From: an uncultured Planctomycetota bacterium
GTDB taxonomy: Bacteria; Planctomycetota; Phycisphaerae; SM23-33
Direction of reading: 5' to 3'
Length of the DNA stretch: 64,000 nucleotides
Assembly: GCA_903892515.1 (NCBI GenBank)
Contig: CAITIS010000067.1
Coordinates: 1,347-65,346, forward strand
Under the pieces are notes generated by a model. It searched no databases. It was not told where the DNA came from and saw only the letters and a program-made list of their open reading frames with translations. Numbering within the stretch: position 1 is the first letter of the stretch; the number at the start of each line of letters is the position of its first letter. Position numbers and translations under genes: made by a program. Of this stretch, positions 1-64,000 are shown piece after piece.

Positions 1-351
1 CGGCGACTTTTCCGGCGTCCCTTGCAGCCAGTACGCAAACACCAGCACTGCCTGGAAGTCGGCACCGAAGATGTTCTCCCATTCCTGCAAGGAATCAACA
101 TCCTCGCGCGTGACCCAGTTCTCCCAGGCCCGCACGCCGGATTGGCTCTTGGAGGTGTCGGGGAACTTCCGGCCTTTCACGTCCACCAGCAGGTTGCGCT
201 GGCTGGTCGAGTAGACCAGGAAGTCAAAACTCTTGATCGAGACGTTGGAGAAGATGGCCTTCTTGGCTTCGTCGACGGCGACGTAAGGCCAGCCCTTGGC
301 TTGCAGGTAGCTCTCGAAGGCGGCCTCATAATGAACGCTTCGTCGGGCCAA
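1..351 (-). CDS. Partial hypothetical protein (N-terminal 117 aa in window; possible PD-(D/E)xK-like motif D..DVK). Putative TTG start at 351, continues past the window start.
   Basis: Minus-strand frame translates ...LARRSVHYEAAFESYLQAKGWPYVAVDEAKKAIFSNVSIKSFDFLVYSTSQRNLLVDVKGRKFPD... with high GC3. The listed + ORF 22..429 is its antisense. AAGGA lies 9 nt upstream of the TTG. Confidence 0.35.
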   Translation of the reverse strand, partial: MARRSVHYEAAFESYLQAKGWPYVAVDEAKKAIFSNVSIKSFDFLVYSTSQRNLLVDVKGRKFPDTSKSQSGVRAWENWVTREDVDSLQEWENIFGADFQAVLVFAYWLQGTPEKSP

Positions 352-489
352 AGTCCCATATCCTTGGTAACTGTAGTAACTATCTCACAAGCTGATTCAC
401 CGCAGAGACCGCGAAGCCCGCAAAGTTGAAAATGTTTCAAAGCATTTCTCTGCGTTCTTTGCGGCCTCTGCGGTGAGTTCTGAGTTCTT

Positions 490-1782
490 CTAGACCAGAA
501 ATCGCCGCGGGTCCGAAACCAGTTCCGCCACATTTACATCCACCTGCTGGCCGGTGCCGAGGTCCTTCAGGCCGGCGGATGGGCCCGAGAGGATTACGGC
601 ATACCGCGCCTGGCGGCGGTTGGCTTCCTTGAGCAACTTGCCGACGTTGGCACTGCGGGCAGAGTAATCGCAGATGATGCCGCCCCGCCGCAACTTCGCT
701 GCCAGAGATAAGACGGCCGATGCGTCCTGGCCTTCCAGGCCGCTGATGACAAAGGCGTCGAGGCGATTTGTGAGAACGGGCCGCTTGCCCTTTTCCTCCA
801 GCAGAATGCCCAGCACGGCATCGCCCATGCCCAGGCCGGTGGCGCCGACTTTGGGCCCGCCTAAGACCTCCAGCAGATTATCGTACCGCCCCCCGCCGGC
901 CACCGCCCGCAGCGACTGCGCCGCGTCGAACACCTCGTAGACGATGCCCGTGTAATAGGCCAGCCCACGCACGACGTTCACGTCATACTTGCACCAGTCG
1001 GCGATGCCGAACGCGTCGAGCGCCTTCTGAAACGTCTTCAACTCGGCCAGGGCCTGCTCGATCGGCTCATTCTTCAGGCTCTGCAACTCCTGCGGCAGGT
1101 CGCCGGTTCCCGAACTGCCTTCCAGGAAGGCCAGCACCTTGGGGCGAATCGCCTCATCCGTCACGGCCCCCGCCAGCATCTCGGCAAAAGCTTCGGCGGG
1201 CACCTTTGACCGCTTATCCAGCACCGCCAGCATGCCTGGCACGCTCTCGGCTGACAGGCCCGCCGCCTTCAATACTTCCGACAGCAGCTTGCGGCTGGAG
1301 TATCGCACCTGGGCTTCGCCGGCGGTCAGGCCAAGTTCCTGCAAGGCGTCGATGGCCGTGAAGACGCACTCGGCGTCGGAGATGCCTTCCTCGCCGCCGA
1401 TGATGTCGATATTCCACTGAAAGAATTCCCGCAGCCGCCCTTTCTGGGGGTTTTCGGCCCGGAACAGCCGCGGCACGGAGAACCACTTTATTGGCCGGGG
1501 CAGTGAGTTGATCTTGGCGTTGACCATGCGGGCGAGCGTGGGCGTGATCTCTGGCCGCATGGCCAGTTGCCGCCCGGCGCGGTCGGTGAGATTGAAAAGC
1601 TGCGAGACGATCTCCTCGCCGCTCTTGACGCGGTACAGGTCGAGATACTCCAGTACCGGCCCGTCGAACTCGACAAAACCGTTGCGAATAGAGACCCGCC
1701 GCCAAGCCTCCGTAATCCAGTTACGAATAGCCATATCTTCGGGATAAAAGTCCCGCGTGCCTTTGACTGCCTGAAACGCCAT
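490..1782 (-). CDS. hisS: Histidine--tRNA ligase
   Basis: MAFQAVKGTRDFYPEDMAIRNWI...LFRAENPQKGRLREFFQWNIDIIG: class II aaRS HisRS motifs. True ATG at 1780-1782 inside the longer listed ORF (431 aa). Confidence 0.9.
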   Translation of the reverse strand: MAFQAVKGTRDFYPEDMAIRNWITEAWRRVSIRNGFVEFDGPVLEYLDLYRVKSGEEIVSQLFNLTDRAGRQLAMRPEITPTLARMVNAKINSLPRPIKWFSVPRLFRAENPQKGRLREFFQWNIDIIGGEEGISDAECVFTAIDALQELGLTAGEAQVRYSSRKLLSEVLKAAGLSAESVPGMLAVLDKRSKVPAEAFAEMLAGAVTDEAIRPKVLAFLEGSSGTGDLPQELQSLKNEPIEQALAELKTFQKALDAFGIADWCKYDVNVVRGLAYYTGIVYEVFDAAQSLRAVAGGGRYDNLLEVLGGPKVGATGLGMGDAVLGILLEEKGKRPVLTNRLDAFVISGLEGQDASAVLSLAAKLRRGGIICDYSARSANVGKLLKEANRRQARYAVILSGPSAGLKDLGTGQQVDVNVAELVSDPRRFLV

Positions 1783-2097
1783 GTTCTTACTCCCCCGCCG
1801 CAATGTCAGCGTGGCGGGACGCCGGTTGATAAACGGCGGATTATAGAGTCCCGCCCCTTCGGCGACAAGGCCGGAACGGCAAAGGCAGGATTGGCAGGGA
1901 TGCAGTGGATACAAGGGATGATGACGCGAAGCACGCGGGCGTTGGACGTGATGGCCGATGCCTGGATCGCGATGAAGCCGTTTCTGGATTTTGCTCTCGA
2001 TGGGATGCATTGATGGCCGGGCGGGCACTTGAACGTTCTGCGAAGTTCTCTCTTTGCGTCCTTTGCGTTCTCTGCGGTTTGATGTTGTAATCCACCC

Positions 2098-3537
2098 ATG
2101 CCGACTACCCGGACTCCGCGCGTTGCCCTGGTGCATGACTGGCTGGTCGGCATGCGCGGTGGCGAGGCCGTTTTGGAGGAGCTTTGCCGGTTGTTCCCCC
2201 AGGCTGAAGTTTTCACGCTCTTTCATGGCCCCGGCTCGGTGAGTGAGACGATCGAGCGGCACCGGATTCACGCCAGTTGCCTCAATAGGACGCTGTTGCG
2301 CCGCCACTACCGCCACCTGCTGCCGCTGATGCCCTGGGCCATCGAGAAGATGGACGTCAGCGACTTTGACATTGTTATTGCGTCGAGCCACTGCGTCGCC
2401 CATGGCATCGGCGGCACCGGCCGGTTCGACCGCAAGCTCACCGATGAGCGGCCGGGGCAGCTGCGCATCAGCTATTGCCACACGCCCATGCGGTACGCGT
2501 GGTCGGCTACCGACGAGTACGCGCGCAGCGGGTTTCTCAGCGGCTTGGCGCTGCGGACAGTGGCGGGCTCGCTGCGAAAATGGGATCGTCGCGCTGCTCT
2601 GTCGGTGGATTTGTTCATCGCCAATAGTCAGAACGTCGCCGACAGGATTGGGCGATTCTATGGCCGGCCGGCGGATGTGCTGTACGCGCCGGTGGAGGCA
2701 GAGTACTTCTGCCCCGCCGACGTGGCACGCGAGGATTTCTACCTTGTCGTGGCCGCCAATGCCCCGTACAAACGCATCGATCAAGCCATCGCCGCCGCGC
2801 GACAACTTGGCCGGCGGCTGGTCATTGCCGGGCCGGGGTACAAGACCGGGGCACTAGGATGCGTTTCGCCGTGCCGCCCCTTCGGGGCTCATAACTCCAG
2901 CGAGCCTTACCGGGGGCTCACGCCCCCGGCTACAATCGTTCCGGCCCTTCGGGCCTCAGCGGGGCCTCGAACGCGTGACGATCTGCACTCCGCGTCGCCT
3001 CCAATCGAACGCCGAACGGAACGCGTAGGTGAATCCCAATCTGAACATGGCGTTGAATCCCAATCTGAGCGTGGAACTGAATCCCGATCAGAACGCGGAA
3101 TCAAATCCCGGTCAGAACATGAAATGCCACACCGGCATGAACCGGAGATTCTTGGCGCCGTGGCGCGCGGGCCGCTGCGGGAGCTGTACCGTTCCGCCCG
3201 GGCGGTGCTGATGCCTGGCGAGGAGGATTTCGGCATCGCCGCCGTCGAGGCCATGGGCTCCGGCTGTCCCGTCATCGCCTATGCTGCCGGCGGGGCCCTG
3301 GAAACCGTCCGCGACGTGCGGCAGAACGTGGCCAATCCCACCGGCCTGTTGTATAAGCGGCAGGACGTGGAGTCGCTGGCCGAGGCGATGCTCGAATTGG
3401 AAGGCCTGACCGACCGCTTCGTGCCCTCGCAGATGCACGAGTGGGCGCGGCGCTTCTCGCCTGAGCAATTCCGCGCCGGTTTCCAGCGGATCGTCGGGCC
3501 CCTGATGCAAGAACGAAATTGGACCTGTCCATGGTGA
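2098..3537 (+). CDS. Glycosyltransferase family 4 (GT-B) with a ~100-aa in-frame insertion in the C-terminal Rossmann domain
   Basis: N-terminal GT4 domain, then DFYLVVAANAPYKRIDQAIAAARQLGRRLVIAGPG ... EDFGIAAVEAMGSGCPVIAYAAGGALETV (E-x7-E-like GT4 motif). The insertion at ~2850-3140 carries a REP-like hairpin element plus a 24-bp x4 tandem repeat. Confidence 0.75.
   Translation: MPTTRTPRVALVHDWLVGMRGGEAVLEELCRLFPQAEVFTLFHGPGSVSETIERHRIHASCLNRTLLRRHYRHLLPLMPWAIEKMDVSDFDIVIASSHCVAHGIGGTGRFDRKLTDERPGQLRISYCHTPMRYAWSATDEYARSGFLSGLALRTVAGSLRKWDRRAALSVDLFIANSQNVADRIGRFYGRPADVLYAPVEAEYFCPADVAREDFYLVVAANAPYKRIDQAIAAARQLGRRLVIAGPGYKTGALGCVSPCRPFGAHNSSEPYRGLTPPATIVPALRASAGPRTRDDLHSASPPIERRTERVGESQSEHGVESQSERGTESRSERGIKSRSEHEMPHRHEPEILGAVARGPLRELYRSARAVLMPGEEDFGIAAVEAMGSGCPVIAYAAGGALETVRDVRQNVANPTGLLYKRQDVESLAEAMLELEGLTDRFVPSQMHEWARRFSPEQFRAGFQRIVGPLMQERNWTCPW
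2869..2957. repeat. GC-rich multi-hairpin repeat element (family 4) lying inside the GT4 coding sequence; second copy at 42962..43045
   Basis: Shares ...cgccccNtcggggctc...gggctcRcgcccNcggctacaatcgttccggcccttcgggcctc with 42962-43045 (~75% identity). Internal hairpins: gcccc-ttc-ggggc, ccggggg-ctcac-gcccccgg, ggccc-ttcg-ggcc. Confidence 0.6.
3007..3126 (+). repeat. 24-bp tandem repeat, 4 clear units plus one degenerate, encoding (E/K)S(Q/R)SE(H/R)G(V/T/I)-type octapeptides in-frame within GT4
   Basis: gaatcccaatctgaacatggcgtt / gaatcccaatctgagcgtggaact / gaatcccgatcagaacgcggaatc / aaatcccggtcagaacatgaaatg. Confidence 0.7.
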
Positions 3538-4847
3538 AGCAACATAGTCAATTGATGCGGGCCTTGCTGGGCCTGTGCGACCTGGCCGTGATGGCGGCGG
3601 CGGCGGCGGCGGCGTGCTGGCTGGCCGAGCGCGACGACGCGTTTCGCCGGCCGATGCTGACGCTGGGGGCGATTCTCACGCTGCTGATCTTCAGCCGGTG
3701 CGACCTGTACAGCCCGCGGCGCACGGCCGCCATCATCTGGGAATGGGTCGATGTCACGCGGGCCTGCGTCATCGTGGCGGTGCTGGCCGGGCTGGTGCTG
3801 TCGCTGCTGCTGCCGGACGTGCCGGTAGTGATCGCCCTGTTCCTGGTGATCTGGGTGCCGCTGGCGGTGCTCTTTCGCACGGCTGCGCGGATGATCCTGC
3901 GCCGGGCCCGCCGCCGCGGCTGGAACGCCCGTTCCGCCGCCATCGTCGGCGACGCCGCCAGCGCCGACCAACTCATGCAGGAACTCCAATCCAGCACGTG
4001 GACCGGCATCAACGTGATTTACCGCCTGGCGGACGAGCACCCGGCCATCGGCTCGATCGATCAACTCGGTTCGTGCCTGGCCCGCGAGCCGGTGGAGATG
4101 GTTTTCGTGGCCCTGTCATCGGCTCAGCAGCAGCGTCTGCAAGCGGTGCTGGCGGAGTTACAGAAGGTCACCACCGACATCCACATCGTGCCTGACTTGG
4201 TGCAGTACTCCTTTCTCCGCCGCCAGGTCAATCAGATCGGCTCGGTACCGACGATCTCGCTGACCCACAGCCCGCAAGAGGGCTTCCACGAGTTGCTCAA
4301 GCGCGGCATGGATGTGATCGGTTCGCTCATCGGCCTGCTGCTCTTTGGGCCGGCGATGATCGTGATTGCAGCGATGATCCGGCTCAAGGACGGCCCGGGC
4401 GTGCTGTTCGTGCAGCGGCGAAGTTCGCTGGGCGGGCGCGAGTTTCCGATGCTGAAGTTTCGCACCATGGCCGGGGCGGCCGGGGCGGAAAATGATGCCG
4501 ATGATCGGCGCGTGACCGCGTTGGGAAAGACGCTCAGGCGGTGGAGCTTGGACGAGCTGCCGCAGCTTCTCAACGTGCTGATCGGGCAGATGTCGCTGGT
4601 GGGCCCGCGGCCGGAGCGGCCAGAGCGGATCGCGGAACTGGCCCCGCAGATTTCGGACTACCTGCTGCGGCAGCACGTCAAGAGCGGCATGACCGGCTGG
4701 GCGCAGATCCACGGCCTGCGCGGGCCGTGCGACATGAGCCGGCGAGTCCAATACGACCTTTACTATATCATTCACTGGAGCATCGGCCTGGACCTGTGGG
4801 TCCTGGCATTGACGCTGCTGAAAGGGTTTTTCCATTCCGACGAATGA
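3519..4847 (+). CDS. Polyprenyl-phosphate glycosyl-1-phosphate transferase (WbaP/exopolysaccharide sugar transferase family)
   Basis: N-terminal TM helices. C-terminal bacterial sugar transferase domain: DVIGSLIGLLLFGPAMIVIAAMIRLKDGPGVLFVQRRSSLGGREFPMLKFRTM...DELPQLLNVLIGQMSLVGPRPERPE. Confidence 0.85.
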   Translation: MDLSMVKQHSQLMRALLGLCDLAVMAAAAAAACWLAERDDAFRRPMLTLGAILTLLIFSRCDLYSPRRTAAIIWEWVDVTRACVIVAVLAGLVLSLLLPDVPVVIALFLVIWVPLAVLFRTAARMILRRARRRGWNARSAAIVGDAASADQLMQELQSSTWTGINVIYRLADEHPAIGSIDQLGSCLAREPVEMVFVALSSAQQQRLQAVLAELQKVTTDIHIVPDLVQYSFLRRQVNQIGSVPTISLTHSPQEGFHELLKRGMDVIGSLIGLLLFGPAMIVIAAMIRLKDGPGVLFVQRRSSLGGREFPMLKFRTMAGAAGAENDADDRRVTALGKTLRRWSLDELPQLLNVLIGQMSLVGPRPERPERIAELAPQISDYLLRQHVKSGMTGWAQIHGLRGPCDMSRRVQYDLYYIIHWSIGLDLWVLALTLLKGFFHSDE

Positions 4848-4911
4848 GGTAATCGCGCCGGAGGCATCGAATTCCCGGCCAGGGCGGCGGCAGCTTGCCG
4901 CTCTGGTATTT

Positions 4912-6420
4912 GTGCTGGCGATCTGCCTGCTGGCTCGGCTGTACACGCTGGCCCACACGGATAACATCGCCGTGGACGGGGCCACGCTGCTGTCGATGGC
5001 GATGCGGCTGGCGCAATCGCCAACGGCGGCCATTCATGAATTTCCGCACCACCCGGGCTACCCCGCCCTGGTCGCGTTTGCTGCCAAAGCGGTCGGCGCC
5101 AGCGGGCCCGTTGAGTGGGCTCTAACGGGCCAGGTGGTGACCATTGTGCTAAGCCTACTGGCCGTGGGGTGCCTGTACGGCATCGCGGCATTGCTGTTTG
5201 ACCACTCGATCGCCCTGCTGTCGGCGCTGATGTTTGGCCTGTGCCCGGAGGTCGGGTATCTTTGCGCCGATGCCCTCTCGGACATTCCCGCGCTGGCCTG
5301 GGGGCTGCTCTCGCTGATGTTGGCGTTGTACGCGGTGCGCGACGACCGCCGGCCGAAACTCTTGCCCGTGATTCTTGGCGGCCTGGCCGGTGGCTTGGCC
5401 TATCTCACCCGGCCAGAGTACCTGCTATGCCCTGCCCTGGGCGTACTGGTGCTGCTGCTGGCGCCCAAGCGGAGTTTCCTGGCCCTCGGGCTGTACGTCG
5501 GTGTGTGCGCGGCGCTGTGCGGCCCTTATGCCATCGCCATCGGCGGCTTCACGAACAAGAAGGGTGTGCACGACTTCGTGCTGGCCCAATCCGCTGCGGC
5601 GACGCTGACAGCCGGCGTGGGCCATGACTTCTACCAGGTCTTCAAACGCTCGGCCCAGATCATCAGCGCCCCGCCGCTGGTCCTGCTGCACGTGTATGTG
5701 CTGGGCAGAATCGCCTCCCGGTTTTGGCCCGCTATCAAGACACAATTCGTGGCCTTGCAGCATCGTCGTTTGCAGTGGCTGCTGATAGCCCCCCTGCTGC
5801 TGATGACGCCGCTGCTGATGAGCCTGGAGGAACGCCGCGGGCCGGGCTACATCGACTCGCGGCACATGCTGCTGCCCTCGGCATTACTGTTCGTCTATGC
5901 CGCCCTGGGATTGGTGCTGCTCGTGGAGGTTCTATCAGCCCTGATGCAGCGGCTGCGGCGCGCCCCCGCCACCGGGGCCATCCTGGTAACGCTGCTGGTG
6001 ATCGTGATTGGCGCCAACATGCCGCGCGTGGTCAGGCCGTTGCAGGTGGGCAAGGCGATCTTTCGCCAGGCCGGTAGCAAGCTGCTGGCGGAATACGGGC
6101 CGGGACATTACGTGCTGAGTTCAGATAGCCGCGTGGCGTTCTTTGCGGCCAGCCCATTGCAGCAATTCACACACGGCACGGACATGCCTTCTCTTCTCCG
6201 GCCGGAGTATTTGAAGAGCGCCGAATCGCTACGCAGCGCGCTGGCCGAACGCCACGGCCGGCGCTACGAGTTCCTGGCCATCGCCCAGAATGTCATTACT
6301 GACGCCAGCACTCGCGGCCCGCTCGATGCCCTCGCCGGCCGGTTGATCCCCCTCTTCTCGGGCCAGTCGCCCGGCACGCGCCCACAGGCCGTCATGGTTT
6401 TTGAGATCAAGGCGGAGTGA
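4912..6420 (+). CDS. Polytopic membrane protein, possible GT-C (GT39/ArnT-like) glycosyltransferase
   Basis: At least 10 predicted hydrophobic helices and a C-terminal soluble domain. Sits in a GT4/WbaP glycosylation cluster. Family assignment is weak. Confidence 0.5.
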   Translation: MLAICLLARLYTLAHTDNIAVDGATLLSMAMRLAQSPTAAIHEFPHHPGYPALVAFAAKAVGASGPVEWALTGQVVTIVLSLLAVGCLYGIAALLFDHSIALLSALMFGLCPEVGYLCADALSDIPALAWGLLSLMLALYAVRDDRRPKLLPVILGGLAGGLAYLTRPEYLLCPALGVLVLLLAPKRSFLALGLYVGVCAALCGPYAIAIGGFTNKKGVHDFVLAQSAAATLTAGVGHDFYQVFKRSAQIISAPPLVLLHVYVLGRIASRFWPAIKTQFVALQHRRLQWLLIAPLLLMTPLLMSLEERRGPGYIDSRHMLLPSALLFVYAALGLVLLVEVLSALMQRLRRAPATGAILVTLLVIVIGANMPRVVRPLQVGKAIFRQAGSKLLAEYGPGHYVLSSDSRVAFFAASPLQQFTHGTDMPSLLRPEYLKSAESLRSALAERHGRRYEFLAIAQNVITDASTRGPLDALAGRLIPLFSGQSPGTRPQAVMVFEIKAE

Positions 6421-6499
6421 CGTCGGCGGACATTGTCTCCGCCCAATGCTAACGGATTGCGACGCAGAGACACTGAGAGGCACAGAGGCAGGACTTTGC

Positions 6500-6790
6500 A
6501 TAAAGCGAGCGAAGTCGCGTTGCCTTAAGCCCGAAGGGCTTGGAGTCTAGCCCAGGGCAGAGCGAAGCGCCGCCCTGGGTTGGCAGGGATACATGTTAGC
6601 CCTGTAAGGGCGGGATAGCTCTGTCTCTGACGCCCTTTCAGGGCTTGCTTTTGTGACGCATGTTTACCTGGGGCGTTGCCCCAGGCTGTAGTCTCTCAGC
6701 CCTTCGGGCTGCATAGCCCAACGGTCCAGCGAGTCATCACAAATGCCTAATCATGCAAAAAGCCCGAGAGGCAGAGAAATCCCTACGTTG
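6500..6790. repeat. Dense array of GC-rich stem-loops (at least 6 hairpins with tetraloop-like loops) in a 370-bp intergenic region
   Basis: aagccc-gaag-ggctt; cccagggc-(13 nt)-gccctggg; gccct-gtaa-gggc; gccct-ttca-gggc; cctgggg-cgtt-gccccagg; cagccc-ttcg-ggctg. Confidence 0.55.
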
Positions 6791-6792
6791 GC

Positions 6793-7029
6793 TCACTCGA
6801 CCGGATCGTAGCCCTTGCCGCCCCAGGGATGGCAGCGCAGGATTCGCCAGAGCCCCTTGGCCGAACCACGGAGCGGGCCCTTCTTTTGCACCGCTTCGAT
6901 GAAGTATTCGCTGCACGTCGGCTGAAAACGGCACTGCCCGCCCAGAAACCGCGAGAGCGTCACTTGGTAGAATCGTACGATGGCGATTATCGCCCTGCCC
7001 GCGAAACTCGCGTGTGGCTCGCCGCTCAC
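6793..7029 (-). CDS. yidD: Membrane protein insertion efficiency factor YidD
   Basis: [64 protein letters not shown]. Confidence 0.85.
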
Positions 7030-7394
7030 GGCTTGGCTTCCTGCGCGCCGGCCCGGCTGAGTTTACGCAGCGACTGCTGCAATTCTTCCAGCACCGGCTC
7101 GTAGCCCAATTGCGGGCGCAGGACGTAATCGTAACCGGCAGGCAGTTCCGGGCGGGTTAAGCGGAAGGCTTCACGGCAGACGCGTTTAATGCGGTTGCGC
7201 TTAACGGCTGGGCCATGACGCACCGACACCAGCACGGCCATTCGGGAGCGTCCCAGGCCGTTGGCTATCATGTGCAGCCGAAGCCGGCGGTCGGAAACCA
7301 CCTTGCCCTGTCGGATACCTCGCGACAGGTCGCGCTCGCGATGGATGCGGTCGTTTTTCTTAAGGCCAAGGCGCAGAGGTCTCTCCATGTTCAC
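7026..7394 (-). CDS. rnpA: Ribonuclease P protein component
   Basis: Basic protein with [28 protein letters not shown]. Overlaps yidD by 4 nt (rnpA-yidD synteny). GTG start. Confidence 0.8.
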
Positions 7395-7489
7395 CGGCGC
7401 ATTCTACGTCGGAGGGAGGGAAATGAGAAGTCATCGTACACTTGGTGCTTGACGGAAAGGTCCACCTTCCATACAAGTAATGTAATTCC

Positions 7490-8548
7490 ATGGATTCGGG
7501 AGCTCATAGAATGGCCTTTAGGGTTGCTCAGACAACATTGTCCGCTCTTATGGTGCTGGCTTGGGTGGCAGGATGCCAGAAGCCCGAGGCCAGCCCTCTC
7601 GTCCCTGCGCATCAGGCCAGCAGTTATTACGTCGAAGGCCAGTTGGCCATGGATCGTCAGGACTATGACGCCGCCCTGGCGGAACTGCGAAAGGCCATCG
7701 CGGCCGATCCTTCGCTGTCGGTGGCCCACGCCGCCATCGGCGATATCTACCGCAAGCAAGGCAAGTTAGAAGAAGCCGCCAGCGCCTACGAGCAGGCCGT
7801 CACCACCGACCCGTCCTCCTTCCGGCCACAGTACAACCTTGGCGTCGTCTACCAGGCGCTGGCCGATGCCGCCAAAGACGCCCAGGCCGGGGCCGAGTAC
7901 ATCCAGAAGGCCATCGATACCTACGTCAAGGCCCTGGAGATTCAGCCGGGCGATTTTGACGCCAATTTGAACCTCTGCTCCTGCTACTTCCAGGAAGGCA
8001 AGTACGACCTGGCCGAGAAGTACTGCAAGGGCGCCATCCAGGCCGACCCGAAAAACCCAGGCGGACCGTTCAATCTGGGCGTGATCTACAAGCAGATGGA
8101 CCGCCCCTACGATGCCATCCGTGCCTTCAAAGACTCGCTCGAACTGGACATCAACCAGCCACGGCTGCTCGTAGAACTGGGCAACGTGTACATGAAGCTT
8201 GACCGTCTCAAGGACGCCCAGAAGGCGTTTGAACTGGCCACGCAGCAAGACGCTGAGAACGCCGATGCCTGGGAGCAGATGGGCCAGGTCTACTACCATC
8301 AGCAGCGCTATGATGAGGCGGTCAAGGCCTATGAGAAGGCCATCACGCTGAATCCCAAAAGTTCCTCGGCCTATCGCGGGCTGGGTGTGGTCTATATGAC
8401 GCAGTTCATCAATCAGCCGGGCGAGCCGGGGCTGCGTGAAAAAGGTCTGGAGGCCTGGAATCTGTCGTTGGAGTACAACTCTAACCAGGAGGACCTTGTG
8501 AAGTTGGTTCGGAAGTACACGCCGACGTTGTCGAAGCCGTCGTTGTAA
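7490..8548 (+). CDS. Tetratricopeptide-repeat lipoprotein
   Basis: Signal peptide plus lipobox (LAWVAGC). Multiple TPR-like A-x-x-Y/A repeats (AYEQAVTTDP, YVKALEIQP, KAYEKAITLNP). Likely start at the MAFRV ATG at 7511. Confidence 0.7.
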   Translation: MDSGAHRMAFRVAQTTLSALMVLAWVAGCQKPEASPLVPAHQASSYYVEGQLAMDRQDYDAALAELRKAIAADPSLSVAHAAIGDIYRKQGKLEEAASAYEQAVTTDPSSFRPQYNLGVVYQALADAAKDAQAGAEYIQKAIDTYVKALEIQPGDFDANLNLCSCYFQEGKYDLAEKYCKGAIQADPKNPGGPFNLGVIYKQMDRPYDAIRAFKDSLELDINQPRLLVELGNVYMKLDRLKDAQKAFELATQQDAENADAWEQMGQVYYHQQRYDEAVKAYEKAITLNPKSSSAYRGLGVVYMTQFINQPGEPGLREKGLEAWNLSLEYNSNQEDLVKLVRKYTPTLSKPSL

Positions 8549-8603
8549 GCGTAAGCTTTTCTGGACCAGGAACCGAGCCTCTAGAAACATACGGACACCG
8601 ACC

Positions 8604-9398
8604 ATGCCTCGAATTGCACGAATAGTGCTGCCAAACGTCCCTCACCTCGTCGGGCAGCGCGGCAACCGTGGCGAGAAGCTTTTCCCCGCCCCGGGCGACC
8701 GCGAGCTCTACCTTGAAATCCTCAACGAGAACCTCAAGGGCTGCGCGGTCAAGCTTTGGGCTTACCGGCTGGAGAATACCGAGGTCTTGCTGTTGCTGCA
8801 GCCGGCGGACCTGCACGGCATGGCCAAATGCCTGCGGAACGCCCACGGCCTGTATAGCCAGACCATCAACCGGCGAGTTACCGCCACAGGCCACCTCTTC
8901 CAGGGCCGGTTCTACAGTTGCCCCCTCGACGCCGAGTATGCGATGGAGGCGCTAAAGCACCTGGACCGCGCGACCGGCACCGCCCAGGCCTCGCGCCAGT
9001 GCCGCTTGCATCGTCTCGGCCAGCCGTCGGAAGGCCACGACGGAGTCTGCGCCTTCTGCGGCATGCTGGACGAGAGCATCCCCTACCCCAAGATGGCATC
9101 AGAACTGCCCCAGTGGCTCGCACGCCCGGCAGATCCGGCCATCGTGCGGGCTGTGCTGGGTCGGTTGCGCGTCGGCAAGCCTGCGGGCTCCCCCAGCTTC
9201 ATCAGGGAGGTCGAGGTGCTGACGGGGCTGAACCTGTCTCGCCGCCGCGGCCGGCCGAGAAAGCTGCTTGTGCAGGCGAGCGTGCCCGAAGTCATGCCGG
9301 CCAAGTCGCAGCCAGTCGTCGAAGTGCCGGAAACGCTGCCGACGGCGCCGCCTGTGGGCGTCTACATCGCACAGAATCCAAACGTGCCCATTTCGTGA
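8604..9398 (+). CDS. RAYT-like / IS200 (Y1 HUH-family) transposase homologue with degenerate HUH motif
   Basis: MPRIARIVLPNVPHLVGQRGNRGEKLF...YLEIL...AYRLENTEVLLLL...GHLFQGRFYS aligns to the RAYT/TnpA(IS200) N-terminus and Q-G-R-F block. The expected HvH is replaced by TEV. A REP hairpin lies 42 bp downstream. Confidence 0.65.
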   Translation: MPRIARIVLPNVPHLVGQRGNRGEKLFPAPGDRELYLEILNENLKGCAVKLWAYRLENTEVLLLLQPADLHGMAKCLRNAHGLYSQTINRRVTATGHLFQGRFYSCPLDAEYAMEALKHLDRATGTAQASRQCRLHRLGQPSEGHDGVCAFCGMLDESIPYPKMASELPQWLARPADPAIVRAVLGRLRVGKPAGSPSFIREVEVLTGLNLSRRRGRPRKLLVQASVPEVMPAKSQPVVEVPETLPTAPPVGVYIAQNPNVPIS

Positions 9399-9439
9399 CT
9401 TCGTTTCCAGGGATGAGTTTCTAGAACCGATATGCCTTC

Positions 9440-9480
9440 GTGGCACAGCCGCCCTCGGCTGTGGATGTGGCGGTCATATC
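9440..9480 (+). repeat. REP-like palindromic element (family 1): GTGGCACAGCCG-CCCT-CGGCTGTGG plus conserved 3' flank
   Basis: 8-9 bp stem, 4-nt loop. Same 25-mer at 43089-43113 (+) and 17839-17863 (inverted). Extended flank conserved: aTGTgGCGGtCAtAT versus cTGTtGCGGcCAcAT. Confidence 0.75.
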
Positions 9481-9592
9481 CGGTGTCTTCTCACGCGGTT
9501 GCACGCCCGAGGGCGGACGCACCACGCCGACGACGCAGTTCCCGGCCACGGGCTGCGGCCCAGTCAAACCCCCTCACTTTGCAGCTACCGTC

Positions 9593-9621
9593 TTGACAGC
9601 TTTGCCCGCTGTAGATAGAAA
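9593..9621 (+). promoter_or_regulatory. Sigma70-like promoter candidate for pckG: TTGACA-N17-TAGAAA
   Basis: TTGACA at 9593-9598, 17-nt spacer, TAGAAA at 9616-9621. AGGAG RBS precedes the ATG at 9663. Confidence 0.4.
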
Positions 9622-9662
9622 GGTGCGACTAACTAGAACGTAACATTCACAGGAGCAGGGAC

Positions 9663-11528
9663 ATGACCCAGTACGCTGAGTTGTTCGCCTCGAAGCTGGA
9701 CAAGATCAGTCTCGAAAAGCTGCTGGCGTTGAAGAACGCCAAGCTCGAATCATTCCTGGCCGACGCCATTGAACTCTGCCAGCCCGCCAAGGTGGTAGTC
9801 TTCGACGACTCCCAGGCCGATATTGCGCGAATTCGCCAGTTGGCGTTGGAGAATCACGAAGAGGCCCCGCTCAGCACGCCCGGCCACACGATCCACTTCG
9901 ACAGCGCCAGCGACCTGGCCCGCGACCCCAAGGCCACCAAGTACCTGCTGCCTCCCGGCGTGACGCTGGGCAAGAGCCTCAACGCCACCGGCCGAGAGGA
10001 AGGCCTGGCTGAAATCCGCGGCTATCTCAAGGGCAGCATGAAGGATCGCACGATGATCCTGTGCTTCCTGAGCCTGGGCCCGACCGAGTCGCAGTTCTCC
10101 ATCCCGTGCGCCCAGATCACCGATTCGGGCTACGTCGCCCACAGCGAAATGCTGCTCTACCGCCCCGGCTACGCGCAGTTCCGGCGGATTTCCGGCAGCG
10201 GCGATTTCTTCCGCTTCCTGCACAGTGCCGGCCGGGTCGGGCCTGACCTGACCAGCATCGACCACGACAAGCGCCGCATCTACATCGACATCGCCGAGGA
10301 CATGGTCTACACCGTCAACACGCAGTACGCCGGCAACACGGTGGGCCTGAAGAAGCTGGCCTTGCGTCTGGCCATTCGCAAAGCCGACCGGGAAGGCTGG
10401 CTGGCTGAGCACATGTTCCTGATGGGCGTCAAGGGCCCCAATGGCCGGAAGACGTACTTCTCCGGTGCGTACCCTTCGGCCTGCGGCAAGACCTCCACGG
10501 CCATGGTTCCGGGCGAAACAATCATTGGCGACGACCTGGCCTACTTCAAGATCATCGACGGTCAGATTCGCGCCGCCAACGTGGAAAAGGGCATCTTCGG
10601 CATCGTCGAGGACGTCAACGCCAAAGACGACCCGGTGATCTGGAACGTCCTGAACAACCCCGGCGAGGTGATCTTCTCCAACGTGCTGGTCAAGGACGGC
10701 AAGCCGTACTGGGCCGGCATGGGCGTGCCGACGCCGACCGAAGGCAAGAACAGCCACGGCCAGTGGACGCAGGGCAAGATTGGCCCCAACGGCAAAGTCA
10801 TCCCGATTTCCGACAAGAACGCCCGCTACACGATCTCGCTGAGCTACCTGGCCAACCTGGACGAGCAGGCCAATAACCCCAAGGGCGTGGCGATCGAGGG
10901 CATCTTCTACGGCGGACGCGACAGCGACACGTGGGTGCCGGTGCAGGAGAGCTTCGACTGGGCTCACGGCATCGTCTGCTACGGCGCGTCGCTGGAGAGC
11001 GAAAGCACCGGCGCCACGATTGGCGCCACCGGCGTTCGCAACTTCGACGTGATGAGCATTCTGCAGTTCCTGGCCATTCCGGTGGGCAAGTACGTGCAGA
11101 ACAACCTCGACTTCGGCAAGACGGTCAAGCGGCCAAGGATCTTCGCGACGAATTACTTCCTCAAGAACAAGCAAGGCCAGTACCTCAACGGCAAGCTGGA
11201 CAAGTCCGTGTGGATCAAGTGGGCGGAGATGCGCGTGCATGGCGACGCCGATGCCATCGAGGGCCCGACCGGCAATCTGCCCAAGTACGAAGACCTGGCC
11301 AAGCTGTTCAAGCAGGTTCTCAAGAAGGATTACACTAGGCAGCAGTACGTCGAGCAGTTCACGGTGCGGATCCCAGAGAACCTGGCCAAGCTCGACCGCA
11401 TCGAGAAGGTATACCGCGAGATCACTGACACGCCGGCGGAGGTCTTCAAGAACCTGTCGGCTCAGCGGCAGCGGCTGCTGGAATTGCAGAAGGCCAAGGG
11501 CGACCACGTCAGCCCGATGGACCTGTAA
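9663..11528 (+). CDS. pckG: Phosphoenolpyruvate carboxykinase (GTP)
   Basis: Kinase-1a motif YPSACGKTS. Matches GTP-PEPCK family blocks across the full 621-aa length. Confidence 0.92.
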   Translation: MTQYAELFASKLDKISLEKLLALKNAKLESFLADAIELCQPAKVVVFDDSQADIARIRQLALENHEEAPLSTPGHTIHFDSASDLARDPKATKYLLPPGVTLGKSLNATGREEGLAEIRGYLKGSMKDRTMILCFLSLGPTESQFSIPCAQITDSGYVAHSEMLLYRPGYAQFRRISGSGDFFRFLHSAGRVGPDLTSIDHDKRRIYIDIAEDMVYTVNTQYAGNTVGLKKLALRLAIRKADREGWLAEHMFLMGVKGPNGRKTYFSGAYPSACGKTSTAMVPGETIIGDDLAYFKIIDGQIRAANVEKGIFGIVEDVNAKDDPVIWNVLNNPGEVIFSNVLVKDGKPYWAGMGVPTPTEGKNSHGQWTQGKIGPNGKVIPISDKNARYTISLSYLANLDEQANNPKGVAIEGIFYGGRDSDTWVPVQESFDWAHGIVCYGASLESESTGATIGATGVRNFDVMSILQFLAIPVGKYVQNNLDFGKTVKRPRIFATNYFLKNKQGQYLNGKLDKSVWIKWAEMRVHGDADAIEGPTGNLPKYEDLAKLFKQVLKKDYTRQQYVEQFTVRIPENLAKLDRIEKVYREITDTPAEVFKNLSAQRQRLLELQKAKGDHVSPMDL

Positions 11529-11545
11529 AAACCACTACGAAGAAA

Positions 11546-11578
11546 CGCGGCGGCTCGATGTGAGCCGCCGCGTCTTTC
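11546..11578. terminator. Bidirectional rho-independent terminator between pckG (+) and the cytochrome gene (-)
   Basis: gcggcggctc-gatgt-gagccgccgc followed by gtctttct. Confidence 0.6.
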
Positions 11579-11610
11579 TAACTACTTCGCGCACTTCTTG
11601 CTTGCCAGAA

Positions 11611-14130
11611 TCAGTCGTCTCTACTGCCCGATGATCGGCCGCTTCCCGTGCCCGTCCCGCCGCCTGCTGCGGATGACCCCAGTGCCGTTGCGATGGCCTG
11701 GGCCTGGGTCGAAGTCAGCGAGATGCCCCTCATGGCCGATACGCTGCTGATGGCCGAAGTGATCTGCGACGCGCTGCTTCCGCGCACGCTCGATGACGCC
11801 AGAGCACGGTGACAGGAGGCACAGGTGCTCGCATACAGGCTGGCACCGTCAGTGGTTGTTGTTCCGCCGCCAGTGGTGCCGCCGCCAGTCGTTCCGCCAC
11901 CCGTGCTGGACGTTCCCAGTGCGGTTGCGATGGCCTGGACTTGCGCCGCGGTCAGCGAGGAAAGGCTCCTCATGCCCGAGACGCTGCTGATGGCCGAAGT
12001 GATCTGCGACGCTGTGCGCCCACGCTTGGCGGAGGAAGCCAGCGCCCCGTGACAAGAGGCACAATCACTGGCATACAGCGTGGCCCCGTCGGTGGTTGTC
12101 GTCCCGCCACCAGTGGTCCCGCCGCCCGTGCCGGACGTTCCCAGCGCCGTGGCGATGGCTTGGATTTGCGTCGCGGTCAGCGTCGAAAGGCTCCTCATGC
12201 CCGAGACGCTGCTGATGGCCGAAGTGATCTGCGACGCCGTGCGCCCACGCTTGGCGGAGGAAGCCAGCGCCCCGTGACAAGAGGCACAATCACTGGCATA
12301 CAGCGTGGCCCCGTCGGTGGTTGTCGTTCCGCCACCAGTGGTGCCGCCGCCGGTCGTCCCACTGACGCCAGTGTGGGGTGGCATCTGGCCTACACGTCCG
12401 TCGGTGTGACACACCTGGCAGTGGTTCTGCCCCAGTGGCCGATTCGTGCCCTGTAGCGCCATGACCTGCTGATTGTCAACGGCCTGCATCGAAGGATACC
12501 ACGAGTGCGGGCTGTTGTGGCAGGCCGCACAGTGCAGACCGCCGTGCCCGGTGGCCTGGCGGAAGAGTTGCGTGCCCGTGTCGAACTGGCTGCCGTGGCA
12601 CTGAGAGCACTTGGGCTCTTGCAGCCACGCTTGCCGGCCATTCTTCAGGCCCGTGGCCATAGCCGTCAGATCGCCGTGACAGGTATCGCACTTGGGATCG
12701 GTGCCCACCGGCCCCATGCCCGGCAGAGTGCTGCGGTTGCACTGGGTCTTGGCGCCGGGATGACAATCGTAGCAGGCCGGCTGGACCGCGATGGTGCTGT
12801 GCTTGTCGTGCATCGACTGCGATAGCGACGGCACGCCGGTCATGCCAGCCATCTTCAGGGCGTTGTCCTGGTGGCACTTGGAGCACAGCACAGGCCGGCT
12901 GGCCATGAGCGTGGTGCCGTGGGTACGGTCGTGCAGGGTCAGGATGTTCGACTCCACCGTCCCGTTGAGCCCCACTGCTGCCACCGCGCCGGGGGCGTGG
13001 CACTTCTGGCAGTTCATCTCATCGGAGGTGGGAATAACAACCTTGGCCGTGTTGCCGGCGCTGAGTTTGACCGTGGCCACCTGCAATGGATTCCACACCT
13101 TCTGATCGTTGTACGGTGTAATGGGAATTCCGCTGGCCTCGAAGATGCCGCCGGCGATCGGCACGGCCGAGCCGCTGAGCTTGTTGCCCGTCAGGCCCGT
13201 GTCCGGCGCCAGGGCCACGCCAAAGAGCTGCTGGGCGTAAGTCCAGAAGTCAATCTTGTTCGAGGACGTGGTGTTGCCGTCGATGGAATAGGTAACCGTT
13301 ACTCCGCTGGTGATCACCTGCGGCTCGGCCGCCCGCCCGATGACCTGCACATGGAGGTCATTGTACGGCGGCAGAACGCATAGTTCGGCCGAGCGAGAGC
13401 TGAAGCAGTGCATGCCCAGGTCATTCCAGCCGATCATCATGTACGTGCCTGCGGCACCGGTGCTGCCAGTGCCACCTTCGCCGTCATCACTCCCGCTCGT
13501 CGTCCCGCCCGTGCCTGTGCCGCCAGTACCTGTGCTGGCCGTGCCCAAGGCCGTGGCAATAGCTTGGATTTGCGTGGAAGTCAGCGAAAGGTTCCTCATG
13601 GCCGAGATGCTGCTGATGGCCGAAGTGATCTGCGAGGCGGTGCGCCCGCGTTTGGAAGAGGAGGCAATCGCGCCGTGACACGAGGCGCAATCGCTGGCAT
13701 AGAGCGTGGCCCCGTCCGTGGCGGTGGTTCCGCCGCCGGTAGTGCCGCCACCAGTGGTCGTTCCGCCCCCCGTGGTTCCGCCGCCGGTCGTCGTGCCGGA
13801 CGTGCCCAAGGCCGTGGCAATGGCCTGGACTTGCGTGGAGGTCAGCGATGAAAGCCCGCGCATGCCCGAGACGCTGCTGATGGCCGAAGTGATCTGGGAG
13901 GCGCTGCGCCCGCGCTTCGAGGAGGACGCCAGGGCCCCGTGACAAGAGGCACAATCGCTGGCGTACAATGTCGCCCCGTCCGTGGCCGTGGCTCCACCCC
14001 CAGTCGTCCCCCCGCTCTGCTGGGCCGATGCCGTACACGGCCAGCCGATCACCGACCATCCCGCCAGCGCCATCAGCGCCAGCAACATCATCGTTGTCCT
14101 TCTGTTCATGACAATTGCCTTTCCATGCAT
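11611..14130 (-). CDS. Modular multiheme cytochrome c: 12 CxxCH motifs arranged as 2 mono-haem class-I cyt c modules, a 7-haem core, then 3 mono-haem modules, joined by Gly/Thr linkers
   Basis: Signal peptide MNRRTTMMLLALMALAGWSVIGWP (probable true start at 14109). Repeated module DGATLYASDCASCHGALASSSKRGRSASQITSAISSVSGMRGLS.LTSTQ.QAIATALG x5. Core contains CQKCH, CSKCH, CYDCH, CDTCH, CSQCH, CAACH, CQVCH. Confidence 0.8.
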   Translation of the reverse strand: MHGKAIVMNRRTTMMLLALMALAGWSVIGWPCTASAQQSGGTTGGGATATDGATLYASDCASCHGALASSSKRGRSASQITSAISSVSGMRGLSSLTSTQVQAIATALGTSGTTTGGGTTGGGTTTGGGTTGGGTTATDGATLYASDCASCHGAIASSSKRGRTASQITSAISSISAMRNLSLTSTQIQAIATALGTASTGTGGTGTGGTTSGSDDGEGGTGSTGAAGTYMMIGWNDLGMHCFSSRSAELCVLPPYNDLHVQVIGRAAEPQVITSGVTVTYSIDGNTTSSNKIDFWTYAQQLFGVALAPDTGLTGNKLSGSAVPIAGGIFEASGIPITPYNDQKVWNPLQVATVKLSAGNTAKVVIPTSDEMNCQKCHAPGAVAAVGLNGTVESNILTLHDRTHGTTLMASRPVLCSKCHQDNALKMAGMTGVPSLSQSMHDKHSTIAVQPACYDCHPGAKTQCNRSTLPGMGPVGTDPKCDTCHGDLTAMATGLKNGRQAWLQEPKCSQCHGSQFDTGTQLFRQATGHGGLHCAACHNSPHSWYPSMQAVDNQQVMALQGTNRPLGQNHCQVCHTDGRVGQMPPHTGVSGTTGGGTTGGGTTTTDGATLYASDCASCHGALASSAKRGRTASQITSAISSVSGMRSLSTLTATQIQAIATALGTSGTGGGTTGGGTTTTDGATLYASDCASCHGALASSAKRGRTASQITSAISSVSGMRSLSSLTAAQVQAIATALGTSSTGGGTTGGGTTGGGTTTTDGASLYASTCASCHRALASSSVRGSSASQITSAISSVSAMRGISLTSTQAQAIATALGSSAAGGGTGTGSGRSSGSRDD

Positions 14131-14456
14131 ACGTCAATGTTCTGATACACCCCCCTGAAAGGAGGGAAACAATGTCGGGAGACACCTCGTGCGTTCGCGG
14201 CCTGGTGGTCGTCAGATGCATCGCCCTGCGCAGGGATACACATGGCAAGAGCGAAGCGGCCAGCATGAGACAGAGGCACTATCACAGTGTGATATGATAC
14301 GAAACTCCCCGGGGGTCGGATCAAGAAATCCTTCAGGCCCGAGTAGTGCTCGGCCCCGAGGCTTCGGGGACAGAACGCCAGTGGTTGTCCGTCAGAAGAG
14401 CAACGCCGAGACGCTACGTCTATAAGCAGCGCCCCAGAATGCGGTTAGGCCGGAGG

Positions 14457-14723
14457 CTACAGAACCATGACGACCAGGCCGTGGGCCTTGAGGCGGGTAA
14501 ACAGGCCGCGACGGGTCTTCTCGTCGGGCACAATTACTTTCAGCAAGGCTGAACAATACTTCCCGCCTTTGCTGATGTTGGACGCGTCGAGTTCGTACTC
14601 CTTTCCCGCCATCACCTCGGTCACAGCCTGCTCGATGTCGTGCTGGCTGGCGCCGATTATCTTGTATTCCCACAGACAGGGGTAAGTCAGCTCAGGTTTG
14701 TCGTCTTGGCCAAAGGTCATCAT
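14457..14723 (-). CDS. DUF493/YbeD-family protein
   Basis: MMTFGQDDKPELTYPCLWEYKIIG...GLVVMVL resembles the YbeD N-terminal and C-terminal (VRMVL) blocks. Start taken at the MMTF ATG. Confidence 0.65.
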   Translation of the reverse strand: MMTFGQDDKPELTYPCLWEYKIIGASQHDIEQAVTEVMAGKEYELDASNISKGGKYCSALLKVIVPDEKTRRGLFTRLKAHGLVVMVL

Positions 14724-14795
14724 TGTCTTCCTACGTTGGCTCGTGCGCGCCAGTTGCCATCGCACACGGCCAGATAAGGGCTTATAATCCTACGC

Positions 14796-15944
14796 GTGAG
14801 TTTACAGGACAATGCATTCATGCTCCAGGCCCTGGAGTTGGCGGCAATGGGCCGCGGCGCGGTCGAACCCAACCCGATGGTCGGCGCTGTCATCGTCAGA
14901 GATGGCGCCGTGCTGGGTGAGGGGTTCCATCACCGTTTCGGCGGGCCGCACGCGGAAGTCGAAGCCATCGCCGACGCTCGCCGGGCCGGGCATAACCTGG
15001 CCGGGGCCACCATGTACGTTACGCTGGAGCCCTGCTGCCATTACGGCAAGACGCCGCCCTGCACGCAGGCGGTCATCGCCTCGGGCGTCACCCGCGTGGT
15101 CGTGGCCATGCAGGATCCCGACGAGCGCGTGAGTGGCCAGGGCCTGGCTGAATTGCGCTCCGCCGGCATCGAGGTGGTCGCGGGCGTGCAGGAACAATCG
15201 GCCTGGCGACTGCTGGGGGCCTACATCAAGTTGCGGACAAAGCGTCGCCCCTGGGTCATCTGCAAGTGGGCCCAAAGCCTGGACGGCAAGATCGCCCCCG
15301 CCAGCCGACAGAGCAAGTGGATCACCGGCGAACTGGCCCGAGCGAGAGCCCATCAACTCCGCAGCCAGTGCCAGGGCGTATGCGTCGGTGTGGGAACCGT
15401 CCTGGCCGACGATCCCCTGCTGACCAACCGCAGCGGCGCAGGCCGACAGCCGACGCGGCTGGTGCTAGACGCAAGGCTGCGAACGCCGAGCGAGTCTCAA
15501 CTTCTCCGCACTGCCGGCGAAGTGCCCCTGATCGTGGCCACGGGCCCAGGGGCTTCGCCGGCCCAGGCCGACGCCATCCAACGCGCCGGTGGTGAGGTGC
15601 TAAGACTAAATGAGCAGGCCGGCGAACTTGACCTAGGACAGCTTCTGGATGAACTGGGCCGCCGGCAGTGGACGCGTCTGCTTGTCGAAGGCGGCCAGGC
15701 TGTGCTGCGGTCATTCTTGCGGCAGCAGTTGGCGGATGAACTGGCCATCTTCATTGCCCCGTGCATGATCGGTTCTGACGGGCTGAGCGTCATGGACTGG
15801 CTTCACGCCGAGCAGATGTCGCAGGCACTCCGCCTGCCGCTTGCGGAGACCGAACGACTGGGACCCGACCTGCTGCTGCGATTCCGGTTGGATGTAATTA
15901 GCAGGGATACATGGGATGCACGGGATGAAGAGATTTGTGATTGA
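14796..15944 (+). CDS. ribD: Bifunctional riboflavin biosynthesis protein RibD (pyrimidine deaminase / reductase)
   Basis: CDA zinc motif HAEVEAI...PCCHYGKTPPC. C-terminal RibD_C reductase domain. Confidence 0.9.
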   Translation: MSLQDNAFMLQALELAAMGRGAVEPNPMVGAVIVRDGAVLGEGFHHRFGGPHAEVEAIADARRAGHNLAGATMYVTLEPCCHYGKTPPCTQAVIASGVTRVVVAMQDPDERVSGQGLAELRSAGIEVVAGVQEQSAWRLLGAYIKLRTKRRPWVICKWAQSLDGKIAPASRQSKWITGELARARAHQLRSQCQGVCVGVGTVLADDPLLTNRSGAGRQPTRLVLDARLRTPSESQLLRTAGEVPLIVATGPGASPAQADAIQRAGGEVLRLNEQAGELDLGQLLDELGRRQWTRLLVEGGQAVLRSFLRQQLADELAIFIAPCMIGSDGLSVMDWLHAEQMSQALRLPLAETERLGPDLLLRFRLDVISRDTWDARDEEICD

Positions 15945-16084
15945 AAGTTTTTGATTGGGGATTGGGCCGCATCAAGCAAGCTCACTGGCGAAACTATCGC
16001 GAACAGCGCTTGCCAATCAACGCTTTCCAATCAAAGATATCCTGCATCCCTGCTGATTGTTGGAACTATGGAAAGGTACTGAGT

Positions 16085-17098
16085 ATGCCGCTTCGACTGG
16101 CGTTTGCGGGATTTCGTCACGGGCACATTCTGAGTCTGTATGGCTTGGCCAAGTCGCATCCGGGCGTTACGGTCGTTGCCGCCTGCGAGGAGCATGCTCC
16201 TTCGCGGGTCGAGCTGGAGACCGCGGGCAAGGTGCAGTTTACGCACGCCACGTACGACGAGATGTTCGCCTCCGAGTTCGACGCCGTGGCCGTGGGCGAC
16301 TACTATGGCCGGCGCGGCGAGATCATCCTGCGCAGCCTGCGCGCCGGCAAGCACGTCATTGCCGATAAGCCCGTCTGTACCAGCCTGAAGGAGCTCGACG
16401 CCATCGCCAAGCTTCTCGGGCAGGAGCATCTCTGCCTGGGCTGCCAACTGAGCCTGCGTGGCGACCGCAACTTCCTGGCCCTGCGCGAGCTGATCCGCTC
16501 CGGCCGGCTGGGCGATATCCACACCGTCAACTTCACCGGCCAGCATCCGCTGTACTTCGGCCAGCGGCCCGTGTGGTACTTCGAGCCCGGCAAGCACGGC
16601 GGAACCATCAACGACATCGGCATCCACGGCATCGACGCCATCGGCTGGCTGACGGGCCGCAAAGTAGTGTCGATCGTCTCAGCTCGCGCCTGGAACGCCC
16701 GGCTGGAACAGGCCGAACAATTCCAGGATGCCGCCCAGTTCATGCTCAAGCTGGACAACAAGGGCGGCGTGCTGGCCGACGTGTCGTATCTCGCGCCGGA
16801 CTCAGTGGGCTACCAGGCCCCGCAGTATTGGCGGTACACCGTTCACGGCACTAATGGCATGGCGGAAGCGAACCTGGCCAGCGAGGGCGTGACCTACGCC
16901 ACGAACGAGAGCGACCAGATGCAGCACCTCCCGCCGGCCCAGCCGACGCCTAGCAGCTACCTGGACAGCTTCCTGGCGGAGATCGCCGGCCAGACCGAGG
17001 GCCTGACGCTGACCACGCAGGAAGTCTTGGAATCCAGCCGGGTGACGCTGCTGGCCCAGCACGCGGCCGACGCGCACATGCACGATTTGAAGGTGTAA
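16085..17098 (+). CDS. Gfo/Idh/MocA-family NAD(P)-dependent oxidoreductase
   Basis: MPLRLAFAGFRHGH...EKP motif (HVIADKPVC). True ATG at 16085 with GGAAAGG RBS, inside the longer listed ORF. Confidence 0.8.
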   Translation: MPLRLAFAGFRHGHILSLYGLAKSHPGVTVVAACEEHAPSRVELETAGKVQFTHATYDEMFASEFDAVAVGDYYGRRGEIILRSLRAGKHVIADKPVCTSLKELDAIAKLLGQEHLCLGCQLSLRGDRNFLALRELIRSGRLGDIHTVNFTGQHPLYFGQRPVWYFEPGKHGGTINDIGIHGIDAIGWLTGRKVVSIVSARAWNARLEQAEQFQDAAQFMLKLDNKGGVLADVSYLAPDSVGYQAPQYWRYTVHGTNGMAEANLASEGVTYATNESDQMQHLPPAQPTPSSYLDSFLAEIAGQTEGLTLTTQEVLESSRVTLLAQHAADAHMHDLKV

Positions 17099-17235
17099 AG
17101 AGCTTGGCGACAGGAGCAGGCTTGAAACCATGCTACAGGTGCTGTAACCGTAGCACGGGCGTCTCGCCCGTGACCACCTGACGCCGGAATGAAGAAGCTC
17201 GTGGGCGAGACGCCCATGCTACGTTTGAAACTGCT

Positions 17236-17727
17236 TTAGTACTGTTTCCGGCCCTTGACGCGCTGCATGTCGCGGTCGTGCTCGCGTTTCTGGATGGACT
17301 CCCGTTTGTCGAAGTCACGCTTGCCCGTGGCTGCGGCGATCTCGCACTTGGCCCAGCCATCCTTGAAGTAGATAGCCAGCGGGATCAGCGTGTGCCCCTT
17401 CTGGGCGACGTGCACCTTGAGCTGCTCGATCTGGCGTTTGTGCAGCAGCAGCCGGCGGTCGCGCAGCGGGTCGTGCTGCAACTGCCCCACCGCCTGCGGA
17501 TACACGGCGATATTCGCGCCGCATAAAAAGACTTGGTCGCCCCGCAGCATCGCGTACGCGCCGTCAAGGCTGGCGCTGCTGGAACGCAGGCTTTTGACTT
17601 CCGTGCCGGTTAACTCCATGCCGGCTTCGACTTTCTCAATGATGTGGTAATCGAAGTGCGCGCGGCGATTCCCGATCCGCGGCGTTCGCGGAGCCTGATC
17701 GTCCTGCTTGGCGCTCTTCTTGGCCAT
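17236..17727 (-). CDS. smpB: SsrA-binding protein SmpB
   Basis: IGNRRAHFDYHIIEKVEAGMELTGTEVKSLR...DGWAKCEIAAATGKRDFDKR. Start at the MAKK ATG at 17725-17727. Confidence 0.9.
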   Translation of the reverse strand: MAKKSAKQDDQAPRTPRIGNRRAHFDYHIIEKVEAGMELTGTEVKSLRSSSASLDGAYAMLRGDQVFLCGANIAVYPQAVGQLQHDPLRDRRLLLHKRQIEQLKVHVAQKGHTLIPLAIYFKDGWAKCEIAAATGKRDFDKRESIQKREHDRDMQRVKGRKQY

Positions 17728-17795
17728 GCGGTCATCATACAGCCGATGGGCTCGTCTGCCCAATGGGACTTTGCCGCAACTGGTTTCATAAGCGG

Positions 17796-17821
17796 CTCAC
17801 GTCCGCTCTCGGACGTGAGCC
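17796..17821. terminator. Hairpin gctcacgtccg-ctct-cggacgtgagc downstream of the hsp20 operon and upstream of smpB
   Basis: 11-bp perfect stem. No clear U-tract. Confidence 0.35.
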
Positions 17822-17838
17822 GCACGATGTCGCGAAAT

Positions 17839-17863
17839 CCACAGCCGAGGGCGGCTGTGCCAC
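17839..17863 (-). repeat. REP family-1 copy (inverted orientation)
   Basis: ccacagccgagggcggctgtgccac is the exact reverse complement of the 25-mer at 9440 and 43089. Confidence 0.75.
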
Positions 17864-17898
17864 GGGAACCACGGGACAAGCCGGTCATGAAACCGGTT

Positions 17899-18294
17899 CT
17901 AATCACATGTCTGTATTTCAATCTTCCTGGTCTTGGCCATCTCCGCCTTGGGTAGATGGATCGTCAGCACGCCGTTGGTGGTGGTGGCGCGGATCTTGTC
18001 GCGATCGATCTCATCGCTCAGGGCAAAGGCGCGGTAGTACGGCCCGGACTCAAATCCCTTGTACGTCGCGGCGAACTCCGGACCCACCGACAGCGGCGTG
18101 GGCTTGGCCTCCAGCGTCAGCACGCCCTTGTCGACCTGGATGGAGACCGAGTCCTTGTTGACGCCGGGGATTTCAGCCACCAGCACCACCTCGTTGGGCA
18201 GTTCATAGATATCGACCAGCGGGCTGAGCGCGCTGCTGTTCGGCTCGGCCGCTGCGCGATTCGTTTCAACCTGTACGGTTCTTTCGTCGGTCAT
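17899..18294 (-). CDS. Hsp20/alpha-crystallin family small heat-shock protein
   Basis: VDIYELPNEVVLVAEIPGVNKDSVSIQVDKGVLTL...GVLTIHLPK. Confidence 0.85.
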   Translation of the reverse strand: MTDERTVQVETNRAAAEPNSSALSPLVDIYELPNEVVLVAEIPGVNKDSVSIQVDKGVLTLEAKPTPLSVGPEFAATYKGFESGPYYRAFALSDEIDRDKIRATTTNGVLTIHLPKAEMAKTRKIEIQTCD

Positions 18295-18304
18295 GGCAAT
18301 CTCC

Positions 18305-18748
18305 TTAGCTCGTCTTGACGTCGATCTTGCGTGGCTTGGCCGTGGCAGCCTTGGGCAGATGAATCGTCATGATGCCATCCGCCAGCTTGGCCTGAATCTT
18401 GTCGGCCTCGACTTCGTCAGGCAGCACGATGGTGCGAGTGAACTCGCCGCTGCCACGCTCGCGCCGCACATAGCGGACGTCTTGCTCGTCCGGCGGACGC
18501 TTGACCCCCTTGATCGTGAGCGTCTCGCCGGTGATGGAGATGTCGAAATCCGCAGCGCTCACTCCGGCGGCCTCGCACTGCACGACGATCTCGCCGGGCG
18601 ACTCGTACACGTTGACCGGCGGATACGTGCCGCCGCCCACACGCCGGGCCTCGCCGGACCAAGGCCAGCTCAGCCGCTCCAACTCCCGTTGCAGGCTGCG
18701 CAGCCCCACGAACGGATCGAAACTGGTTCCCAGACGGAATATGGCCAT
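18305..18748 (-). CDS. Hsp20/alpha-crystallin family small heat-shock protein
   Basis: VNVYESPGEIVVQCEAAGV...LTIKGVKR...GIMTIHLPKA. ATG at 18746-18748 with AAGGAAGGAGA RBS. Forms an operon with the downstream hsp20 (10-bp gap, GGAG RBS). Confidence 0.85.
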   Translation of the reverse strand: MAIFRLGTSFDPFVGLRSLQRELERLSWPWSGEARRVGGGTYPPVNVYESPGEIVVQCEAAGVSAADFDISITGETLTIKGVKRPPDEQDVRYVRRERGSGEFTRTIVLPDEVEADKIQAKLADGIMTIHLPKAATAKPRKIDVKTS

Positions 18749-18756
18749 GTTCGTCT

Positions 18757-18806
18757 CCTTCCTTGACAAAACATTGTAGGGGTAGGCCAACCAAGCCAGT
18801 TGCAAC
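18757..18806 (-). promoter_or_regulatory. Candidate sigma32-type heat-shock promoter for the hsp20-hsp20 operon
   Basis: Minus-strand read: cgTTGCAAc-N15-TACCCCTACAAT, about 25 nt upstream of the RBS. Compare with sigma32 consensus CTTGAAA-N13-15-CCCCATNT. Confidence 0.3.
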
Positions 18807-19054
18807 GGCCATGCCATTGATGGTGAACGATGCACCCTCGTGTCAGTCAAGAAGTTGCGGGCTCATCAGCCGTTGGCCGCCGCTGCCTGTTGATTCCACA
18901 GGCGGTGCCATGGCCTGCAATTATGGCAGGGTCTATGACGATAACACCTATGTTCGGCCACGGCAAGGCCAAACGCATCGTCGCGGAGTGATCGACCCTA
19001 ACAGGTTCCAAATTACACTTGCATCATCGCCCGGGCGTCCGCAAGATAGCAGCC

Positions 19055-21367
19055 ATGGACGCCCGGGCTTTTTTGCGCGAAGTGACCACTGACCGCCGGT
19101 ATCGCGGCCAAGTCGTTCACGTGCGCGAGTTGCCGCCGCGAGATGCCCAGTACGCCCAGCCGGCCGAGCCGCTGCCGCAGCCCGTCGCGTCGCACCTGCA
19201 GCGTCAGGGCATCGGCCAGCTTTACCGCCACCAGGCTGACGCCGTCGATGCCGTGCGGGACGGCAAGGACGTCGTCATCGTCACCGGCACGGCCTCGGGC
19301 AAGACGCTCTGCTACAACATCCCCGTCGTCAGCGCCCTGATCGAGAACCCATCGGCGCGGGCACTGTACATCTTCCCCACCAAGGCGCTGGCACAGGACC
19401 AGTTGGGCCACCTGCAGAAATGGGCGGCCGATGATGAGATTCGCGAGGCCCTCCGGCCCGCCGTGTACGATGGCGACACGCCCTCGCACAACCGCACGAA
19501 AATTCGCTCGTCGGCATCAGTCATTCTCACCAACCCTGACATGCTGCACGTGGGCATCCTGCCGTATCACGGCAAGTGGCATCAGTTCCTGCGGAACCTG
19601 CGGTACATCGTGCTGGACGAGGTGCACACGTATCGCGGCATCTTCGGCAGTCACGTGGCCAACGTGCTGCGACGGCTCGAGCGGCTGTGTCGGCACTACG
19701 GCTCGAACCCGCAGATCATCTGCTGTTCAGCCACCATCGCCAACCCGCTGGAGTTGACGGGCAAGCTTACCGGCAGGGAGATGACGCTGATCGACCGCGA
19801 CGGCGCGCCGCGCGGGCGGAAGTATTTCGTGCTCTGGAACCCGCCGTACATCGACGCCGGCGAGAACATCGCCCGCCGCTCCGCCAACGTCGAGGCCGTC
19901 GAGCTGCTGTGCGACCTGGTGCAGCGGAAGGCGCAGACCATCGTCTTTTCCAAAGCCCGCATCGTGGCCGAATTGGTTTACAAGTACGCCACCGACGCGC
20001 TGCGGCGGCACCCGGACCTGGCCAAGAAGATTCGCCCGTACCGCGGCGGGTATCTGCCGGCTGAACGGCGGGAGATCGAGCAGCAGCTCTTTCAAGGCAA
20101 GCTGCTGGCGGTGTCCGCCACCAACGCCCTGGAACTGGGCATCGACGTCGGCAGCTTGGACGCGGCCATTCTGGTGGGGTTTCCCGGCACGATTTGCTCG
20201 ACCTGGCAGCAAGCTGGCCGGGCTGGCCGCTCGGGTTCCGACAGCATCGTGTTTCTGCTGGCGTACAACGACCCGATCGATCAGTACCTCATGCGGCATC
20301 CCGAGTACTTCTTCGGCGTGCCGCACGAGAACGCCGTCATCGACCCGCAAAACCCATTCATCCTGTCAGGCCAGCTCGCCTGTGCATGCTTTGAAAAACC
20401 GCTGTCGCAGGAAGACGAAGTGTACTTCGGCCCGCAGTTGGAGGACCTGGCCGCCGATCTCGAGCAGGAAGGCCAGGTCCACAGCATCGATGGCAAGCGC
20501 TACTGGCGTCAGGCCGAGCAGCCCTCGGCCCAGGTCGATCTGCGGACGATCTCGCAGGACACGTACGCCATCGTCGATATTTCACAGAACCATCGCACCA
20601 TCGGCCAGGTGGATTCGATCTCGGCGCCCGAGCTGGTCTATCCCGAAGCGATCTACCTGCACGAGGCCGTGCCGTACATCGTGCGGCAGTTGGACACGCA
20701 GGCCAAGATCGCGCTGGTCGAGCCTTGCGAGGTGGACTATTACACCCAGCCGGTGCTGGCCAACCAGTGTCGCATCATCGAGCAGCGCCAGGAGAAGCCC
20801 TACCGCGACGGCCGGTTGTGCTATGGCGACCTGGACGTGACGTGGCAGACGACCGCCTTTCGCAAGATCCGCTATTACAGCATGGAACTCATCGGCCAAG
20901 CGGCGCTGGACCTGCCGGCCCAGACGCTCTCGACCACGGGCATGTGGTTCGCCCCATCTGAGCCGATGCGCCAGCAGCTTGGCCAGGCTGGACACAACCC
21001 GGTCGACGCGATGGTGGGCGTGCGGAACCTCATGCTGGCCGCCCTTCCGAGCCTGGCCATGTGCGACCGCCGCGACATCTCCGGCCAGGTGGATTCGTCC
21101 AATCTCGGCACGCCGGCCATGTTCGTCTACGACCGCTACAACGGCGGCGTGGGGTTCGCATATCGCGGCTTCGATCTGATCGAGGAATGGCTCAAGCTCT
21201 GCTGGAACATGGTCAGCGAATGCCCGTGCGAAAGCGGCTGCCCAAGTTGCGTGGGCCTGGCCAACCTCCGGCCGCCGCTGCATCAAGACCCCGACCTGGG
21301 CGCCGGCTACCCCGTGCCCGACAAAGCGGCTGCCACTGCGCTGCTAAAGGCGTTGCTGAGCGACTGA
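19055..21367 (+). CDS. DEAD/DEAH-box helicase with C-terminal DUF1998 zinc-ribbon (MrfA/YprA-like)
   Basis: Walker A TGTASGKT. DEVH box (VLDEVHTY). Helicase C motifs. C-terminal CPCESGCPSCVG four-Cys motif typical of DUF1998. Confidence 0.85.
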   Translation: MDARAFLREVTTDRRYRGQVVHVRELPPRDAQYAQPAEPLPQPVASHLQRQGIGQLYRHQADAVDAVRDGKDVVIVTGTASGKTLCYNIPVVSALIENPSARALYIFPTKALAQDQLGHLQKWAADDEIREALRPAVYDGDTPSHNRTKIRSSASVILTNPDMLHVGILPYHGKWHQFLRNLRYIVLDEVHTYRGIFGSHVANVLRRLERLCRHYGSNPQIICCSATIANPLELTGKLTGREMTLIDRDGAPRGRKYFVLWNPPYIDAGENIARRSANVEAVELLCDLVQRKAQTIVFSKARIVAELVYKYATDALRRHPDLAKKIRPYRGGYLPAERREIEQQLFQGKLLAVSATNALELGIDVGSLDAAILVGFPGTICSTWQQAGRAGRSGSDSIVFLLAYNDPIDQYLMRHPEYFFGVPHENAVIDPQNPFILSGQLACACFEKPLSQEDEVYFGPQLEDLAADLEQEGQVHSIDGKRYWRQAEQPSAQVDLRTISQDTYAIVDISQNHRTIGQVDSISAPELVYPEAIYLHEAVPYIVRQLDTQAKIALVEPCEVDYYTQPVLANQCRIIEQRQEKPYRDGRLCYGDLDVTWQTTAFRKIRYYSMELIGQAALDLPAQTLSTTGMWFAPSEPMRQQLGQAGHNPVDAMVGVRNLMLAALPSLAMCDRRDISGQVDSSNLGTPAMFVYDRYNGGVGFAYRGFDLIEEWLKLCWNMVSECPCESGCPSCVGLANLRPPLHQDPDLGAGYPVPDKAAATALLKALLSD

Positions 21368-21391
21368 CCGGCCGCTGGCAAGCCATCGCCA

Positions 21392-22315
21392 GTGCAACAC
21401 GATGAGAACGCCGGCCGACTTGCTAGAATGGCCGTCATGGCGTTATCGGAGTCCAGGCGAAGAAAGCTCGAGATGCTCACGCGTTGCTTGGCCGGCGGAA
21501 AGGTCAAGGACGCGCAGGCGGTAATCGACGCTCTGCACACCCCATCACGCGTGACGGGCCCCGCATTGCCGGTGCAATTGGCCCAGGCAGCGCCGGGGAT
21601 CGAGCAGCACAACGCCGCGGGCACGTACTGGCTCATTCGCCGGCCGCTGCTTGAAGTCAGCGCCGAACTTGCCGGCTTTCCTCGTGAATACGCCGCCATC
21701 CTGCGCGGCTCTCGGCAGCGCTTCGATGAATTGAAGGCCTCGCCCGCGCTGTGCCACATTGCCAACGGCCTGCCGGATGGCCCGCTGTTCATGGACATCG
21801 AGACATGCGGCCTGGCCGGCTGCAGCATCTTTCTCGTGGGCCTCATGAGCTTCCAGGGCGACGAACTCATGTTCGAGCAATTGCTGGCGAGGCACTACGG
21901 CGAAGAGCGGGCGATTTTGGCGGAATTCGCCGACCGCCTGGCCGGCTCGGCCACGCTGGTCACCTTCAACGGCAAGGCGTTCGACATGAACAGCCTGCGT
22001 GACCGCGGCGCATTTCACGGCGTCGATCTTGGCTTCACGCCGCCCCACTGCGACCTGCTGCACGAGTCGCGCCGGCTGTGGAAAGGCCAGGTTCCCAACT
22101 GCAAACTGCAAACGCTTGAGCAGTTCTTCTGCCGGCGGCGGCGCGTGGGCGATATCCCCGGCCGAGACATTCCCGACGCGTACCACCGCTTTGTTTCGGG
22201 CGGCGATGCCCGCGAAATGACAATGATACTGCACCATAATCTGCTGGACCTTCTTACCATGGCGCAACTGCTCTGCGCCGCGTTATCGGGCGAGCAGCCC
22301 GACTTGTCCGCGTAG
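21392..22315 (+). CDS. RNase H-like/DEDD-type 3'-5' exonuclease (MrfB/YprB-like)
   Basis: Exo I FMDIETCGL. Exo II LVTFNGKAFDMNSL. Immediately downstream of the MrfA-like helicase. Confidence 0.7.
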   Translation: MQHDENAGRLARMAVMALSESRRRKLEMLTRCLAGGKVKDAQAVIDALHTPSRVTGPALPVQLAQAAPGIEQHNAAGTYWLIRRPLLEVSAELAGFPREYAAILRGSRQRFDELKASPALCHIANGLPDGPLFMDIETCGLAGCSIFLVGLMSFQGDELMFEQLLARHYGEERAILAEFADRLAGSATLVTFNGKAFDMNSLRDRGAFHGVDLGFTPPHCDLLHESRRLWKGQVPNCKLQTLEQFFCRRRRVGDIPGRDIPDAYHRFVSGGDAREMTMILHHNLLDLLTMAQLLCAALSGEQPDLSA

Positions 22316-22400
22316 CGCTGATTGCCCGGTTTTTTTCACCAGGATCGTGCAGATGTGCTACAATCCGGCTATCAGAAATCCTGGCCTAGGAGGCGTTGAA

Positions 22401-22688
22401 ATGGAAGAGACAGCCCTTCGCAGCCGTGTCTTGGAACTTATCGAATCGCTCAGTGCCCATCCGGCCGATCAGCCTCGTGCCTCGCAGGCGTATGCCTCTG
22501 AACACGCCAATCTCCACGCCACGCGAAGCACCGAAGACCTGCTCGACCAGTTGCGGCTACAGGTGAAGTACAACCTGTTCGACCTTGAGGCCACACGGCG
22601 CGAGAATCGGTATCTACGCACCATGCTGGAACGTCGCAGCAATACCGGTGGCGAAACCGGCGGCGAGTCCGGCGGCGAACAATTCTGA
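22401..22688 (+). CDS. Small hypothetical protein (possible coiled coil; C-terminal GGE/TGG repeats)
   Basis: GGAGG RBS 7 nt upstream of the ATG at 22401. DLEATRRENRYLRTMLERR. Confidence 0.45.
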   Translation: MEETALRSRVLELIESLSAHPADQPRASQAYASEHANLHATRSTEDLLDQLRLQVKYNLFDLEATRRENRYLRTMLERRSNTGGETGGESGGEQF

Positions 22689-22702
22689 CGCTATAGTGCG
22701 GC

Positions 22703-23761
22703 ATGGCGGCCGACCCGATACAGCATCGTCTCGATGAATCCCAGGCCCTGGGCCTGTTCTCCCTGGACCTGCACGAATTGGGCCGCCGGGCCGATGCGTT
22801 CCGCCGCCGTCTGCACGGCAACAGGGCCTACTACGTCGTCAATCGGCACATCCACTACACCAATCTTTGCGCCCTGAAGTGCAAGATTTGCACCTTTGGC
22901 CATGCCCCTGGCCAAGCGGGCGTCTACGAGCGAAGCGTCGAGCAGATTGCGCAGGACGCGTCGGCAGCGGCCGATGGCGGCGCCAGCCAGATCCACCTGA
23001 CGGGCGGCCTGCACCCATCCTGGCGCATCGAACGCTACGAGCAGATGCTCCGGGCAATTCGACAGGCAGCACCCGGGCTGCACATCAAGGCCTTCACAGC
23101 CTGCGAGATTCAGCACATTGCTGCCCTGAGCACATTGACAATCGAGGCCGTGCTGGAGCGTCTGATCGAAGCCGGGCTGGGCTCGCTGCCCGGCGGTGGC
23201 GCGGAAATCCTGGATGATTCCATTCGACGCGAACTCTTCCCCGGCAAGATCTCATCCCAAGAGTGGCTGGACGTCCACCGCATGGCCCATCTCCGGGGCC
23301 TGCCGACCAACGCGACCATGCTGTATGGCCACGGCGAACGTTCCGAGCACCGCATCCGTCATCTGATGCTCCTGCGACAACTCCAGGACGAGACGGGCGG
23401 ATTCGAGGCCTTTGTACCGCTGGCGTTCATTTCACCACCTGATGGCAGGTTCCCACCTGGCCCCTGGGGGGTAGATGATCTGCGCGTGATCGCGGCCTCG
23501 CGGCTGGTGCTGGACAACTTTCCCCACATCAAGGCCTTCTGGGCGATGCAATCACTGGCGGTTTCCAGCGTCGCGTTGCATTTCGGGGCCGACGACATCC
23601 ACGCGGCGATAGCGTCCTACGATATCGTCGCCCGCCCCGGCCAGCCCAGCCAAGCCCTGTCCCAGCCGCAACTTGTAGCGGCCATTCGGGCCGCCGGCTT
23701 CGAGCCTTGCCGATGCGATGGCACCTATAGTACGCCGCGCGCCGCCACCGCCCACAAGTAG
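22703..23761 (+). CDS. Radical SAM enzyme of the futalosine menaquinone pathway (MqnE/MqnC family)
   Basis: YYVVNRHIHYTNLCALKCKICTF (CxxxCxxC). Overall MqnC/MqnE architecture. Confidence 0.75.
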   Translation: MAADPIQHRLDESQALGLFSLDLHELGRRADAFRRRLHGNRAYYVVNRHIHYTNLCALKCKICTFGHAPGQAGVYERSVEQIAQDASAAADGGASQIHLTGGLHPSWRIERYEQMLRAIRQAAPGLHIKAFTACEIQHIAALSTLTIEAVLERLIEAGLGSLPGGGAEILDDSIRRELFPGKISSQEWLDVHRMAHLRGLPTNATMLYGHGERSEHRIRHLMLLRQLQDETGGFEAFVPLAFISPPDGRFPPGPWGVDDLRVIAASRLVLDNFPHIKAFWAMQSLAVSSVALHFGADDIHAAIASYDIVARPGQPSQALSQPQLVAAIRAAGFEPCRCDGTYSTPRAATAHK

Positions 23762-23909
23762 TGGTGCATGGGCCAGAACGACTTGCAGAAAGCCTGTAGA
23801 GAAGCTTTGCCCCCAGCCGATAGCTCACACCAGATATGGGGCCTGCGCTCTGTGCCGGCCCAAGAGAATGCAGCACGAAGAAAGAACGAAAAATCGATTA
23901 AAGATAACC

Positions 23910-23945
23910 TTGACGTTCGGGCGATGTTAGGACTATAACCTAACA
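23910..23945 (+). promoter_or_regulatory. Sigma70-like promoter (TTGACG-N18-TATAAC) overlapped by the perfect palindrome TGTTAGG-N7-CCTAACA; candidate LexA operator
   Basis: TTGACG 23910-23915. TATAAC 23934-23939. Palindrome 23925-23945. About 70 nt upstream of a small ORF (ATG 24014) that runs into lexA. Confidence 0.45.
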
Positions 23946-24350
23946 GATGCCAAATGGATTGGCCAGCCGATGTGGGCTGGAGTTGTCGGTTTGGACAGAA
24001 AGGATGGAGCCACATGATGAAACTGCCACTTTGCCAGTTCGGACCAGGCGGAGAGTACGTGCAGACGTACCCGGAACCCGCGCAGCCGATGGCATCCTGG
24101 ATGGCATGGGATGCGATAGGCATGCACGTCCGCCCGGCCTGCAATGCCGAGCCGGAACTCGTGTGCATCGGCCAGACCGGCATTCGCTACGTGCGGCGGA
24201 TTGTCGCACCCGTAGCCCAGCCCAGCCGGCGCGTGCCGGCCAAGGCGATTCTCGTCCCGCGCGTTAACCGTCGGAACCTGGTCATTCGCATGCCGATGAC
24301 CGTCGATTCACGCCACAAGCAATGCCTCAACAACAGGCAGGAGGTTGCCA

Positions 24351-24962
24351 GTGAAGGCCATCACACCACGCCAGATGGACATCCTTCGCTTCATCCGGCA
24401 GTACCGGGAGAAGTTCGGTTACTCGCCGACCATGCAGGAGATCGGCGATGCACTGCAATTGAGCAAAGTCACGGTGTTCGAGCACGTCGGCGCCCTCGAA
24501 AAAAAGGGTTTGGTGCTGCGCGGCGATCGGCACAAGGCTCGCTCTTTGCAGCTGTCGGATGACGTCGAGTTTCCAGAGGATCAGCACAAGGCCACGCGCA
24601 TCCCGCTGGCCGGCAGAATTGCGGCTGGCTCGCCCATCGAGGCGATTGAGCAGAGCGAGTCGGTCGATCTGGAAGAACTGTTCGCCGGCGAGGGCAAGAA
24701 CTTCTGCCTTGAAGTAACCGGCGACAGCATGATCGAGGACCATATTCGCGATGGCGATTACGTCATCTGCGAGAAACGGTCGCAGGCCCGTAATGGCGAG
24801 ACGGTGGTCGCCCTGCTGGATTCAGGCGAAGCCACACTGAAGCGTTTCTACCGCGAAAAGGGCAGGATCCGCCTTCAGCCGGCAAACGCGGCCTACGAGC
24901 CGATCATCGTCGACAACGTCCGCATCCAAGGTGTGGTGGTCGGCGTCGTCCGTAAACTGTAG
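24351..24962 (+). CDS. lexA: LexA repressor
   Basis: N-terminal wHTH (LTPRQMDILRFI). C-terminal S24 peptidase with Ser (TGDSM) and Lys (LKR). AGGAGG 6 nt upstream of the GTG at 24351. Confidence 0.9.
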   Translation: MKAITPRQMDILRFIRQYREKFGYSPTMQEIGDALQLSKVTVFEHVGALEKKGLVLRGDRHKARSLQLSDDVEFPEDQHKATRIPLAGRIAAGSPIEAIEQSESVDLEELFAGEGKNFCLEVTGDSMIEDHIRDGDYVICEKRSQARNGETVVALLDSGEATLKRFYREKGRIRLQPANAAYEPIIVDNVRIQGVVVGVVRKL

Positions 24963-24985
24963 CCCGACATGCCTTCGTGAGAGAA

Positions 24986-25020
24986 TGAAAAGGGCCGGGA
25001 AGCCTAGCTTCCCGGCCCTT
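24986..25020. terminator. Bidirectional terminator between lexA (+) and rubredoxin (-)
   Basis: gggccgggaag-cctagc-cttcccggccc followed by ttcttctt. Confidence 0.55.
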
Positions 25021-25071
25021 CTTCTTAAACTCAGGTTCTCTCGGCTCACAGGCCCCGCAATGGAAGCGGGG

Positions 25072-25236
25072 CTAATCCGGCATCGGCGAAAACTGGCTCT
25101 TGCCCACGCTGCACTCGGGGCATTCCCAATTGGCCGGCACATCTTCCCATGCCGTCCCGGGCGCCACGCCGTTGGCCGGATCGCCCTTGGCAGGATCGTA
25201 GATCCAGCCACACACATCGCAAATATATCGCTTCAT
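25072..25236 (-). CDS. Rubredoxin
   Basis: [15 protein letters not shown]...WECPECSV: two CxxC pairs, 54 aa. True ATG at 25234-25236 inside the longer listed ORF. Confidence 0.85.
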
Positions 25237-25261
25237 GCGGCTCCTGTCGTTTTGCTGAGGT

Positions 25262-25789
<528 letters not shown>

Positions 25790-25842
25790 GTGCGGCTCCT
25801 TCCAGATGTTATATCGGCGTTGCCGGTGGCGTCCTTTGGACC

Positions 25843-27492
25843 TCAGCCAAGTATAGCCTTCAGGTCCGCCTGGGCTGTGGTAATGGGCATAATGTTGTAG
25901 TTCTTGACCAGCACGTCCAGCACGGCCGGGGTCACAAAGGCCGGCAGGCTGGGTCCCAGCCGGATGTTGCGAACGCCCAGGTGCAGCAGCGTCAGCAGAA
26001 TGCACACGGCCTTCTGCTCATACCAGGAGAGCACCATCGACAGCGGCAGGTGGTTCACGTCGGTGCCGAAGGCATTGGCCAACGCCAGAGCGATGCGAAT
26101 GGCCGAGTAGGCGTCGTTGCACTGGCCGATGTCCAGCAGCCGCGGGATGCCGCCGATCGTGCCGAAATCGAGCTTGTTGAAGCGGTACTTGCCGCACGCC
26201 AGCGTCAGGATCACGCAGTCGTTGGGCACCTGCTCCGCCAGCTCGGTGTAGTAGTTCCGGCCTGGCTTGGCGCCGTCGCAGCCGCCGATCAGGAAGAAGT
26301 GCCGAATCGCCCCGCTCTTGACGGCATCGATCACCTTGTCCGCCACGCCCAGCACCGCGTCATGACCAAACCCGGTCAGGATGCTCTTCTCGGGCTCATC
26401 CTTCTCAAAGCCCGGCGCCGCCAGAGCGGCTTCGATCACCGGTGCGAAATTGCCGTCGCTGATATGTCGCACCCCCGGCCAGGCCACCACGCCGCTGGTG
26501 AAGAGCCGTCCCTTGTAGTCATCGGATGGCTTCTGAATGCAGTTGGTGGTCATGAGGATCGCGCCGGGCAAGGCCAGGAACTCTTTCTTCTGATCCTGCC
26601 ACGCCCCGCCATAGTTGCCCACCAGGTGCTTGTACTTCTTTAAGCCCGGATACCCATGCGCCGGCAACATCTCGCCGTGCGTGTAGACGTTGATGCCCTT
26701 GCCTTCGGTCTGCTTGAGCAGTTCTTCCAGGTCCTTCAGGTCGTGGCCCGAGACCACGATGGCCTTGCCCTTGACGGGAGTTACGCGGACGCTCGAGGGC
26801 GCCGGCTGGCCGTACGCACCCGTGTTGGCCTCATCCAGCAGTTCCATCACGCGCAGGTTCACCTCGCCGACCTTCAGCACCGCCGGCAGGAGTTCCTCGA
26901 CCGTCAGGCTTGGACGGGTGAGGAAATCCAGCGCCTCGTGGAAGTAGGCGTACACCTTGTCGTCGTGCTTGCCGAGGATCTGAGCGTGGTCCGCATACGC
27001 GGCCGTGCCCTTCAGGCCATAGAGCACCAGCTCCCGCAGGCCTGTAACCGTATCGCCCTCGCGGGACATTCGATCTTGAATGCCCACGGCTTGCCCCTGC
27101 GCGACCAGCCCGGCCAGGTCCGCCGCCGGCAGCCATGCAGCCGGTCCGTCCAGATCCGCCGCAGCCTTGCCCTGCTTGAGCATCGCCCCGCGATACAGTG
27201 CCTTGGCCCGCTCCTTTACGTCGGCGGCTTGACGCAAGGTCTTTTCCAACCTGGCGACGTCGAAGCTCACGTTCGTGACGGTCGTGAACAGCGCCTCGAT
27301 CACGAAGACATCGACCTGGCGGTCGCGCGCCCCGAGCCCGCCGGCCCGATGCGCGTACATCGCGATGCCCTTGACGGCCTCGACGATGAGGTCCTGCAGC
27401 GCCGCGACCTGCGCGTCTTTCCCGCATACGCCCATGGCCGTGCAGCCCGTGCCCTTGGCGGCCTGTTCACACTGGTAACAGAACATGCTCAT
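25843..27492 (-). CDS. hcp: Hybrid-cluster protein / hydroxylamine reductase
   Basis: N-terminal [23 protein letters not shown]. Full-length Hcp family similarity (549 aa). Confidence 0.92.
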
Positions 27493-27519
27493 CTGCTAGC
27501 TCCTTCGCCCATTGGGCAG

Positions 27520-28278
27520 TTAAGTTTGCTGGTCTGACAGAATAGCGCCGCGAATCCCGACCGTCACGTCGCGTAGAACGATGCCGCTCTTTCCCGATTG
27601 TTCGATGGCCGTTCGGACGGCCAGCACGATCCCGTTGCAGCACGGGACTTCCATGTGCGCCACCGTGATGGATCGAACGTTGTTGGATTTTAGGATGGCC
27701 GTCAGCTTCTCGGCGTAAAAGGCCGCATTATCAAGCTTAGGACAGCCGACCAGGACGACCTTGCCCGCCAGCAATTGTTCGTGGAAGTTGGCCAGCGCGT
27801 ACGGCACGCAATCGGCGGAAATCAACAGGTCGGCGGCGTCATAGAAGGGCGCCTGCACCGGCGCGAGCATCAACTGCACCGGCCAGTTGCCCAAGCGGCT
27901 GGGCTTGGAAGCTGCGTCCGCAGGCCCCGCGTGCGACGCCCCGCCATCGCCCATCAAGGCCATCGCCCTGCTGCCCGGACAGCCAGCATGGTGCTGATGC
28001 CCCGCGTGTCCGGCCGCTTGCGGCATCGCCGGCGCAGTCGCGGCCCCCATGTGCTTATTCATGGCCTGCTCGTCGAACTCGTCGGCGTCGCGGACCTCGA
28101 TCGTCAGCGCCCCCTGCGGGCACTCGCCGATGCACGCGCCCAGGCCGTCACAGTACACCTCGCTCACCAGTCGAGCCTTGCCGTCGATGATCTTCAGAGC
28201 CCCTTCGGCACAGGCGATAGCGCACTGCCCGCAGCCGTTGCACTTGTCCTCATCAATGCGAATGATCTTGCGCTGCAT
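27520..28278 (-). CDS. 4Fe-4S dicluster ferredoxin-domain protein (Hcp-associated)
   Basis: DKCNGCGQCAIACAEGA...CDGLGACIGECPQGA plus a C-terminal Cys-containing domain. GGAGAAG RBS before the MQRK start at 28278. Confidence 0.65.
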   Translation of the reverse strand: MQRKIIRIDEDKCNGCGQCAIACAEGALKIIDGKARLVSEVYCDGLGACIGECPQGALTIEVRDADEFDEQAMNKHMGAATAPAMPQAAGHAGHQHHAGCPGSRAMALMGDGGASHAGPADAASKPSRLGNWPVQLMLAPVQAPFYDAADLLISADCVPYALANFHEQLLAGKVVLVGCPKLDNAAFYAEKLTAILKSNNVRSITVAHMEVPCCNGIVLAVRTAIEQSGKSGIVLRDVTVGIRGAILSDQQT

Positions 28279-28696
28279 GTTCTTCTCCATAAAGACCGGC
28301 CAGGTCCGACAGATGGGTGGTCGACAAATGCCGGCGGACCTGCTCATCAACTGACGCCACAAGCTTGCCCAGTACGCAGTCCGCTCCGGTGCAGACGCGT
28401 TTGCCCAGCAGACAGCCGGGCGGCTGGAGCGGCCCTTCAATGGCCTCGTACACCTCCAGAAGCGTCACGTCCTGGGGCTTTCGCTGGAGCCGGAAGCCAC
28501 CCTTGGGCCCGCGAACCGAATCCACCAGCCCGACGTGCCCCAACCGGCCCAGCACTTTGGCCAAGTGGGCTTGGCTGACGCCCAGTCGCTGGGCGATGTG
28601 GCTGGCAGACACAAGCTCCTCGCTCGCCGCCAGCAACACGGCCGTGTGCAGTGCCAGAGAGGCCGCCTCGGAGACTCTTAGTAGGTTCGTCGTCAT
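28253..28696 (-). CDS. Rrf2-family transcriptional regulator (NsrR/IscR-like)
   Basis: wHTH HIAQRLGVSQAHLAKVLGRL. Three Cys (C-x6-C-x5-C) for an Fe-S cluster. Heads the operon rrf2-fdx-hcp-tpx-rub. Confidence 0.85.
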   Translation of the reverse strand: MTTNLLRVSEAASLALHTAVLLAASEELVSASHIAQRLGVSQAHLAKVLGRLGHVGLVDSVRGPKGGFRLQRKPQDVTLLEVYEAIEGPLQPPGCLLGKRVCTGADCVLGKLVASVDEQVRRHLSTTHLSDLAGLYGEEHAAQDHSH

Positions 28697-28713
28697 GCCT
28701 GATCCACTTTCGA

Positions 28714-28733
28714 GTATTGCAGTACTACAATAC
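28714..28733. promoter_or_regulatory. 20-bp near-perfect dyad GTATTGCAGTACTACAATAC, 18-37 nt upstream of the rrf2 start; candidate Rrf2 autoregulatory operator
   Basis: Symmetric except for one compensating mismatch pair. Sits in the promoter region of the nitrosative-stress operon. Confidence 0.4.
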
Positions 28734-28792
28734 CGCTATCTTCTGGTTCGGCAAGAATTCTTTCAAAAATAGCTTCCGGCCATCCAATCGCC

Positions 28793-29008
28793 ATGACGTC
28801 CACGGCCTACGCGGCGTGCATCGGCTGGGGTGAACTGCCCGCCGGCCAGGATGCCGCCGGCGGACTGTGGGACGTGCTGATGGTCATGAAGAACGCGATT
28901 GCCAAGCTGCCGCCCGGCAGCGACCGCATCTTCTTCTACGTAAGCGTCTTTGACGGCAGCAAGCACAACCTCGTCAAGCTCTGGGCGCTCTGCGGCCCGG
29001 GCGATTAG
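28793..29008 (+). CDS. Small hypothetical protein (71 aa)
   Basis: Strong GC3 bias and coding-like codon usage. No recognisable family. No clear SD. Confidence 0.35.
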   Translation: MTSTAYAACIGWGELPAGQDAAGGLWDVLMVMKNAIAKLPPGSDRIFFYVSVFDGSKHNLVKLWALCGPGD

Positions 29009-29111
29009 GGCGAGCCGGTGATAACCATGCTCCAAGGTGAGGATTGACCATCACAACAGCAGAGCACAGGCACGTTCTCTGGCACGTCGGTGCCGATCTC
29101 ACCAGATTCGG

Positions 29112-29861
29112 CTACTGCGCATTCTTCTGCCAGACAGATACGTGTACCGTGCTATCTTTGGTGAATGGCTCGCGCTTCCAGCCGCCCCATCGCTCCCGCA
29201 GCGTCAACCCGGCAAGCCGAGCCATGAGGTCGAGTTCCGACGGCCAAACGTAGCGAAATGGCAGCGAGCTGACTTCACCCTTTCCGTCGCTCAGCGAGCA
29301 GTAATGCGATATCAGGCCCTGCGAGACGACATCATACTCGTCGAAGCCGAGATAGGACGGGCTCACGTGGTATACCCGGACTGTCTCGCCGGCAGGCAGC
29401 CGCTGAAGCGCCGGGATCATCACCTCGATAACGAAGCACCCGCCCGGAACAAGGTGGGCGGCCGCGTTCTGGAAGCACGCGACCTGCTCATCTTGGGTCG
29501 TCAGGTTCATGATGGTATTGAACACGAGGTAAACGAGCGAGAATTGCCGCTGAACGGTCGTCGTAGCGAAACTGCCGATGGTCGTTTCGATGTCCCCTCC
29601 ACCCCGCTTGGCACGAAGACGGGCGACCATGGCCGTCGAAAGATCGATCCCATGCACTGGCACGCCGCGCTGTGCCAGTGGCAGAGCGATACGCCCCGTC
29701 CCGATGCCGAATTCCAGGGCCGCCCCTCGGCCGGCGGCGGCAGCCAGAAAATCGACCACTGGATCGACCGTCTCGGGCTTGAACATGTCTGAGGAATCGT
29801 AGCTGGCAGCGATCTCTTCACCGAAGCGGTCGGGCGGCATTTTGAACGCGCCTGGATTCAT
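29112..29861 (-). CDS. Class I SAM-dependent methyltransferase
   Basis: Motif I LEFGIGTGRIALPLA. ATG at 29859-29861 with GGAG RBS, inside the longer listed ORF. Confidence 0.8.
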   Translation of the reverse strand: MNPGAFKMPPDRFGEEIAASYDSSDMFKPETVDPVVDFLAAAAGRGAALEFGIGTGRIALPLAQRGVPVHGIDLSTAMVARLRAKRGGGDIETTIGSFATTTVQRQFSLVYLVFNTIMNLTTQDEQVACFQNAAAHLVPGGCFVIEVMIPALQRLPAGETVRVYHVSPSYLGFDEYDVVSQGLISHYCSLSDGKGEVSSLPFRYVWPSELDLMARLAGLTLRERWGGWKREPFTKDSTVHVSVWQKNAQ

Positions 29862-30197
29862 GGCTTTCTCCTGTTTGCCACCTGGGCATGTATTCATCGC
29901 ATCAAGAACGAAAGAATAGTTGACAATGTCTGACGATACAACCGGCGAGCCTATCCTCGCCATGGATGATTCGATGTTGAACACGATCCGTAACCGCCGC
30001 TCCGCCGGCGAAAGCCTTGACGCCTTGCTGCGACTTGGCCCAGAAGGAGTTTGGCGGCGAGCATGCCGGCCGAGACGATCTGGCTGGATCGGCTGGAGGC
30101 CTTCTCTTGCCGTGCAGGAGCGTCTCTTGGGCTACCGGCCTGAGCGACCGCGTATAATGTTGCGTTGGTGCAGCAACTTTTGGAGGCCGCAAGGCTT

Positions 30198-31112
30198 ATG
30201 AGCGAAGAGCCCATCTCATTCCGCAAGCTCTCGGGCAGCGGCAACGATTTCATCTGCCTGGACAACCGCCTCGGCCAGTTTGAGCCGCTGGTGACCTCCG
30301 GGCGGATCGACCGCTTCGTGCGAGTGCTGTGTCGCCGCGGGCTGGGCGCGGGGGCCGATGGCGTGATCCTCGCCAGCCCCACCGACCTGCTGCCAGGCCT
30401 GGTGCTCCTGGCCCGCTTCTACGACGCCGACGGCACCGAGGCGGCCCTGTGCGGCAACGGCACGGCCTGCTTTGTTCGCTGGGCCCTCGACGCCGGCTGG
30501 TCGGGCCAAGATGAGGAGGTCCGCGCCTTGACCTCCGCGGGCGTGGTTCATGGCCGGCGGATCGATGATCGCTATGTCCGCGTCTGCCTGCCCTCGCCCG
30601 AAGACGTCCGGCTTGGCCTGAGCGTGCAGACGGGCGAGCGAACATGGCAGTGCGATTACATCACCGTCGGCGTGCCGCATCTTGTTACGTTCGTGGATAA
30701 CGTGGAGCAGATCGAAGTAAGTCACTGGGGAAGGCTGCTCCGCCAGCATCCCATGTTTGCCCCGGGCGGCGTGAACGCGAATTTCGTACAGGTGCTGGCA
30801 CCGGGCCGGTTGGCAGTCAGGACCTTCGAGTTCGGCGTGGAGGACGAAACGCTCTCCTGCGGCACGGGCTCTGCCGCTTCGGCCATCCTGGCGACCATCC
30901 GCTTCCACTGGTCCAGCACGTTTATGTGTGCCGTCGAGCCCGTGCGCATTCGTGCCCGCAGCGGCGACGAGTTACGCATCTACTTCACGCTGAAAGGCGA
31001 GCAGGCGTCCGACCTGTGCTTAGAGACGGTGGTCAGGCCCGTGTACGACGCGACGCTGTCGGCGGAACTGACCCGAGCCGCACTGGGGCAAGACGATGGC
31101 GGCGCAGGCTGA
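30198..31112 (+). CDS. dapF: Diaminopimelate epimerase
   Basis: FRKLSGSGNDFI...CGNGTACF...SCGTGSAAS (both catalytic Cys). TATAAT at 30147-30152 upstream. Confidence 0.9.
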   Translation: MSEEPISFRKLSGSGNDFICLDNRLGQFEPLVTSGRIDRFVRVLCRRGLGAGADGVILASPTDLLPGLVLLARFYDADGTEAALCGNGTACFVRWALDAGWSGQDEEVRALTSAGVVHGRRIDDRYVRVCLPSPEDVRLGLSVQTGERTWQCDYITVGVPHLVTFVDNVEQIEVSHWGRLLRQHPMFAPGGVNANFVQVLAPGRLAVRTFEFGVEDETLSCGTGSAASAILATIRFHWSSTFMCAVEPVRIRARSGDELRIYFTLKGEQASDLCLETVVRPVYDATLSAELTRAALGQDDGGAG

Positions 31113-32727
31113 CATGTTCAGCATCGACCAGAACAGCCACAGTCTCTGGGACGCCCTGCCCAAGGTTCAGGCCCTGGCCGGCAAAGGCATCGCGGTCCGC
31201 CACTTTGTCGAGGACGTGGACACCGCCTTCACCGCCATGGGCGCCGGCGTGGGCGGAAAGCTCTCACTGGCACGCGAGCGATTCTACCGCAGCGGCGGGG
31301 CCGACTGGGGCGCCGCCCTCTTCTACACCGAATTCTTCGGCCGGCAAGCGGTGGATATCCGGCAGTGGGAAATCTACACCGGCCTGGCGACCGCGGCGCT
31401 GGCCAAGAAACTGGATGTCAGCGTCGCTGCCCTGTTCGATGAGTTCTCACCCGGCGATAACTGGCAACTCATCGGTCCCAGCTATGTGCAAGACTACGAT
31501 CATCATCGCGTCATCGCCGACTTGTCCGTGGCCGAGACGGCGGAGTTTCTGCGGCAGATACTCCTGATCGCCCAGCAGGACATGCTCAAGGCCTTCCCCG
31601 CATCCGCGAGCCAGCAACGCGTGCGGGAGTTTTTCACGCAAGAGTCCGCACGGGTCGATGCGCTCATCGCCAAGCATGCTGGCGGCCCGCTCGTGAACGT
31701 CTACCAGGATTGGATGGGGCAATACGCCCCCACGGTGCAGGTCGGTCTCGCCTCCACGCTGTTCGCTCTGGGTGACGACCCGCTCTTGCGACTGTTTCTG
31801 GGTGATTATGGTCGACTTGCCGCGCTGTACAATGAGGCGCTGCGCGAAAGCCATGTCGGCCTGAACAGCCTGGATGTCCAGATCGGCGAACTGCCCTTCT
31901 TCGCCGTCAGGCCGTTCCAGGGCCACTGCGTCCGCGTCGGCATGTACTGCCGTGATGGAAGGCTCATCGTCGGCGAAGATGAGTTTCGCATCGGCGAGTC
32001 GCTGCTGGATGACCTGGCCAGGGCGGGCGTCACGTGCATCTGCGGCAAGGCCGTGGTGCTGGTCATTCAAGCCCGGCTGGGCGCGGGCCGGAGTGGCTTG
32101 GCGCTGCCCTATCGAGGCTCGATCTATCTGGGGGCCTCGCACCGTTTCGTGGTCAAGCTGCAACAGAACGCTCTGCTGGGCGAGCCGCTGCATCCGATCG
32201 TGCGCGTCCGCCTGCGATTTCTCGACCGGCTGTCTGAGGTCGATTCGGTGATCCGCCTGCCGGCCTATCTGGCCGACGCGGCCGGGAAGTCGGAGATGCC
32301 CGCGCGCGAGTTCTCACAAATCTGGCACGAACTGGCTCACTCAGCCCAGCAGGAATTGCAGGCCTTTCGTCAAGCCGGCGGCATGGAGAAGTGGCAACAG
32401 AGCGCCCTGCCCGATCTGTGGCGCAAGGACCAGCAGTTGAGCTTACGCCGTCGCGAAATGGCCAAACAGGATCCCAAGTCCGCAGCCATTCGCGAACTGT
32501 GGCAGGAAAACCGCGCCGTGCAGGTGGAGATGCTGTGGGCCGCCATCCGGCATATCGCCCGCCAGGAGCAGGTGGCCAATCTCGACTATTGGGACAGCCG
32601 CGGGGCCATCTATCCTTGGGCGCTGGCCCTGAGCGGCGAAGACTTTTACCGTAGCGTGCTTCAGCAGGCCGAGGTATATGAGGAAGGGCCGGAGGCTGAG
32701 CCCGCCACGCTAGAGCGGTTGCCATAA
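31096..32727 (+). CDS. Conserved hypothetical protein (543 aa), translationally coupled to dapF
   Basis: Long ORF with strong GC3 bias. Overlaps the dapF stop by 17 nt. No family recognised by eye. Confidence 0.55.
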   Translation: MAAQADMFSIDQNSHSLWDALPKVQALAGKGIAVRHFVEDVDTAFTAMGAGVGGKLSLARERFYRSGGADWGAALFYTEFFGRQAVDIRQWEIYTGLATAALAKKLDVSVAALFDEFSPGDNWQLIGPSYVQDYDHHRVIADLSVAETAEFLRQILLIAQQDMLKAFPASASQQRVREFFTQESARVDALIAKHAGGPLVNVYQDWMGQYAPTVQVGLASTLFALGDDPLLRLFLGDYGRLAALYNEALRESHVGLNSLDVQIGELPFFAVRPFQGHCVRVGMYCRDGRLIVGEDEFRIGESLLDDLARAGVTCICGKAVVLVIQARLGAGRSGLALPYRGSIYLGASHRFVVKLQQNALLGEPLHPIVRVRLRFLDRLSEVDSVIRLPAYLADAAGKSEMPAREFSQIWHELAHSAQQELQAFRQAGGMEKWQQSALPDLWRKDQQLSLRRREMAKQDPKSAAIRELWQENRAVQVEMLWAAIRHIARQEQVANLDYWDSRGAIYPWALALSGEDFYRSVLQQAEVYEEGPEAEPATLERLP

Positions 32728-32835
32728 CTTCTTTCCGCGCGCGGCGGGTCTCCTGACCCGCCGCGGTGCCTGTCGTTAGGCGGTGGTGGGGCAGGAGACC
32801 CACCACCCTCCAGGAAAAGACTTTTGGCAACCGCG

Positions 32836-33948
32836 CTAGGCCTTTGACGCCTCGTGCACGGCCTGGAAGTAGACCCGGTAGTTCTCGACCACCTCAGGCC
32901 TCAGCGGGTATTCAAACGGCGCCGATGTCGGCAGCATCACGAACCCGCCGCCCGGGGTCGCCACGTTTAGAATCTCGCGCATCCGTCGCGCCAGGGCGTC
33001 GGGCTGCAGCAGCTCCAGCTCGCTCGCCTGAATGCCGCCCATCAGGCACATCTTCGAGCCGAGCTTCTCCTTCACCTGCCGCATGGTGACGTTCGCGGTC
33101 GAGGCCGGCAGCACTTCCAATGGCTCCAGCGCCGTCGGGGCCAGATCTAGCAGGTAGTCCAGCAGTTCAGCCATATTTCCATGGCAATGAATGATCGCGA
33201 AGTTGCCCGATTCCTTTATGATCCGAATCGGCTCGGCGTCGAAGCGCGTGACGAGCTTCTCGAAGTACTTGCGTGGGTTCAACAGCGGCGCGCCGGCGTA
33301 CTCGGGCCCCCAGAAGCGAATACCGACATTGCGAACCTTGGCACAGAGCTTCTTCAGCCCGCGGTTGATCCGCTCGGACATGACGCCGAGCATTTCCAGA
33401 ATCAGGCCTTCGTCCTCCATCAGCGTCATCGCGAAGGCGTCGAAATGAAACATGCCGCAGATCAGCCCCAGCGCATCGCCCGGGCCATACCACACCAGGC
33501 CCTGCTCGCCGACCTTCTCCTGCATCTGCAGGATAGGCGTCGGGTCGGGATCGACCTGCTGGGATTGAAGTGAAAGCCACTTCCGGCAATCCTCGGGGCT
33601 CTCCAGCCAGGGCTTGACCCGCCACCAGGTGATGTTCCCGGCATCGCGACGCAAGACCGTGGTCAGCGGCCCTTCGGGAGTCGCAATGGTTGCCGTCGAG
33701 GTTTGGCTCTCGTCGAACCGTTCACTACCCTGGGTGACCACGTTCTGGTCCTGCATGGAGGTGCCGATATCCACGCCGACGTGAACGATGCATTCGCCCA
33801 GCTGCCGCTGCATGTCGCGCAAGGCGGTGTAGTTGGCGTCATCGGCCGGGCGGCGGTCGTCAAAGTGCGAAAACTCATACAGCGTGACGGGAATCCGGTC
33901 AGGCGTTCCTCCGCCCAGGGCGGTCAGCAATCTTTGTCGCGGGGTCAT
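32836..33948 (-). CDS. Uroporphyrinogen decarboxylase (URO-D) family protein (MtaA/CmuA-like)
   Basis: MTPRQRLLTALGGGTPDRIPV... URO-D-like TIM-barrel signature. Two convergent terminator hairpins at 32745-32820. Confidence 0.7.
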   Translation of the reverse strand: MTPRQRLLTALGGGTPDRIPVTLYEFSHFDDRRPADDANYTALRDMQRQLGECIVHVGVDIGTSMQDQNVVTQGSERFDESQTSTATIATPEGPLTTVLRRDAGNITWWRVKPWLESPEDCRKWLSLQSQQVDPDPTPILQMQEKVGEQGLVWYGPGDALGLICGMFHFDAFAMTLMEDEGLILEMLGVMSERINRGLKKLCAKVRNVGIRFWGPEYAGAPLLNPRKYFEKLVTRFDAEPIRIIKESGNFAIIHCHGNMAELLDYLLDLAPTALEPLEVLPASTANVTMRQVKEKLGSKMCLMGGIQASELELLQPDALARRMREILNVATPGGGFVMLPTSAPFEYPLRPEVVENYRVYFQAVHEASKA

Positions 33949-34133
33949 AGTGGTATCTCCAGTTCGCATGATTACTAACGGCCGTAAGGGCCTGGAGCAA
34001 GAGAATCTCCGGCTCGACGGGCATCATAGATTATCTGACCCGAAAGGCTCTTGCGTTCGTCGGGGCGGGTCATATAATGGCTTTTCTTTGCCAGTCCGTT
34101 GGGGCCGGCAGCTTTGGAGAATGAGAGCGAGAG

Positions 34134-34268
34134 ATGGCACATAAGAGAAAGAATGGCAAGTTTGGCTGGCGGACAAAGAAGGCCAATCACGGCGTCAAGC
34201 CGGAGAAGGGCAAGGAAAAGAGCCGGTTTGCACGCGACTTCCGGCGGAAGAGGAAGCTCGTTCCGTAA
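34134..34268 (+). CDS. Small, highly basic protein (44 aa; MAHKRKNGKFGWRTKKANHGVKPEKGKEKSRFARDFRRKRKLVP)
   Basis: GC3-biased. Purine-rich sequence before the ATG. Not in the ORF track (shorter than 60 aa). Resembles ribosome-associated small basic proteins but no family assigned. Confidence 0.3.
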   Translation: MAHKRKNGKFGWRTKKANHGVKPEKGKEKSRFARDFRRKRKLVP

Positions 34269-34441
34269 CGAGTCGGCTGTTGAACGAATCAGGTTTTCCC
34301 GCGGCCAGGCAATCGCTTGGCCGCTTTGCTGCGCTCAAAATCGACTCGTTCCCGGCCCGCGTGCTTCTTGAAGGGCCCAGCCTGGGCGGCGCGTGAGAAG
34401 ACATGGGCAGTCTCAGCTTCGGCAAGGCTGCCTTGCGAAAC

Positions 34442-35593
34442 TTACCGGCTTGCCAGCATTCGCTCCAGCGACTCCACCTGGCGCTGCGTGAATGGCATGG
34501 CATGGGCCGGTGAGAAGCCCTGCATTCCCAGCCGGCGCCACAGGGCAAGACGAAGTTCCTTCAAGCCCGCCAGGCTCTCGACCGACACAGCCAATTCGTA
34601 CCGCGCCGCAACGATGTCCACTTTGCTCGACACCGGCAACGCATGGGGCAAGGCCAATAACCCCGTAATGAGCCGCTCTTCCGCCGGCCCCGCTTCCGCC
34701 ACGAGCACAATCACCACGTCGGCCTGCCGCACCCGCTGCCACGCCCGAAGAATCGACTGTCTGTCGATATCGCCTGTCACCTGTTCCAGCAAGCCGGCTG
34801 TGTCGGTCAGCCAGACGGGCAGGCCATCGAGATCGACGAGTTCGCGAACCCAGTCGCGCGTCGTCCCGGCCGTGGGCGAGACAATCGACACCTGCCGACC
34901 AGCCAGCGCGTTGGCCAGGGAACTCTTGCCCGCATTCACCGCACCGGCGATTACGACCTCGGATGGTTCCAGCAGCCGCCGCATCATCGGCCAGCGTGCC
35001 AGCGCCGCCTGCAAATCCTGCGCGTCAGGCTCGTGTGCAAGTAAGGCTGAAAGTCCGCCCGACCATTGATTCGTGATGGCCGATACCGCCAAGGCCGTCC
35101 GTGCTGTGGGCAGCGTATCGATCATCTCCCGGGCGATTTCGCTGTTGTTGAAGTGCGGATGCGTTAAGCCCATCGCCGAATCGCCCAGTTGAGGCGAGTC
35201 GATCTGACAGCCGAAATCCTTGAGCAGCGTCAGCACGGCCCGCGCCACCTGCGGCCCGCCGTGAATGTTGATCTCGAAGAAATCGTCGGCAATGGCCGTC
35301 ACGATGGCCTCATCGATCCGGCGGTCGCCCTGGACGATCCAGCCGAGCGAAAGTTTGCCCTGCGTTGTTGCATCAGTAGGCGGGCACTCAGAAGATGGCG
35401 GCGTGGCGGTGGCAGCAGCCGTTCGGGACGGCTGCGCTAGAAAGATTTGTGAGAGCACTGTGCCGGCGGCGGGACCATGCAGGGCGATCACCGCGATGCC
35501 GCCACGCGATGGCGCCGTCAGCAGCCGGGCTGTGGTCGGCGCGGTCACTGTCGCAGGAACATCTGGTAGGCCAGGCCCACGCCCATCAGGCAA
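34442..35593 (-). CDS. MnmE/TrmE-like GTPase (short form lacking the C-terminal CIGK tail)
   Basis: N-terminal TAPSRGGIAVIALHGP (THF-binding domain). G1 VVIAGAVNAGKSSLANALAG. DTAG. Ends before the canonical C-terminus. True start uncertain (overlaps coaX). Confidence 0.65.
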   Translation of the reverse strand: MPDGRGPGLPDVPATVTAPTTARLLTAPSRGGIAVIALHGPAAGTVLSQIFLAQPSRTAAATATPPSSECPPTDATTQGKLSLGWIVQGDRRIDEAIVTAIADDFFEINIHGGPQVARAVLTLLKDFGCQIDSPQLGDSAMGLTHPHFNNSEIAREMIDTLPTARTALAVSAITNQWSGGLSALLAHEPDAQDLQAALARWPMMRRLLEPSEVVIAGAVNAGKSSLANALAGRQVSIVSPTAGTTRDWVRELVDLDGLPVWLTDTAGLLEQVTGDIDRQSILRAWQRVRQADVVIVLVAEAGPAEERLITGLLALPHALPVSSKVDIVAARYELAVSVESLAGLKELRLALWRRLGMQGFSPAHAMPFTQRQVESLERMLASR

Positions 35594-36318
35594 AGATCGG
35601 GCACGATGGCATGGACGATGTCATAGTCCTTGCACACCAGTTCGGCGTCGCCGCCCGTGACCAGCAGCGGCGGCCATTGCCCCAGCTTGGTGGCGTAGGC
35701 CTCGGTCAGTTCACGCAGCGCCCCGCGGGCGCCGTAAACGATGCCACCGATAATGGCGTCGATGGTGTTGCGGCCAAAGACCCAGTCGGGCCGGTGCAGT
35801 TCGACCTTCGGCAATGCGGCCGTGCCTTCGTGCAAGGCCTGGGCCGACATCTTCAGCCCCGGCAGGATCGCTCCGCCCAGGAATGCCCCGTCGTCGCCGA
35901 CGCAGTCGATGGTGATGGCCGTACCGAAGCTGGCGACGGCGCACGCCTTCTCGAAGCTGAAGTACGCCATCGCGGCCGAGCAGAGCCGGTCCGTGCCGAC
36001 GCGGGCCAGGTCCGGCAGATCAGAATCAATCGGCAAGGGCAATTCACGCCCCACCAGCATGACCTTCTGCCCCAGGTGGCCGGCGGCCTCATCCAGCAGG
36101 GCCAGGTTCCGCGGGCTCACGGACGACGCCGCAACGGCCTCGCAGGCGTGCTCGCTCCAAAGCTGCCGCAGCATCTCGGGCAGCAGGTGAAACTCCTGCG
36201 TCGACAGTCGGCGAGTCTCCAGCGGCTTCTCCCCCACCATCGCAGCCAGCGCGATGCGGGAGTTGCCGACGTCACAGGTCAGGATTGTCTGCTGCTCGTT
36301 GGATTCGCTCATGGCCAT
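35545..36318 (-). CDS. coaX: Type III pantothenate kinase
   Basis: ILTCDVGNSRIALA...GTDRL...GTAITIDCV (ASKHA fold, CoaX family). Confidence 0.85.
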   Translation of the reverse strand: MAMSESNEQQTILTCDVGNSRIALAAMVGEKPLETRRLSTQEFHLLPEMLRQLWSEHACEAVAASSVSPRNLALLDEAAGHLGQKVMLVGRELPLPIDSDLPDLARVGTDRLCSAAMAYFSFEKACAVASFGTAITIDCVGDDGAFLGGAILPGLKMSAQALHEGTAALPKVELHRPDWVFGRNTIDAIIGGIVYGARGALRELTEAYATKLGQWPPLLVTGGDAELVCKDYDIVHAIVPDLCLMGVGLAYQMFLRQ

Positions 36319-36368
36319 ATCCTAGCCGGGAGGTGGGTAACTGGTGAACTGCTTAACTGATTCACCAG

Positions 36369-37361
36369 TTAGCGGCTCTTCCGGTGCAACTTCTTCCAAA
36401 GCGTCTCGGTCAGTTCCCGCAGCCCTTGGCCTGTAGCGGCCGAGATGCGATGGACTCTCTTGCCGATCTCTCGCTCGAATACTTTCACGGCCTCGGCCGC
36501 ACCGGTGAGGTCGAGCTTGTTGGCGACGATGATCTGGGGCTTCTTCCCGAGTTGCGCCGAGTACTGGCGCAGTTCCTCGTTGATCTTGTGGAAATTCTCA
36601 GCCGCGGTGCCCACGGGCGGCAGCACATCGACAATATGCACCAGCAGGCTTGTCCGCTCCACGTGTTTGAGAAACTCATCGCCCAGCCCCACGCCGCGAT
36701 GCGCGCCTTCGATCAAGCCCGGAATATCGGCCATGACGAAGCGCCGCTCGCCGGTCAGTTCGACGATGCCCAGCACCGGTTCCAGCGTCGTGAAGGGGTA
36801 GTCGGCAATCTTCGGCCTGGCGGAGGAAAGGTGGGAAATCAGCGTGCTCTTGCCGGCGTTGGGCATGCCCAGCAAGCCGACGTCGGCGATGAGCTTGAGT
36901 TCCAGCTTCAGGTGGCGCATCTGACCCTTGCCGCCCGGAATGGCGCGCCGCGGGGCTTGGTGCGTGGGCGTGGCAAAGTTCATGTTGCCCTTGCCGCCCC
37001 GGCCGCCTTGGGCCAGGCAGACCGTTTCGTTGGGCGTGGTCAGATCCTTCAGAATCGTGTCGTGCTCCATGTCGCGGATGATCGTGCCCGGAGGCAGCGC
37101 GATGAGCAGGTCGTTTCCATTGGCGCCGTGGCACTTCGAGCCCATGCCGTTGCCGCCGCGCCCGGCCTTCCAATGGTGCTTGCCCACGAGGTGCCGCAGC
37201 GTGTTGTAGGAGGTGTCGGCCACGCAGAAAACGCTGCCGCCATCGCCGCCGTCGCCGCCGTCGGGCCCGCCCAGCGGGACGAACTTCTCCCGCCGGAAGC
37301 TGATGGCTCCGTCGCCGCCGTCGCCGGCCTTCACCATGATTTCCGCTTCGTCAATAAACAC
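36369..37361 (-). CDS. obg: GTPase Obg
   Basis: FIDEAEIMVKAGDGGDGAISFRREKFVPLGGPDGGDGGDGG (Obg fold). GLLGMPNAGKSTL. DIPGLIEGA. Probable GTG start inside the longer listed ORF. Confidence 0.9.
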   Translation of the reverse strand: MFIDEAEIMVKAGDGGDGAISFRREKFVPLGGPDGGDGGDGGSVFCVADTSYNTLRHLVGKHHWKAGRGGNGMGSKCHGANGNDLLIALPPGTIIRDMEHDTILKDLTTPNETVCLAQGGRGGKGNMNFATPTHQAPRRAIPGGKGQMRHLKLELKLIADVGLLGMPNAGKSTLISHLSSARPKIADYPFTTLEPVLGIVELTGERRFVMADIPGLIEGAHRGVGLGDEFLKHVERTSLLVHIVDVLPPVGTAAENFHKINEELRQYSAQLGKKPQIIVANKLDLTGAAEAVKVFEREIGKRVHRISAATGQGLRELTETLWKKLHRKSR

Positions 37362-37558
37362 TGCTAACACCCGCTGATCTTGATCCGGCCACTTGGGCCG
37401 CACTTCGCGCGCCGCCTGGGCGCGTCGCGCCCGTGCAGGCATCCACAAAAAAGAGATGACAAGGCCTCAGTCCCGAAGCGATCGGAACTGAGGCCCGTTC
37501 ATCCCTGGCGCTCCTATACCCGCATAGGCTATCCGCCCACGGGTATATGGCCGAGAAT

Positions 37559-37804
37559 TTATACGGCTTCCACCATCACGTCCACGAACCGGCCACGGAA
37601 CCGCACCTGCCCGTCTTTGAGGGCAAAGAGCGTAAAGTCCCGCCCGGTGCCGCAGTTCATGCCGGCCTTGAAGGGGCTGCCGCACTGCCGCACGATGATC
37701 GTGCCGGTCGTGACGAACTGCCCGCCCCATCGCTTCAGGCCGCGATTCTGCGCGTTCGAGTCGCGACCGTTCTTGGTTGAACCCTGTCCTTTTTTATGTG
37801 CCAT
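37559..37804 (-). CDS. rpmA: 50S ribosomal protein L27
   Basis: [28 protein letters not shown]...[10 protein letters not shown]. Confidence 0.92.
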
Positions 37805-37896
37805 GCTTACCTACTCCATGTACCAGTCGCCGGCCCGCTCCGGGCCAGTCGCGAAGACTCACCATTTTATGATACGAACAATGCGGCGTCAATAGT

Positions 37897-38592
37897 TCAC
37901 CGCATGACCCATTCCTTCTTTTCCAACTGCGGGGTATTGGCCGACCGGGCCGCCGCCTCGCCGGGCAACCAGAAATGCAACTGCAGCGTCTTGGCCAGGA
38001 TGGCCTCGTCGGTGGTAGTTTCCTGCTTGTTGCCCTCGGCATCGATGACCGTGACCTTCACGGGCTCGGGCAACTTGACCTTGACTCGCTCGCCGGACAT
38101 GCCGCCGATGAAGATGTCAAAGCTGCGGGCGTTGGGGTCGATGTCGCGCCAAATGGCCACGCCGCCCTTGAAGTTGTCCTGGCCCTGGAGAATCTTGCCG
38201 GTAATGTGGGCCTGATCCAGCAGGAGCGGATCGTTGTGACGCTTCTGGATGGCTGTGAAAACCTCGCTGGGCACCTTTTCGCCGGCGCGAAGGATCTGGC
38301 CGGTGTCGGTGTACAGCACGAAATCAGGCACAAAAATCTGATCCTTGCCCGTCTCGTTGGTCACGCGGTACAGCACGTACCAGAAGGTCTGGGGCTTGGT
38401 CTCGCCGGCCAGGCACAGCGTGATGGGCTGAGGATTCTGGTAGTCCAGCTTCAGTTCCCAGCTTGCCGGGACGATCCGCGGCTTGGGCAGCGTGGCCGCA
38501 GGGCTCTTTTCAGCAGGGGCCGTCGTCGGCTCTGCCATCGCCATGCCGGCAACGATCGCCACGGCCGCGACCCAGATAATAATTCTGTTCAT
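37897..38592 (-). CDS. Secreted hypothetical protein
   Basis: Signal peptide MNRIIIWVAAVAIVAGMAMA. AGGAG RBS. No family recognised. Confidence 0.55.
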   Translation of the reverse strand: MNRIIIWVAAVAIVAGMAMAEPTTAPAEKSPAATLPKPRIVPASWELKLDYQNPQPITLCLAGETKPQTFWYVLYRVTNETGKDQIFVPDFVLYTDTGQILRAGEKVPSEVFTAIQKRHNDPLLLDQAHITGKILQGQDNFKGGVAIWRDIDPNARSFDIFIGGMSGERVKVKLPEPVKVTVIDAEGNKQETTTDEAILAKTLQLHFWLPGEAAARSANTPQLEKKEWVMR

Positions 38593-38780
38593 GCTGACTC
38601 CTTGATGACGCAAGCGACGCGCCGCCCTAAAGGTATGACGCCGCCATGCGAATGTCAACATCGGCAACTCGTGCGTCGGGCCGTTAGTCCTCAGGCCACG
38701 GTGAAATACTGGGCCCTATAAAGCTAATTGCCCCTGGTTGGGCCATTGAGCCCGCCGCCCAAGCAGCGTACCATGCCACG

Positions 38781-39692
38781 ATGTCTGTTCTTGAAGCCGT
38801 ACCGCCGTCGAAGCTTCGAGCGGCCCTTGCGCTGCTCGTCGGCGGAGAGTCCCCCACCGCTTCCCGCAAGGTCGACCAGTTCGAAAAGCTTCTCATCGGT
38901 CCCGAGGCCGCCAAGAGCACGTTCTGGTGGGCACGCACGCCCGACGGCCCCCAGGTGGCCGTGCTGATCGTCCACACCCCTGGCCGGGTTGGCATGGTCT
39001 TTCAAGGGCCGCCATATTCCCGTCAGCAGGAACTCCTGGCCAGCCTGATAGACCGCACCAGCCGCGAGGCGCTCGCCCAGCCGCTATCACTCGTGCAGGC
39101 GCTGCTTGAAGAATCGGCCGTACTGGCGCGACAAGCTTACCTCCAGGCCGGCTTTGTGGACTTGGCCCGCCTGGCGTATTTGCAGCGCCGGCTTGAGGAC
39201 GCCGCCGACCTCCCCGCCAGCCTGATCACGTATCGCACGCCTCCGAAGTTTTCGTTGGATGAACTGGCCGCCCTGCTGGAGCAGACCTATGAGGACTCCC
39301 TGGACTGCCCGGGCCTTCAAGGCCTGCGCCGGTCCTCGGACATCATCGTAAGTCACCAGAACACAGGCGTATACGACCCCGCGCTGTGGCGAATCGCCTT
39401 TGAGGGATCTGAGCCGATTGGCTGTGTGCTGATGAACGTTGTGTCGCCGGCCAACCGGAGCGTCGAGGTGGTGTACATCGGGCTGCGGAAGGCATGGCGA
39501 GGCCGGGGTCTGGGCCGCCAGATGCTGCAAGACGCAATGGCACTTGCCCACGCCAAAGGCCAGCGAAGCATGTACTTAGCGGCCGATGCCTCCAACGTGC
39601 CCGCCATGGGACTGTATCGTTCGCTGGGTTTTGTGCCGTTGCAGCATCGGCTAGTCTTGATCCGCGCGAATCGGGAGATCTCGGAAAAATAG
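38781..39692 (+). CDS. GNAT-family N-acetyltransferase
   Basis: C-terminal GNAT core: VEVVYIGLRKAWRGRGLGRQMLQDAMALAHAKG...GLYRSLGF. Confidence 0.7.
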   Translation: MSVLEAVPPSKLRAALALLVGGESPTASRKVDQFEKLLIGPEAAKSTFWWARTPDGPQVAVLIVHTPGRVGMVFQGPPYSRQQELLASLIDRTSREALAQPLSLVQALLEESAVLARQAYLQAGFVDLARLAYLQRRLEDAADLPASLITYRTPPKFSLDELAALLEQTYEDSLDCPGLQGLRRSSDIIVSHQNTGVYDPALWRIAFEGSEPIGCVLMNVVSPANRSVEVVYIGLRKAWRGRGLGRQMLQDAMALAHAKGQRSMYLAADASNVPAMGLYRSLGFVPLQHRLVLIRANREISEK

Positions 39693-39932
39693 GCGGTTCC
39701 CATCACGTGGACGAATTGTGGACAACATGTGCGTGAAAAAAAACTTGTGCCCCCGCCAACCGCTGGATCATGGCCACTGAAGGGCTGTGCATAACATTCC
39801 AGCCAAGTGCTACATTGACCGAGTGCAACAAGGGCAGTACATTATCCCCCTATTAGCCGGTCGTTAAGGAATCGCAACGGCTTCTGTTCGTTGCGATGAC
39901 TGGCCCGTCGCTGATTCCAAAGGAAGGATCCT

Positions 39933-41354
39933 ATGACCATCACAGGGAATGTCTGCGCGCCCAGCGAGCTATCGAGCACGCTGCTGGAACTCGTGCAGAA
40001 AAAGATAGGTGTCCAGAAGTTTGAAGCCTGGTTCAAGCACGGCGCGAGCGTGAAGTTGGAAGAAAATTGCGTAAAGATCGGCGCACCGAATCCATTCGTG
40101 GCCGGATGGATTGAAAGCCACTTCGCCGACGTCATTATCGACGCGGCGCAGGAGATCGCAGGCCAGCGCCCACGCCTCGTCATCAACGTGGACCCCGTGC
40201 TCTCAGGCAGCCTGCGCAAACGCCAACTCGACGCCCAGGCCAGGCTGGTCAGCCGCTCAACCAGCGGCCAGGCTCGTCATTCCGGCCCGGCCCCGACCCG
40301 CCAGCGGCTGCGGTACACGCTTAAGGATTTCATTGTCGGGCCGTGCAACCAGTTGGCCTTCACCGCCGCCGAAACGGTCGCCAAGACCGGCAAGGGCCCG
40401 TTTAACCCGCTGTTTATTCACGGCACGTGCGGCGTGGGCAAGACACACCTGCTTCAGGGCATCTGCAACGGCGTGGCGTCGCTGACGCAGGAAGGCAAGG
40501 ACCTGAACTGGAAGTACACCACGGCCGAGCAGTTCACCAACGAGTTTGTCAACGCCATCCGCACGAAGAAGCTCGAGACCTTCCGCCGCTCGTATCGCGA
40601 CCTGGATGTTCTGGTGATCGACGACGTGCACTTCCTCTCGGGCAAGAAGGCCACGCAGGAGGAATTCCTGCACACCTTCAACAGCATCGACGCCGCCGGC
40701 AGGCAGGTCATCATGGCCTCGGATGCCCATCCGCGTATGGTCGGCCAGTTGGCTGAGCAGCTGGTCAGCCGGTTCCTGTCGGGCATGGTTGTAAAGATCG
40801 AAACCCCCGACCGCGCCACGCGCCTGACGATCCTGCAGAAATTCGCCGCCCGGCTGAATCTGAATTGCCCGCTGGAGGTGCTGGAATACGTGGCCGACCA
40901 GATTCGCGGCTCGGTCCGCGAGCTGGAGGGCGCGCTGGTCAAGCTTTCGGCCTTGATGCAACTGACGCACCGCCAGGGCAGTCTCGACCTGGCGCGAGAA
41001 GCGCTGGCCGAGCACCTGTCCCACACGGGCAGTGCGACCAGCCTGGGCGAGATCGAGGCCGTAGTGTCGTCATTCTTCGGCATCACTCCGGCGGACATCC
41101 ACTCGACGCGGCGGACGCACACAATCAGCTTGGCCAGGTCGCTGGCCATGTACCTGGCCCGTCGGCGGACGCACATGAGCTATCCCGAGATCGGGCGGTT
41201 CATGGGCAAGAATCACTCCTCGGCGGTACTGGCCGTGCAGAAGCTGGAGCGGCTGGCCAAAGACAACAAGCCTTGCCGCTGGATGTCGGCAGCGGGGCCC
41301 AAAGAAATGCCGATTCGCAGTATGCTGGAATTGCTGACCGAACAGGTTGGCTAA
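39933..41354 (+). CDS. dnaA: Chromosomal replication initiator protein DnaA
   Basis: AAA+ Walker A GTCGVGKTHLLQ. Box VII. C-terminal DNA-binding HTH (SYPEIGRFMGKNHSSAVLAVQK). Confidence 0.9.
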   Translation: MTITGNVCAPSELSSTLLELVQKKIGVQKFEAWFKHGASVKLEENCVKIGAPNPFVAGWIESHFADVIIDAAQEIAGQRPRLVINVDPVLSGSLRKRQLDAQARLVSRSTSGQARHSGPAPTRQRLRYTLKDFIVGPCNQLAFTAAETVAKTGKGPFNPLFIHGTCGVGKTHLLQGICNGVASLTQEGKDLNWKYTTAEQFTNEFVNAIRTKKLETFRRSYRDLDVLVIDDVHFLSGKKATQEEFLHTFNSIDAAGRQVIMASDAHPRMVGQLAEQLVSRFLSGMVVKIETPDRATRLTILQKFAARLNLNCPLEVLEYVADQIRGSVRELEGALVKLSALMQLTHRQGSLDLAREALAEHLSHTGSATSLGEIEAVVSSFFGITPADIHSTRRTHTISLARSLAMYLARRRTHMSYPEIGRFMGKNHSSAVLAVQKLERLAKDNKPCRWMSAAGPKEMPIRSMLELLTEQVG

Positions 41355-41400
41355 ACGAGATGCACGCCGGATGGATGCCGGCGTGCTGTTGCCTCAAGGA

Positions 41401-41440
41401 CGGGCGCCCGAGCAAGGACGCTCGGGCGCCGGTATTTTTC
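41401..41440 (+). terminator. Rho-independent terminator after dnaA
   Basis: cgggcgcccgagc-aaggac-gctcgggcgcc followed by ggtattttt. Confidence 0.6.
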
Positions 41441-41542
41441 CCCCACATAAACTCTTTAGTCCGCCGAACAGCGCATTTCAATTCGACGCTACAATATCTA
41501 CTGCCTCCACGCTGAAAGCGCTGGCCGCTAGATATGGAATGA

Positions 41543-42829
41543 TTGATGCCGCAATGGCTTATCGATTTTTCACAAAATATCCTGCCCTGGCTGGGTCAGA
41601 GGCTCCCGGATTTGCCGCGCGAGTTCTGGACTGTGCTGGCGGAGATGTCGCCCTACCTGCTCTTTGGCTTTCTTGCCGCCGGCATGCTGTCGGTGCTGAT
41701 CCGGCCTGAAGTCGTCGAAAAGCACCTGGGCGGCAAGGGCATCTGGCCCGTGCTGAAGGCCTCGGCTTTTGGCGTGCCGCTGCCGCTGTGTTCCTGCGGA
41801 GTGATCCCGGTGGCAGCATCGTTGCGCCGACACGGCGCCAGTCGGGGCTCGACCATTGCATTTCTGATATCTACGCCCATGACGGGCGTGGACAGCATCT
41901 TCGCCACCTTCAGCCTGCTGGGGCTGACGTTCGCCATCTTCCGCCCGATTTCGGCCCTGATCAGCGGCGTGCTGGGCGGCATGGCCGTCGACTTGGCCGA
42001 CCGCAAAAGCAGCCAGTTCGGCACGGGCTGGCAGGAACCGCCGGCCGCGGACGATGGCAAGCCAAAGTGGAGACAAATACTCAGCTACGGCTTTGGCACG
42101 CTGCCGCAAGACATCGGCAAGAGCATGATCGTGGGCCTGTTCATCGCCGCGATCATGTCGGCCTTGATTCCGCGCGACTACTTCGCCGGCAGTCTTGGCA
42201 CGGGCTTCGGGGCCATGCTGGTGATGATGCTCATCGGCATCCCCGTCTACGTCTGCGCCACCGCCAGCGTGCCGGTAGCGGCGGCGTTGGTAATGGCGGG
42301 GATTTCGCCCGGAGCGGCGCTGGTGTTCCTCATGACCGGCCCGGCCACGAATGCGGCCACCATCGCGACAATCTGGAAGGTGCTGGGGCGGCGTTCGGCC
42401 ATCATCTACCTGCTCAGCATCGCTGTAACGGCCTTGGCGTCGGGGCTGACGCTGGACTACATCGTGCGGTTCCAGGGCGAGATGAGCCACGAGCACATGC
42501 ACAACATGATTCCACCGCTGGCGAACAACATCTGCGGCCTGGTGCTGCTGGCCGTGCTTGCCCGCGGCGTGTACAAGTCGCTCGTGGCCGGAAGGCCTCA
42601 CGACGCATCAGAAGGAGACGCCATGCCTCAAGCCACTCTACAGATAGACGGAATGACGTGCAGCCACTGCGCCGCGGCCGTGGAAAGAGCCCTCAAGGGC
42701 TGCAAGGGCGTCACCGGCGCCCGCGTCGATCTGGCGGGTAAACGGGCCGAAGTCTCAGGCGAGGCCTTTGCTACCGTTGAGCTGCGCCAAGCCGTCGAGT
42801 CTCTCGGCTACAAGGTTCTCAATCCCTAA
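41543..42829 (+). CDS. SO_0444-family (DUF318) permease fused to a C-terminal HMA heavy-metal-binding domain; putative Cu/Zn efflux
   Basis: Polytopic permease with CSCG motif. C-terminal GMTCSHCAAAVERAL (HMA fold). Confidence 0.7.
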   Translation: MMPQWLIDFSQNILPWLGQRLPDLPREFWTVLAEMSPYLLFGFLAAGMLSVLIRPEVVEKHLGGKGIWPVLKASAFGVPLPLCSCGVIPVAASLRRHGASRGSTIAFLISTPMTGVDSIFATFSLLGLTFAIFRPISALISGVLGGMAVDLADRKSSQFGTGWQEPPAADDGKPKWRQILSYGFGTLPQDIGKSMIVGLFIAAIMSALIPRDYFAGSLGTGFGAMLVMMLIGIPVYVCATASVPVAAALVMAGISPGAALVFLMTGPATNAATIATIWKVLGRRSAIIYLLSIAVTALASGLTLDYIVRFQGEMSHEHMHNMIPPLANNICGLVLLAVLARGVYKSLVAGRPHDASEGDAMPQATLQIDGMTCSHCAAAVERALKGCKGVTGARVDLAGKRAEVSGEAFATVELRQAVESLGYKVLNP

Positions 42830-42840
42830 TACTACAACGC

Positions 42841-42960
42841 TACGAAATTCAGACCCGAAGGGTCGGTACTACTGTAGCCGGGGGGCGTAAGCCCCCGGTG
42901 TGCATGGGCTTGTGCCTGAGCCCCGAAGGGGCGACACAGTTGGCTTGCCCAACAACTCTG
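42841..42960. repeat. GC-rich hairpin array (at least 4 stem-loops) preceding the family-4 and family-1 repeat copies
   Basis: gaccc-gaa-gggtc; ccggggg-gcgtaag-cccccgg; gcccc-gaa-ggggc; gcccc-gtc-ggggc. Confidence 0.5.
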
Positions 42961-42961
42961 T

Positions 42962-43045
42962 CGCCCCGTCGGGGCTCTGTGCCACTGGGGCGGTCTCCGT
43001 GGGCTCGCGCCCACGGCTACAATCGTTCCGGCCCTCCGGGCCTCC
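42962..43045. repeat. Family-4 hairpin element (intergenic copy; paralogue of the copy inside GT4 at 2869-2957)
   Basis: Shared 3' block ggctacaatcgttccggccctYcgggcctc. ccgtgggc-tcgc-gcccacgg. Confidence 0.6.
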
Positions 43046-43088
43046 AATCCAGTCGCAATGCCAAGACTCCATTCGTGCGGTTTGCCCC

Positions 43089-43130
43089 GTGGCACAGCCG
43101 CCCTCGGCTGTGGCTGTTGCGGCCACATCG
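43089..43130 (+). repeat. REP family-1 copy
   Basis: gtggcacagccgccctcggctgtgg plus conserved flank ctgttgcggccacat. Confidence 0.75.
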
Positions 43131-43225
43131 CTCGCGCGGTTTCACTCCCTCTCGCCCACTCTGCATCGCCTATGATTCATTGGCAGGCGGCAAGGCTTGA
43201 AAGATTCGGCTGGGTGAGAGCAATC

Positions 43226-43549
43226 ATGACATGGCCGCCATCGACAGTCAGGCTCAAGATCGTTCGCAAAGGCAGTGTGTGGTGCAGTTTTACGCTTCCG
43301 CTGGTTCTGCTGGCTCCGGCCCTGATGGCCTTGCCGGTTTTCATGCTGGCAGAGGCGGTCTTGGCGCTGCCGGCAATTGTGGTTGTGTGTGTCCAGCCGC
43401 CTGGGCTGATGGTCCGCCTCAAACGGGTTGCTAAGTTTCTCTTTACCGCGGGCGTGCTGCGGGAGGTGCTGGCCATGCTCGTCTACGTCAAGGGGCTGAA
43501 GATTCACTATGAAACGAGCACAGATACGTTTCTTGTCGAACTGAGGTGA
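43226..43549 (+). CDS. Small membrane protein (2-3 TM helices)
   Basis: Likely true start MTWPPST at 43226. The N-terminal part of the listed ORF runs through REP repeats and is probably not coding. Confidence 0.4.
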   Translation: MTWPPSTVRLKIVRKGSVWCSFTLPLVLLAPALMALPVFMLAEAVLALPAIVVVCVQPPGLMVRLKRVAKFLFTAGVLREVLAMLVYVKGLKIHYETSTDTFLVELR

Positions 43550-43552
43550 GTC

Positions 43553-44005
43553 ATGGACTCTGAACGCAAGCGAATCGTTGACATGTTGGAGCAGGGCAAA
43601 CTCAGCCCGGATCAGGCCGAAAGGCTGCTGACGGCGCTGGGGCAGGAACCCGAGCCGCACGGAGGGGTAGCCGTCGTGGTCGAAGAGACTCCAAAGGTCG
43701 AAACGACCGGCTCAGGCACACACCCCAATCAGTACCTGCACATCCTGGTTGAAAAAGCCAACAGCACCACCGACGGCGGCGAGAAGATCAACATCCGCGT
43801 GCCGCTGCGGCTGCTCAAGGCCGGGGTGAAACTGGGCAACCTGCTGCCAGAGAGATACCGCGACAAGATCCGGATAGCCTTGGAAAAACGCGGCTACAAG
43901 TCTGGCGGAAAAGGCGACATCTGGGACGCCATCGTCGAGAAGATCGGCGACATCTCCGTGGATGTTGAGACCGCCGGCGACCGCGTCCGCGTGTATTGCG
44001 ATTAG
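43553..44005 (+). CDS. Hypothetical protein with N-terminal SHOCT-like helix and DUF4097/'toastrack'-like C-terminal domain
   Basis: KRIVDMLEQGKLSPDQAERLLTAL. Beta-rich C-terminus (INIRVPLRLLKAGVKLGNLL...VDVETAGDRVRV). Confidence 0.45.
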   Translation: MDSERKRIVDMLEQGKLSPDQAERLLTALGQEPEPHGGVAVVVEETPKVETTGSGTHPNQYLHILVEKANSTTDGGEKINIRVPLRLLKAGVKLGNLLPERYRDKIRIALEKRGYKSGGKGDIWDAIVEKIGDISVDVETAGDRVRVYCD

Positions 44006-44055
44006 CGGCGGCAAGAGCCCAGAATAGTGGCTATCGCGCTGCTCTTGGTGATGCC

Positions 44056-45609
44056 ATGATCGACGCATTGATCATCGGGGCCGGACCAGTCGGGTTGAGC
44101 ATGGCCATCGGGCTGACCCGGCAGGGCTTGAATTATCGGATCATCGACATGGGAACCGGGCCGGTGCCCGAGTCTCGTGCCATCGGCATCCAGGCCCGAA
44201 CACTGGAGATGCTGGAGATGGCCGGGGTGGTCGAGCCCTTCATCGAGCAGGGCCATCCGCTCCGGGGCTTCATCCTTCACGGCCCCGAAGGCCGCCAACT
44301 CGGCAGCTTGAGCTTTGAACACATAAAGAGTCGCTATCCATTCATCCTGGCCCTGCCGCAGAATGACACGGAGCGGATTCTGACCGAGCATCTGCGCCGC
44401 TTGGGCGTGCAGGTCGAGCGGCTGACGAAGCTCCTCTCTTTCCGCCAGGACCAGGACCAGGTCACCGCCCAAATCCAGCGGCCTGACGGCGGCATTGAAG
44501 ACGTGACGTGCCAGTGGCTCTTAGGCTGCGATGGCATCCATAGCCGCGTCCGCGAGGTGTTGGCTCTGCAATTCCCCGGCAAGACGTACGATCTGCGCTT
44601 CATCCTGGCCGACTGCCACGCCGAAATGGAGCTGAGCGACGACCATGCCCATGGCTTCGCGCATCGCACCAGCCTGGTGGCCATCTTCCCGCTTGGTCAC
44701 GCGCGGCACCGGCTGGTGGCCGCTGATCCCCCCGCCTGTTTCGACTGGCAGAGAAAGCCCACGCTGGCGGAATGGCAGGAGCTTGTGGACGCCCGGGCCA
44801 GCGTTCCGATACGCCTGAGCGAGCCCAAGTGGACGACGTTCTTCCGCGTGCAATGCCGGCTGGTGGATCGCCTCAAGAGAGGGCGCGTCTTCGTGCTGGG
44901 CGACGCCGCTCACGTCCACAGCCCGGCGCTGGCCCAGGGCATGAACACCGGCATGCAGGACGCGTGGAACCTGGGATGGAAACTGGGGCTCGTGCGTAAA
45001 GGCCTGGCCAAGCCAGAGCTGCTCGATTCGTTCGAGGCAGAACGCCTGCCGGTGGAGCGTCGCGTGCTGGATATCACGGATTTCACGCAGAATGTAGTCG
45101 GCGCTACGGATCGGTTCCGACAGGCGGCGCGTGATCTGTTGGCGCCGCTGTTTACGCGCTCGGTGGCGGTGCAACGACGGATCAGCCTGATCGTCAGCGA
45201 ACTGGGCGTCAACTACCATGACAGTCCGATTGTTGAGGATCACCACTTGCCCCACGGGCCTAAAGCCGGCCAGCGTGCGCCTGACGCGATCGTGGCAGGC
45301 CGCGACGGCATGCCAGTTCACCTGATGCCGCTGCTGGGGCGGAATCACGTGCTCTTGACTGTGGATGCCGACCTCTCCTCGCCTGCACTCAAGGAAATTG
45401 CGCAAGACTACGCCGGAATCGTCGATGTTCAGGCACTGACGATCGACGCGGCCGGGACAAGCGTCTATGGCAACACGCCTGCGTTCTATTTGATTCGCCC
45501 CGATGGCCACGTGGCCTTCCGCTGCGGGGCCCAGCACCCGGAATTATTGCGGGCCTATCTTGGAAGAATGTTGGCTGTGGCGGGCGTGAGCCAGCTTCAG
45601 CATGCCTGA
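44056..45609 (+). CDS. FAD-dependent aromatic-ring monooxygenase (UbiH/PheA-like)
   Basis: MIDALIIGAGPVGLSMAIGL (GxGxxG). DG motif. GD motif VFVLGDAAHVHSPALAQGMNTGMQDAWNLGWKL. Confidence 0.8.
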   Translation: MIDALIIGAGPVGLSMAIGLTRQGLNYRIIDMGTGPVPESRAIGIQARTLEMLEMAGVVEPFIEQGHPLRGFILHGPEGRQLGSLSFEHIKSRYPFILALPQNDTERILTEHLRRLGVQVERLTKLLSFRQDQDQVTAQIQRPDGGIEDVTCQWLLGCDGIHSRVREVLALQFPGKTYDLRFILADCHAEMELSDDHAHGFAHRTSLVAIFPLGHARHRLVAADPPACFDWQRKPTLAEWQELVDARASVPIRLSEPKWTTFFRVQCRLVDRLKRGRVFVLGDAAHVHSPALAQGMNTGMQDAWNLGWKLGLVRKGLAKPELLDSFEAERLPVERRVLDITDFTQNVVGATDRFRQAARDLLAPLFTRSVAVQRRISLIVSELGVNYHDSPIVEDHHLPHGPKAGQRAPDAIVAGRDGMPVHLMPLLGRNHVLLTVDADLSSPALKEIAQDYAGIVDVQALTIDAAGTSVYGNTPAFYLIRPDGHVAFRCGAQHPELLRAYLGRMLAVAGVSQLQHA

Positions 45610-45618
45610 GCGGGCAAT

Positions 45619-47580
45619 CTACCCCAGATGCCCCGGCCGGTAGTGGACGCGCAGCCGCGACTGGCCATCGGCGGCGCCGAAGATGGGCACGCGCAGGCGG
45701 GATCGTTTGAAATAGCTCAGGCGCTGCTTGTCCAGGCGGTAATAGTACAAGGGCAGGTCGATCAGAAGTTCCGACGGCCCCGCCGGCACGTCGACGACCA
45801 CCAATAGCGGAAAGGTCGGTCGGCTGATGGTTCGGTCCGTCAAACCGGCCGACAGGATCGCGCCGTTGGGAGAGAACACCCGCACGGTGTTGGCCGCCGT
45901 CGGGTTTATCGCCAGCCCGGCCGGCAAGTCCAGGGCGATAGACAGCGTCACGGGCCCCGGCAGCACGGTCTGGAGCGGCATGTCCTTGATGAGGTCGCCG
46001 GTCGCTTCTGTTTCGCCCGTCTCGGCCGATTCCTCCAAGCCCTGCACGTGCAGCGTGGCGACCTCGCCCGTGATCAGGTCCAACGTGCGAACGGCGCTGG
46101 TGTTCGTGTCGGCCACATACAGCTTCTCGCCGGAGAGCCCCAGCCCGGCCGGTTCGTGAAAGCCGCCCGGAATGCCGTCTTCCAAACCGCTCTGTCCTGA
46201 GCCCGCCAGTGTGCGGCACGTCTGCGAGGCTAGGTCGATGAGCTTGATCTTGTTGTTGTAGGTGTCGGCCACGTACAGCCTGTTGTCGTGATAGGCCAGG
46301 CCCATGGGGTGCTGCAGTCGGGTGGTCGCGGCCGAGCCGTCCACGTCGCCGAAGTCAAACAGATCCCCTCCGACAATCGTTCGCACTTGCCTGCTCTGCA
46401 AGTCTATTTCGCGGATGCTGCTGGTTTCGCTGTCAGCCACGTACAGTCGCCGGCCATCCGTCGCCAGGCCGGAGGGCTCGGCAAAGGCCGCCTGTTCAAC
46501 CGGGCCGTCCACGCGGGCCTCTTCGCCGGTGCCGGCAAACGCCTCGATGCGGCCAGTGTCCAGGGCAAGCCGCCAGATTTGATGGCTGCCCGCGTTGGCG
46601 ATGTACAGCCAGTGCCCCGCGGCCGCCAAGTCCCACGGCACGTTCAGCGATGTCAGCTTTCCCGCCCCGGCATGGGCAGGCTTCTTCGCCTGCCGACCAG
46701 TGCCGGCCACCGTGACGACGGTGTTCATTTCGATATTGACGGCGCGAATCGCGTGGTTGCCGGCATCGGCCACATACAACAGCCCATCGACCAGCGCCAA
46801 GCCTTGCGGATTGCAGAACTCGCAGCAGCTAGAGTCGCCGTCGGAGAAGCCTTCCATGCCGCTGCCGATGGTCATCTGCAACCGCTGGTCCTCCAGGCCG
46901 ATGACGAGGATGCGATGATGATTGGAGTCCGACACGAACAGCCGATTGAGAATCGGATCGACCAGCAGCTTGCCAGGAAACGCCAGCGCCGTCGCGGGTG
47001 ACGACACGGCGTCGGGCCCGACGCTCAGCGGCGTGCGGTCGAGCCGGCGCTTCTTCTCGAAGGTCTGCACGACCATCGAGATCAATTCGTCGAAGGGTTC
47101 ATAGATGTCCTGGCCCGCCATCGACCAGACGACCTTGCCCAGCGGATCCAGCAGCACGGCGGTCGGCCAGACCTTCACGCCATAGCGGCTCCACAGGACC
47201 ATGTCGGCGTCATTGATCACCGGGTGCTCAATCTCGAATCGCAGGATGGCCTTGCGGATGTTCTCGCCCTGGGTTTCCTGCGAAAACTTCCCGGAATGCA
47301 CGCCGACCACGACCAGTTCGGAGGGGTACTTCCTTTCGAGACGCTTGAGTTCCGGCAGGATGCTTAGGCAACTGACGCGGCAGTACGCCCAGAACCCCAG
47401 CAGCACCACCTTGCCCCGCAGTTCGCGCAGATGCAGAGGCCGATCCACGTTCAGCCACTCCAGATCCTCTGGGAAATCCGGGGCCGATAACTTCCCTTCG
47501 TAGCTCTGCATACTCACGGTTTGGTCTCCTATCGATTGTACATCGACAATCGACAGGTCGTTTGCCGGGTATTCCCCCAA
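45619..47580 (-). CDS. Thioredoxin-like (redoxin) domain plus NHL-repeat beta-propeller protein (NHLRC2-like)
   Basis: VLLGFWAYCRVSC redoxin motif. Repeated NHL units (LYVADAGNHAIR, LYIANAGSHQIWR, LYVADSETSSIREI, LYVADTYNNKIKLI, LYVADTNTSAVRTL). Confidence 0.7.
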   Translation of the reverse strand: MGEYPANDLSIVDVQSIGDQTVSMQSYEGKLSAPDFPEDLEWLNVDRPLHLRELRGKVVLLGFWAYCRVSCLSILPELKRLERKYPSELVVVGVHSGKFSQETQGENIRKAILRFEIEHPVINDADMVLWSRYGVKVWPTAVLLDPLGKVVWSMAGQDIYEPFDELISMVVQTFEKKRRLDRTPLSVGPDAVSSPATALAFPGKLLVDPILNRLFVSDSNHHRILVIGLEDQRLQMTIGSGMEGFSDGDSSCCEFCNPQGLALVDGLLYVADAGNHAIRAVNIEMNTVVTVAGTGRQAKKPAHAGAGKLTSLNVPWDLAAAGHWLYIANAGSHQIWRLALDTGRIEAFAGTGEEARVDGPVEQAAFAEPSGLATDGRRLYVADSETSSIREIDLQSRQVRTIVGGDLFDFGDVDGSAATTRLQHPMGLAYHDNRLYVADTYNNKIKLIDLASQTCRTLAGSGQSGLEDGIPGGFHEPAGLGLSGEKLYVADTNTSAVRTLDLITGEVATLHVQGLEESAETGETEATGDLIKDMPLQTVLPGPVTLSIALDLPAGLAINPTAANTVRVFSPNGAILSAGLTDRTISRPTFPLLVVVDVPAGPSELLIDLPLYYYRLDKQRLSYFKRSRLRVPIFGAADGQSRLRVHYRPGHLG

Positions 47581-47623
47581 TTTCGAAACAAGTCAGGGCC
47601 GGCGATGGACTTGGGCGGAGGAT

Positions 47624-49693
47624 TTGGTAGCATTCGCCGCCATGAGCGACCAACTCTGGATCAATCGGCCTTTCAGCGTCATGGGGCACCTGTTTGACGT
47701 TCACCTGCTGCCCAAAGACCCCAGGGAACAGGTGGCCTTTAAGCGCGGACTGGGCTTTGACAGCGAGCACTGGCTGTCGAGCCTGTTCAAGACCGGCGGC
47801 GACGACGGCAAGCAGTGGCTGCTGAAGACCCGCTACGGCTGCGTCGAGGATCTCCTGAGGCCATACCTCAAGGCCGCCAAGGCCGAGGGGCTGAAGGTCA
47901 TCGTCTACGTCAACGCCCATTGGTACACCAGCGACTTTCCCGCCGAGATGCTGCTGCGCCGCGCCGACGGCTCAGCCGTCACCGGTTACGGCGCCGGCCT
48001 GCTGACCTGCCCAGGCGGGCCATTCCTGAAGTACATGCTGGACCTGGCGGAGGACTTGAGCGAGTATGCCATCGACGGCGTCTTTCTGGACGGCCCAATT
48101 GCCTCGCCGTGCTGGTGCGAGTCCTGCCGCAAGCAGTATCGCGAGCGGTTTGACGCGCACATGCCGGATCAGCCGCGGAATCTCCGCGAGCTGCGCAACG
48201 CTCACCACATGGCGGCTGACAACGTGGCGGAGTTCGTCGGAGCATTTCGCGACACGCTGCGGCGCAAGCAGCCCCAGGCGATCGTCTATCACAATGGCAC
48301 GACGCTGGGCTCGCTGACGTGGTCCAACCAGACCACGATCCGCCGCGCCGACCTGCTGGGCATCGAGGGCGGGTTTATCGGCTATAATCCGCTCAACAAA
48401 CAATTCCTGTATAAGACGGCCGCTACCGGCAAGCTCCTGGAAGCATTGGCCGATGGCAAGCCGGCTGTCATGTTCGACGACCACGCCTTCAAGGTCTACG
48501 ACTATACGCCGCACACGCCGGCGGAACTGGACCTGATGCTGCTGGGCACGCTGACGACCAACGCCAACCCGTGGTTTCTCATCTATTACAGCAACCGCGA
48601 TACGCACGCGCCGGCCGTGGCCAAGCGCTGGAACCAGTTGATCGCAGAGCATCGCGAGGATCGCGCCGACACGCACTCGGCGGAGGAGGCCGCCCTGCTG
48701 TGGTCCGACAGCATGCTGCTGGCCGCCCAGAATAAGGGGCTCAGCGAAGACTCCGTCCACGCCGACGCTTCGACCACGGCCAACCAGTTCGACGTCGACT
48801 ATCACGCTGCGTTCGACGGCGCGTACGAGATGCTAGCGCGATCGGCACTGCCCTTCCGCCTGGCCGTCGAGGACAAGTTGGCGGAGAATCTCAAGGGCGT
48901 AAAGGTGCTGGTGGCGCCCTCTTGTCTGGTGCTGTCGCAGTCGGCCTTCGAGAACGTCAAGGACTTCGTCCACCGCGGCGGCGTGCTGCTGGCGGATGAT
49001 CGCTTTGGGGCGTTCGATGAATTTGGCCAGGCCCGCGACGCCAAGGCCCTGCGCGAACTGCTGGGGCTGGAGTATGGGGCGGACATCCCGTTCGCACAGC
49101 GTGGCATTGATTACATCGCGTCGGATGAAAGCGACGTGCTGGCAGGCATCGCCAAGTCGCCCATTCCCCGGCCAACGCGGGCGGTGCAGGTCCGCCTGCA
49201 AGGCGCCAAGGCATTGGTGTATCTATATAAGCCTCTTACCGGCCGATACGACTACTTGACGGATGTTTCCGACGCACCGGCCGTCACGGAGCACGCCTTT
49301 GGCAAGGGCTTCGTCACGCTGCTGCCGATGAACCTGTTCGAGCATTACGGCCAGTGGCTCTTCGGCGAGCACCGCCAGTTCGTGGATAATCTGCTGCGCC
49401 GGCACTGGCGGCCAAGCGTGGAAGTCGAGGGCCTGCACCAGCGCGGCGAAGTAATGGTTCGGGCCAAGGACGGGGCCTTGCTGGTGAACCTGATAAACTA
49501 CAACGGCTTCCGCCGGCCTTTTGAATACATTCAGCCGCTCAATGATGTCCGCATCGTCGTCCGTGGCCACGAGGTCAAGACCGCCCACGGCCTGGTCGGC
49601 GGCCAAAGCTTGAAGATCGACCATCGCGGCGGCGACAGTGTTGTTCACCTGCCCGAACTGCGCGCCGGCGAAATGGTGATGATGCGGGTGTAA
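47624..49693 (+). CDS. Putative glycoside hydrolase-like protein (TIM-barrel GH-like domain plus C-terminal beta-galactosidase-trimerisation/GATase-like domain)
   Basis: 689-aa ORF with strong GC3 bias. GH42/GHL10-like organisation inferred loosely. Family uncertain. Confidence 0.5.
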   Translation: MVAFAAMSDQLWINRPFSVMGHLFDVHLLPKDPREQVAFKRGLGFDSEHWLSSLFKTGGDDGKQWLLKTRYGCVEDLLRPYLKAAKAEGLKVIVYVNAHWYTSDFPAEMLLRRADGSAVTGYGAGLLTCPGGPFLKYMLDLAEDLSEYAIDGVFLDGPIASPCWCESCRKQYRERFDAHMPDQPRNLRELRNAHHMAADNVAEFVGAFRDTLRRKQPQAIVYHNGTTLGSLTWSNQTTIRRADLLGIEGGFIGYNPLNKQFLYKTAATGKLLEALADGKPAVMFDDHAFKVYDYTPHTPAELDLMLLGTLTTNANPWFLIYYSNRDTHAPAVAKRWNQLIAEHREDRADTHSAEEAALLWSDSMLLAAQNKGLSEDSVHADASTTANQFDVDYHAAFDGAYEMLARSALPFRLAVEDKLAENLKGVKVLVAPSCLVLSQSAFENVKDFVHRGGVLLADDRFGAFDEFGQARDAKALRELLGLEYGADIPFAQRGIDYIASDESDVLAGIAKSPIPRPTRAVQVRLQGAKALVYLYKPLTGRYDYLTDVSDAPAVTEHAFGKGFVTLLPMNLFEHYGQWLFGEHRQFVDNLLRRHWRPSVEVEGLHQRGEVMVRAKDGALLVNLINYNGFRRPFEYIQPLNDVRIVVRGHEVKTAHGLVGGQSLKIDHRGGDSVVHLPELRAGEMVMMRV

Positions 49694-49717
49694 GCGGACT
49701 TATGTACGTTCCGGATG

Positions 49718-49766
49718 GTGGAACAGGCCTTCAGCCTGTTCGGCACAGCCTAAAAGGCTGTGCCAC
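49718..49766 (+). repeat. Twin-hairpin REP-like element (family 2), copy 1
   Basis: gtggaacaggc-cttca-gcctgttc + ggcacagcc-taaaa-ggctgtgcc + acc. Confidence 0.7.
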
Positions 49767-49795
49767 CGCCAAAGACTTATGTAGGGCCGCTTAGA

Positions 49796-50296
49796 CTAAA
49801 ACCTGTTGTACCGCACCACGTCCTTGAATTGCGGCTTCTCGGGACGCTTGGCGGCGACGGCCGGCTTGCCCACAGGCGTCAGCGCGATGACGCGCAGGGC
49901 TTCGGGCACGCCCAGCACGCCCTTGACGTAGCTTTCCTGCCGGCGGATCGCCCCTTCGATCCAGCAGCCGGCGTAGCCCAGGGCCACGATGGCCAGCAGC
50001 ATGTTCTCCATGGCTGCGGCCGCGTCCTGCTGCCAGAACTCGCCATGCGGCGTAGGCTTGGGATCGACCACCAGCACGACGGCCGCCGTGGCGCCGGTCA
50101 TCGCCTTGCTGACCGAGTCGAGCTTGGCCATGACGGCGGGATCGTCGACGATGATGTACTGTTTGAACTGGGCGTTGCAGCCCGTCGGGGCTTCGATGCC
50201 GGCCTGGACGATCCTATCCAGCACCGCGCGCGGCACCGGCTCGCTGGTGTATTGCCTGACGCTGCGACGACTGTTGATGACGTCAAAGAATTCCAT
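49796..50296 (-). CDS. Nitroreductase-family protein
   Basis: MEFFDVINSRRSVRQYTSEPV... (nitroreductase N-terminal signature). Confidence 0.8.
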   Translation of the reverse strand: MEFFDVINSRRSVRQYTSEPVPRAVLDRIVQAGIEAPTGCNAQFKQYIIVDDPAVMAKLDSVSKAMTGATAAVVLVVDPKPTPHGEFWQQDAAAAMENMLLAIVALGYAGCWIEGAIRRQESYVKGVLGVPEALRVIALTPVGKPAVAAKRPEKPQFKDVVRYNRF

Positions 50297-50357
50297 GTAA
50301 ACTCCCTTTCAAATCGGCCTGCTGGCGCAGCTTTCGAGCCGGCGTGAATGATATCCT

Positions 50358-50391
50358 CGCGTGGCCGCTGGACGCCGCGGCCACGGCACCC
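50358..50391 (+). repeat. Hairpin repeat (family 3), copy 1: cgcgtggccgc-tggacgc-cgcggccacggcaccc
   Basis: Identical 34-mer at 60247-60280. Confidence 0.7.
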
Positions 50392-50407
50392 GCGCTACAC
50401 GTTTGCC

Positions 50408-51088
50408 TCACACTGGAATCGCCGCGCCGGTGACCGCGTTGGCGGCGTCGGAAGCCAGAAACGCGATTACTTCGGCGATGTCCCGCGGCCTGGTCCACTT
50501 GGAAAAGTCGGCCTTGGGCATCGCCTGGCGATTGGCCGGCGTGTCGATCGTGCCGGGAAGAACGGCGTTGACGGTGATCATCTGCTCGGCCAATTCCTTG
50601 GCCAACGCGCCCGTCAAGGCCACCACAGCCGCCTTGGACGCGGCATAGCAGCTCATGCCCGACGCCGGCGCTGTCGCCCGCTGACTGGCGACGTTGATGA
50701 TCCGCCCGCCGCCCTGGCCTGTCATGAGCCTGGCCCCCTGCCGACAGCACAGCCAGCAGGTCCGCAGGTTCATCGAGAGCATCTTCTCCAGGTCGGCCAA
50801 GCTGCTTTGGGCGATGGGCCCAGACAGGAACCCGCCGGCCACATTGGCCACGATATCCAGCCGGCCATGGCGGTCGCGGACCTCCGCAAACACCCGTTCA
50901 ACCGCCGACTCGTCGGAGAGGTCCGCCTGGTGAAAGAAAACATTCACCCCGACGGCGTCCGGTTGGCCGTAATGGTAAATGCCGTGGACGATGGCCCCAT
51001 CGGCGACGAAGCGTTCGATGACGGCCCGGCCCAGGCTGCCGCCGGCGCCCGTGACGAACGATATCTTGTTTTCCAAGCTCGGACGCAT
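50408..51088 (-). CDS. SDR-family short-chain dehydrogenase/reductase
   Basis: ISFVTGAGGSLG (TGxxxGxG). YAASK catalytic motif. ATG at 51086-51088. Confidence 0.85.
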   Translation of the reverse strand: MRPSLENKISFVTGAGGSLGRAVIERFVADGAIVHGIYHYGQPDAVGVNVFFHQADLSDESAVERVFAEVRDRHGRLDIVANVAGGFLSGPIAQSSLADLEKMLSMNLRTCWLCCRQGARLMTGQGGGRIINVASQRATAPASGMSCYAASKAAVVALTGALAKELAEQMITVNAVLPGTIDTPANRQAMPKADFSKWTRPRDIAEVIAFLASDAANAVTGAAIPV

Positions 51089-51302
51089 AAGATAGTTGCT
51101 CCGTTGCGCCGGTGACTGTGCTTGCCCAGGCAAAGCCAGCATCGGCGGTGCGGCCAGGCCGCATTCAAGGTTGCGTGAGCTTGCGGCCTGAACGATTATC
51201 GGCTCGACCGGGTTGCGTAGGTCAGTAAACGTCTGGCCGCCCGCGAGTTGAGAAGACGAAAAGCTTTCAATCGCCGTCGGCGTTATCGTAAGATTTTAGG
51301 CA

Positions 51303-54300
51303 ATGAAGGTGGACTCAAGATTCCTCACCAGCCAGGGGCCGGAGATCTTTACCGGCAACGAACTGTTGGTCAAAGGCGCCCTGGAGGCCCAGGGCGGCAT
51401 GCATCTGCTGGGCGGCTACCCGGGCTCGCCCGTGGCGGGCTTCTTTGATGCGCTCTCCCAGATCAAAGACCTGCTTACCGAAAAGGGCATCCGCGCCGTC
51501 ATAAACAATAACGAGGCACTCTCCGGGGCCATGCTCAATGGCAGCCAGCTTCTGGGCTGCCGGGCAATGATCGTCATGAAGTCCGTGGGCGTGCACGTGG
51601 CCGCCGATGCGCTGGCGTTGGGCAACCTGGCCGGGGCGCATCCCGACGGCGGGGCCATCCTCGTCTGCGGCGACGATCCCTGGAGCGACTCCACCCAGGT
51701 GCCCGCCGACAGCCGGTACATCTGCAAGCACCTGCACATGCCCGTCATCGAGCCGGCCACGGCGCAGGACGTAAAGGACTACGTCGATCTGTCGCTGCGG
51801 GTTTCGCGAGAGGCCGAGTTGTACGCGGGCTATCTCATCACCACCAACCTCGCCGATGGCGGCGGCACCGTGCAATGCCGGCCTAACCAGTTTCCAACTT
51901 TCAGCACCCGCCAGCAGTTGGCGATGAAGACCGACGAGATCAACCTGAACAAATACGTCCTGCTGCCGCCGCGAACATGGTGGCAGGAGGCATCGCTGCC
52001 GGCGCGGTTTGCTCGCGCCATGGCCACCGCCCGGCGCACCGGCATGAACCAGCTGCTCTTTGGCGGCGGCGGGAAGAAGAAGCCGCTGGGCTTTGTCGCC
52101 AGCGGGCTGGCTTTTAGCTATCTTCAGCAAGCACTGGGCGAGATGGACCTGCTGGGCGAATTCCCCATCGTCAAGTTCGGCCTGAGCTATCCCATCGACC
52201 CGCAGATGGTGCGCGAGTTGGCGCAGCAGTGCGACCGCATCATCGTCGTGGAAGAGCGCCGCGGCTTCATGGAAGAGCAGATCGGCCAGGTCATTCTGCG
52301 CGACCGCCAGGAAGGCGCCGACACGGGCAATGTCGAGCTTTGGGGCAAGAAGTTTCCGGGCAACCTGCCGGGCTTCCCGGAACGGCTGGGCCTGCATCCC
52401 TCGCTCGTCATCGAGACGCTGGGCAGGTTGATGGATCATCTGGCCAAGCGCGGCCAGTTAGGCAGCTCCGGCGAAGCCTCCTCCAAGCGCGAGGTCGAGA
52501 GCATCCAGGCCACCGGTCGCGCCGAGTTCGGCGCCACCCCGCCACGGCTGCCCAGTTTCTGCCCCGGCTGCCCGCACCGCGACAGCGCCAGCCTGTGCCT
52601 GGAAATCAAGAAATCCTTCGCCGACGAACTCTACATGCGGCGGATGCACAAGCGTGGGGCCGTGGACCTGGTCTTCCACGGCGACACCGGCTGCTACACG
52701 ATGCTGATGTTCCCGCCCAACACGCCGCTGATGCACAATTATTCCGGCATGGGGCTGGGCGCCGGCACCGGCTCGGGCATCGACCCGTTCGTCACCAACA
52801 AGCAAGTCGTCTTCATGGGCGACTCGACCTTCTTCCACTCCGGCCAGATCGGGATTTCGCAGGCCATCAAGCTGGGCCAGGACATCACCTTCATCATCCT
52901 GGACAACCGCACCACGGCCATGACGGGCCACCAGCCCACCCCGGGCGTCGACTACGACATTCTGGGCAACTCCACGGCCGCTCAGAGCATCGACGACATC
53001 GTCCGCGGCATGAGCATCGATGGCACCTTGCCAGTGGTGCGCGTCTCGCCGGAACGACGAACCGAGTACCGCCGGCTGCTGGAGCAGACGTTTCTCTCCG
53101 ACGGCGTGAAGATCATCATCGCCGACAAGGAGTGCGGCATCACGCGCACACGGCGGCGGCGCAGGGCCGAGCGGCAGGTCATCCGCAACACGGGATTCCT
53201 TCCCGCCTGGGAGCACATGAATGTCAACCAGGACATCTGTAACTTCTGCCTGGACTGTTCGCGGCTGACCGGCTGCCCTGGCCTTAAGCACGTCCAGACC
53301 GACTACGGCCTGAAGACCGACACCGACCTGACCTGGTGCGTCAACGACGGCGCGTGCGAACGCATCGGCAGTTGCTCGGCCTTCGAGCACGTGACGATCA
53401 AGCGCAAGGCCGCCCCGCGATCCAGGGTTCCCGAACTGAACCTCGACGCGATTCCCGAACCGGCCCTGCCGCCCATGCCCGAAAGCGGGCTGTGGCGCTG
53501 CTGCCTGGTGGGCGTGGGCGGCATGGGCATCGGCCTGGCCACACAGGTGCTGGTCCGCGCCGGCCACAAGCAAGGCCTGGAGGTCACCTTCTACGACAAG
53601 AAGGGCCTGGCCATTCGCAACGGCGGCACTATCAGCCACGTGACTTACGCCTCTGGCTCGACCAAGCCCGTGACAGCGGTGATTCCCTTCGGCAAGGCTG
53701 ACCTGCTGCTGGGCATGGACGTGCTGGAGGCCGCCAGGGCTGTCGATCCCGAATCGCGCAGCCGGATCGCTTCGCCCGAGCGAACCGCCGCGGTCATCAA
53801 CACCGATAAAATTTCGACCATCAGCGGGCTCATCAATGGCCGGGACTTTGACGTCGAAGGGCTCGACCAGGTTATTCGGCGGCACACCCGGCCCAACGAG
53901 ACGTTCACGCGCAACATTGGCCGGCTGTGCGAAAAGTATCTCGGCAACAAGCTGTACACGAACATCATGCTGCTGGGGCTGGCCTTCCAGAAAGGCCTGA
54001 TCCCCGTTTCGCTGCACTCGATGGCCTGGGCCATCAAGGACACCATCAAGGCCGACTTCCGCAAGAACATGTATGCGTTCAACATTGGGCGCAAGCTCAT
54101 GGTCGAGCCGGCGCTCTTCCAAGGCCCGCCCAAGCGCACCGGCTGGCGCGAGACCCTGGAAGACAAGTGCCGCCACACGATCCGCCGCTACGGACGCGGG
54201 CAGGTCATGGCCGAGTCGCTGCGACAGATGGCGGCCGAAGTGGTCGGCAGGATGGACACGCTGGATGAGTCCGTCAAACGCGACGTGATCGTTCGCCTGT

Positions 54301-56048
54301 ACGACTGCATGCGCTGGGGCGGCCTGGAGTACGCCCGGCGCTACGCCGACGCCATCGCGTCCGTCCACGAGCAGGAAACCCGCGGCATCGTCACCTGCGG
54401 CTTAGAGCAGTACGGCGCCAAGCTGCCGGCCACGCGGGCCGTCATCGACAACTTGGCCAAAGCGATGCTCATCAAGGACATCGTTTTCATCGCCGAGCTG
54501 GCCACCAGCCCCGAAAAGTACGCCCGCGACCGCGAGAAGTACAACGTCAACCCGCCCTCGGGCGACCGCATCGTGTATCGCCACCTGCTGCACCCCGACA
54601 TTCACCTGTTCGGCAAGACCTTCCGTCCCAGCTTGATCGCCCCGCACTGGGTGATGCAACTGGCCAAGCGGATGACGTTCCTGCGCAAGGGCAGGAACTG
54701 GCGGCGGCGCGAGCGCGAGTTCCTGGCCCTGTACGAGCAGCGGATCGCCAACTTCCACTTCGGCAGCGTCGAGCAGTATCACCAGGCCGTCGCCCGCCTG
54801 TCCGAGCCGCAGTGCATGCAGTGCCTGACGCCGCACTGCCAGGACCAAGGCTGCCCACTGCACAGCGAGATCGACGGCTGGATGGAACTGGCTCGCCAGG
54901 GCAAGTGGAAAGAGGCCTCCGACCTGCTGCACAAGTACAACAACTTCCCCGAGTTCACGGCCTACATCTGCCCGGCGGCGTGCGAGTCGGCGTGCCGGCA
55001 GGCATTGAGCGGGTATCCCGTGCGCATTCAGAAGGTCGAGCGAGAGATCATCGAGCGGGCTTGGCAGGACGGCTTCGTGCAGCCTCAGCGGCCGACGGAA
55101 AAGACCGGCAAGAAGGTCGCTGTCATCGGCTCAGGCCCAGCCGGCTTGGCGGCAGCGCAACAACTGGTTCGGCGCGGACACCAGGTCGTCGTGTATGAAA
55201 AGGACTCTCAGCCTGGCGGGCTGTTGCGCTACGGCGTGCCGGAATTCCGCCTGCCCAAGAAGATGCTCGACCGCCGCTTGGAACAGATGATTTCCGAAGG
55301 CGTCAATTTCGAGGTCGGGCTGGCCATCGGCAAGGACACGCCGCTGGGCGAACTGCGGAAGCAGTACGATGCGGTGTTGCTGGCCGGCGGAGCGGCCAGG
55401 CCGAGGGATCTGCGCGTCGCGGGCCGGGAGAATAGCTCAGCCGTGCAGTACGCCATGGACTTCCTGCGGCAGGCCAACCTGGCCGTCGCGGGCAAGACCG
55501 ATGCCAAGACCACCTCGGCCGCCGGCAGGACCGTCGCGGTCATCGGCGGCGGCGAGACCGGCAACGACTGCGTGGAGATGGCCCTGTCGCAAGGGGCCAA
55601 GAAGGTCTACCAGCTCGAGATCATGCCCGCGTCCAATGGCCAGGCGGCCAGCGACCTGGAGGGCAGGATCGAGCGGCGTTGGTGCGTGGCCACCACGCAG
55701 ATCCATTCCAACGGCCAGGGCGTCCGGCTGTCGGGCGTGCAGGTTCGTTGGCTGTTCACGGCGGCTGGGCGGCAACACGTCCAAACGCCCGGCACGGAGT
55801 TTGAACTCAGCGCCGACCTGGTGCTGCTGGCCCTGGGCTTCGACGCCCCCGCCGATCCGGCCATGGTGGAACAACTGGGCCTAAAGACCGACGAGGCCGG
55901 GCGGCTCGTCGTCAACGAATTCTCGACCAGCGCTGCCGGCGTGTTCGTGGCCGGCGATCTGGCCTCAGGCGCCAGCTTAGTGGCAAAGGCCATCGACTCA
56001 GGCCGAAGAGCGGCCGAGCACGTCGATCAGTTTCTGCGGCGGGCGTAG
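51303..56048 (+). CDS. Fusion protein: indolepyruvate/2-oxoacid:ferredoxin oxidoreductase (IorA+IorB-like, TPP and 4Fe-4S) fused to a GltD-like NAD(P)H-dependent FAD/Fe-S oxidoreductase domain
   Basis: Residues 1-~1160: GYPGSPV..., TPP motif GDTGCYTM...GDSTFFHSG, ferredoxin CNFCLDC...CPG / CVNDGACERIGSC, IorB-like GVGGMGIG. Residues ~1165-1581: CMQCLTPHCQDQGCP...NNFPEFTAYICPAACESAC...KKVAVIGSGPAGLAAAQQL...LLRYGVPEFRLPK...AVIGGGETGNDCV (GltD/NfnB/SudA family). Confidence 0.85.
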   Translation: MKVDSRFLTSQGPEIFTGNELLVKGALEAQGGMHLLGGYPGSPVAGFFDALSQIKDLLTEKGIRAVINNNEALSGAMLNGSQLLGCRAMIVMKSVGVHVAADALALGNLAGAHPDGGAILVCGDDPWSDSTQVPADSRYICKHLHMPVIEPATAQDVKDYVDLSLRVSREAELYAGYLITTNLADGGGTVQCRPNQFPTFSTRQQLAMKTDEINLNKYVLLPPRTWWQEASLPARFARAMATARRTGMNQLLFGGGGKKKPLGFVASGLAFSYLQQALGEMDLLGEFPIVKFGLSYPIDPQMVRELAQQCDRIIVVEERRGFMEEQIGQVILRDRQEGADTGNVELWGKKFPGNLPGFPERLGLHPSLVIETLGRLMDHLAKRGQLGSSGEASSKREVESIQATGRAEFGATPPRLPSFCPGCPHRDSASLCLEIKKSFADELYMRRMHKRGAVDLVFHGDTGCYTMLMFPPNTPLMHNYSGMGLGAGTGSGIDPFVTNKQVVFMGDSTFFHSGQIGISQAIKLGQDITFIILDNRTTAMTGHQPTPGVDYDILGNSTAAQSIDDIVRGMSIDGTLPVVRVSPERRTEYRRLLEQTFLSDGVKIIIADKECGITRTRRRRRAERQVIRNTGFLPAWEHMNVNQDICNFCLDCSRLTGCPGLKHVQTDYGLKTDTDLTWCVNDGACERIGSCSAFEHVTIKRKAAPRSRVPELNLDAIPEPALPPMPESGLWRCCLVGVGGMGIGLATQVLVRAGHKQGLEVTFYDKKGLAIRNGGTISHVTYASGSTKPVTAVIPFGKADLLLGMDVLEAARAVDPESRSRIASPERTAAVINTDKISTISGLINGRDFDVEGLDQVIRRHTRPNETFTRNIGRLCEKYLGNKLYTNIMLLGLAFQKGLIPVSLHSMAWAIKDTIKADFRKNMYAFNIGRKLMVEPALFQGPPKRTGWRETLEDKCRHTIRRYGRGQVMAESLRQMAAEVVGRMDTLDESVKRDVIVRLYDCMRWGGLEYARRYADAIASVHEQETRGIVTCGLEQYGAKLPATRAVIDNLAKAMLIKDIVFIAELATSPEKYARDREKYNVNPPSGDRIVYRHLLHPDIHLFGKTFRPSLIAPHWVMQLAKRMTFLRKGRNWRRREREFLALYEQRIANFHFGSVEQYHQAVARLSEPQCMQCLTPHCQDQGCPLHSEIDGWMELARQGKWKEASDLLHKYNNFPEFTAYICPAACESACRQALSGYPVRIQKVEREIIERAWQDGFVQPQRPTEKTGKKVAVIGSGPAGLAAAQQLVRRGHQVVVYEKDSQPGGLLRYGVPEFRLPKKMLDRRLEQMISEGVNFEVGLAIGKDTPLGELRKQYDAVLLAGGAARPRDLRVAGRENSSAVQYAMDFLRQANLAVAGKTDAKTTSAAGRTVAVIGGGETGNDCVEMALSQGAKKVYQLEIMPASNGQAASDLEGRIERRWCVATTQIHSNGQGVRLSGVQVRWLFTAAGRQHVQTPGTEFELSADLVLLALGFDAPADPAMVEQLGLKTDEAGRLVVNEFSTSAAGVFVAGDLASGASLVAKAIDSGRRAAEHVDQFLRRA

Positions 56049-56171
56049 CGGACGCCACGGGTGCGGCGCATGCGCCGTGCCGCAGCGGGCACACGCCACA
56101 GTCTGGCATCGCGTGCAACAAGAGCGGCCTCACTTCTTCCCAAAGCCTGTTCGCACTCCTATCCTGTTGAT

Positions 56172-56825
56172 ATGCCCACAGAACCTCAGCCGCAGCGAAA
56201 GACGCGCACAGCCAGGATTATCGCCCTGCTGAAGAAGCGGTTCCCTGACGCCAAGATCGCCCTGAACTTCTCCAACCCATTGGAATTGCTGGTGGCGACG
56301 ATCCTGTCGGCGCAGTGCACCGACGTGCGGGTCAACGTGGTCACGCCGGCGCTGTTCAAGAAGTACCGCTGGGCCCGGGACTTCGCCCGCGCCGATTTGG
56401 AGACGCTGCAAGAGGAAGTCCGCAGCACGGGCTTCTTTCGCAACAAGGCCAAGAGCATCAAGTCGGCTGCGACGCGGATCGTCGAGGCATACGACGGCCA
56501 GGTGCCCGAGACGATGGAAGAGCTGCTGACGCTCTCGGGCGTCGCCCGCAAGACGGCCAATGTGGTACTGGGCAACGCCTTCGGCAAGAACGAGGGCGTG
56601 GTGGTGGATACGCACGTCCGTCGCCTGTCGCAGCGGCTTGGTCTGACGAAGCACGACGACCCCGAGAAGATCGAGCAGGATCTCATGCAACTCGTGCCGC
56701 GCAGGCAATGGGCCGACTTCGCCCACCTGATGATCTTTCATGGCCGGAACATCTGCTTCGCCCGCAAGCCAAACTGCGCCGAATGCCCGCTGAACAAGCT
56801 CTGCCCCTCGGCCTTCAAGGTTTGA
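56172..56825 (+). CDS. nth: Endonuclease III
   Basis: HhH-GPD (LTLSGVARKTANVVLG). FCL CxxxxxxCxxC...C cluster (CFARKPNCAECPLNKLC). ATG at 56172 inside the longer listed ORF. Confidence 0.9.
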   Translation: MPTEPQPQRKTRTARIIALLKKRFPDAKIALNFSNPLELLVATILSAQCTDVRVNVVTPALFKKYRWARDFARADLETLQEEVRSTGFFRNKAKSIKSAATRIVEAYDGQVPETMEELLTLSGVARKTANVVLGNAFGKNEGVVVDTHVRRLSQRLGLTKHDDPEKIEQDLMQLVPRRQWADFAHLMIFHGRNICFARKPNCAECPLNKLCPSAFKV

Positions 56826-56836
56826 GGGCAAAGAAC

Positions 56837-56946
56837 TTTAGCAGGGATGCTGGGGATACAGGGGATGAAGGCATTTCGGTTCAACGCATGTACGGAACTG
56901 CATTTATAAAGCAATGTCTTTATCCCATGCATCCCCAGCATCCCTG
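56837..56946. repeat. 20-bp perfect inverted repeat (ttagcagggatgctggggat ... atccccagcatccctgctaa) flanking a ~70-bp AT-richer core, between nth (+) and the VOC gene (-)
   Basis: Observed directly. Could be a long-stem terminator or a MITE-like element. Confidence 0.5.
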
Positions 56947-56953
56947 CTAACAC

Positions 56954-57397
56954 CTATTTGTTTTCCAACAGTTCCAGCACGAGCTTGAGTTTCTTGGTGG
57001 CGTCCACGTAGGCGTACTGGCCGCCGGTGTAGTCGCCGCGCTGGACGGTCGGGCAGCCTTGGCTGTCCAGTTGGGCCAGCGTGTTGTCCATGCCGCTGAC
57101 CATGAAGGCGATGTGGTGCATGCCTTCGCCCCTTGAGTCCAGCACTTCCTGCCACGTGCTGGGGCCGCCGATGGGCTCGATAAGTTCCAGCACGACCTGG
57201 CCCATGTTGAAGAACGCCAGCTTCGCCCGGCCTTCGGTCGGCTTGCCGTGGTAGCGCGTGTGGGCTTTTTCCAACGGGTCGGTGATGACGACCTCCGGCA
57301 CGGCCAGGCCGAAGATTTCGGCGTAGTCGCGGGCGGTCTTTTCGATGTCCTTCACGACGACGGCGACTTGGCAGACGATGTTGTTTCCGACAGGCAT
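56954..57397 (-). CDS. VOC/glyoxalase-family protein (methylmalonyl-CoA epimerase-like)
   Basis: Two betaalphabetabetabeta modules with H/E metal ligands (HHIAFMV...E). Confidence 0.7.
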   Translation of the reverse strand: MPVGNNIVCQVAVVVKDIEKTARDYAEIFGLAVPEVVITDPLEKAHTRYHGKPTEGRAKLAFFNMGQVVLELIEPIGGPSTWQEVLDSRGEGMHHIAFMVSGMDNTLAQLDSQGCPTVQRGDYTGGQYAYVDATKKLKLVLELLENK

Positions 57398-57545
57398 TGG
57401 TGGCTCCGAAAAGTTTGGTCGTTACCGGCTTTAACGCCCGTCAGCATCACGGAAAGATCGCGATTTCGCAAGCGGCGGCTGGGAATTCCTGAGGCCAAAC
57501 CGACTTTCCTTTGACTTGCCTGGCTAGGCCCTCGTAAATGATTCA

Positions 57546-58604
57546 ATGGCGTTACAAGTTCCACCACTGTTGATCGGCAGCATTCGCGTCGACCCGCCGG
57601 GCATTCTGGCCTCGCTGGCGGGGTACACCGACCTGCCCTACCGGCTGCTGTGCCGCAGCCTGGACGCCACTTTTTGCGCCACCGAAATGATGCTGGACCG
57701 TCAGCTCCTGCTGCCTGGCCGGCTGCGAAATCGGCTGGTGCACACCGACCCGGCCGATCATCCCGTCAGCGGCCAGATCATCGGCAACGATCCGGCCGTC
57801 ATGGCCAAGGCGGCCGTCGAGCTGCAAAAGTGCGGCTTTGATGCGGTGGATATGAACTTTGCCTGCCCGGTGCGCAAGGTTCTCCAGCGTCACCGGGGCG
57901 GCTACCTGATGCAGGATTGCGACAAGACGCTCGAAATCATCCGGGCGGTCACGGCCTCCGTCAGCATTCCCGTTACGGTCAAGATTCGCATGGGCTTCGC
58001 CGCCACCGATGTCGGCAGCGAGCATTTCTGGGCCATTGCCGAGGGCGGCTTTGACGCCGGCCTGGCGGGGCTGATCATCCACGCCCGCACCGTCGAGCAG
58101 CGTTACACCGGCAAGGCCGACTGGGAGTTCCTGGCCAAGGTCAAGCAGCACTTTGCGGACAAGGTGATCGTCGGCTCGGGCGACGTGACAGGACCGGCCG
58201 CCGCCGAGCGGATGCTGCAAGAGACGGGCGTCAACGGCGTTAGCTTTGCCCGCGCGGCCTTGGGGAACCCGTGGATATTCCGCCAGTTCGCCGACCAACT
58301 CGCCGGCAGGCCGCTGTACAAGCCGGGCCTGGCGGAACAGCGTGAGCGGTTGCGGCGGCACTTTGAGTCCGTGGTGGAGCTGTACGGCGTCCGGCGCGGG
58401 CCCAAGATGATGCGCAAATTCGGCATCAAGTACGCCCGGCTGCACCCGACGCCCGGCAAGGTCCGCGCCGCCTTCATCGGCGTCCGCACCGGTTCGCAGT
58501 GGCGGGCCATTCTGGATGAGTTCTACAGTGACGACTTCGATGCCTCAGCCATCACCGACGCGCCGGGCATCACGACCGAGGACGACGTTTCGGAGGAAGA
58601 ATGA
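57546..58604 (+). CDS. dus: tRNA-dihydrouridine synthase
   Basis: LAGYTDLPYRLLCR...FDAVDMNFACPVRKV...KIRMG (Dus FMN TIM-barrel). Confidence 0.85.
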   Translation: MALQVPPLLIGSIRVDPPGILASLAGYTDLPYRLLCRSLDATFCATEMMLDRQLLLPGRLRNRLVHTDPADHPVSGQIIGNDPAVMAKAAVELQKCGFDAVDMNFACPVRKVLQRHRGGYLMQDCDKTLEIIRAVTASVSIPVTVKIRMGFAATDVGSEHFWAIAEGGFDAGLAGLIIHARTVEQRYTGKADWEFLAKVKQHFADKVIVGSGDVTGPAAAERMLQETGVNGVSFARAALGNPWIFRQFADQLAGRPLYKPGLAEQRERLRRHFESVVELYGVRRGPKMMRKFGIKYARLHPTPGKVRAAFIGVRTGSQWRAILDEFYSDDFDASAITDAPGITTEDDVSEEE

Positions 58605-60217
58605 TGACTCGACCGATGTTGCTGGCCATGGCCTGCCTGTTGCCTTCCCTGCTGGCCGCACAGACCGCCACGGTGCCCTCGCGGCTGAACGTTTCGCCCG
58701 CTGTGAGCACACCCGCTGCGCCGGCATCGAGCCGGGCCGTGGCGACTTCGCGAGTGGCCACGTCGCTTCCGGCCAGCGTGCCGACTTCACGGGCGTCATC
58801 GGACAAGCAGGTGCAGTACTACGTCCTGCTGCTCAACGCTAAGAAGGTGGGATATCTCGTTCACAAGCGGCAGGTCGAGGGCGAGAAGGTCACCACCACC
58901 GAGATGCTCGAAATCACCATGAGCCGGAGCAAGACCCCCGTCACGATCACGGAAAAGGACATCTGCGTTGAGTCCTCCGACGGCACGCCGCTGTCGTTTC
59001 AGACCTTCCAGTCTTTAGGCGGTGCGACGCAGCAGGTCGAGGGCACGGTCGAAGGCGGCAAGATTCGCCTGCTGCTCAACTCTGGAACCGCGCAGACGCG
59101 GCAGGAAATGCCTTGGCCGCAAGGCGCGATGATGCCTGAGGGGCTTCGGCTCTTGCAGCTTTCCAAAGGCCTGGCCGAGGGCACGAGCTACGCTGTCCGC
59201 TCCTTCCTGCCTTCGAGCCTGACGGCCATCGACACGCAGGTTACCGTCGGCAAGAAGGTCGATGTGGACGTGCTGGGGCAGAAGATCCAGGCGTGGGAAA
59301 TCAAGGACGTGAGCGAGAGCATCGCCGGCGGGCTGAGCATGACCAGCTACGTCAATGACGAGATGGACATTCTCCGCAGTTCCATGCCGATGGCGGGGCT
59401 GAAGGTCGAGGTCGTGGCCGCGACGCGGGCCATCGCCCTGGCGAGGCCTGAAGTCTTCGAGGCCTTCGACTCGCTGGCTGTGGCCAGTCCCAGCCCGCTG
59501 CCAATCACTAAGGAGACGCCCTCGGCCACGTATGTGCTCCAGGCCGAGAAGGACCAGAAGCTTTCGCTCGTGGAGTCGGATTACCAGTCGGTGCGCTACG
59601 ACGAAGCCGCCGGCGTCAGCACCGTCACGGTCAGGAACGCCAAGCCCGAAGGCGATTACTACCTGCCCTACCAGGAGCAGGACGCCGAGGCCCTCAAGGC
59701 AATGGGCCCCTCACGCTACCTCCAGAGCGACGATGAGACGGTCCGGCAACTGGCGGAGCAGGCCGTTGGCGAGACCGCGCTGGCTTCGGAAGCGGCGGCC
59801 AAGCTGGAGGCGTTCGTCGCCCAGTACATCACCAAGAAGGATCTCTCTGTGGGGTACGCATCGGCCGCTGACGTAGCCAGGGGCCGCGAGGGCGACTGCA
59901 CCGAGCACGCCGTGCTGCTGGCGGCCATGTGCCGGGCGGTGGGCTTGCCGGCCCGCGTGTCCTGCGGCGTGGTGTATGTGCCGACCTGGCAGCAGAAGAA
60001 GGACGTATTCCTGCCGCACGCGTGGGTGGAGGCGTACATCGGCAAGGAGTGGGTTTGCCTGGATGCGGCCTTGCACGGTTTCGACGTGGGCCACATCGCC
60101 TTTTGCCACGGCGATGGCAACCCCGAGAGCTTTTTCGGCATCATCAACACGCTGGGCAACTTCAAGATCGTATCAGCCAGCGTGGAGAAAACGGCCAGTT
60201 CGGAGCCGGCGCAGTGA
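58601..60217 (+). CDS. Secreted transglutaminase-like cysteine protease superfamily protein
   Basis: Signal peptide plus Thr/Ser/Pro-rich linker. C-terminal GDCTEHAVLLAAMCRAVGLPARV...HAWVEAYIG...CLDAALH (Cys-His-Asp core). Confidence 0.7.
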   Translation: MMTRPMLLAMACLLPSLLAAQTATVPSRLNVSPAVSTPAAPASSRAVATSRVATSLPASVPTSRASSDKQVQYYVLLLNAKKVGYLVHKRQVEGEKVTTTEMLEITMSRSKTPVTITEKDICVESSDGTPLSFQTFQSLGGATQQVEGTVEGGKIRLLLNSGTAQTRQEMPWPQGAMMPEGLRLLQLSKGLAEGTSYAVRSFLPSSLTAIDTQVTVGKKVDVDVLGQKIQAWEIKDVSESIAGGLSMTSYVNDEMDILRSSMPMAGLKVEVVAATRAIALARPEVFEAFDSLAVASPSPLPITKETPSATYVLQAEKDQKLSLVESDYQSVRYDEAAGVSTVTVRNAKPEGDYYLPYQEQDAEALKAMGPSRYLQSDDETVRQLAEQAVGETALASEAAAKLEAFVAQYITKKDLSVGYASAADVARGREGDCTEHAVLLAAMCRAVGLPARVSCGVVYVPTWQQKKDVFLPHAWVEAYIGKEWVCLDAALHGFDVGHIAFCHGDGNPESFFGIINTLGNFKIVSASVEKTASSEPAQ

Positions 60218-60246
60218 AGCATGCGTCACGCAGCCGGTAGATGTTA

Positions 60247-60341
60247 ATCGCGTGGCCGCTGGACGCCGCGGCCACGGCACCCGGCGTCACGTGGTGGCAC
60301 AGCCTTTCAGGCTGTGCCGCACAGGCTAAAAGCCTGTGCCA
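60247..60341 (+). repeat. Composite repeat: family-3 hairpin (60247-60280) directly followed by a family-2 twin hairpin (60292-60341)
   Basis: cgcgtggccgctggacgccgcggccacggcaccc ... gtggcacagcc-tttca-ggctgtgcc + gcacaggc-taaaa-gcctgtgc + cacc. Confidence 0.7.
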
Positions 60342-60389
60342 CCTCACCCAGAAACTACAAAAGTTTCCTTAGCTGGACCGCGAGTTCGT

Positions 60390-61745
60390 TCACTCCGCCT
60401 GCACGGGTTCGACCACGAGATCGTAGTCGCGGATATCCACGACGCGGGCGCGGATGATCGTGCCGACCTCAGCGGGCTCGGTGATGTGGCAGATGCCATC
60501 GACCTCCGGCGCCTGGCCAGCGTGCCGGCCGGTGCCCAAACCTTCACCTTGGTCAGGGTCAGGCTGTGACTCCACCAGCACGTCCAGCTCGGTGTCCATG
60601 CGGGCCCAGTTCAGGTCGAAGGCCACCTTCTGCTGTTCGCGCATGAGCTTGTCGCGGCGGCGCTGGCTGATCCTGATGGGAATCTGGTTGGGCAGCCGGG
60701 CCGCCGGCGTGCCGGGCTCAGCGGAGTACGGGAAGACCCCCACCGCGTCGAAGCGTGCGGTCTTGACGAACTCCATAAGCTGATCGTAATCGGCGATGGC
60801 CTCGCCGGGAAAACCCGCGATGAAGGTTGTGCGAATGATGATGCCGGGCATGGCTCGCCGCAGCCGCGCGAGCAAGTCCACCACCCTCTGGCCGTTGTAG
60901 TGCCGGTTCATGCGGGTCAGAATCTTGTCGGAGATATGCTGCAGCGGGATGTCCAGGTACTTCACCACCCGCTCGCACTCGGACATGGCGGCAACCATTT
61001 CGTCGGTCATGGTGGCGGGGTTGGCGTACATGACGCGAATCCACCGCACCGACTCGATCTCGTTGAGCTTGCGCAGCAGCACGGCCAGGTTCGTGCCCTC
61101 GCTGCCGGGGGCGGCTGTGCCACGGTCGGTGAGGTCTTGGCCGTAGGCCGAGGTGTCCTGGCCGATCAGGTTCAGTTCGATGGCACCGTCGGCGGCCAGT
61201 TCCTTGGCTTCTTCCAGTACGTCCGGCAGCGGCTTGGAACGCAGCGGCCCACGGATCGACGGGATCGTGCAATAGCTGCACCCGGAGCTGCACCCCTCGC
61301 TGATGCGGAGATAGGCCATGTGCCGCGGGGTCAGGCGCAAGCGGCCGCGGTCGTCCTGGCAGCCTTGGTGGTCCTTGGTGACGCCGCTGCGGAGCTTGCC
61401 CATCACGGCCGGTACGATCTTGTCGCGGTCGAAGACGCCCACGATGGCGTCGATGCCCGGCTCGGCCTTGAGCAGCTCATCGGCCTGCTTCTGGGCCAGG
61501 CAGCCGGCCACCACCACGCGTTGGACGCGGAACTTCTTCTTGGCCCGCACGGCCTCACGAATGGCCTGCATCGACTCTTCGCGGGCCGACTCGATGAACG
61601 CGCAGGTGTTCACCAGCACCACGTCGGCCTGCTTGAGCGGGGCGCCAATGACGCACCCGGCCTCGGCCAGCAGCCCCAGCAACTTCTCGCTGTCCACAAG
61701 GTTCTTGGGGCAGCCCAACGACATAACCGCAATTCGTAAAGACAT
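60390..61745 (-). CDS. rimO: Ribosomal protein S12 methylthiotransferase
   Basis: MTTase N-terminal domain (MSLGCPKNLVDSE). Radical SAM CSSGCSYC. C-terminal TRAM domain. Confidence 0.9.
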   Translation of the reverse strand: MSLRIAVMSLGCPKNLVDSEKLLGLLAEAGCVIGAPLKQADVVLVNTCAFIESAREESMQAIREAVRAKKKFRVQRVVVAGCLAQKQADELLKAEPGIDAIVGVFDRDKIVPAVMGKLRSGVTKDHQGCQDDRGRLRLTPRHMAYLRISEGCSSGCSYCTIPSIRGPLRSKPLPDVLEEAKELAADGAIELNLIGQDTSAYGQDLTDRGTAAPGSEGTNLAVLLRKLNEIESVRWIRVMYANPATMTDEMVAAMSECERVVKYLDIPLQHISDKILTRMNRHYNGQRVVDLLARLRRAMPGIIIRTTFIAGFPGEAIADYDQLMEFVKTARFDAVGVFPYSAEPGTPAARLPNQIPIRISQRRRDKLMREQQKVAFDLNWARMDTELDVLVESQPDPDQGEGLGTGRHAGQAPEVDGICHITEPAEVGTIIRARVVDIRDYDLVVEPVQAE

Positions 61746-61781
61746 AGGCCCGATATAGTACGTTCAGAGTGCCAGGGGGAT

Positions 61782-61980
61782 ACAACGTTTTCGTGTGTGG
61801 CTCAGCACTTGTCGTGCCCAACTCCGATTATCAAACGGCCCGAAGGTTCCGGTTCATCGGCGAGGTGCCATAGGCTGAGCCGACTTCGCGTTGTCTTGCG
61901 AAGACGGGGCGGCCTATGCGAACGGTCACATAGGTAGAGCCGCAACTTCGCGGCTCAACCTATGGCACCCAACGTTTTCG
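61782..61980. other. Structured intergenic element: 11-bp direct repeat CAACGTTTTCG flanking a 175-bp segment containing a cloverleaf-like fold (8-bp outer stem enclosing three 6-bp hairpins)
   Basis: Outer stem gccatagg/cctatggc. Inner hairpins cttcgc-gttgtctt-gcgaag, cctatg-cgaacggtca-catagg, agccgc-aacttc-gcggct. Direct repeats at 61783-61793 and 61970-61980. Confidence 0.45.
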
Positions 61981-62005
61981 CGGGTTCGGCTGGCTTCACA
62001 GAAGC

Positions 62006-63004
62006 TCACCACTCCTCCAGTTCTCCGACGATCTCTTCGACCAGGTCCTTCACCGTCACCAGCCCGGTGCATTTGCCCTCGGCGTTGCGAATGAAGGCGA
62101 TGCTCTGATGACGCCGCTGCATCTCCAGCAAGGCCTCGAAGATGCCCCGATCCTGCGAAAGGAAATGGGCCGGCGTCAGGAAGCTGACCGGCGGAATTTC
62201 CGCCTCCTCCAGCAGCACATCGTAGATATTCAGCACGCCGATGATGTTCTCGCGCGGGCCCGAGTGCACGCCCACGCGCGGGTGGTTGTAGCGAGACAGC
62301 AGGTCGCGCAGCTCGTCTCGCGTCACGGCCTGGCTCACCAAGACCGCCTTGTCCAGCGGCACCATCGAGTGCGACAGGCTCATCTGGCGAATGTTGATGA
62401 CCCGCTCGGCCATGATGGACTGCGTATGCGTCAGCACGCCGCTGGCGCGGCCTTCGGCCAGGATGCCCGCAAGGTGGCTGCCGCGGGCCAGCGGGCTCTC
62501 CAGCCGGCCGAGCTTGCGGCCAGCCAGTCTCAGCACGCCCCACATCGCCACGTTGACCAGTGCCGCCAACCCGGTCGCGGTGAACACCCATTTTCCAAAC
62601 GTCAGGAATCGGCCCAGGGCGTACGTCAGCGTCTCGGCGTGCCGGTGGAACAGGTTCTTGGGCAGCAGCTCGCAGAAGATGAAGATCAGCGGCGTGAGGA
62701 TCAGCATTGCCTGCCACTCGGGATGCCGCCAGCCCGAATGCGTCAGCAGCAGCACCATGCCGGCTGAACTGAGGTAGTTGCCCACGCTGTTGGACAGCAG
62801 CAGCACGGCCAGGGCTTCTCCGGGCCGGAGCAGCGACAGCCGCAGCCGCCGTGCCGTCTTGGCCCCAGATTCGGCCCGGAGATCCAGCCGGATCTTGTTG
62901 ATGACGTAGATTCCCGTCTCCATGCCGCTGGAGATGAACGAAATGGCCGTCCCCGCCGCCAGGGCCGCCCAGCCGACCGCATCTGTCAACCAGGAAGCCG
63001 TCAT
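62006..63004 (-). CDS. CNNM/HlyC-CorC family protein (DUF21 TM domain plus CBS pair; no CorC_HlyC tail)
   Basis: TM N-terminus then a CBS pair (...IMAERVINIRQMSLSHSMVPLDKAVLVSQ...). ATG at 63002-63004. Confidence 0.65.
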   Translation of the reverse strand: MTASWLTDAVGWAALAAGTAISFISSGMETGIYVINKIRLDLRAESGAKTARRLRLSLLRPGEALAVLLLSNSVGNYLSSAGMVLLLTHSGWRHPEWQAMLILTPLIFIFCELLPKNLFHRHAETLTYALGRFLTFGKWVFTATGLAALVNVAMWGVLRLAGRKLGRLESPLARGSHLAGILAEGRASGVLTHTQSIMAERVINIRQMSLSHSMVPLDKAVLVSQAVTRDELRDLLSRYNHPRVGVHSGPRENIIGVLNIYDVLLEEAEIPPVSFLTPAHFLSQDRGIFEALLEMQRRHQSIAFIRNAEGKCTGLVTVKDLVEEIVGELEEW

Positions 63005-64000
63005 CGCTTGCCCTCGTCGAGTTGCACGCGCAGGCGGGCGATGCGCCGCCGCCGCATGGCCTCTATCGTGAAGACGACGTTGTGATAGCGCACACTCTGG
63101 CCCACGCGCGGAATGTCGCCCAGCAGGCTCAGCACAAAGCCGCCGATGGTGCTGTAGCGGGCCCCGCTCAGTTCCGTCGGAAAAGCTTCGATCCACTCGT
63201 GAATGGGCATGTCGCCGTTGACCATCCACTGGCGCGGGCCCAGGGGCTGGACCATCGGCTGCTCAGTCTCGCGCTCATCGGCGATGTCGCCAACCAGTTC
63301 CTCCAGAATGTCTTCGAGCGTGACCATACCGGCCGTGCCGCCGTACTCATCGACCACGATGGCGACCTGCGTCCGCGTGGCGCGAAATTGCAGCAGCACC
63401 GTCTCCAGGGCGGCGGTTTCGGGCACGAATGGCACCACCACGACCATTTCACGCAAACTTTGGCCGGGCGACGTGAGCATCCGCTTGGCGTACACGACGC
63501 CGATCATGTGATCCAGGTTGCCCTCGTACACCGGCAGTTTCGTCATGCGCCGCCGGCGGACGATCTCCAGCGGCGCCGCCACCGGCTGATTGACTTCGAC
63601 GGCCACCATGTCCACGCGCGGCACCATGATGTTGCCCGCGCGCAGGTCGGTCAGTTCGAGCACCTCTTGCAGCAGGGCCGTCTCGTTCTTGCCGATGAGC
63701 CCGCGTTTCTGCGACAGCGTCAGCAGCGATTCCATCTCCTCGGCCGTCAGGTCGCCGCGTCGGCTCCTGGGCGGGGCGATCAGCCGTGTCAGCGGATTAA
63801 CGATCATCGCCGCCAGAAAGCGGTGCAGCGGTTGCACGAGTCGGCACAGCATCAAGATTACGGGAGCGGCCGCTTCGGCCAGCCGGCGCGGATACAGATA
63901 CGCCACGCTCTTGGGAATGATCTCGCCGAACAGCACCAACGCCAGCAGCGACGCCACTGCCCCCACGCCCGACCACACCGCGCCGTGCCGGACCTCGTGC
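63001..64000 (-). CDS. CNNM/HlyC-CorC family protein (DUF21-CBS-CorC_HlyC), N-terminus beyond the window
   Basis: GEIIPKS... CBS pair. C-terminal transporter-associated domain (ARYSTIGGFVLSLLGDIPRVGQSV...). Confidence 0.7.
   Translation of the reverse strand, partial: HEVRHGAVWSGVGAVASLLALVLFGEIIPKSVAYLYPRRLAEAAAPVILMLCRLVQPLHRFLAAMIVNPLTRLIAPPRSRRGDLTAEEMESLLTLSQKRGLIGKNETALLQEVLELTDLRAGNIMVPRVDMVAVEVNQPVAAPLEIVRRRRMTKLPVYEGNLDHMIGVVYAKRMLTSPGQSLREMVVVVPFVPETAALETVLLQFRATRTQVAIVVDEYGGTAGMVTLEDILEELVGDIADERETEQPMVQPLGPRQWMVNGDMPIHEWIEAFPTELSGARYSTIGGFVLSLLGDIPRVGQSVRYHNVVFTIEAMRRRRIARLRVQLDEGKR

Follow-up and report, generated by a model that had tools for sequence, protein, structure and literature searches.

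The DNA analyzed here is a single stretch of 64 kb (hereafter, the window) from a poorly studied uncultured planctomycete lineage. One of its open reading frames (ORFs), encoding 479 aa, specifies a GT4 glycosyltransferase with the GT-B fold and is the first gene of a conserved cluster that also contains Bac_transf and PMT_2-like genes. Inside this ORF lies an in-frame insertion that includes one copy of a three-hairpin repeat. The features discussed below are as follows.

2098..3537 (+): GT4 (GT-B fold) glycosyltransferase ORF, 479 aa (ORF list, Pfam, Foldseek and synteny)
2870..3133 (+): lineage-specific in-frame insertion of ~264 nt (~88 aa), boundaries approximate within ~9 nt (homologue alignment)
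2867..2961 (+): REP-type element with three hairpins, present as one "end" (CM R1, 93 bits, E=7e-23)
2876..2888 (+): hairpin 1, GCCCC-TTC-GGGGC, outside the Rfam model
2910..2956 (+): Acido-Lenti-1 motif (Rfam RF01687; cmscan 44.5 bits versus a gathering cutoff of 37; window-wide E=8e-7)
2910-2929: 8-bp stem CCGGGGGC/GCCCCCGG of the Acido-Lenti-1 motif
Within the same motif: linker CTACAATCGTTC, whose reverse complement bears the GTAG tag abutting the stem
2943-2955: hairpin 3, GGCCC-TTC-GGGCC
2962..3011 (+): unique spacer, outside the repeat family (copy flanks are unalignable)
3012..3118 (+): 24-bp tandem array, 4.5 copies (TRF, period 24, 74% matches)
6522..6716: head-to-head inverted doublet, 6522-6620 (-) and 6623-6716 (+) (CM R1, 41.5 and 52.3 bits)
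42846..43048: head-to-head inverted doublet, 42846-42941 (-) and 42954-43048 (+)

Assignment of the ORF to the GT-B glycosyltransferases is based on two Rossmann-like domains, on both Pfam domains and on conserved C-terminal catalytic residues. Glyco_transf_4 matches aa 20-199 of the protein. The Glycos_transf_1 match is confined to aa 350-435, corresponding to profile positions 76-156, which indicates that the insert splits the C-terminal domain. Foldseek matches include MshA, PglA, BshA and PimA. The query shares with these known GT4 enzymes the same Pfam domains and predicted fold, as well as the EEDFG segment and other invariant residues, but differs from them in carrying ~88 extra disordered residues between strands 2 and 3 of the C-terminal Rossmann domain. 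The cluster is syntenic with three loci of relatives (L006, L008 and L010), and the syntenic GT4 orthologues are P0002, P0008 and P0006. A second, small lineage-specific insertion, of 10 aa, is present at aa 107-116 of the protein.

An earlier note on the window had described a ~290-bp in-frame insert in an open GT4 ORF of 479 aa. The ORF list bears out the open frame, and comparison with homologues the presence of an insert, which measures ~264 nt and lies at roughly 2870-3133. The inserted segment (~aa 258-345) is missing from all 17 aligned homologues, which are 360-412 aa in length and include the three syntenic orthologues. With no orthologue above 58% identity, neither the date of the insertion nor its exact target site can be fixed. 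In the AlphaFold model, the segment is predicted to be disordered, as had been supposed, with a pLDDT of ~30 at residues 251-343 (93 residues), compared with >90 in the GT-B domains.

The insert consists of three parts, namely the 95-nt three-hairpin element, the unique spacer and the 24-bp tandem array, with the repeat family accounting for only 95 of the ~264 nt. Its composition is not native to the gene: GC3 is 0.52 in the insert, and 0.41 in the spacer and array taken together, versus 0.79 and 0.82 in the native parts of GT4. Neither the window nor any of the fetched loci contains a match to the spacer, and none of the fetched loci contains a match to the array. The array codes for octapeptides of the form E-S-[QR]-S-E-[HR]-G-x, with in-frame units at 3031, 3055, 3079 and 3103 (ESQSEHGV, ESQSERGT, ESRSERGI and KSRSEHEM, respectively). 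An array of four units had been reported; the array stands, but a degenerate fifth unit at 3008-3031 brings the count to ~4.5-5. By codon position, 2, 4 and 6 of 8 sites vary among units, a trend without statistical significance (p=0.19). The array was rejected as part of the element, because its unit occurs nowhere else in the window and the flanks of the copies cannot be aligned.

Other interpretations of the inserted sequence were also evaluated. The insert peptide has no homologue among 5.8 billion proteins or 1.84 billion cluster representatives, and we therefore rejected the idea that it is a protein domain. An intein or intron was dropped as a candidate, since no such signal was found and the frame is simply read through. 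RF01687 is the sole Rfam match in the insert, and no other family (intron, riboswitch or terminator-type RNAs) was detected there.

Within the element, hairpin 1 corresponds to the transposase-proximal hairpin in REPtron copies (see below). Folded alone, the 95-nt element has a predicted energy of -43.6 kcal/mol (z = -2.58); the z score of -1.39 for the whole 156-nt region is uninformative given the GC-rich background. Covariation was assessed with 24 copies from nine loci. In this alignment, 99.3% of cells are paired and compensatory changes are found at 9 of 18 pairs, and none of 500 shuffled controls reached the observed values. Pairing is 100% in helix 2, with double changes at four pairs, and 99.2% in helix 3, with double changes at three. 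The sequence GGCTAC is invariant in an eight-copy alignment of the element. On the reverse strand, the element reads ATTGTAG followed directly by CCGGGGGC-GTGA-GCCCCCGG, with GTAGCC abutting the 8-bp palindrome. The tag varies across lineages and is degenerate in some, with GTAG here, TTAG in L010 and CAG in the 6623 copy.

Five copies of the element are present in the 64-kb window, of which four are intergenic and paired as two doublets. One doublet (6522..6716) is located between a PMT_2-like gene and yidD/rnpA; its two copies were left out when CM R1 was built. The other (42846..43048) has an ArsP permease gene upstream. Doublets are positioned between convergent genes or 3' of genes. The RF01687 model scores 37.6 bits at 42997-43043, above its threshold of 37, and 32.6 bits, below threshold, at 42851-42898. 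A 30-mer at 2928-2957 recurs with one mismatch at 43015-43044 (expected number, 0.00 in 100 shuffles). Together with CM R1, this match supports the proposal of the earlier note that the GT4 element is a paralogue of an intergenic copy at 42962-43045, and three copies can be added to the one that was listed. By inspection, neither the GT4 copy nor the doublets have a direct repeat beside them, and the sequences flanking the copies cannot be aligned, so that the element does not resemble a classical, DDE-type MITE. Y1/HUH elements (IS200/IS605) insert without target duplication. A scan of a genome collection with CGGCTACARTNGTNCCGNCCCT yielded four matches in unrelated taxa, approximately the number estimated for chance, and a metagenome scan with a longer pattern yielded a single true match, L005.

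A Pfam scan of ~48 ORFs in the 64-kb window detected no Y1 transposase gene; the transposase link therefore rests on relatives. There, Y1 transposase genes have inverted element copies on either side at all five loci examined (L010, L016, L017/L018, L019/L020 and L021-L024). The minus-strand copy ends ~5-15 nt before the start codon of the Y1_Tnp gene, and the plus-strand copy starts 0-6 nt past its stop codon. In L010, the Y1 transposase gene is located at 6999-7439. The encoded protein is ~146 aa, or IS200-sized, matches Y1_Tnp (PF01797) with E=9e-25, and has the HLH (HUH) and YIRNQ (Tyr) motifs. Among PDB structures, TnpA of ISDra2 and of IS608 match it best, and its matches there do not include a RAYT structure from E. 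coli. Homologues carry the JGI name "REP element-mobilizing transposase RayT". Given that inverted copies flank every Y1 gene examined, the element family behaves as a REP/REPIN-type mobile repeat, in agreement with the earlier suggestion of a REP-type repeat.

Further doublets are found in the relatives at L008 6008-6207 and L006 13366-13569. A full 204-nt doublet lies in frame within the PMT_2-like gene of L006/L007, and the L010 orthologue of the L006 gene, which is 62% identical, does not have it. In-frame insertion therefore recurs, in a neighbouring gene of the same cluster and in another lineage.

The insert in GT4 is not an assembly artefact. Two recorded assemblies encode an identical 479-aa protein, and three contigs from other samples (L013, L014 and L015) are 100% identical over >2 kb, including the whole array. 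In all, the insert-bearing sequence was recovered in at least five assemblies. Assembly breaks occur at the element, and gene calling at such breaks recovers no more than the C-terminal 125 aa of GT4.

We consider it likely that GT4 contains a single end of a REP/REPIN-type non-autonomous mobile repeat, together with non-native DNA, that is read through as a tolerated disordered loop. The autonomous form of the element in this planctomycete clade would be a ~146-aa HUH/Y1 transposase gene (IS200/RayT-like) bracketed by inverted 95-nt three-hairpin modules, and gene-less inverted doublets and single ends would be scattered over the genome. One single end, accompanied by ~170 nt of non-native DNA (spacer and 24-bp array), would have inserted into GT4 between beta-strands 2 and 3 of the C-terminal Rossmann domain. 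The insert would then be translated as a ~88-aa loop, rich in Ser, Arg, Glu and Pro and disordered, that the enzyme most probably tolerates. A Y1 transposase presumably mobilised the GT4 copy, and slippage beside the hairpins may have given rise to the tandem array.

We favor a disordered loop that the enzyme tolerates, because the family-invariant residues are all retained (alignment with 17 homologues) and because the gene has diverged no more than its neighbours. The N-terminal and C-terminal halves of the protein are 58% and 59% identical to P0002, respectively; for the two neighbouring genes, identity to the L006 orthologues is 53% and 35%. We infer that the insert-bearing protein is still active. 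The earlier note had also considered exaptation of the repeat, but nothing points to an acquired function, and the data support tolerance alone. Read through the insert, the frame would yield peptides such as ESQSEHGVESQSER.

The main alternative is that GT4 is a recent pseudogene, in that the insertion killed the enzyme and the ORF is open only for want of time in a genome of 63% G+C. The intergenic-like composition of the insert suggests that it arrived recently, so that the conservation seen elsewhere in the gene may reflect a short time rather than selection. Also, all available assemblies are clonal, with 100% identity, and give no population evidence of selection. The AlphaFold model lacks the short crossover helix that homologues have at this position, and GT4 activity may therefore be impaired; in the model, this helix between core beta-strands appears to be replaced or displaced, and the 93 residues are predicted to be unstructured. 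However, the insert comprises a whole number of codons, and stop codons are present in all five reading frames other than the one in use, which indicates that GT4 is still read through. The frame is unbroken even though the tandem units have diverged to 62-79% pairwise identity. The GT4 stop codon and the start of the next gene overlap, an arrangement shared with the orthologous operons, and a comparable in-frame insertion exists in L006. These observations, with the retained invariant residues and the unexceptional divergence noted above, make the pseudogene that the earlier note had raised less likely than a tolerated loop, and we regard it as unlikely.

The match to Acido-Lenti-1 suggests another possibility: the motif in GT4 could function as RNA, either as a regulatory or stability element of the mRNA or as a processed small RNA, and selection for this function would then explain its presence in the gene. 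Both Rfam and the original publication present Acido-Lenti-1 (RF01687) as a candidate trans-acting small RNA without an assigned function, and it was graded a probable RNA on the basis of covariation (Weinberg 2010, PMC2864571). Covariation, however, is expected equally for single-stranded DNA hairpins that are recognised by HUH enzymes. The GT4 copy has the same orientation as the mRNA, but copies in general are found on both strands, as inverted doublets, and bracket the transposase gene in five of five loci, an organisation that points to a repeat at the DNA level. A scan of 2000-3700 for promoters and terminators found nothing relevant in or beside the insert, and orthologous GT4 genes work without the motif. 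Five G-U cells on the modelled strand, which would be C-A mismatches on the opposite strand, favor RNA, and REPs elsewhere have been reported as transcribed elements (PMC3733652). On balance, a selected RNA function in GT4 seems improbable.

Very improbable, in our assessment, is that the array forms a contingency locus, in which variation in the number of 24-bp units would modulate or switch the enzyme. A tandem array in a surface-polysaccharide gene, as found here, is a classic setting for such loci. The earlier idea of phase or length variation nevertheless finds no support, since a unit whose length is a multiple of three cannot switch the frame, and units that are 62-79% identical are a poor substrate for slippage. 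Moreover, there is no variation in array length among the assemblies retrieved: copy number and sequence are the same in the window and in the three contigs from other samples, and a further assembly has the identical protein. Another 24-bp array adjoins the REP doublet in L008, but it has no sequence similarity to the array in GT4.

Finally, loop length varies among GT4 enzymes, as the 10-aa insertion at aa 107-116 also illustrates, but a native linker with a coincidental likeness to the repeat is effectively refuted by the CM R1 match, by the independent Rfam match and by the 30-mer, as is an assembly chimera by the recovery of the sequence in at least five assemblies.

A tolerated loop in GT4 would represent a well-documented selfish hairpin repeat in frame in a conserved enzyme, and the PMT_2-like gene of L006 provides a second independent case in the same gene cluster. 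At least in the planctomycete clade studied here, a "small RNA" entered in Rfam in 2010 corresponds to the inverted ends of a Y1-transposase element, and the annotation of RF01687 matches changes accordingly. We also put forward a broader proposal, which we regard as possible but hold only tentatively. RF01687 may be the terminal hairpin module of a RayT/IS200-like Y1 REPtron across the PVC group and Acidobacteria, rather than primarily a trans-acting RNA. Gene-less copies of the module might repeatedly enter coding sequences in frame (here, GT4 and the PMT_2-like gene of the envelope-polysaccharide cluster, in two lineages) and thereby supply disordered linkers to enzymes. The transposase and its putative substrate hairpin form a testable pair for HUH-enzyme biochemistry.

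The copies described here share with Acido-Lenti-1, in addition to a match above threshold, an 8-bp stem with a 4-nt loop, joined through the conserved GCUA linker to a second stem of 5 bp whose loop has 3 nt. In the RF01687 seed alignment, two copies come from a planctomycete (record NC_005027), and Lentisphaera contributes many that are clustered; the genomes of Koribacter versatilis and Lentisphaera araneosa are among the sources of seed sequences. The copies analyzed here differ in having an extra conserved 5' hairpin, in forming inverted doublets, in flanking Y1 genes and in having entered two protein-coding genes.

The element also resembles repeats of the REP (GTAG) superfamily. REP, REPIN, REPtron and TIRtron repeats are mobilised by RAYT or TIRYT proteins (Bertels & Rainey 2011, PMC3116915; Di Nocera et al. 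2013, PMC3733652). The element has a tagged palindrome, inverted doublets and, in relatives only, a flanked Y1 gene. In both cases, a GTAG tag is located at a short palindrome, copies lie 3' of genes or between convergent genes, and a Y1/HUH gene is bracketed by inverted copies; also, the head-to-head spacers here fall inside the published range of 20-100 bp. However, REP systems have a single palindrome of 20-40 bp, whereas each end here is a 95-nt composite of three hairpins, which is nearer to the description of a "TIRtron". The tag of the present family, moreover, varies between lineages, and the putative transposase that would mobilise it is IS200-sized (146 aa).

The principle of in-frame selfish repeats is already known from intragenic REPs and from Rickettsia RPEs. 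Intragenic in-frame REPs are most abundant in the PVC bacterium Opitutus terrae (PMC3733652). RPEs (Ogata et al. 2000, as summarized in PMC10969869) are described as palindromic selfish repeats that lie in frame in unrelated housekeeping genes, are translated, and were judged compatible with protein fold and function; one genome has 44 copies, almost half of them within ORFs. Likewise, the insertions in GT4 and in the PMT_2-like gene of L006 are in frame, absent from orthologues and compatible with the fold, a resemblance of behaviour and not of homology. RPEs, which according to the same summary encode their own conserved peptide, have no sequence relationship to the element described here. 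Only two intragenic cases are presented here, and the insert in GT4 comprises unrelated DNA and a tandem array as well as the repeat.

A GT4 glycosyltransferase gene in the window is interrupted by an in-frame insert consisting of a 95-nt three-hairpin element, a spacer and a 24-bp tandem array. Relevant features of the window are as follows.

2098-3537 (+): GT4 ORF, open for 479 aa
2876-2888: extra 5' hairpin GCCCC-TTC-GGGGC, part of the 95-nt unit in this clade
2910-2956: RF01687 (Acido-Lenti-1) match, 44.5 bits
3012-3118: 24-bp tandem array, 4.5 copies, 74% matches (Tandem Repeats Finder)
3519-4847: CoA_binding_3/Bac_transf gene
4912-6420: PMT_2-like membrane protein gene
42851-42898: inverted RF01687 copy, 32.6 bits (threshold, 37)
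42997-43043: RF01687 match, 37.6 bits

An earlier note had described a hairpin element and a tandem repeat in frame within this gene, and the 479-aa ORF, the array and a 30-mer shared with an intergenic site were all found. The 30-mer at 2928-2957 recurs with one mismatch at 43015-43044, when none is expected by chance, and a third, inverted copy adjoins the latter. Pfam places Glyco_transf_4 at residues 20-199; its Glycos_transf_1 match starts only at residue 350 and covers profile positions 76-156 of 172, a partial match indicating an interrupted C-terminal domain.

A search of 5.8 billion proteins with the GT4 protein returned 7,781 homologues. Among the best 120 of these, the closest is 58-59% identical, nearly all are 351-412 aa long (the exceptions are two 591-aa Bac_transf-domain fusions), and those that are named come mostly from Planctomycetota or Phycisphaerae MAGs. 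When the protein was aligned with 17 homologues, including syntenic orthologues, about 88 residues (roughly aa 258-345, nt 2870-3133) were present in the query and in none of the 17. This extra stretch separates the conserved IIGxGP...LRRxA segment from the NVExLGW strand. The true orthologues are P0002 (on contigs L006 and L007), P0008 (L008) and P0006 (L010), each followed, as in the window, by a CoA_binding_3/Bac_transf gene and then a PMT_2-like gene.

The N-terminal domain has a smaller lineage-specific insertion of its own, 10 aa long (residues 107-116, window ~2416-2445, TGRFDRKLTDE region); it is absent in all aligned homologues and has pLDDT <50. Intergenic 9-bp tandem repeats, TTCTCTGCG and CTTTGCGTC, occur on either side of hisS at 446-472 and 2052-2076, the latter immediately upstream of the GT4 start codon.

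The insert sequence is genuine. The identical 479-aa protein is recorded on two contigs (NCBI and ENA), and contigs L013, L014 and L015 from other samples are 100% identical to the window across 2.0-2.1 kb, including the whole tandem array. Their starts fall at 2840, 2909 and 2930 of the window, and those at 2909 and 2930 are inside the hairpin element, as dispersed repeats break assemblies in this way; such breaks also account for a separate database entry for a 125-aa C-terminal fragment (P0122). L013 matches the window exactly up to position 4981 and then carries a DHDPS gene in place of the PMT_2-like gene (L013:2143-2590); it is either chimeric or a structural variant.

At the Rfam gathering threshold (37 bits for RF01687), the window contains two matches, both to Acido-Lenti-1. 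Weinberg et al. (2010; PMC2864571), who listed 89 representatives, judged this motif from Acidobacteria and Lentisphaerae to be probably a non-coding RNA, its function unknown. In the published alignment, the planctomycete record NC_005027 is represented twice and Lentisphaera by many copies lying close together. In the clade of the window, the conserved unit is longer than the Rfam motif, at about 95 nt, and flanks beyond it show no conservation. R1, a covariance model derived from eight copies, detected two further window copies outside the model-building set, at 6522-6620 (-) and 6623-6716 (+). Across 24 copies from nine loci, standard pairs occupy 99.3% of cells and 9 of 18 pairs show both-sided changes (39 cells); no shuffled or slid control came near these values. 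Selection therefore acts on the three hairpins, in RNA or in single-stranded DNA form.

Several observations identify the element as REP-like. Its invariant GGCTAC reads GTAGCC on the opposite strand and is flush against an 8-bp palindrome. Of the five copies in the window, four are arranged head to head as two inverted doublets (6522-6716 and 42846-43048), both intergenic, between convergent genes or downstream of genes. Copies in other loci are as follows.

L006 12566-14482: PMT_2-like membrane glycosyltransferase gene with an in-frame doublet at 13366-13569 (same in L007)
L008 6008-6207: doublet
L010 6870-8106: Y1 transposase gene with element copies
L016 636-1282: as for L010
L017 2687-3639: as for L010
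L019 2892-3539: as for L010
L021 2877-3539: as for L010

The decisive result is the arrangement in L010, the syntenic locus. There, a 146-aa Y1_Tnp gene (PF01797, E=9e-25; HUH motif HLH, tyrosine motif YIRNQ) is flanked by a minus-strand copy ending 5 nt before its start codon and a plus-strand copy beginning 6 nt past its stop, followed by three additional copies. Four more genes homologous to this transposase were retrieved, each with different genomic surroundings (L016, L017/L018, L019/L020 and L021-L024), and in all five loci the gene lies between inverted element copies. L010 and L017 have additional copies, clustered or head-to-tail. Many of the transposase homologues are labelled "REP element-mobilizing transposase RayT" by JGI and IS200/IS605 family by NCBI. 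Because inverted copies flank every Y1 gene examined in these five relatives, our data suggest that RF01687 represents a REPtron end and not a free-standing small RNA. The intergenic doublets look like the bracketed transposase unit minus its gene; GT4 contains just one end.

The PMT_2-like gene is immediately followed by a doublet in both the window (6522-6716) and L008 (6008-6207), whose proteins are about 35-58% identical; either the insertion is old or the site is a hot spot for insertion. No doublet is present at this site in L010 or L006. Other repeats occur in the window. An unrelated intergenic hairpin family (GTGGCACAGCCGCCCTCGGCTGTGG type) is found at 9439-9472, 17831-17866, 43086-43121 and 61099-61126, with one copy directly adjoining the 42846-43048 doublet. 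A GGGAT(A/G)C-motif family (TTAGCAGGGATGC...) occurs at 1891-1929, 6580-6618, 15898-15936 and 56838-56950, the last an inverted pair; one copy of the family spans the point where the two halves of the 6522-6716 doublet meet. A 51-nt double-hairpin repeat (GGTGGCACAGCC...GGCTGTGCCACC) appears inverted at 49717-49767 and 60293-60343, 10.5 kb apart, with 90% complementarity. An 839-aa multihaem cytochrome c ORF at 11611-14130 (-) contains five internal repeats of 215-225 bp (62-93% identical), which are repeated haem-binding modules. The presence of dnaA at 39933-41354 means that the window may be close to a replication origin.

The repeat family accounts for only 95 of the ~264 nt of the insert. 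Neither the spacer (2962-3011) nor the array has a counterpart in the window or any fetched locus, the insert peptide had no homologue in either of two large protein searches, and scans of the insert detected no RNA family besides RF01687 and no intron-like signals, promoters or terminators. GC3 is 0.52 for the whole insert and 0.41 for spacer plus array, versus 0.79 and 0.82 for the native GT4 parts, indicating a non-native origin of the entire insert. The array could plausibly have arisen by slippage promoted by the stable hairpins. L008 carries a 24-bp array at 5908-5978 (three copies, 87% matches), ~30 nt away from a REP copy on its distal side; the arrangement is mirrored without sequence similarity, and the resemblance may be coincidence or hairpin-promoted slippage.

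We consider it probable that the insert is a tolerated disordered loop. In the AlphaFold2 model, whose fold matches MshA, PglA, BshA and PimA, both Rossmann-like domains have pLDDT mostly >90. For residues 251-343, pLDDT falls to around 30 and no secondary structure is predicted, in line with the earlier idea of a loop, and the insert spans the link from strand 240-244 to strand 350-353. The short crossover helix expected there from homologues is absent from the model, which is the main ground for caution regarding function. That the gene is a recent pseudogene seems unlikely. All assemblies are clonal and the insert looks young, which limits how much can be drawn from the following signs of function. 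The insert is read in the sole stop-free frame of six, every family-invariant residue is retained, and identity to P0002 is 58% in the N-terminal half and 59% in the C-terminal half, with neighbours at 53% (Bac_transf) and 35% (PMT_2-like) relative to L006 orthologues. Also, the four clear array units (starts 3031, 3055, 3079 and 3103; ESQSEHGV, ESQSERGT, ESRSERGI and KSRSEHEM) are all in frame and have diverged to 62-79% pairwise identity with the frame undamaged. These observations favor a functional enzyme. Phase or length variation, also raised previously, is not supported, given the 24-nt unit, the diverged units and the same length in all assemblies retrieved.

In L006 and L007, a full 204-nt doublet resides within the PMT_2-like gene, third of the same cluster, and the ORF reads through it; the segment is absent from the PMT_2-like orthologues of L010 (62% identical), L008 and the window. 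With the GT4 copy, this indicates that in-frame residence is recurrent in the element family. The proposal of an in-frame, tolerated REP-type repeat was essentially right, given the GTAG tag, doublets, transposase association in relatives and predicted disordered loop; exaptation is unproven. The finding is real, and the phenomenon is already known in kind. What our analysis adds is the tie between the Rfam "small RNA" Acido-Lenti-1 and a Y1-transposase REPtron in Planctomycetota; we did not find it in the handful of papers naming the motif.

The element shares with GTAG-tagged REPs their hallmark, a GTAG directly abutting a palindrome (PMC3733652), and the element-bracketed Y1 genes have the same architecture as the REPtron/TIRtron of the literature (PMC3116915, PMC3733652). 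In-frame residence in genes, as seen in GT4 and L006, is also known for GTAG REPs, with the PVC bacterium Opitutus terrae having the most cases; these intragenic insertions encode 20-82 residues thought to occupy flexible linkers or loops (PMC3733652). The same behaviour is described for Rickettsia RPEs (PMC10969869).

Follow-up and report, generated by a model that had tools for sequence, protein, structure and literature searches.

A catalytically dead RAYT-like Y1 protein, probably exapted in uncultured Planctomycetota, beside a REP with a RAYT of its own

The textbook example of host retention of a bacterial transposase is provided by the RAYTs, which in the accepted view are still active as enzymes and mobilise REPs. 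The Y1 transposases build their active sites in trans, as known from IS608 TnpA. Among IS200/IS605-related proteins, the nuclease-dead TnpB derivatives (TldR) have lost catalysis and are kept by the host, presumably for nucleic-acid recognition. In the main survey of the Y1 family (Quentin et al. 2018, PMC6006769), no association with REPs was found for TnpA_Y1 subclass 2.1, which corresponds to the Bertels Group 1 RAYTs including the 'TIRYT' proteins. Sequences without the HUH and Tyr motifs were noticed in the same survey and removed as presumably non-functional (PMC6006769). HUH-less RAYT-like clades maintained by selection are not described in the literature covered here, whose coverage is incomplete and is no proof of absence.

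The window, i.e. the whole 64-kb stretch of DNA analysed, contains an ORF on the forward strand that starts with ATG and encodes 264 amino acids. Its features are as follows.

8604..9398, + strand: gene of a catalytically dead protein with the Y1/HUH fold, derived from the TnpA_Y1 subclass-2.1 type (ORF, orthologue alignment, hhalign, AF2 model with Foldseek)
8604..8966, + strand: Y1 core domain, residues 1-121, beta1-alphaA-beta2-beta3-alphaC-beta4-alphaD (pLDDT 94-97, secondary structure, dN/dS)
8781..8789, + strand: codons 60-62, Glu-Val-Leu in place of His-hydrophobic-His (orthologue and profile alignments)
8958..8960, + strand: codon 119, His in place of the catalytic Tyr, with NPVRAx after it deleted (alignments)
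9096..9239, + strand: C-terminal three-helix domain, approximately residues 165-212 (helices, conserved columns, dN/dS)
9249..9263, + strand: GRPRK motif, AT-hook-like (invariant G216, R217, and P218; sub-threshold AT_hook matches)
9270..9395, + strand: Pro/Val-rich tail of approximately 42 residues, probably disordered (pLDDT 57-59, dN/dS 0.54, missing from other orthologues)

The stretch of the window protein aligned with the HUH motif is N58-T59-E60-V61-L62-L63, whereas the active relatives have N-H-V-H-F/L. When the profile of the dead clade is aligned with that of the active relatives by hhalign (100% probability, E = 4.2e-67, 221 columns), E-V-x falls exactly on H-V-H, which rules out a misplaced alignment with the two His located elsewhere in the sequence. 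The catalytic Tyr is absent too. His119 occupies the position of Tyr115 in E. coli TnpA_REP (4ER8), as anchored via P0117, and a deletion has removed the six residues past this position (NPVRAx), which include the Y-x3-N-P signature. The PHH motif has likewise lost its conserved His.

The scaffold around these lesions is well kept. The AF2 model of the window protein has a pLDDT of 84 and matches IS608 TnpA, ISDra2 TnpA, and the RAYT 4ER8 (2VJV, 2XMA, and 4ER8) with a Foldseek probability of 1.0. Since searching PDB sequences with the profile of the dead clade or with a mixed one gave nothing useful, and a single active relative reached 4ER8 with only E = 0.11, the link to solved structures rests on this fold search. 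Beyond the core, the model has three helices (residues 167-173, 178-190, and 197-207) in a C-terminal domain that is common to the active relatives (..GKPAGS..F...VE.LTGLNLS), and Pfam finds no HTH family in it. The GRPRK motif follows, and the AT_hook matches of Pfam in the relatives are sub-threshold (E 0.05-0.1). The other orthologues have at most 10 residues beyond GRPRK and do not possess the Pro/Val-rich tail. The window protein matches Pfam Y1_Tnp only below threshold (13.6 bits, cutoff 23). No NCBIfam model, NF047646 included, matches it or other dead members, whereas the active relatives match NF047646 at E ~1e-20.

By sequence, the closest relatives match subclass 2.1. The active relatives are found by phmmer with E ~1e-34 and share 32-35% identity with the window protein, and the hhalign alignment over 221 columns spans the C-terminal domain and GRPRK as well. 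The assignment to subclass 2.1 is a match of motifs and architecture to the description in the published Table 1 of PMC6006769: a length class of ~220 residues (220-240), the FQ/WQ motif, 'SS' after alphaD, and the extra C-terminal domain. The SSA motif is retained in most members of the dead clade.

The lesions are not private to the window. Approximately 25 intact orthologues with the same lesions are found in uncultured Planctomycetota at 45-72% identity. Synteny with TPR-rnpA-yidD and/or pckG is shared by the window and L004/L009, L005, L006, L007/L008, L210, and L211, and the divergence parallels that of the neighbours (PEPCK 64-74% identity versus 53-71% for the dead protein; TPR 47-91% versus 50-89%). 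The dN/dS values of the three least saturated orthologue pairs are 0.19, 0.25, and 0.24. By domain, the values are 0.10 in the core (window versus its closest orthologue), 0.13 in the C-terminal domain computed together with GRPRK, 0.40 in the middle region, and 0.54 in the tail. A promoter of the form TTGACA-N17-TAtcCT-N6/7-ATG is present in 8/8 orthologues beyond the branch of the window, with differing genes upstream; its spacing to ATG is predicted to give leaderless mRNA in most orthologues. Only these promoter hexamers recur among shared k-mers in the 150-nt flanks, where no operator or hairpin common to the orthologues was found.

The shared lesions, the synteny, the dN/dS well below 1, and the conserved promoter support, at the level of sequence, that the window protein is the product of a domesticated gene, not an active transposase. 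The initial annotation had read the ORF as a RAYT/IS200-type protein with a destroyed HUH, in which the His-hydrophobic-His was replaced (NTEVL...), and as possibly domesticated rather than active. The first reading agrees with the alignments, hhalign, and Foldseek, and the second with the orthologue data above.

The branch formed by the window and P0002 is the most derived. Its gene has lost the conserved promoter and lies in inverted orientation with respect to the neighbouring genes, and the protein has a rewritten middle region and has gained the tail; a consensus promoter scan finds none before the window gene. The function of the window protein may therefore have drifted. The gene is single copy within the window, in which tblastn finds no second Y1 gene, and no active paralogue is seen in the window or the orthologous loci. 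It has no tnpB neighbour. An IS200/IS605 insertion sequence was considered and rejected, given the dead active site, the single window copy, the lack of tnpB, and the conserved chromosomal locus. Despite the rnpA-yidD neighbourhood, no sign of an origin is seen in the GC skew of the window.

We regard it as probable that the product of the ORF descends from a long RAYT-like Y1 protein, is catalytically dead, and has been exapted, and that the REP next to it is separate and moved by a different RAYT. The protein would descend from a long Y1 (HUH) transposase with a C-terminal domain (subclass 2.1/Bertels Group 1). The same lesions have become fixed in a small group of uncultured Planctomycetota, in which the gene is inherited vertically at a conserved locus and is under purifying selection, most strongly in the dead core. 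It would no longer cut or join DNA and may now bind nucleic acid in a regulatory or architectural role through its old DNA-recognition surfaces. Judging from the retained fold and domains, non-catalytic DNA binding is the most likely role of the window protein.

The exapted protein could instead serve as an inhibitor of transposition or an immunity factor, its dead subunits poisoning or outcompeting invading obligate-dimer transposases of the subclass-2.1 type. The assembly of Y1 active sites in trans is compatible with such a role, as are the whole scaffold and C-terminal domain kept at 32-35% identity to active relatives. HUH loss is recurrent in the family, with at least 14 state changes in a rough NJ tree whose sample is biased to dead members, and ~30 further representatives are motif-less; this recurrence would fit a dominant-negative role selected repeatedly. 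However, at 32-35% identity the nearest active proteins are doubtful partners for a heterodimer, an active paralogue to be inhibited is not seen in the window or the orthologous loci, and a gene that has persisted vertically at one locus for so long points to a host function over an arms race. We thus consider the inhibitor role unlikely.

The hairpin downstream of the gene should be considered in relation to the protein. The REP-type features of the window discussed here are as follows.

9440..9464, + strand: canonical REP with GTGG foot and 8-bp stem, CACAGCCG / loop CCCT / CGGCTGTG, read as not cognate to the adjoining gene
9502..9525, - strand: degenerate inverted REP partner GTGGTGCGTCCGCCCTCGGGCGTG, 18/24 identical (score above the 99th percentile of the null)
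17792..17823, + strand: hairpin with a 14-bp stem adjoining the second REP, an inverted REP variant with compensated stem changes
17839..17863, - strand: second exact REP copy, intergenic between hsp20 and smpB
43089..43113, + strand: third exact REP copy, in a REP-rich intergenic region after the ArsP/HMA permease gene

The 25-mer GTGGCACAGCCGCCCTCGGCTGTGG is found exactly at 9440-9464 (+), 17839-17863 (-), and 43089-43113 (+). None of 100 shuffles contains a match, and 0 are expected. The first copy begins 41 nt past the stop codon of the window gene. All three exact copies are intergenic and have GTGG. Inverted partners in the window are degenerate only (9502-9525 and 17798-17817), the former making up a decayed REPIN-like doublet with the first copy. 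The REP at 9440-9464 is not terminator-like, as it has no T-run; a weak terminator-like hairpin is located downstream at 9462-9482. In the metagenome, 142 copies are distributed over at least 120 contigs, a GTGG or GTAG foot being present in 126/142, and the 3' flank is not conserved among the copies. Close pairs in these contigs are inverted (+/-) in 13/18 cases and lie 31-61 nt apart. The hairpin is thus a canonical REP/REPIN, with the GT[AG]G foot, dispersed intergenic copies, inverted doublets, and a cognate RAYT.

This RAYT is not the window protein. An intact RAYT of 150-200 residues is flanked by the REP or a co-varying variant in 6/6 contigs examined, namely L104, L141, L202, L213 (13 units), L214, and L215 (the co-varying variant). 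It possesses PDHVHM, VWQDESFDH.LR, and Y-x3-NP and exceeds the NF047646 cutoff. The P0278/L202-type RAYTs have W-Q-x4-D-H-x2-R and carry the REP on both sides, forming true REPtrons, and it is this type, with its GT[AG]G-CACAGCCG-CCCT-CGGCTGTG REPs, that owns the hairpin beside the window gene. The window protein shows no detectable pairwise similarity to it and differs in having neither intact catalytic motifs nor REPs on both sides. L214 carries the exact REP, originates from the two samples that also yielded the genome of the window, and has in common with the window a 30-nt repeat that is absent from the remainder of the 215 loci. Based on the shared samples and repeats, we infer that L214 belongs to the same genome, and a P0278-type RAYT is very probably encoded elsewhere in it.

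On these grounds it is improbable that the dead protein has kept its recognition of the GTGG-CACAGCCG hairpins and influences either the function of the REPs or how active their RAYT is, though some observations speak for it: the decayed REPIN 41 nt past the stop codon, the hairpin binding by Y1 cores (the 4ER8 and IS608 complexes are among the Foldseek matches), and the orthologous locus L006, in which hairpins with a GTAG foot flank the dead gene at either end and keep a weak link to REPs alive. The recognition residues of the GT[AG]G foot point in the opposite direction. Those listed for E. coli TnpA_REP are W94, Q95, E/D100, H101, and R104; the equivalents of W94, E/D100, H101, and R104 in the dead protein are F, S, C, and D/L, and the window protein has F99-Q100 and S105-C106 with no Arg at the position of R104. 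The intact RAYT of the REP is of a different subfamily, and subclass 2.1, the parent of the dead protein, has no reported association with REPs. No REPtron is formed at the window gene, as the REP is on the 3' side only and none is present in the 55-nt upstream spacer. The REP of the window is absent from the orthologous loci, and in eight of them (L004, L005, L007, L010, L209, L210, L211, and L212) no REP adjoins the dead gene and REP-type hairpins are almost nil in the 8-10 kb flanks. REP-type hairpins are present in approximately 8 of the ~50 intergenic regions within the window, so that one REP neighbour is unremarkable; the chance of at least one REP-bearing neighbouring intergenic region is ~0.28.

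The palindrome of 25 bp on the 3' side of the gene, for which the initial annotation gave recurrences at 43089 in the same orientation and at 17839 inverted, is thus recovered in three exact copies. The suggestions of the initial annotation that the gene is still embedded in its REP family and may encode a REP-binding protein are not supported, given the intact RAYT of the REP in all six contigs, the missing recognition residues, the lack of REP association in subclass 2.1, and the eight loci without a REP. Under the preferred explanation, exaptation of the protein with a separate REP, the hairpin would belong to a GT[AG]G-foot REP/REPIN unit mobilised by the intact short RAYT of the P0278 type, and its position next to the dead gene would be one of many intergenic REP insertions. 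It may serve as a 3' structure between the dead gene and pckG.

A non-functional relic, i.e. a decaying transposase pseudogene that is open by chance, would accord with the treatment of motif-less Y1 sequences in PMC6006769 and with the rewritten middle, the extra tail, and the unrecognisable own promoter of the window copy, but it is contradicted by the data and very improbable: the ~25 intact orthologues at 45-72% identity have the same lesions, overall dN/dS values are 0.19-0.25, with 0.10 for the core on the window's own branch, and synteny, neighbour-congruent divergence, and a conserved promoter are retained. That the protein is still an enzyme with an alternative catalytic constellation (e.g., Glu60 and other residues, acting as a nuclease or otherwise) is hardly credible: some metal-dependent role is conceivable for Glu60, which is nearly invariant at the first His position (at least 90% conserved across the dead clade), and H14, H81, and H97 are kept, but these histidines are equally conserved in the active relatives and therefore not new, the second His position (L/F/R/M/T) and the Tyr position (Y/H/R/W) are variable, and the region of the third metal ligand (N-P) is deleted.

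These results indicate that a motif-less Y1 lineage can be old, syntenic, and under purifying selection with a conserved promoter, and they point to a second, non-catalytic route of exaptation of Y1 transposases with a defined set of proteins for testing. We suggest, tentatively, that the subclass 2.1 family might have repeatedly yielded catalytically dead, host-retained factors binding DNA in a structure- or sequence-specific manner, the planctomycete clade being the first well-supported example. If so, they would be the TnpA(Y1) counterpart of the nuclease-dead TnpB regulators. A negative lesson is that a REP adjoining a RAYT-like gene does not amount to a partnership; here the partner RAYT of the REP was identified independently, from metagenome contigs.

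Compared with the known systems, the window gene resembles subclass 2.1 in being itself without REP association, but its clade, which is confined to a narrow group of planctomycetes, lacks the catalytic NHVH and Y[IV]xxNP, and the gene is inherited vertically at a locus that is fixed. With E. coli TnpA_REP and the RAYTs (4ER8; NF047646; subclasses 2.2, 2.4, 2.5, 2.7, and 2.8) it shares the Y1 fold and a housekeeping-like, vertical inheritance, the dead gene being single copy within the window. Unlike E. coli TnpA_REP, the protein has no HUH, Tyr, GT[AG]G-recognition residues, NF047646 match, or REPtron, and unlike a classical RAYT it has an additional C-terminal domain. The IS200/IS605 TnpAs (IS608 and ISDra2) are the best structural matches of its core; however, they are active enzymes of ~130-150 residues from multi-copy insertion sequences with subterminal hairpins and often tnpB, and the window gene has none of these characteristics. 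TldR offers a parallel by analogy: it has the RuvC fold, is RNA-guided, and has a demonstrated function, whereas the window protein is a Y1-fold protein whose function is inferred.

The ORF that the initial annotation had described as RAYT-like with a degenerate HUH motif (the dead gene, encoding the window protein) lies in the following gene order.

Upstream of the TPR lipoprotein gene: rnpA and yidD (−)
7490-8548 (+): TPR lipoprotein gene, upstream neighbour
8604-9398 (+): dead gene, ORF of 264 aa, N-terminus MPRIARIVLPNVPHLVGQRGN
9663-11528 (+): GTP-dependent PEP carboxykinase gene (pckG), downstream neighbour

The window protein scores below threshold against Pfam Y1_Tnp (13.6 bits, cutoff 23) and gives no match in an NCBIfam search. 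Its 284 relatives found by database search form two tiers: a first, dead tier of approximately 25 proteins with 45-72% identity to it, and a second, active tier, a large set at ~35% identity, in which PF01797 is present and members match NCBIfam NF047646 (REP-associated tyrosine transposase; E about 1e-20). The profiles of the two tiers align over 221 columns (hhalign 100%, E=4.2e-67). The catalytic columns are fixed by the active relative P0117: in its alignment to E. coli TnpA_REP (4ER8), H-V-H falls on H59/H61 and Tyr on Y115. The HUH position in the window protein is occupied by E60-V61-L62 and the Tyr position by H119, which bears out the description of the HUH. In the dead tier, every residue that is invariant among the active relatives (H15, H60, H62, Y119, N123, and P124) is either substituted or deleted, as seen in the signatures obtained from the alignment and hhalign.

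PHHVTQRGN (active), PHL..QRGN (dead): second His lost
N-H-V-H-F (active), x-E-V-x-L (dead): both HUH histidines lost
GHLWQGRFYSCPLD (active), GHLFQGRFYSCPLD (dead): Trp changed to Phe
RYVE(R/N)NPVRA (active), R(Y/H/R/W)(V/L)ER-F (dead): six residues, NPVRAx, deleted

The AlphaFold2 model of the window protein has a pLDDT of 84 overall and 94-97 at residues 11-120, and matches IS608 TnpA, ISDra2 TnpA, the RAYT 4ER8, and IS200 transposases with a Foldseek probability of 1.0. The core is followed by three helices (167-207) and an invariant G-R-P(-R-K), both common to the active relatives; Pfam AT_hook matches the GRPRK motif below threshold.

The surroundings of the dead gene are conserved. Orthologues adjoin the TPR-rnpA-yidD cluster in the window and in loci L006, L007/L008, L210, and L211, and pckG in the window, L004/L009, and L005. 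Pairwise identities are as follows.

PEPCK 64-74%, dead protein 53-71%
TPR protein 47-91%, dead protein 50-89%
RnpA 49-87%, dead protein 50-89%

The divergence of the dead protein tracks that of its neighbours, as predicted by vertical inheritance across a deep split. The dN/dS values for the least saturated pairs (Nei-Gojobori) are 0.19 (P0013/P0018), 0.25 (P0004/P0005), and 0.24 (the window protein and its closest orthologue, P0002). Broken down by domain on the window branch, the ratio is lowest in the dead Y1 core (0.10), followed by the C-terminal domain plus GRPRK (0.13), and higher in the middle region (0.40) and the tail (0.54). Directly 5' of the dead gene, TTGACA-N17-TA(t/a)(c/g)CT-N6/7-ATG is found in all eight orthologues outside the window/P0002 branch (L004, L005, L006, L007, L010, L210, L211, and L212), in the 45 nt before the start, and goes with the gene despite differing upstream neighbours. 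Its spacing suggests a sigma-70-type promoter, close to consensus and placed so that the mRNA would be leaderless. The clade is narrow: of 1.84 billion cluster representatives (50% clusters) searched exhaustively with the profile, just 3-4 fall within it before a large score gap; the two named genomes are uncultured Planctomycetaceae and Planctomycetales MAGs. Synteny, tracking divergence, dN/dS, promoter, and catalytic loss together uphold the earlier proposal of a domesticated gene rather than an active transposase.

The window/P0002 branch is the most derived of the dead clade: Tyr has become His, the middle region is rewritten, and a Pro/Val-rich tail is added, and no recognisable promoter of the dead gene's own is found in the window or in L209, the contig of P0002. 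Within the rewritten region, C-x3-H-x7-H-x3-C-x2-C (9000-9059, residues 133-152) is conserved between the window protein and P0002 and could be a small metal-binding unit, where model confidence is moderate. In the window, the dead gene points the same way as its TPR and pckG neighbours, whereas in every other locus it converges with the TPR gene or diverges from pckG; this difference suggests an apparent single-gene inversion in place within the window lineage, with a decayed REPIN at one junction. In L209, an asparagine-synthase-like frame (985-1057, ..NGEIYNFLELRGQLETHGHRF..) begins mid-gene exactly at the called stop of P0002, so P0002 may owe its long C-terminal tail, overlapping asnB, to faulty annotation or assembly, which makes the dN/dS value of the tail less secure.

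The 25-mer GTGGCACAGCCGCCCTCGGCTGTGG occurs exactly at 9440 (+), 17839 (−), and 43089 (+), as first annotated, and in none of 100 dinucleotide shuffles of the window. Its 20-nt core CACAGCCGCCCTCGGCTGTG is found in at least 120 JGI metagenome contigs (GC 0.40-0.71 among the matches listed); the REP contigs, L089-L208 with L213 and L215, span many environments. Among the 142 copies listed, the 5' flank is T-GTGG in 111 and GTAG in 15 (a foot in 126), the 3' flank is unconserved, and 13 of 18 close pairs are inverted at 31-61 nt. Foot, stem-loop, and inverted doublets are the anatomy of canonical REP/REPIN systems, in agreement with the type first assigned. In the window, REP 9440 is followed at 9502-9525 by a degenerate inverted partner (18/24 identical, GTGG foot kept), indicating a decayed REPIN between the dead gene and pckG, and REP 17839 is paired with an inverted variant whose 14-bp stem has compensated changes.

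The RAYT that goes with this REP is a different, intact protein. In tblastn of the metagenome contigs, the REP immediately adjoins a short RAYT in L202, L141, and L104 (in the last on both sides); this RAYT has the motifs PDHVHM, VWQ(A/D)ES(L/F)DH.LR, and Y-x3-NP. RAYTs of the REP contigs keep W, Q, D, H, and R at the foot-recognition positions and exceed the NF047646 cutoff (85.4 and 83.5 bits, cutoff 80). The ORFs run into or through REPs (L104 144-881; L202 about 2790-3360, −; L213 10001-10780), the REP-encoded peptides VAQPPSAV and TAEGGCAT form N- and C-termini of those RAYTs, and the called ORF of L213 contains several REPs. The short RAYT has more than 1,400 relatives in Planctomycetota, Thermodesulfobacteriota, and other phyla, three of which were looked up. 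L213 (Phycisphaerales MAG) has 13 REP units around the RAYT gene; in L215 (Sedimentisphaerales MAG), a co-varying variant, GTAGCCCAGCCGCCCCCGGCTGGG, flanks it on either side; and L214 encodes an intact RAYT of 168 aa, P0278, preceded by two REPs, the window's TTCGTGGCACAGCCGCCCTCGGCTGTGG and a CCCC-loop variant GTGGCACAGCCGCCCCCGGCTGTG, and followed by one inverted GTAG copy. The identical core and the RAYT family span distant hosts, suggesting that the pair spreads horizontally or that the hairpin is very strongly constrained.

L214 comes from ENA sample ERZ18626762, and P0278 is also recorded in ERZ1426628; both samples carry the window protein (P0001). GC is 0.644 in L214 and 0.633 in the window, and a second repeat, TTAGCAGGGATGCWGGGGAT.., is common to these two alone among 215 fetched loci. 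Because of these shared samples, similar GC, and shared repeat, the window genome very probably encodes a P0278-type canonical RAYT with the window REPs as its substrates. No pairwise similarity of the window protein to the short RAYT was found, and its foot-recognition positions are F, S, C, and D/L.

The position of REP 9440 beside the dead gene should be weighed against density. The window holds 16 GT[AG]G-plus-hairpin units of at least four REP families in about eight intergenic regions (~1.7 expected), and the chance of a REP on at least one of a gene's two flanks is ~0.28 for roughly 50 intergenic regions. A REP adjoining the dead gene is absent from eight orthologous loci, where REP-type hairpins are at background density. 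L006 is exceptional: both long intergenic regions flanking the dead gene there (7700-7900 and 8840-8920) are filled with GTAG-foot hairpins that differ in sequence from the window REP and are unrelated to it. No other strict REP-type hairpins occur in that 16.6-kb locus, which gives a weak hint of a residual link to REPs. The initial interpretation thus stands as to a domesticated, catalytically dead protein, but not as to a gene embedded in its own REP family, since the REP flanks a distinct intact RAYT and the eight orthologous loci have no adjacent copy.

Other repeats were noticed. Rfam RF01687 (Acido-Lenti-1 RNA) is above the gathering score at 2910-2956 (+) and 42997-43043 (+), and a partial copy lies inverted at about 42851-42898. 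Read from the other strand, the elements have the form GTAG + CCGGGGGC/loop/GCCCCCGG, and because this is canonical GTAG-foot anatomy repeated in the window, the "sRNA" may be a REP family here. The REPtron of L214 (764-1633: two REPs, P0278, inverted REP) is bracketed by ~30-nt inverted repeats TTAGCAGGGATGCAGGGGATTCAGGGGATAAG, and could be a TIR-bounded RAYT-carrying element or a REPtron nested in another palindromic repeat family. The same bracketing pair, with 37 nt between arms (MITE-like or "empty"), occurs at 56838-56950 between convergent endonuclease III-like and glyoxalase genes, and degenerately at 15898-15917/16037-16056. Compact 51-nt inverted REP dimers of a related family (49717-49767 and 60291-60343; GGTGG-CACAGCC-TTTCA-GGCTGTG-CC-GCACAGGC-TAAAA-GCCTGTGC-CACC, a GTGG foot per strand) are by their arrangement REPIN-like doublets. 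An inverted GTAG-CA(C/T)GGGCG-TCT-CGCCC.. hairpin pair (17119-17253; 51-nt arms, 75% complementary) just 3' of the smpB stop (smpB, −), whose start-side flank has REP 17839, is a putative fourth REP family, arranged as a REPIN. Another dispersed repeat, the 26-nt hairpin CGTGGCCGCTGGACGCCGCGGCCACG, has two identical copies at 50360-50385 and 60251-60276, the latter ~20 nt upstream of the doublet at 60291. The gene at 11611-14130 (−) encodes an 839-aa multi-haem cytochrome c (Cytochrome_CBB3, c3, c7, and MtrC-like matches) and is built of ~225-nt tandem repeats, whose number may be variable or mis-assembled because L001 and L002 are assembled differently there.

The window protein and its clade have lost all catalytic residues; their fold, C-terminal domain, and basic GRPRK are kept, and purifying selection is concentrated on core and C-terminal domain. 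We propose that the window protein would no longer cleave or join DNA and may be kept for binding it without catalysis, either hairpin or single-stranded DNA via the Y1 surface and/or duplex via the C-terminal helices and AT-hook-like motif; its role would be regulatory or architectural. The data favour none of the rivals. A dominant-negative inhibitor of active relatives, with which the protein shares fold and C-terminal domain, is unlikely; a REP binder, to which REP 9440 and the L006 hairpins would point and from which the altered foot-recognition positions and the REP-free orthologous loci point away, is somewhat less likely still. A relic, for which the rewritten middle region, the added tail, and the lack of a recognisable promoter might speak, is very improbable given the selection on the core, and a cryptic enzyme is scarcely credible with every catalytic residue gone.

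The window protein belongs to a lineage without HUH and Tyr that selection has maintained within the RAYT-like family of TnpA_Y1 subclass 2.1. Among the best 150 representatives of a profile search, ~30 more proteins outside the clade lack the HUH and/or Y-NP and keep the scaffold and GRPRK, and a rough NJ tree of 262 sequences, which is a distance tree only with a sample skewed to dead members, needs at least 14 state changes for these losses; inactivation therefore seems recurrent in the family. In the literature searched, HUH-/Tyr-less sequences of this kind had been set aside as non-functional: Quentin et al. 2018 (PMC6006769) noted sequences without the core motifs, assumed them to be non-functional, and removed them. 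Subclass 2.1 (Table 1, PMC6006769; median length 238 aa), reported there as having no REP association, equals Bertels Group 1, which is only weakly associated with repeated 16-mers (Bertels et al. 2017), and its members differ in residues of the region recognising the GTAG foot (PMC6006769). The active relatives share with it NHVH, WQ/FQ, and Y[IV]xxNP, as well as the "SS" motif past the Tyr helix and the additional C-terminal domain (PMC6006769).

Follow-up and report, generated by a model that had tools for sequence, protein, structure and literature searches.

The analysed gene encodes a 12-haem modular cytochrome c in which a seven-haem core is flanked on both sides by one-haem cassettes. 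This two-sided arrangement and the core family itself are undescribed, while the cassette type is already known from the PgcA protein of Geobacter. The gene is located in a 64-kb stretch of DNA that was analysed as a whole and is referred to below as the window. We lean, with slightly better than even confidence, towards a reading in which the protein is a Sec-exported cytochrome of an uncultivated, anaerobic planctomycete (Phycisphaerae-like) whose heptahaem core and five tethered PgcA-type beads pass electrons by tethered diffusion.

Domain Organization of the 12-Haem Cytochrome

According to the ORF list and the motif count, the complete coding sequence occupies positions 11611..14130 on the minus strand, with the stop codon at 11611-11613, and specifies 839 aa. 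Met8 at 14109 is more likely to be the true start than the codon at 14130, since the sequence GGAAAGG is found 8 nt upstream of its ATG and a Shine-Dalgarno-like sequence is absent before 14130. The gene call in another assembly (L010, described below) starts at a Met even later than 14109. A motif scan of the 839-aa protein revealed exactly 12 CxxCH motifs (aa 60, 148, 374, 416, 453, 481, 508, 534, 571, 615, 690, and 770), the haem count given in the original prediction, and no CxxxCH, CxxxxCH, or CxxCK motifs. Cassettes beginning with DGA[TS]LYAS start at aa 51, 139, 606, 681, and 761. Along the protein, two one-haem cassettes are followed by the seven-haem core and three more one-haem cassettes, so that the domain composition is established and corresponds to the predicted layout of five copies distributed on both sides of seven CxxCH motifs.

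All modules lie on the minus strand. Inspection of the sequence indicated a Sec-type signal peptide (aa 1-36, 14023..14130), whose n-region contains RR, whose hydrophobic core is MMLLALMALAGWSVIGW, and whose c-region ASA precedes QQ. Cassette 1 (aa 51-109, 13804..13980), of the PgcA type with predicted His/Met ligation, contains the haem motif C60-H64 and the axial Met90. Linker 1 (aa 110-138, 13717..13803), 29 aa long and composed solely of Gly and Thr without proline, joins it to cassette 2 (aa 139-196, 13543..13716), also a PgcA-type one-haem domain, and linker 2 (aa 197-227, 13450..13542), which is Gly/Thr/Ser-rich with a short acidic SDDGEG patch, leads to the core. The core consists of an N-domain (aa 228-367, 13030..13449), predicted by AlphaFold2 to form a beta-sandwich and carrying LGMHC, invariant in a 91-sequence alignment, at aa 238-242, and of a haem domain (aa 368-589, 12364..13029), delimited by motifs, alignment, and Pfam, with seven CxxCH. 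The C-terminal part comprises linker 3 (aa 590-605, 12316..12363; 16 aa, Gly/Thr), cassette 3 (aa 606-664, 12139..12315; PgcA-type one-haem domain), linker 4 (aa 665-680, 12091..12138), cassette 4 (aa 681-739, 11914..12090; 95% nucleotide identity with cassette 3), linker 5 (aa 740-760, 11851..11913), cassette 5 (aa 761-818, 11677..11850), which is the most diverged copy with 74-79% nucleotide identity to the others, and a Gly/Ser/Thr tail (aa 819-839, 11614..11676). The Gly/Thr linkers that had been predicted are seen between the modules as Gly/Thr-rich, proline-free stretches of 16-31 aa.

The protein is thus predicted to be Sec-exported, and the earlier general reading of it as an exported electron-transfer protein appears reasonable; we infer that export proceeds past the periplasm. 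The possibility of a lipoprotein similar to PgcA or MtrC was considered and rejected because GWPC is not a canonical lipobox. Inspection of the tail (aa 819-839) recognised no sorting signal.

PgcA-Type Cassettes

PgcA (GSU1761), a cytochrome with three haems that Geobacter sulfurreducens places outside the cell, serves in the literature as the prototype of “haems on a string” and is represented in the PDB by entries 8QJ6, 8QJG, and 8QK0. A phmmer search of PDB sequences matched the cassette to PgcA domains I and II (8qj6_A, E 5.5e-13; 8qjg_A, E 6.5e-10), with 64 residues aligned. The AlphaFold2 model of one cassette (pLDDT 93) was found by Foldseek to be similar to 8QJ6 (TM 0.86, rmsd 1.1 A, 52% identity) and 8QJG (TM 0.84), and the best cytochrome c other than PgcA reached a TM of only 0.68. 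All five cassettes are also matched by the Pfam model Cytochrome_CBB3 (E 1.5e-30, five stretches), and Cytochrom_C matches cassettes as well; the NCBIfam ccoP and cytochrome c551 models give weak matches with all scores far under the cut-offs.

The two Cys, the His, and the Met are invariant across 49 diverse cassettes, and the axial Met is retained in five of the five window cassettes. In cassette 1 the relevant residues are His64 and Met90, the Met being aligned by phmmer with Met301, an axial ligand of PgcA (PMC11520253); His/Met ligation is predicted from this conserved position. Cassette homology and fold and the conserved Met ligand are therefore established, and, judged by sequence and modelled structure, the cassettes are PgcA-type one-haem domains. 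The earlier statement that the protein is not a standard named family consequently fails for the cassettes, which have solved relatives in 8QJ6 and 8QJG, and stands for the seven-haem core, which is unnamed.

Heptahaem Core and Its Family

A search with the core found 4212 relatives, mostly of 390-450 aa with seven CxxCH (best E 5.9e-147; 96-100% coverage in 117 of the 120 matches listed). Core residues aa 228-589 align end to end with family members at 47-61% identity, and the family alignment was built from 91 sequences in this identity range. It contains 62 invariant columns, all of which are kept in the window protein, whose family-conserved features include LGMHC, LPPxN, FW, the seven CxxCH, and distal His. 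Seven His residues outside CxxCH are invariant or nearly so (H241, H400, H441, H444, H529, H542, and H586); as they equal the haems in number, all core haems are probably bis-His. A second invariant lone Cys, C464, is present besides C242.

The AlphaFold2 model of the core has a mean pLDDT of 91, with every strand located within residues 1-140. No Pfam match was obtained on the N-domain in any of the 91 family members. Over the core, Pfam reported Cytochrome_C7, Cytochrom_c3_2, and Mtrc-MtrF_II-IV_dom; these generic matches would be consistent with a wire-like core. The MtrC/MtrF domain II/IV model PF22113 scores 52 bits with the full protein and 35 bits with the core alone (cut-off 30) and matches 68 of the 91 members. 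Foldseek found no significant PDB structural match to the core (top match MtrC 6qyc_C, E 9e-3, TM 0.15), and partial matches to copper-chaperone folds were insignificant (TM 0.3-0.4 on the target, E above 0.01). An enzyme of the NrfA/ONR/OTR/HAO type was rejected, since CxxCK is absent and there is no such match in Pfam, NCBIfam, or PDB sequences. The comparison with NrfA and ONR suggested in the original prediction thus yielded nothing, the core resembling only generic multi-haem models and the MtrC/MtrF domain II/IV model.

The distribution of the core and cassette families was also established. The core family occurs in Planctomycetota, Acidobacteriota, Nitrospirota, Chloroflexota, and others, and a search of species-representative genomes found relatives of the core (55-56%) in Tepidisphaerales, Acidobacteriota, and Thermodesulfovibrionales. 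Within the family, fusions to SLH, T9SS sorting, cohesin, dockerin, FG-GAP, and Ig-like domains occur; those to SLH, T9SS, cohesin, or dockerin domains indicate that the family is probably located at the cell surface. A lipobox-like motif was found in only 13 of 182 family proteins. PgcA-type cassettes accompany the core in 11 of its 371 best database matches, each time on one side only, and in none of these 371 on both sides. Neither a solved structure nor a published function was found for any family member, and the literature search returned nothing specific on the family or on planctomycete extracellular electron transfer with such proteins.

Cassette Repeats and Copy Number

The five window cassettes are 78-95% identical to one another and reach no more than 78% identity with any of 439 cassettes from elsewhere; they are therefore closer to one another than to any others. 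The cassettes had been described as almost identical at the nucleotide level as a result of recent tandem duplication or gene conversion. This applies to cassettes 3 and 4 only, which are 95% identical over 177 nt and 93% identical over the 225-nt unit including the linker, and which are a recent duplicate. The remaining nine pairs show 74-85% nucleotide identity with 15-25 synonymous codon differences per 58-59 codons; according to their sequences, these copies are old and maintained by selection on the protein. Tandem Repeats Finder reported a period of 225 bp with 2.9 copies at 11678-12359. The two tandem 225-bp DNA units, 93% identical, lie at 11873-12097 and 12098-12322 (together 11873..12322, no strand assigned) and have an exact 84-nt stretch in common (12014-12097 = 12239-12322). 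The spurious ORFs 11849-12064 and 12065-12289 reported earlier are indeed present as out-of-frame near-duplicates. The array probably evolves through unequal recombination.

Other assemblies of the same population were reached on public record through the sequence of the neighbouring phosphoenolpyruvate carboxykinase (PEPCK) gene; the exact 839-aa protein has no record in the public collections looked up. Over 9.8 kb, the independent ENA assembly L010 matches the window base for base apart from one exact deletion of 225 bp, whose junction falls within the 84-nt exact repeat and which removes the distinctive 3' half of cassette 3 and the linker after it, leaving 2+7+2 cassettes and 11 haems. 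In assembly L009, a 100-N scaffold gap is located in cassette 4, and both flanks require three C-terminal cassettes. A 4064-bp contig stops about 350 nt beyond the neighbouring PEPCK gene, within the linker between cassettes 5 and 4, and L011 stops at window position 11625, before the repeats. The risk of repeat collapse foreseen in the original prediction is therefore real: assemblies of one population disagree between three and two C-terminal cassettes, and this number is uncertain.

It is unlikely that the count of 12 haems results from an assembly artefact and that the real gene has a different cassette number. Such an artefact would fit the L010 gene, which is one 225-bp unit shorter and otherwise base-identical, as well as the break of L009 in the repeat and the 4064-bp contig that stops between cassettes 5 and 4. 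However, both the window and L009 contain the distinctive 141-nt half of cassette 3, which shows 16 differences relative to cassette 4; this half must hence derive from real reads, three C-terminal cassettes are demanded by both flanks of the L009 gap, and the two-copy form is exactly the path of an assembler that skips the loop at the 84-nt exact repeat. Cassettes flank the core on both sides whichever copy number holds. This documented disagreement between metagenome assemblies of one population on how often a coding repeat occurs shows that short-read haem counts of such genes need caution.

Gene Neighbourhood and Host

No other gene of the 64-kb window has more than one CxxCH, and no gene for an outer-membrane conduit, porin, or second cytochrome was found there. 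A co-transcribed oxidase or reductase, proposed earlier as something to look for, is absent, and the core-family genes examined elsewhere have no common conserved neighbour: the gene is an orphan in the window and in four other genomes, and when the ORFs surrounding 11 core-family genes were compared all against all, no conserved neighbourhood emerged beyond the synteny of closely related Acidobacteria. It is thus established that the gene has no operon partner. A long ORF extension in locus L002 was rejected as spurious. A consensus scan detected a terminator-like hairpin after the upstream DUF493 gene (14406..14437, minus strand), which suggests that the cytochrome gene is transcribed as a separate unit; given this hairpin and the 326-nt gap, co-transcription with the DUF493 gene is unlikely.

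The nearest named relatives of the PEPCK belong to Phycisphaerae/Planctomycetota (63-66% identity). The window also encodes a hybrid-cluster protein and a pyruvate:ferredoxin-type oxidoreductase fusion, which suggest that the host is an anaerobe.

Proposed Mechanism and Alternative Explanations

In the proposed mechanism, the core would be a rigid heptahaem module composed of the beta-sandwich and a closely packed haem chain, with five His/Met beads, two before it and three after it, on flexible Gly/Thr tethers. The beads would trade electrons with one another and with the “head” by intramolecular collision, as experiments have shown for Geobacter PgcA, and each bead could add several nanometres of reach without a continuous haem wire. 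In PgcA, electrons move by tethered diffusion between domains, and domains I and II recharge domain III, which acts as the reductase (PMC11520253). The seven-haem core may take the role of domain III as a head of low potential that contacts the substrate or partner, whereas the end beads would collect electrons from, or deliver them to, donors and acceptors lying apart. We infer both the direction of electron flow and the substrate; the likely setting would be the transfer of electrons outside the cytoplasm, with metal oxides, humic matter, or other insoluble or polymeric compounds as acceptors.

It is rather improbable, if worth weighing, that the protein is instead a periplasmic electron hub whose cassettes dock as class-I cytochromes c and link quinol-oxidising machinery to periplasmic reductases or oxidases. 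Its export signal, a Sec signal peptide only, without a lipobox or recognisable secretion tag, would suit such a hub, as would the scarcity of lipobox-like motifs in the core family and the matches of the cassettes to Cytochrome_CBB3 and Cytochrom_C and, weakly, to ccoP and cytochrome c551. However, these NCBIfam scores are all far under the cut-offs, and the nearest cassette relatives by a wide margin are the domains of extracellular PgcA and not CcoP or c551. The fusions of the core family to SLH, T9SS, cohesin, and dockerin, domains acting outside the cell, likewise argue against a hub, as does the lack of an oxidase or reductase gene nearby. The same idea was expressed in the original prediction by the term “docking-type”, which was a guess; by analogy, the PgcA precedent would point to tethered diffusion and not to oxidase docking.

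Two further alternatives concern the direction of flow and the nature of the core. The same architecture might work in the opposite direction, its higher-potential His/Met beads taking up electrons supplied from outside by Fe(II), by a cathode-like mineral, or by a syntrophic partner; we consider this quite improbable. The Met ligand is kept in all five cassettes, His/Met haems generally have a potential above that of bis-His haems, and the domains of PgcA swap electrons promiscuously in both directions (PMC10570954). Nevertheless, the His/Met domains of PgcA are still negative in potential (-48 and -65 mV, against -106 mV for the His/His domain) and serve oxide reduction (PMC10570954), the window contains no pointer to lithotrophy, and direction is not a property that sequence can reveal. 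Very doubtful, finally, is an enzymatic core, in which an invariant Met-His-Cys triad of the beta-sandwich (aa 240-242) would make up a substrate or metal site beside a haem, fed by the cassettes, and the core would not be a wire. Across the 91 aligned sequences, which share 47-61% identity with the window core, LGMHC and several other N-domain residues do not vary, a conservation exceeding the need of a passive scaffold, in a domain that has no Pfam model, and the invariant lone C464 could pair with C242 or act in catalysis. Against this, the seven conserved non-motif His are enough for seven six-coordinate haems, similarity to NrfA, HAO, OTR, or further catalytic multi-haem families is lacking, and the copper-chaperone fold matches were insignificant. 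The tethered-diffusion reading is preferred.

The PgcA-type bead is in wide use, in arrays of up to 13 copies, and can be grafted onto a rigid multi-haem head; among the 371 best matches, grafting at both ends is unique to the planctomycete protein, which offers a natural test case for the effect of bead number, Gly/Thr versus Pro/Thr linkers, and a multi-haem head on reach and rate. Attention is also drawn to thousands of probably surface-associated heptahaem proteins for which no structure or function was found. A wider proposal, advanced here as a speculation with a small chance of being correct, is that the LGMHC core would be the working head of widespread unrecognised surface terminal reductases or electron-uptake proteins, the planctomycete version, with its beads at both ends, being a self-contained long-reach conduit through which a host lacking a known porin-cytochrome system would trade electrons with solids over several tens of nanometres by tethered diffusion.

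Comparison with Known Systems

MtrC, OmcA, and MtrF of Shewanella are outer-membrane decahaem cytochromes built as beta-barrel, pentahaem domain, beta-barrel, and pentahaem domain; they are lipoproteins with MtrAB partners. The window protein is similar to them in the order of a beta-domain followed by a multi-haem domain and in its presumed cell-surface role. Its core differs in having one beta-domain and seven haems in place of two beta-barrels and two pentahaem domains, and the protein has neither a lipobox nor MtrAB-type partner genes nearby. The relatives of the core, annotated as “cytochrome c3 family protein”, are heptahaem proteins of about 400 aa; examples are P0002 and P0006, found in a planctomycete-like contig. 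Most of them stand alone or bear surface-anchoring domains, in contrast to the cassette-flanked window protein.

Arrays of 5-13 PgcA-type cassettes are common in database sequences, and the metagenomic arrays P0121-P0141 contain 9-12 cassettes after PKD domains; the array P0131 comes from Candidatus Methanoperedens. The same cassette is repeated in tandem in these arrays (up to 78% identity) on short low-complexity linkers, and neighbouring copies are likewise often near-identical (up to 93-100%). They differ from the planctomycete protein in the absence of the heptahaem core, in mostly Pro/Thr linkers, and in PKD or other N-terminal domains.

The closest precedent is PgcA itself. Cytochromes with haem domains tethered by flexible linkers were described as a class in 2023-2024 (PMC10570954, PMC11520253), and homologues mixing one-haem and multi-haem domains were mentioned (PMC10570954). 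PgcA and the planctomycete protein have in common homologous domains of about 60 aa with four short helices (48-52% identity, TM 0.84-0.86), the combination, in PgcA domains I and II, of CxxCH with a Met about 26-27 residues beyond the His, the stringing of multiple one-haem domains on low-complexity Thr-rich linkers, and Sec export. Nevertheless, PgcA consists of three beads without a multi-haem core, and its reductase head, the His/His one-haem domain III, has no counterpart in the planctomycete protein. PgcA, a lipoprotein, carries at its N-terminus a secretion domain that is cleaved off (PMC10570954), whereas the planctomycete protein has a plain signal peptide without a canonical lipobox, and no domain lies between this peptide and cassette 1. 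The hosts also differ, a planctomycete in one case and Geobacter in the other. [quoted passage not shown] The (PT)n linkers of PgcA are replaced by proline-free Gly/Thr ones, and since Gly-rich linkers are far more flexible than (PT)n, the distance distribution and protease resistance of the planctomycete protein could also differ from those of PgcA.

Layout of the Cytochrome and Its Relatives

The ORF located at positions 11611–14130 of the minus strand encodes a protein of 839 aa. Its CxxCH motifs number exactly 12, of which the first two are at aa 60 and 148, the next seven between aa 374 and 571, and the last three at aa 615, 690, and 770. A motif scan of the protein detected no CxxxCH, CxxxxCH, or CxxCK variants. 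Five cassettes, one-haem domains of ~59 aa beginning with DGA[TS]LYAS, start at aa 51, 139, 606, 681, and 761, and all five match the Pfam Cytochrome_CBB3 model (E = 1.5e-30, five stretches). The linkers of the cassettes are 16–31 aa long, composed of Gly/Thr, and free of proline. The original description of 12 CxxCH motifs, with two plus three cassettes around a seven-haem region and Gly/Thr linkers, was thus correct. The N-terminal residues look like a Sec signal peptide (RR in the n-region, a hydrophobic core, and ASA followed by QQ), and inspection of this sequence revealed no canonical lipobox. Met8 (14109) is probably the better start, because a Shine-Dalgarno-like sequence, GGAAAGG, is located upstream of it.

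The 371 best matches from two large protein searches were sorted using HMMs of the cassette and the core. Most contained the core only (268) or cassette arrays only, with up to 13 copies (89); in seven proteins cassettes were followed by the core, in four the core was followed by cassettes, and three contained two cores. None of the 371 carried cassettes on both sides of the core. Since a close relative with this layout would have topped both searches, the two-sided arrangement is rare and, so far, unique.

Similarity of the Cassettes to PgcA

A sequence search against solved structures showed similarity of the cassettes with the "lipoprotein cytochrome c" entries 8QJ6 (E = 5.5e-13) and 8QJG (E = 6.5e-10), the structures of PgcA domains I and II from Geobacter sulfurreducens (PMC11520253). 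Cassette 3 was modelled with AlphaFold2 on the basis of 49 diverse cassettes; the model had a per-residue confidence (pLDDT) of 93 and was superimposed on 8QJ6 with a TM score of 0.86, rmsd of 1.1 Å, and identity of 52%; the best cytochrome c other than PgcA gave a TM score of 0.68. One Cys pair, a His, and a Met are invariant throughout the 49 cassettes. As this Met aligns with Met301, the axial ligand in PgcA, all five cassettes are predicted to be His/Met-ligated. In PgcA, an acidic residue (Glu281, Asp372) seven positions after the His ligand is hydrogen-bonded to the proximal His, whereas the cassettes studied here have Ser or Ala.

Repeat History and Number of Cassettes

Tandem Repeats Finder identified a 225-bp period at 11678–12359. 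A repeat search placed all five cassette copies in register. The codon-aware comparison gave an identity of 95% for cassettes 3 and 4 over 177 nt and of 93% for the 225-nt unit with the linker included; the two units share an exact stretch of 84 nt (12014–12097 and 12239–12322). The remaining pairs have a nucleotide identity of 74–85%, with 15–25 synonymous codon differences in 58–59 codons, and amino acid identity of 78–92%. These values mark most copies as old duplicates whose similarity is maintained by selection on the protein, and only the cassette 3/4 pair as a product of recent duplication or conversion. The claims of near-identical DNA and of recent duplication or conversion, originally made for all cassettes, therefore hold for this pair and were overstated for the others.

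The five cassettes share 78–95% amino acid identity with each other and 78% at most with 439 cassettes of 57 other proteins. Being mutually closest, the N- and C-terminal sets either arose one from the other within the lineage or have been homogenised. In addition, all five cassettes share, without a single difference, the 24-nt sequence CAGATCACTTCGGCCATCAGCAGC, which encodes QITSAISS (minus strand, 11743–11766, 11983–12006, 12208–12231, 13609–13632, and 13873–13896). Elsewhere in the cassettes, 28 of the 43 amino-acid-invariant codons vary synonymously, and the shuffle P for eight consecutive, fully identical codons is about 5e-5. The stretch could be a gene-conversion tract or be constrained at the nucleotide level.

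The original warning that the locus is prone to collapse or expansion during assembly was borne out by other public contigs. The exact cytochrome protein has no record in public collections; the sequence of the adjoining gene of phosphoenolpyruvate carboxykinase (PEPCK) is on record in several contigs. L010 (ENA ERZ27313102), from the same population, is identical to the window base for base over 9.8 kb except for one missing 225-bp unit, with the junction falling inside the exact repeat of 84 nt. The cytochrome encoded in L010 carries two C-terminal cassettes and 11 CxxCH motifs in total. In L009 (ENA ERZ18626762), also from this population, a scaffold gap of 100 N replaces window positions 12002–12047 inside cassette 4. 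The sequence on either side of the gap includes cassette 5, the two ends of cassette 4, and the distinctive half of cassette 3, which requires three C-terminal cassettes. A further contig (4064 bp) stops within the linker that joins cassettes 5 and 4. The true cassette number may differ from that of the window, and the two-copy form is possibly a real deletion variant; it is also exactly the output expected from an assembler skipping a loop at an exact repeat, and the three-copy form has support from two sources.

The Seven-Haem Core

A protein search with the core (aa 228–589) found 4212 relatives. Among the 120 listed, most have a length of 390–450 aa and most have seven CxxCH motifs; those with a name are annotated as "cytochrome c3 family protein". 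The alignment of 91 family sequences contained 62 invariant columns. LGMHC is invariant at the very start of the beta-sandwich domain (aa 238–242, window 13409–13423), as is a second lone cysteine, C464 (12739–12741). Seven histidines outside the haem motifs are invariant or nearly so (H241, H400, H441, H444, H529, H542, and H586), which would suffice for bis-His ligation of all seven core haems. His241 possibly ligates a haem on the distal side; the two lone cysteines may form a disulphide or take part in His/Cys ligation.

In the AlphaFold2 model of the core (pLDDT 91, pTM 0.89), the first ~140 residues form an all-beta domain, and the haem domain after it contains short helices. Across the 91 members, the beta-domain lies outside every Pfam match; for the haem domain, the sole matches are to generic multi-haem models and to the MtrC/MtrF domain II/IV model. 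Comparison with NrfA-, ONR-, or MtrA-type folds had been proposed originally; Foldseek found no significant match of the core model in the PDB, the top one being MtrC (E = 9e-3). The family profile gave only weak matches to reaction-centre cytochromes among PDB sequences.

Two proteins of about 900 aa (P0127 and P0129) contain two complete core modules in tandem, with 10 CxxCH altogether; thus, the core is also duplicable within one protein. In the planctomycete-like contig L001 (8696–11239 and 11326–11733), a small gene matching Iron_permease (PF04120) comes directly after tandem core paralogues of 402 and 412 aa, a single occurrence that hints at a link to iron.

Genomic Context

The cytochrome gene is convergent with the gene of GTP-dependent PEPCK. 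A DUF493 gene ending in a terminator-like hairpin lies 326 nt upstream, and further neighbours encode RibD and a Gfo/Idh/MocA oxidoreductase. No other gene in the 64-kb window has at least two CxxCH motifs. Core-family genes showed no common neighbourhood, their neighbours being unrelated in a planctomycete-like contig, Geomesophilobacter sediminis, and two other contigs. Named relatives of the PEPCK all belong to Phycisphaerae or Planctomycetota (63–66% identity; best unnamed match 71%). The window also carries dnaA, a hybrid-cluster protein, and a large pyruvate:ferredoxin-type oxidoreductase fusion. It is chromosomal DNA of an uncultivated planctomycete, which is probably an anaerobe.

The fusion, an ORF of 1581 aa and unusual length (51303–56048, plus strand), combines a 2-oxoacid:ferredoxin oxidoreductase-like part (TPP_enzyme_C, POR, and DUF6537) with a GltD-like part (Fer4_20 and Pyr_redox_2). 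Upstream of PEPCK lie a TPR protein (7490–8548, plus strand) and a 264-aa ORF without Pfam match (8604–9398, plus strand), an order that L009 and L010 share. With the CcmH/CycH TPR model, the TPR protein reaches 62.8 bits (cut-off 42); the relevance of this match to cytochrome maturation is doubtful because many other TPR models matched too. A 653-aa protein with a thioredoxin-like domain and NHL repeats (45619–47580, minus strand), encoded away from the cytochrome gene, is possibly an extracytoplasmic thiol-redox protein. The Acido-Lenti-1 small RNA motif (Rfam RF01687) occurs twice in this apparent planctomycete genome (2910–2956 and 42997–43043, plus strand; 44.5 and 37.6 bits, gathering score 37).

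Possible Function and Comparison with Known Systems

If PgcA is taken as the model, electrons would most likely pass among the five His/Met beads, and between the beads and the core, when these collide on their tethers; each tether would add roughly 5–10 nm when fully extended (our own estimate, 3.5 Å per residue). The seven-haem core would stand in for PgcA domain III as the head contacting a substrate or partner. Composition and homology of the cytochrome are observed directly; localisation beyond the periplasm, direction of flow, substrate, and core ligation are points that we infer. Fusion partners in the core family include SLH, T9SS sorting, cohesin, dockerin, FG-GAP, Ig-like, and PASTA domains, which indicates that the family acts beyond the cytoplasmic membrane and in many cases on the cell surface; the cytochrome itself might alternatively be a purely periplasmic hub. 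The same tethered arrangement might serve electron uptake rather than release, and the core might be catalytic via its invariant Met-His-Cys triad.

"Haem-tethered redox strings" working by tethered diffusion have been published with PgcA as their prototype (PMC10570954, PMC11520253), and Fernandes et al. remarked on many homologues joining one-haem and multi-haem domains on unstructured linkers (PMC10570954). In PgcA, the His/His domain III binds and reduces mineral; no cassette of the cytochrome resembles it. PgcA and most cassette arrays have Pro/Thr linkers, whereas Gly/Thr linkers, as found here, are a minority. The original view that the protein is not of a standard named family applies to the core, which belongs to a large uncharacterised family, but not to the cassette, which is of the recently described and structurally solved PgcA kind. 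What is new compared with these systems is the two-sided fusion of cassettes and core, with proline-free linkers, in a planctomycete.
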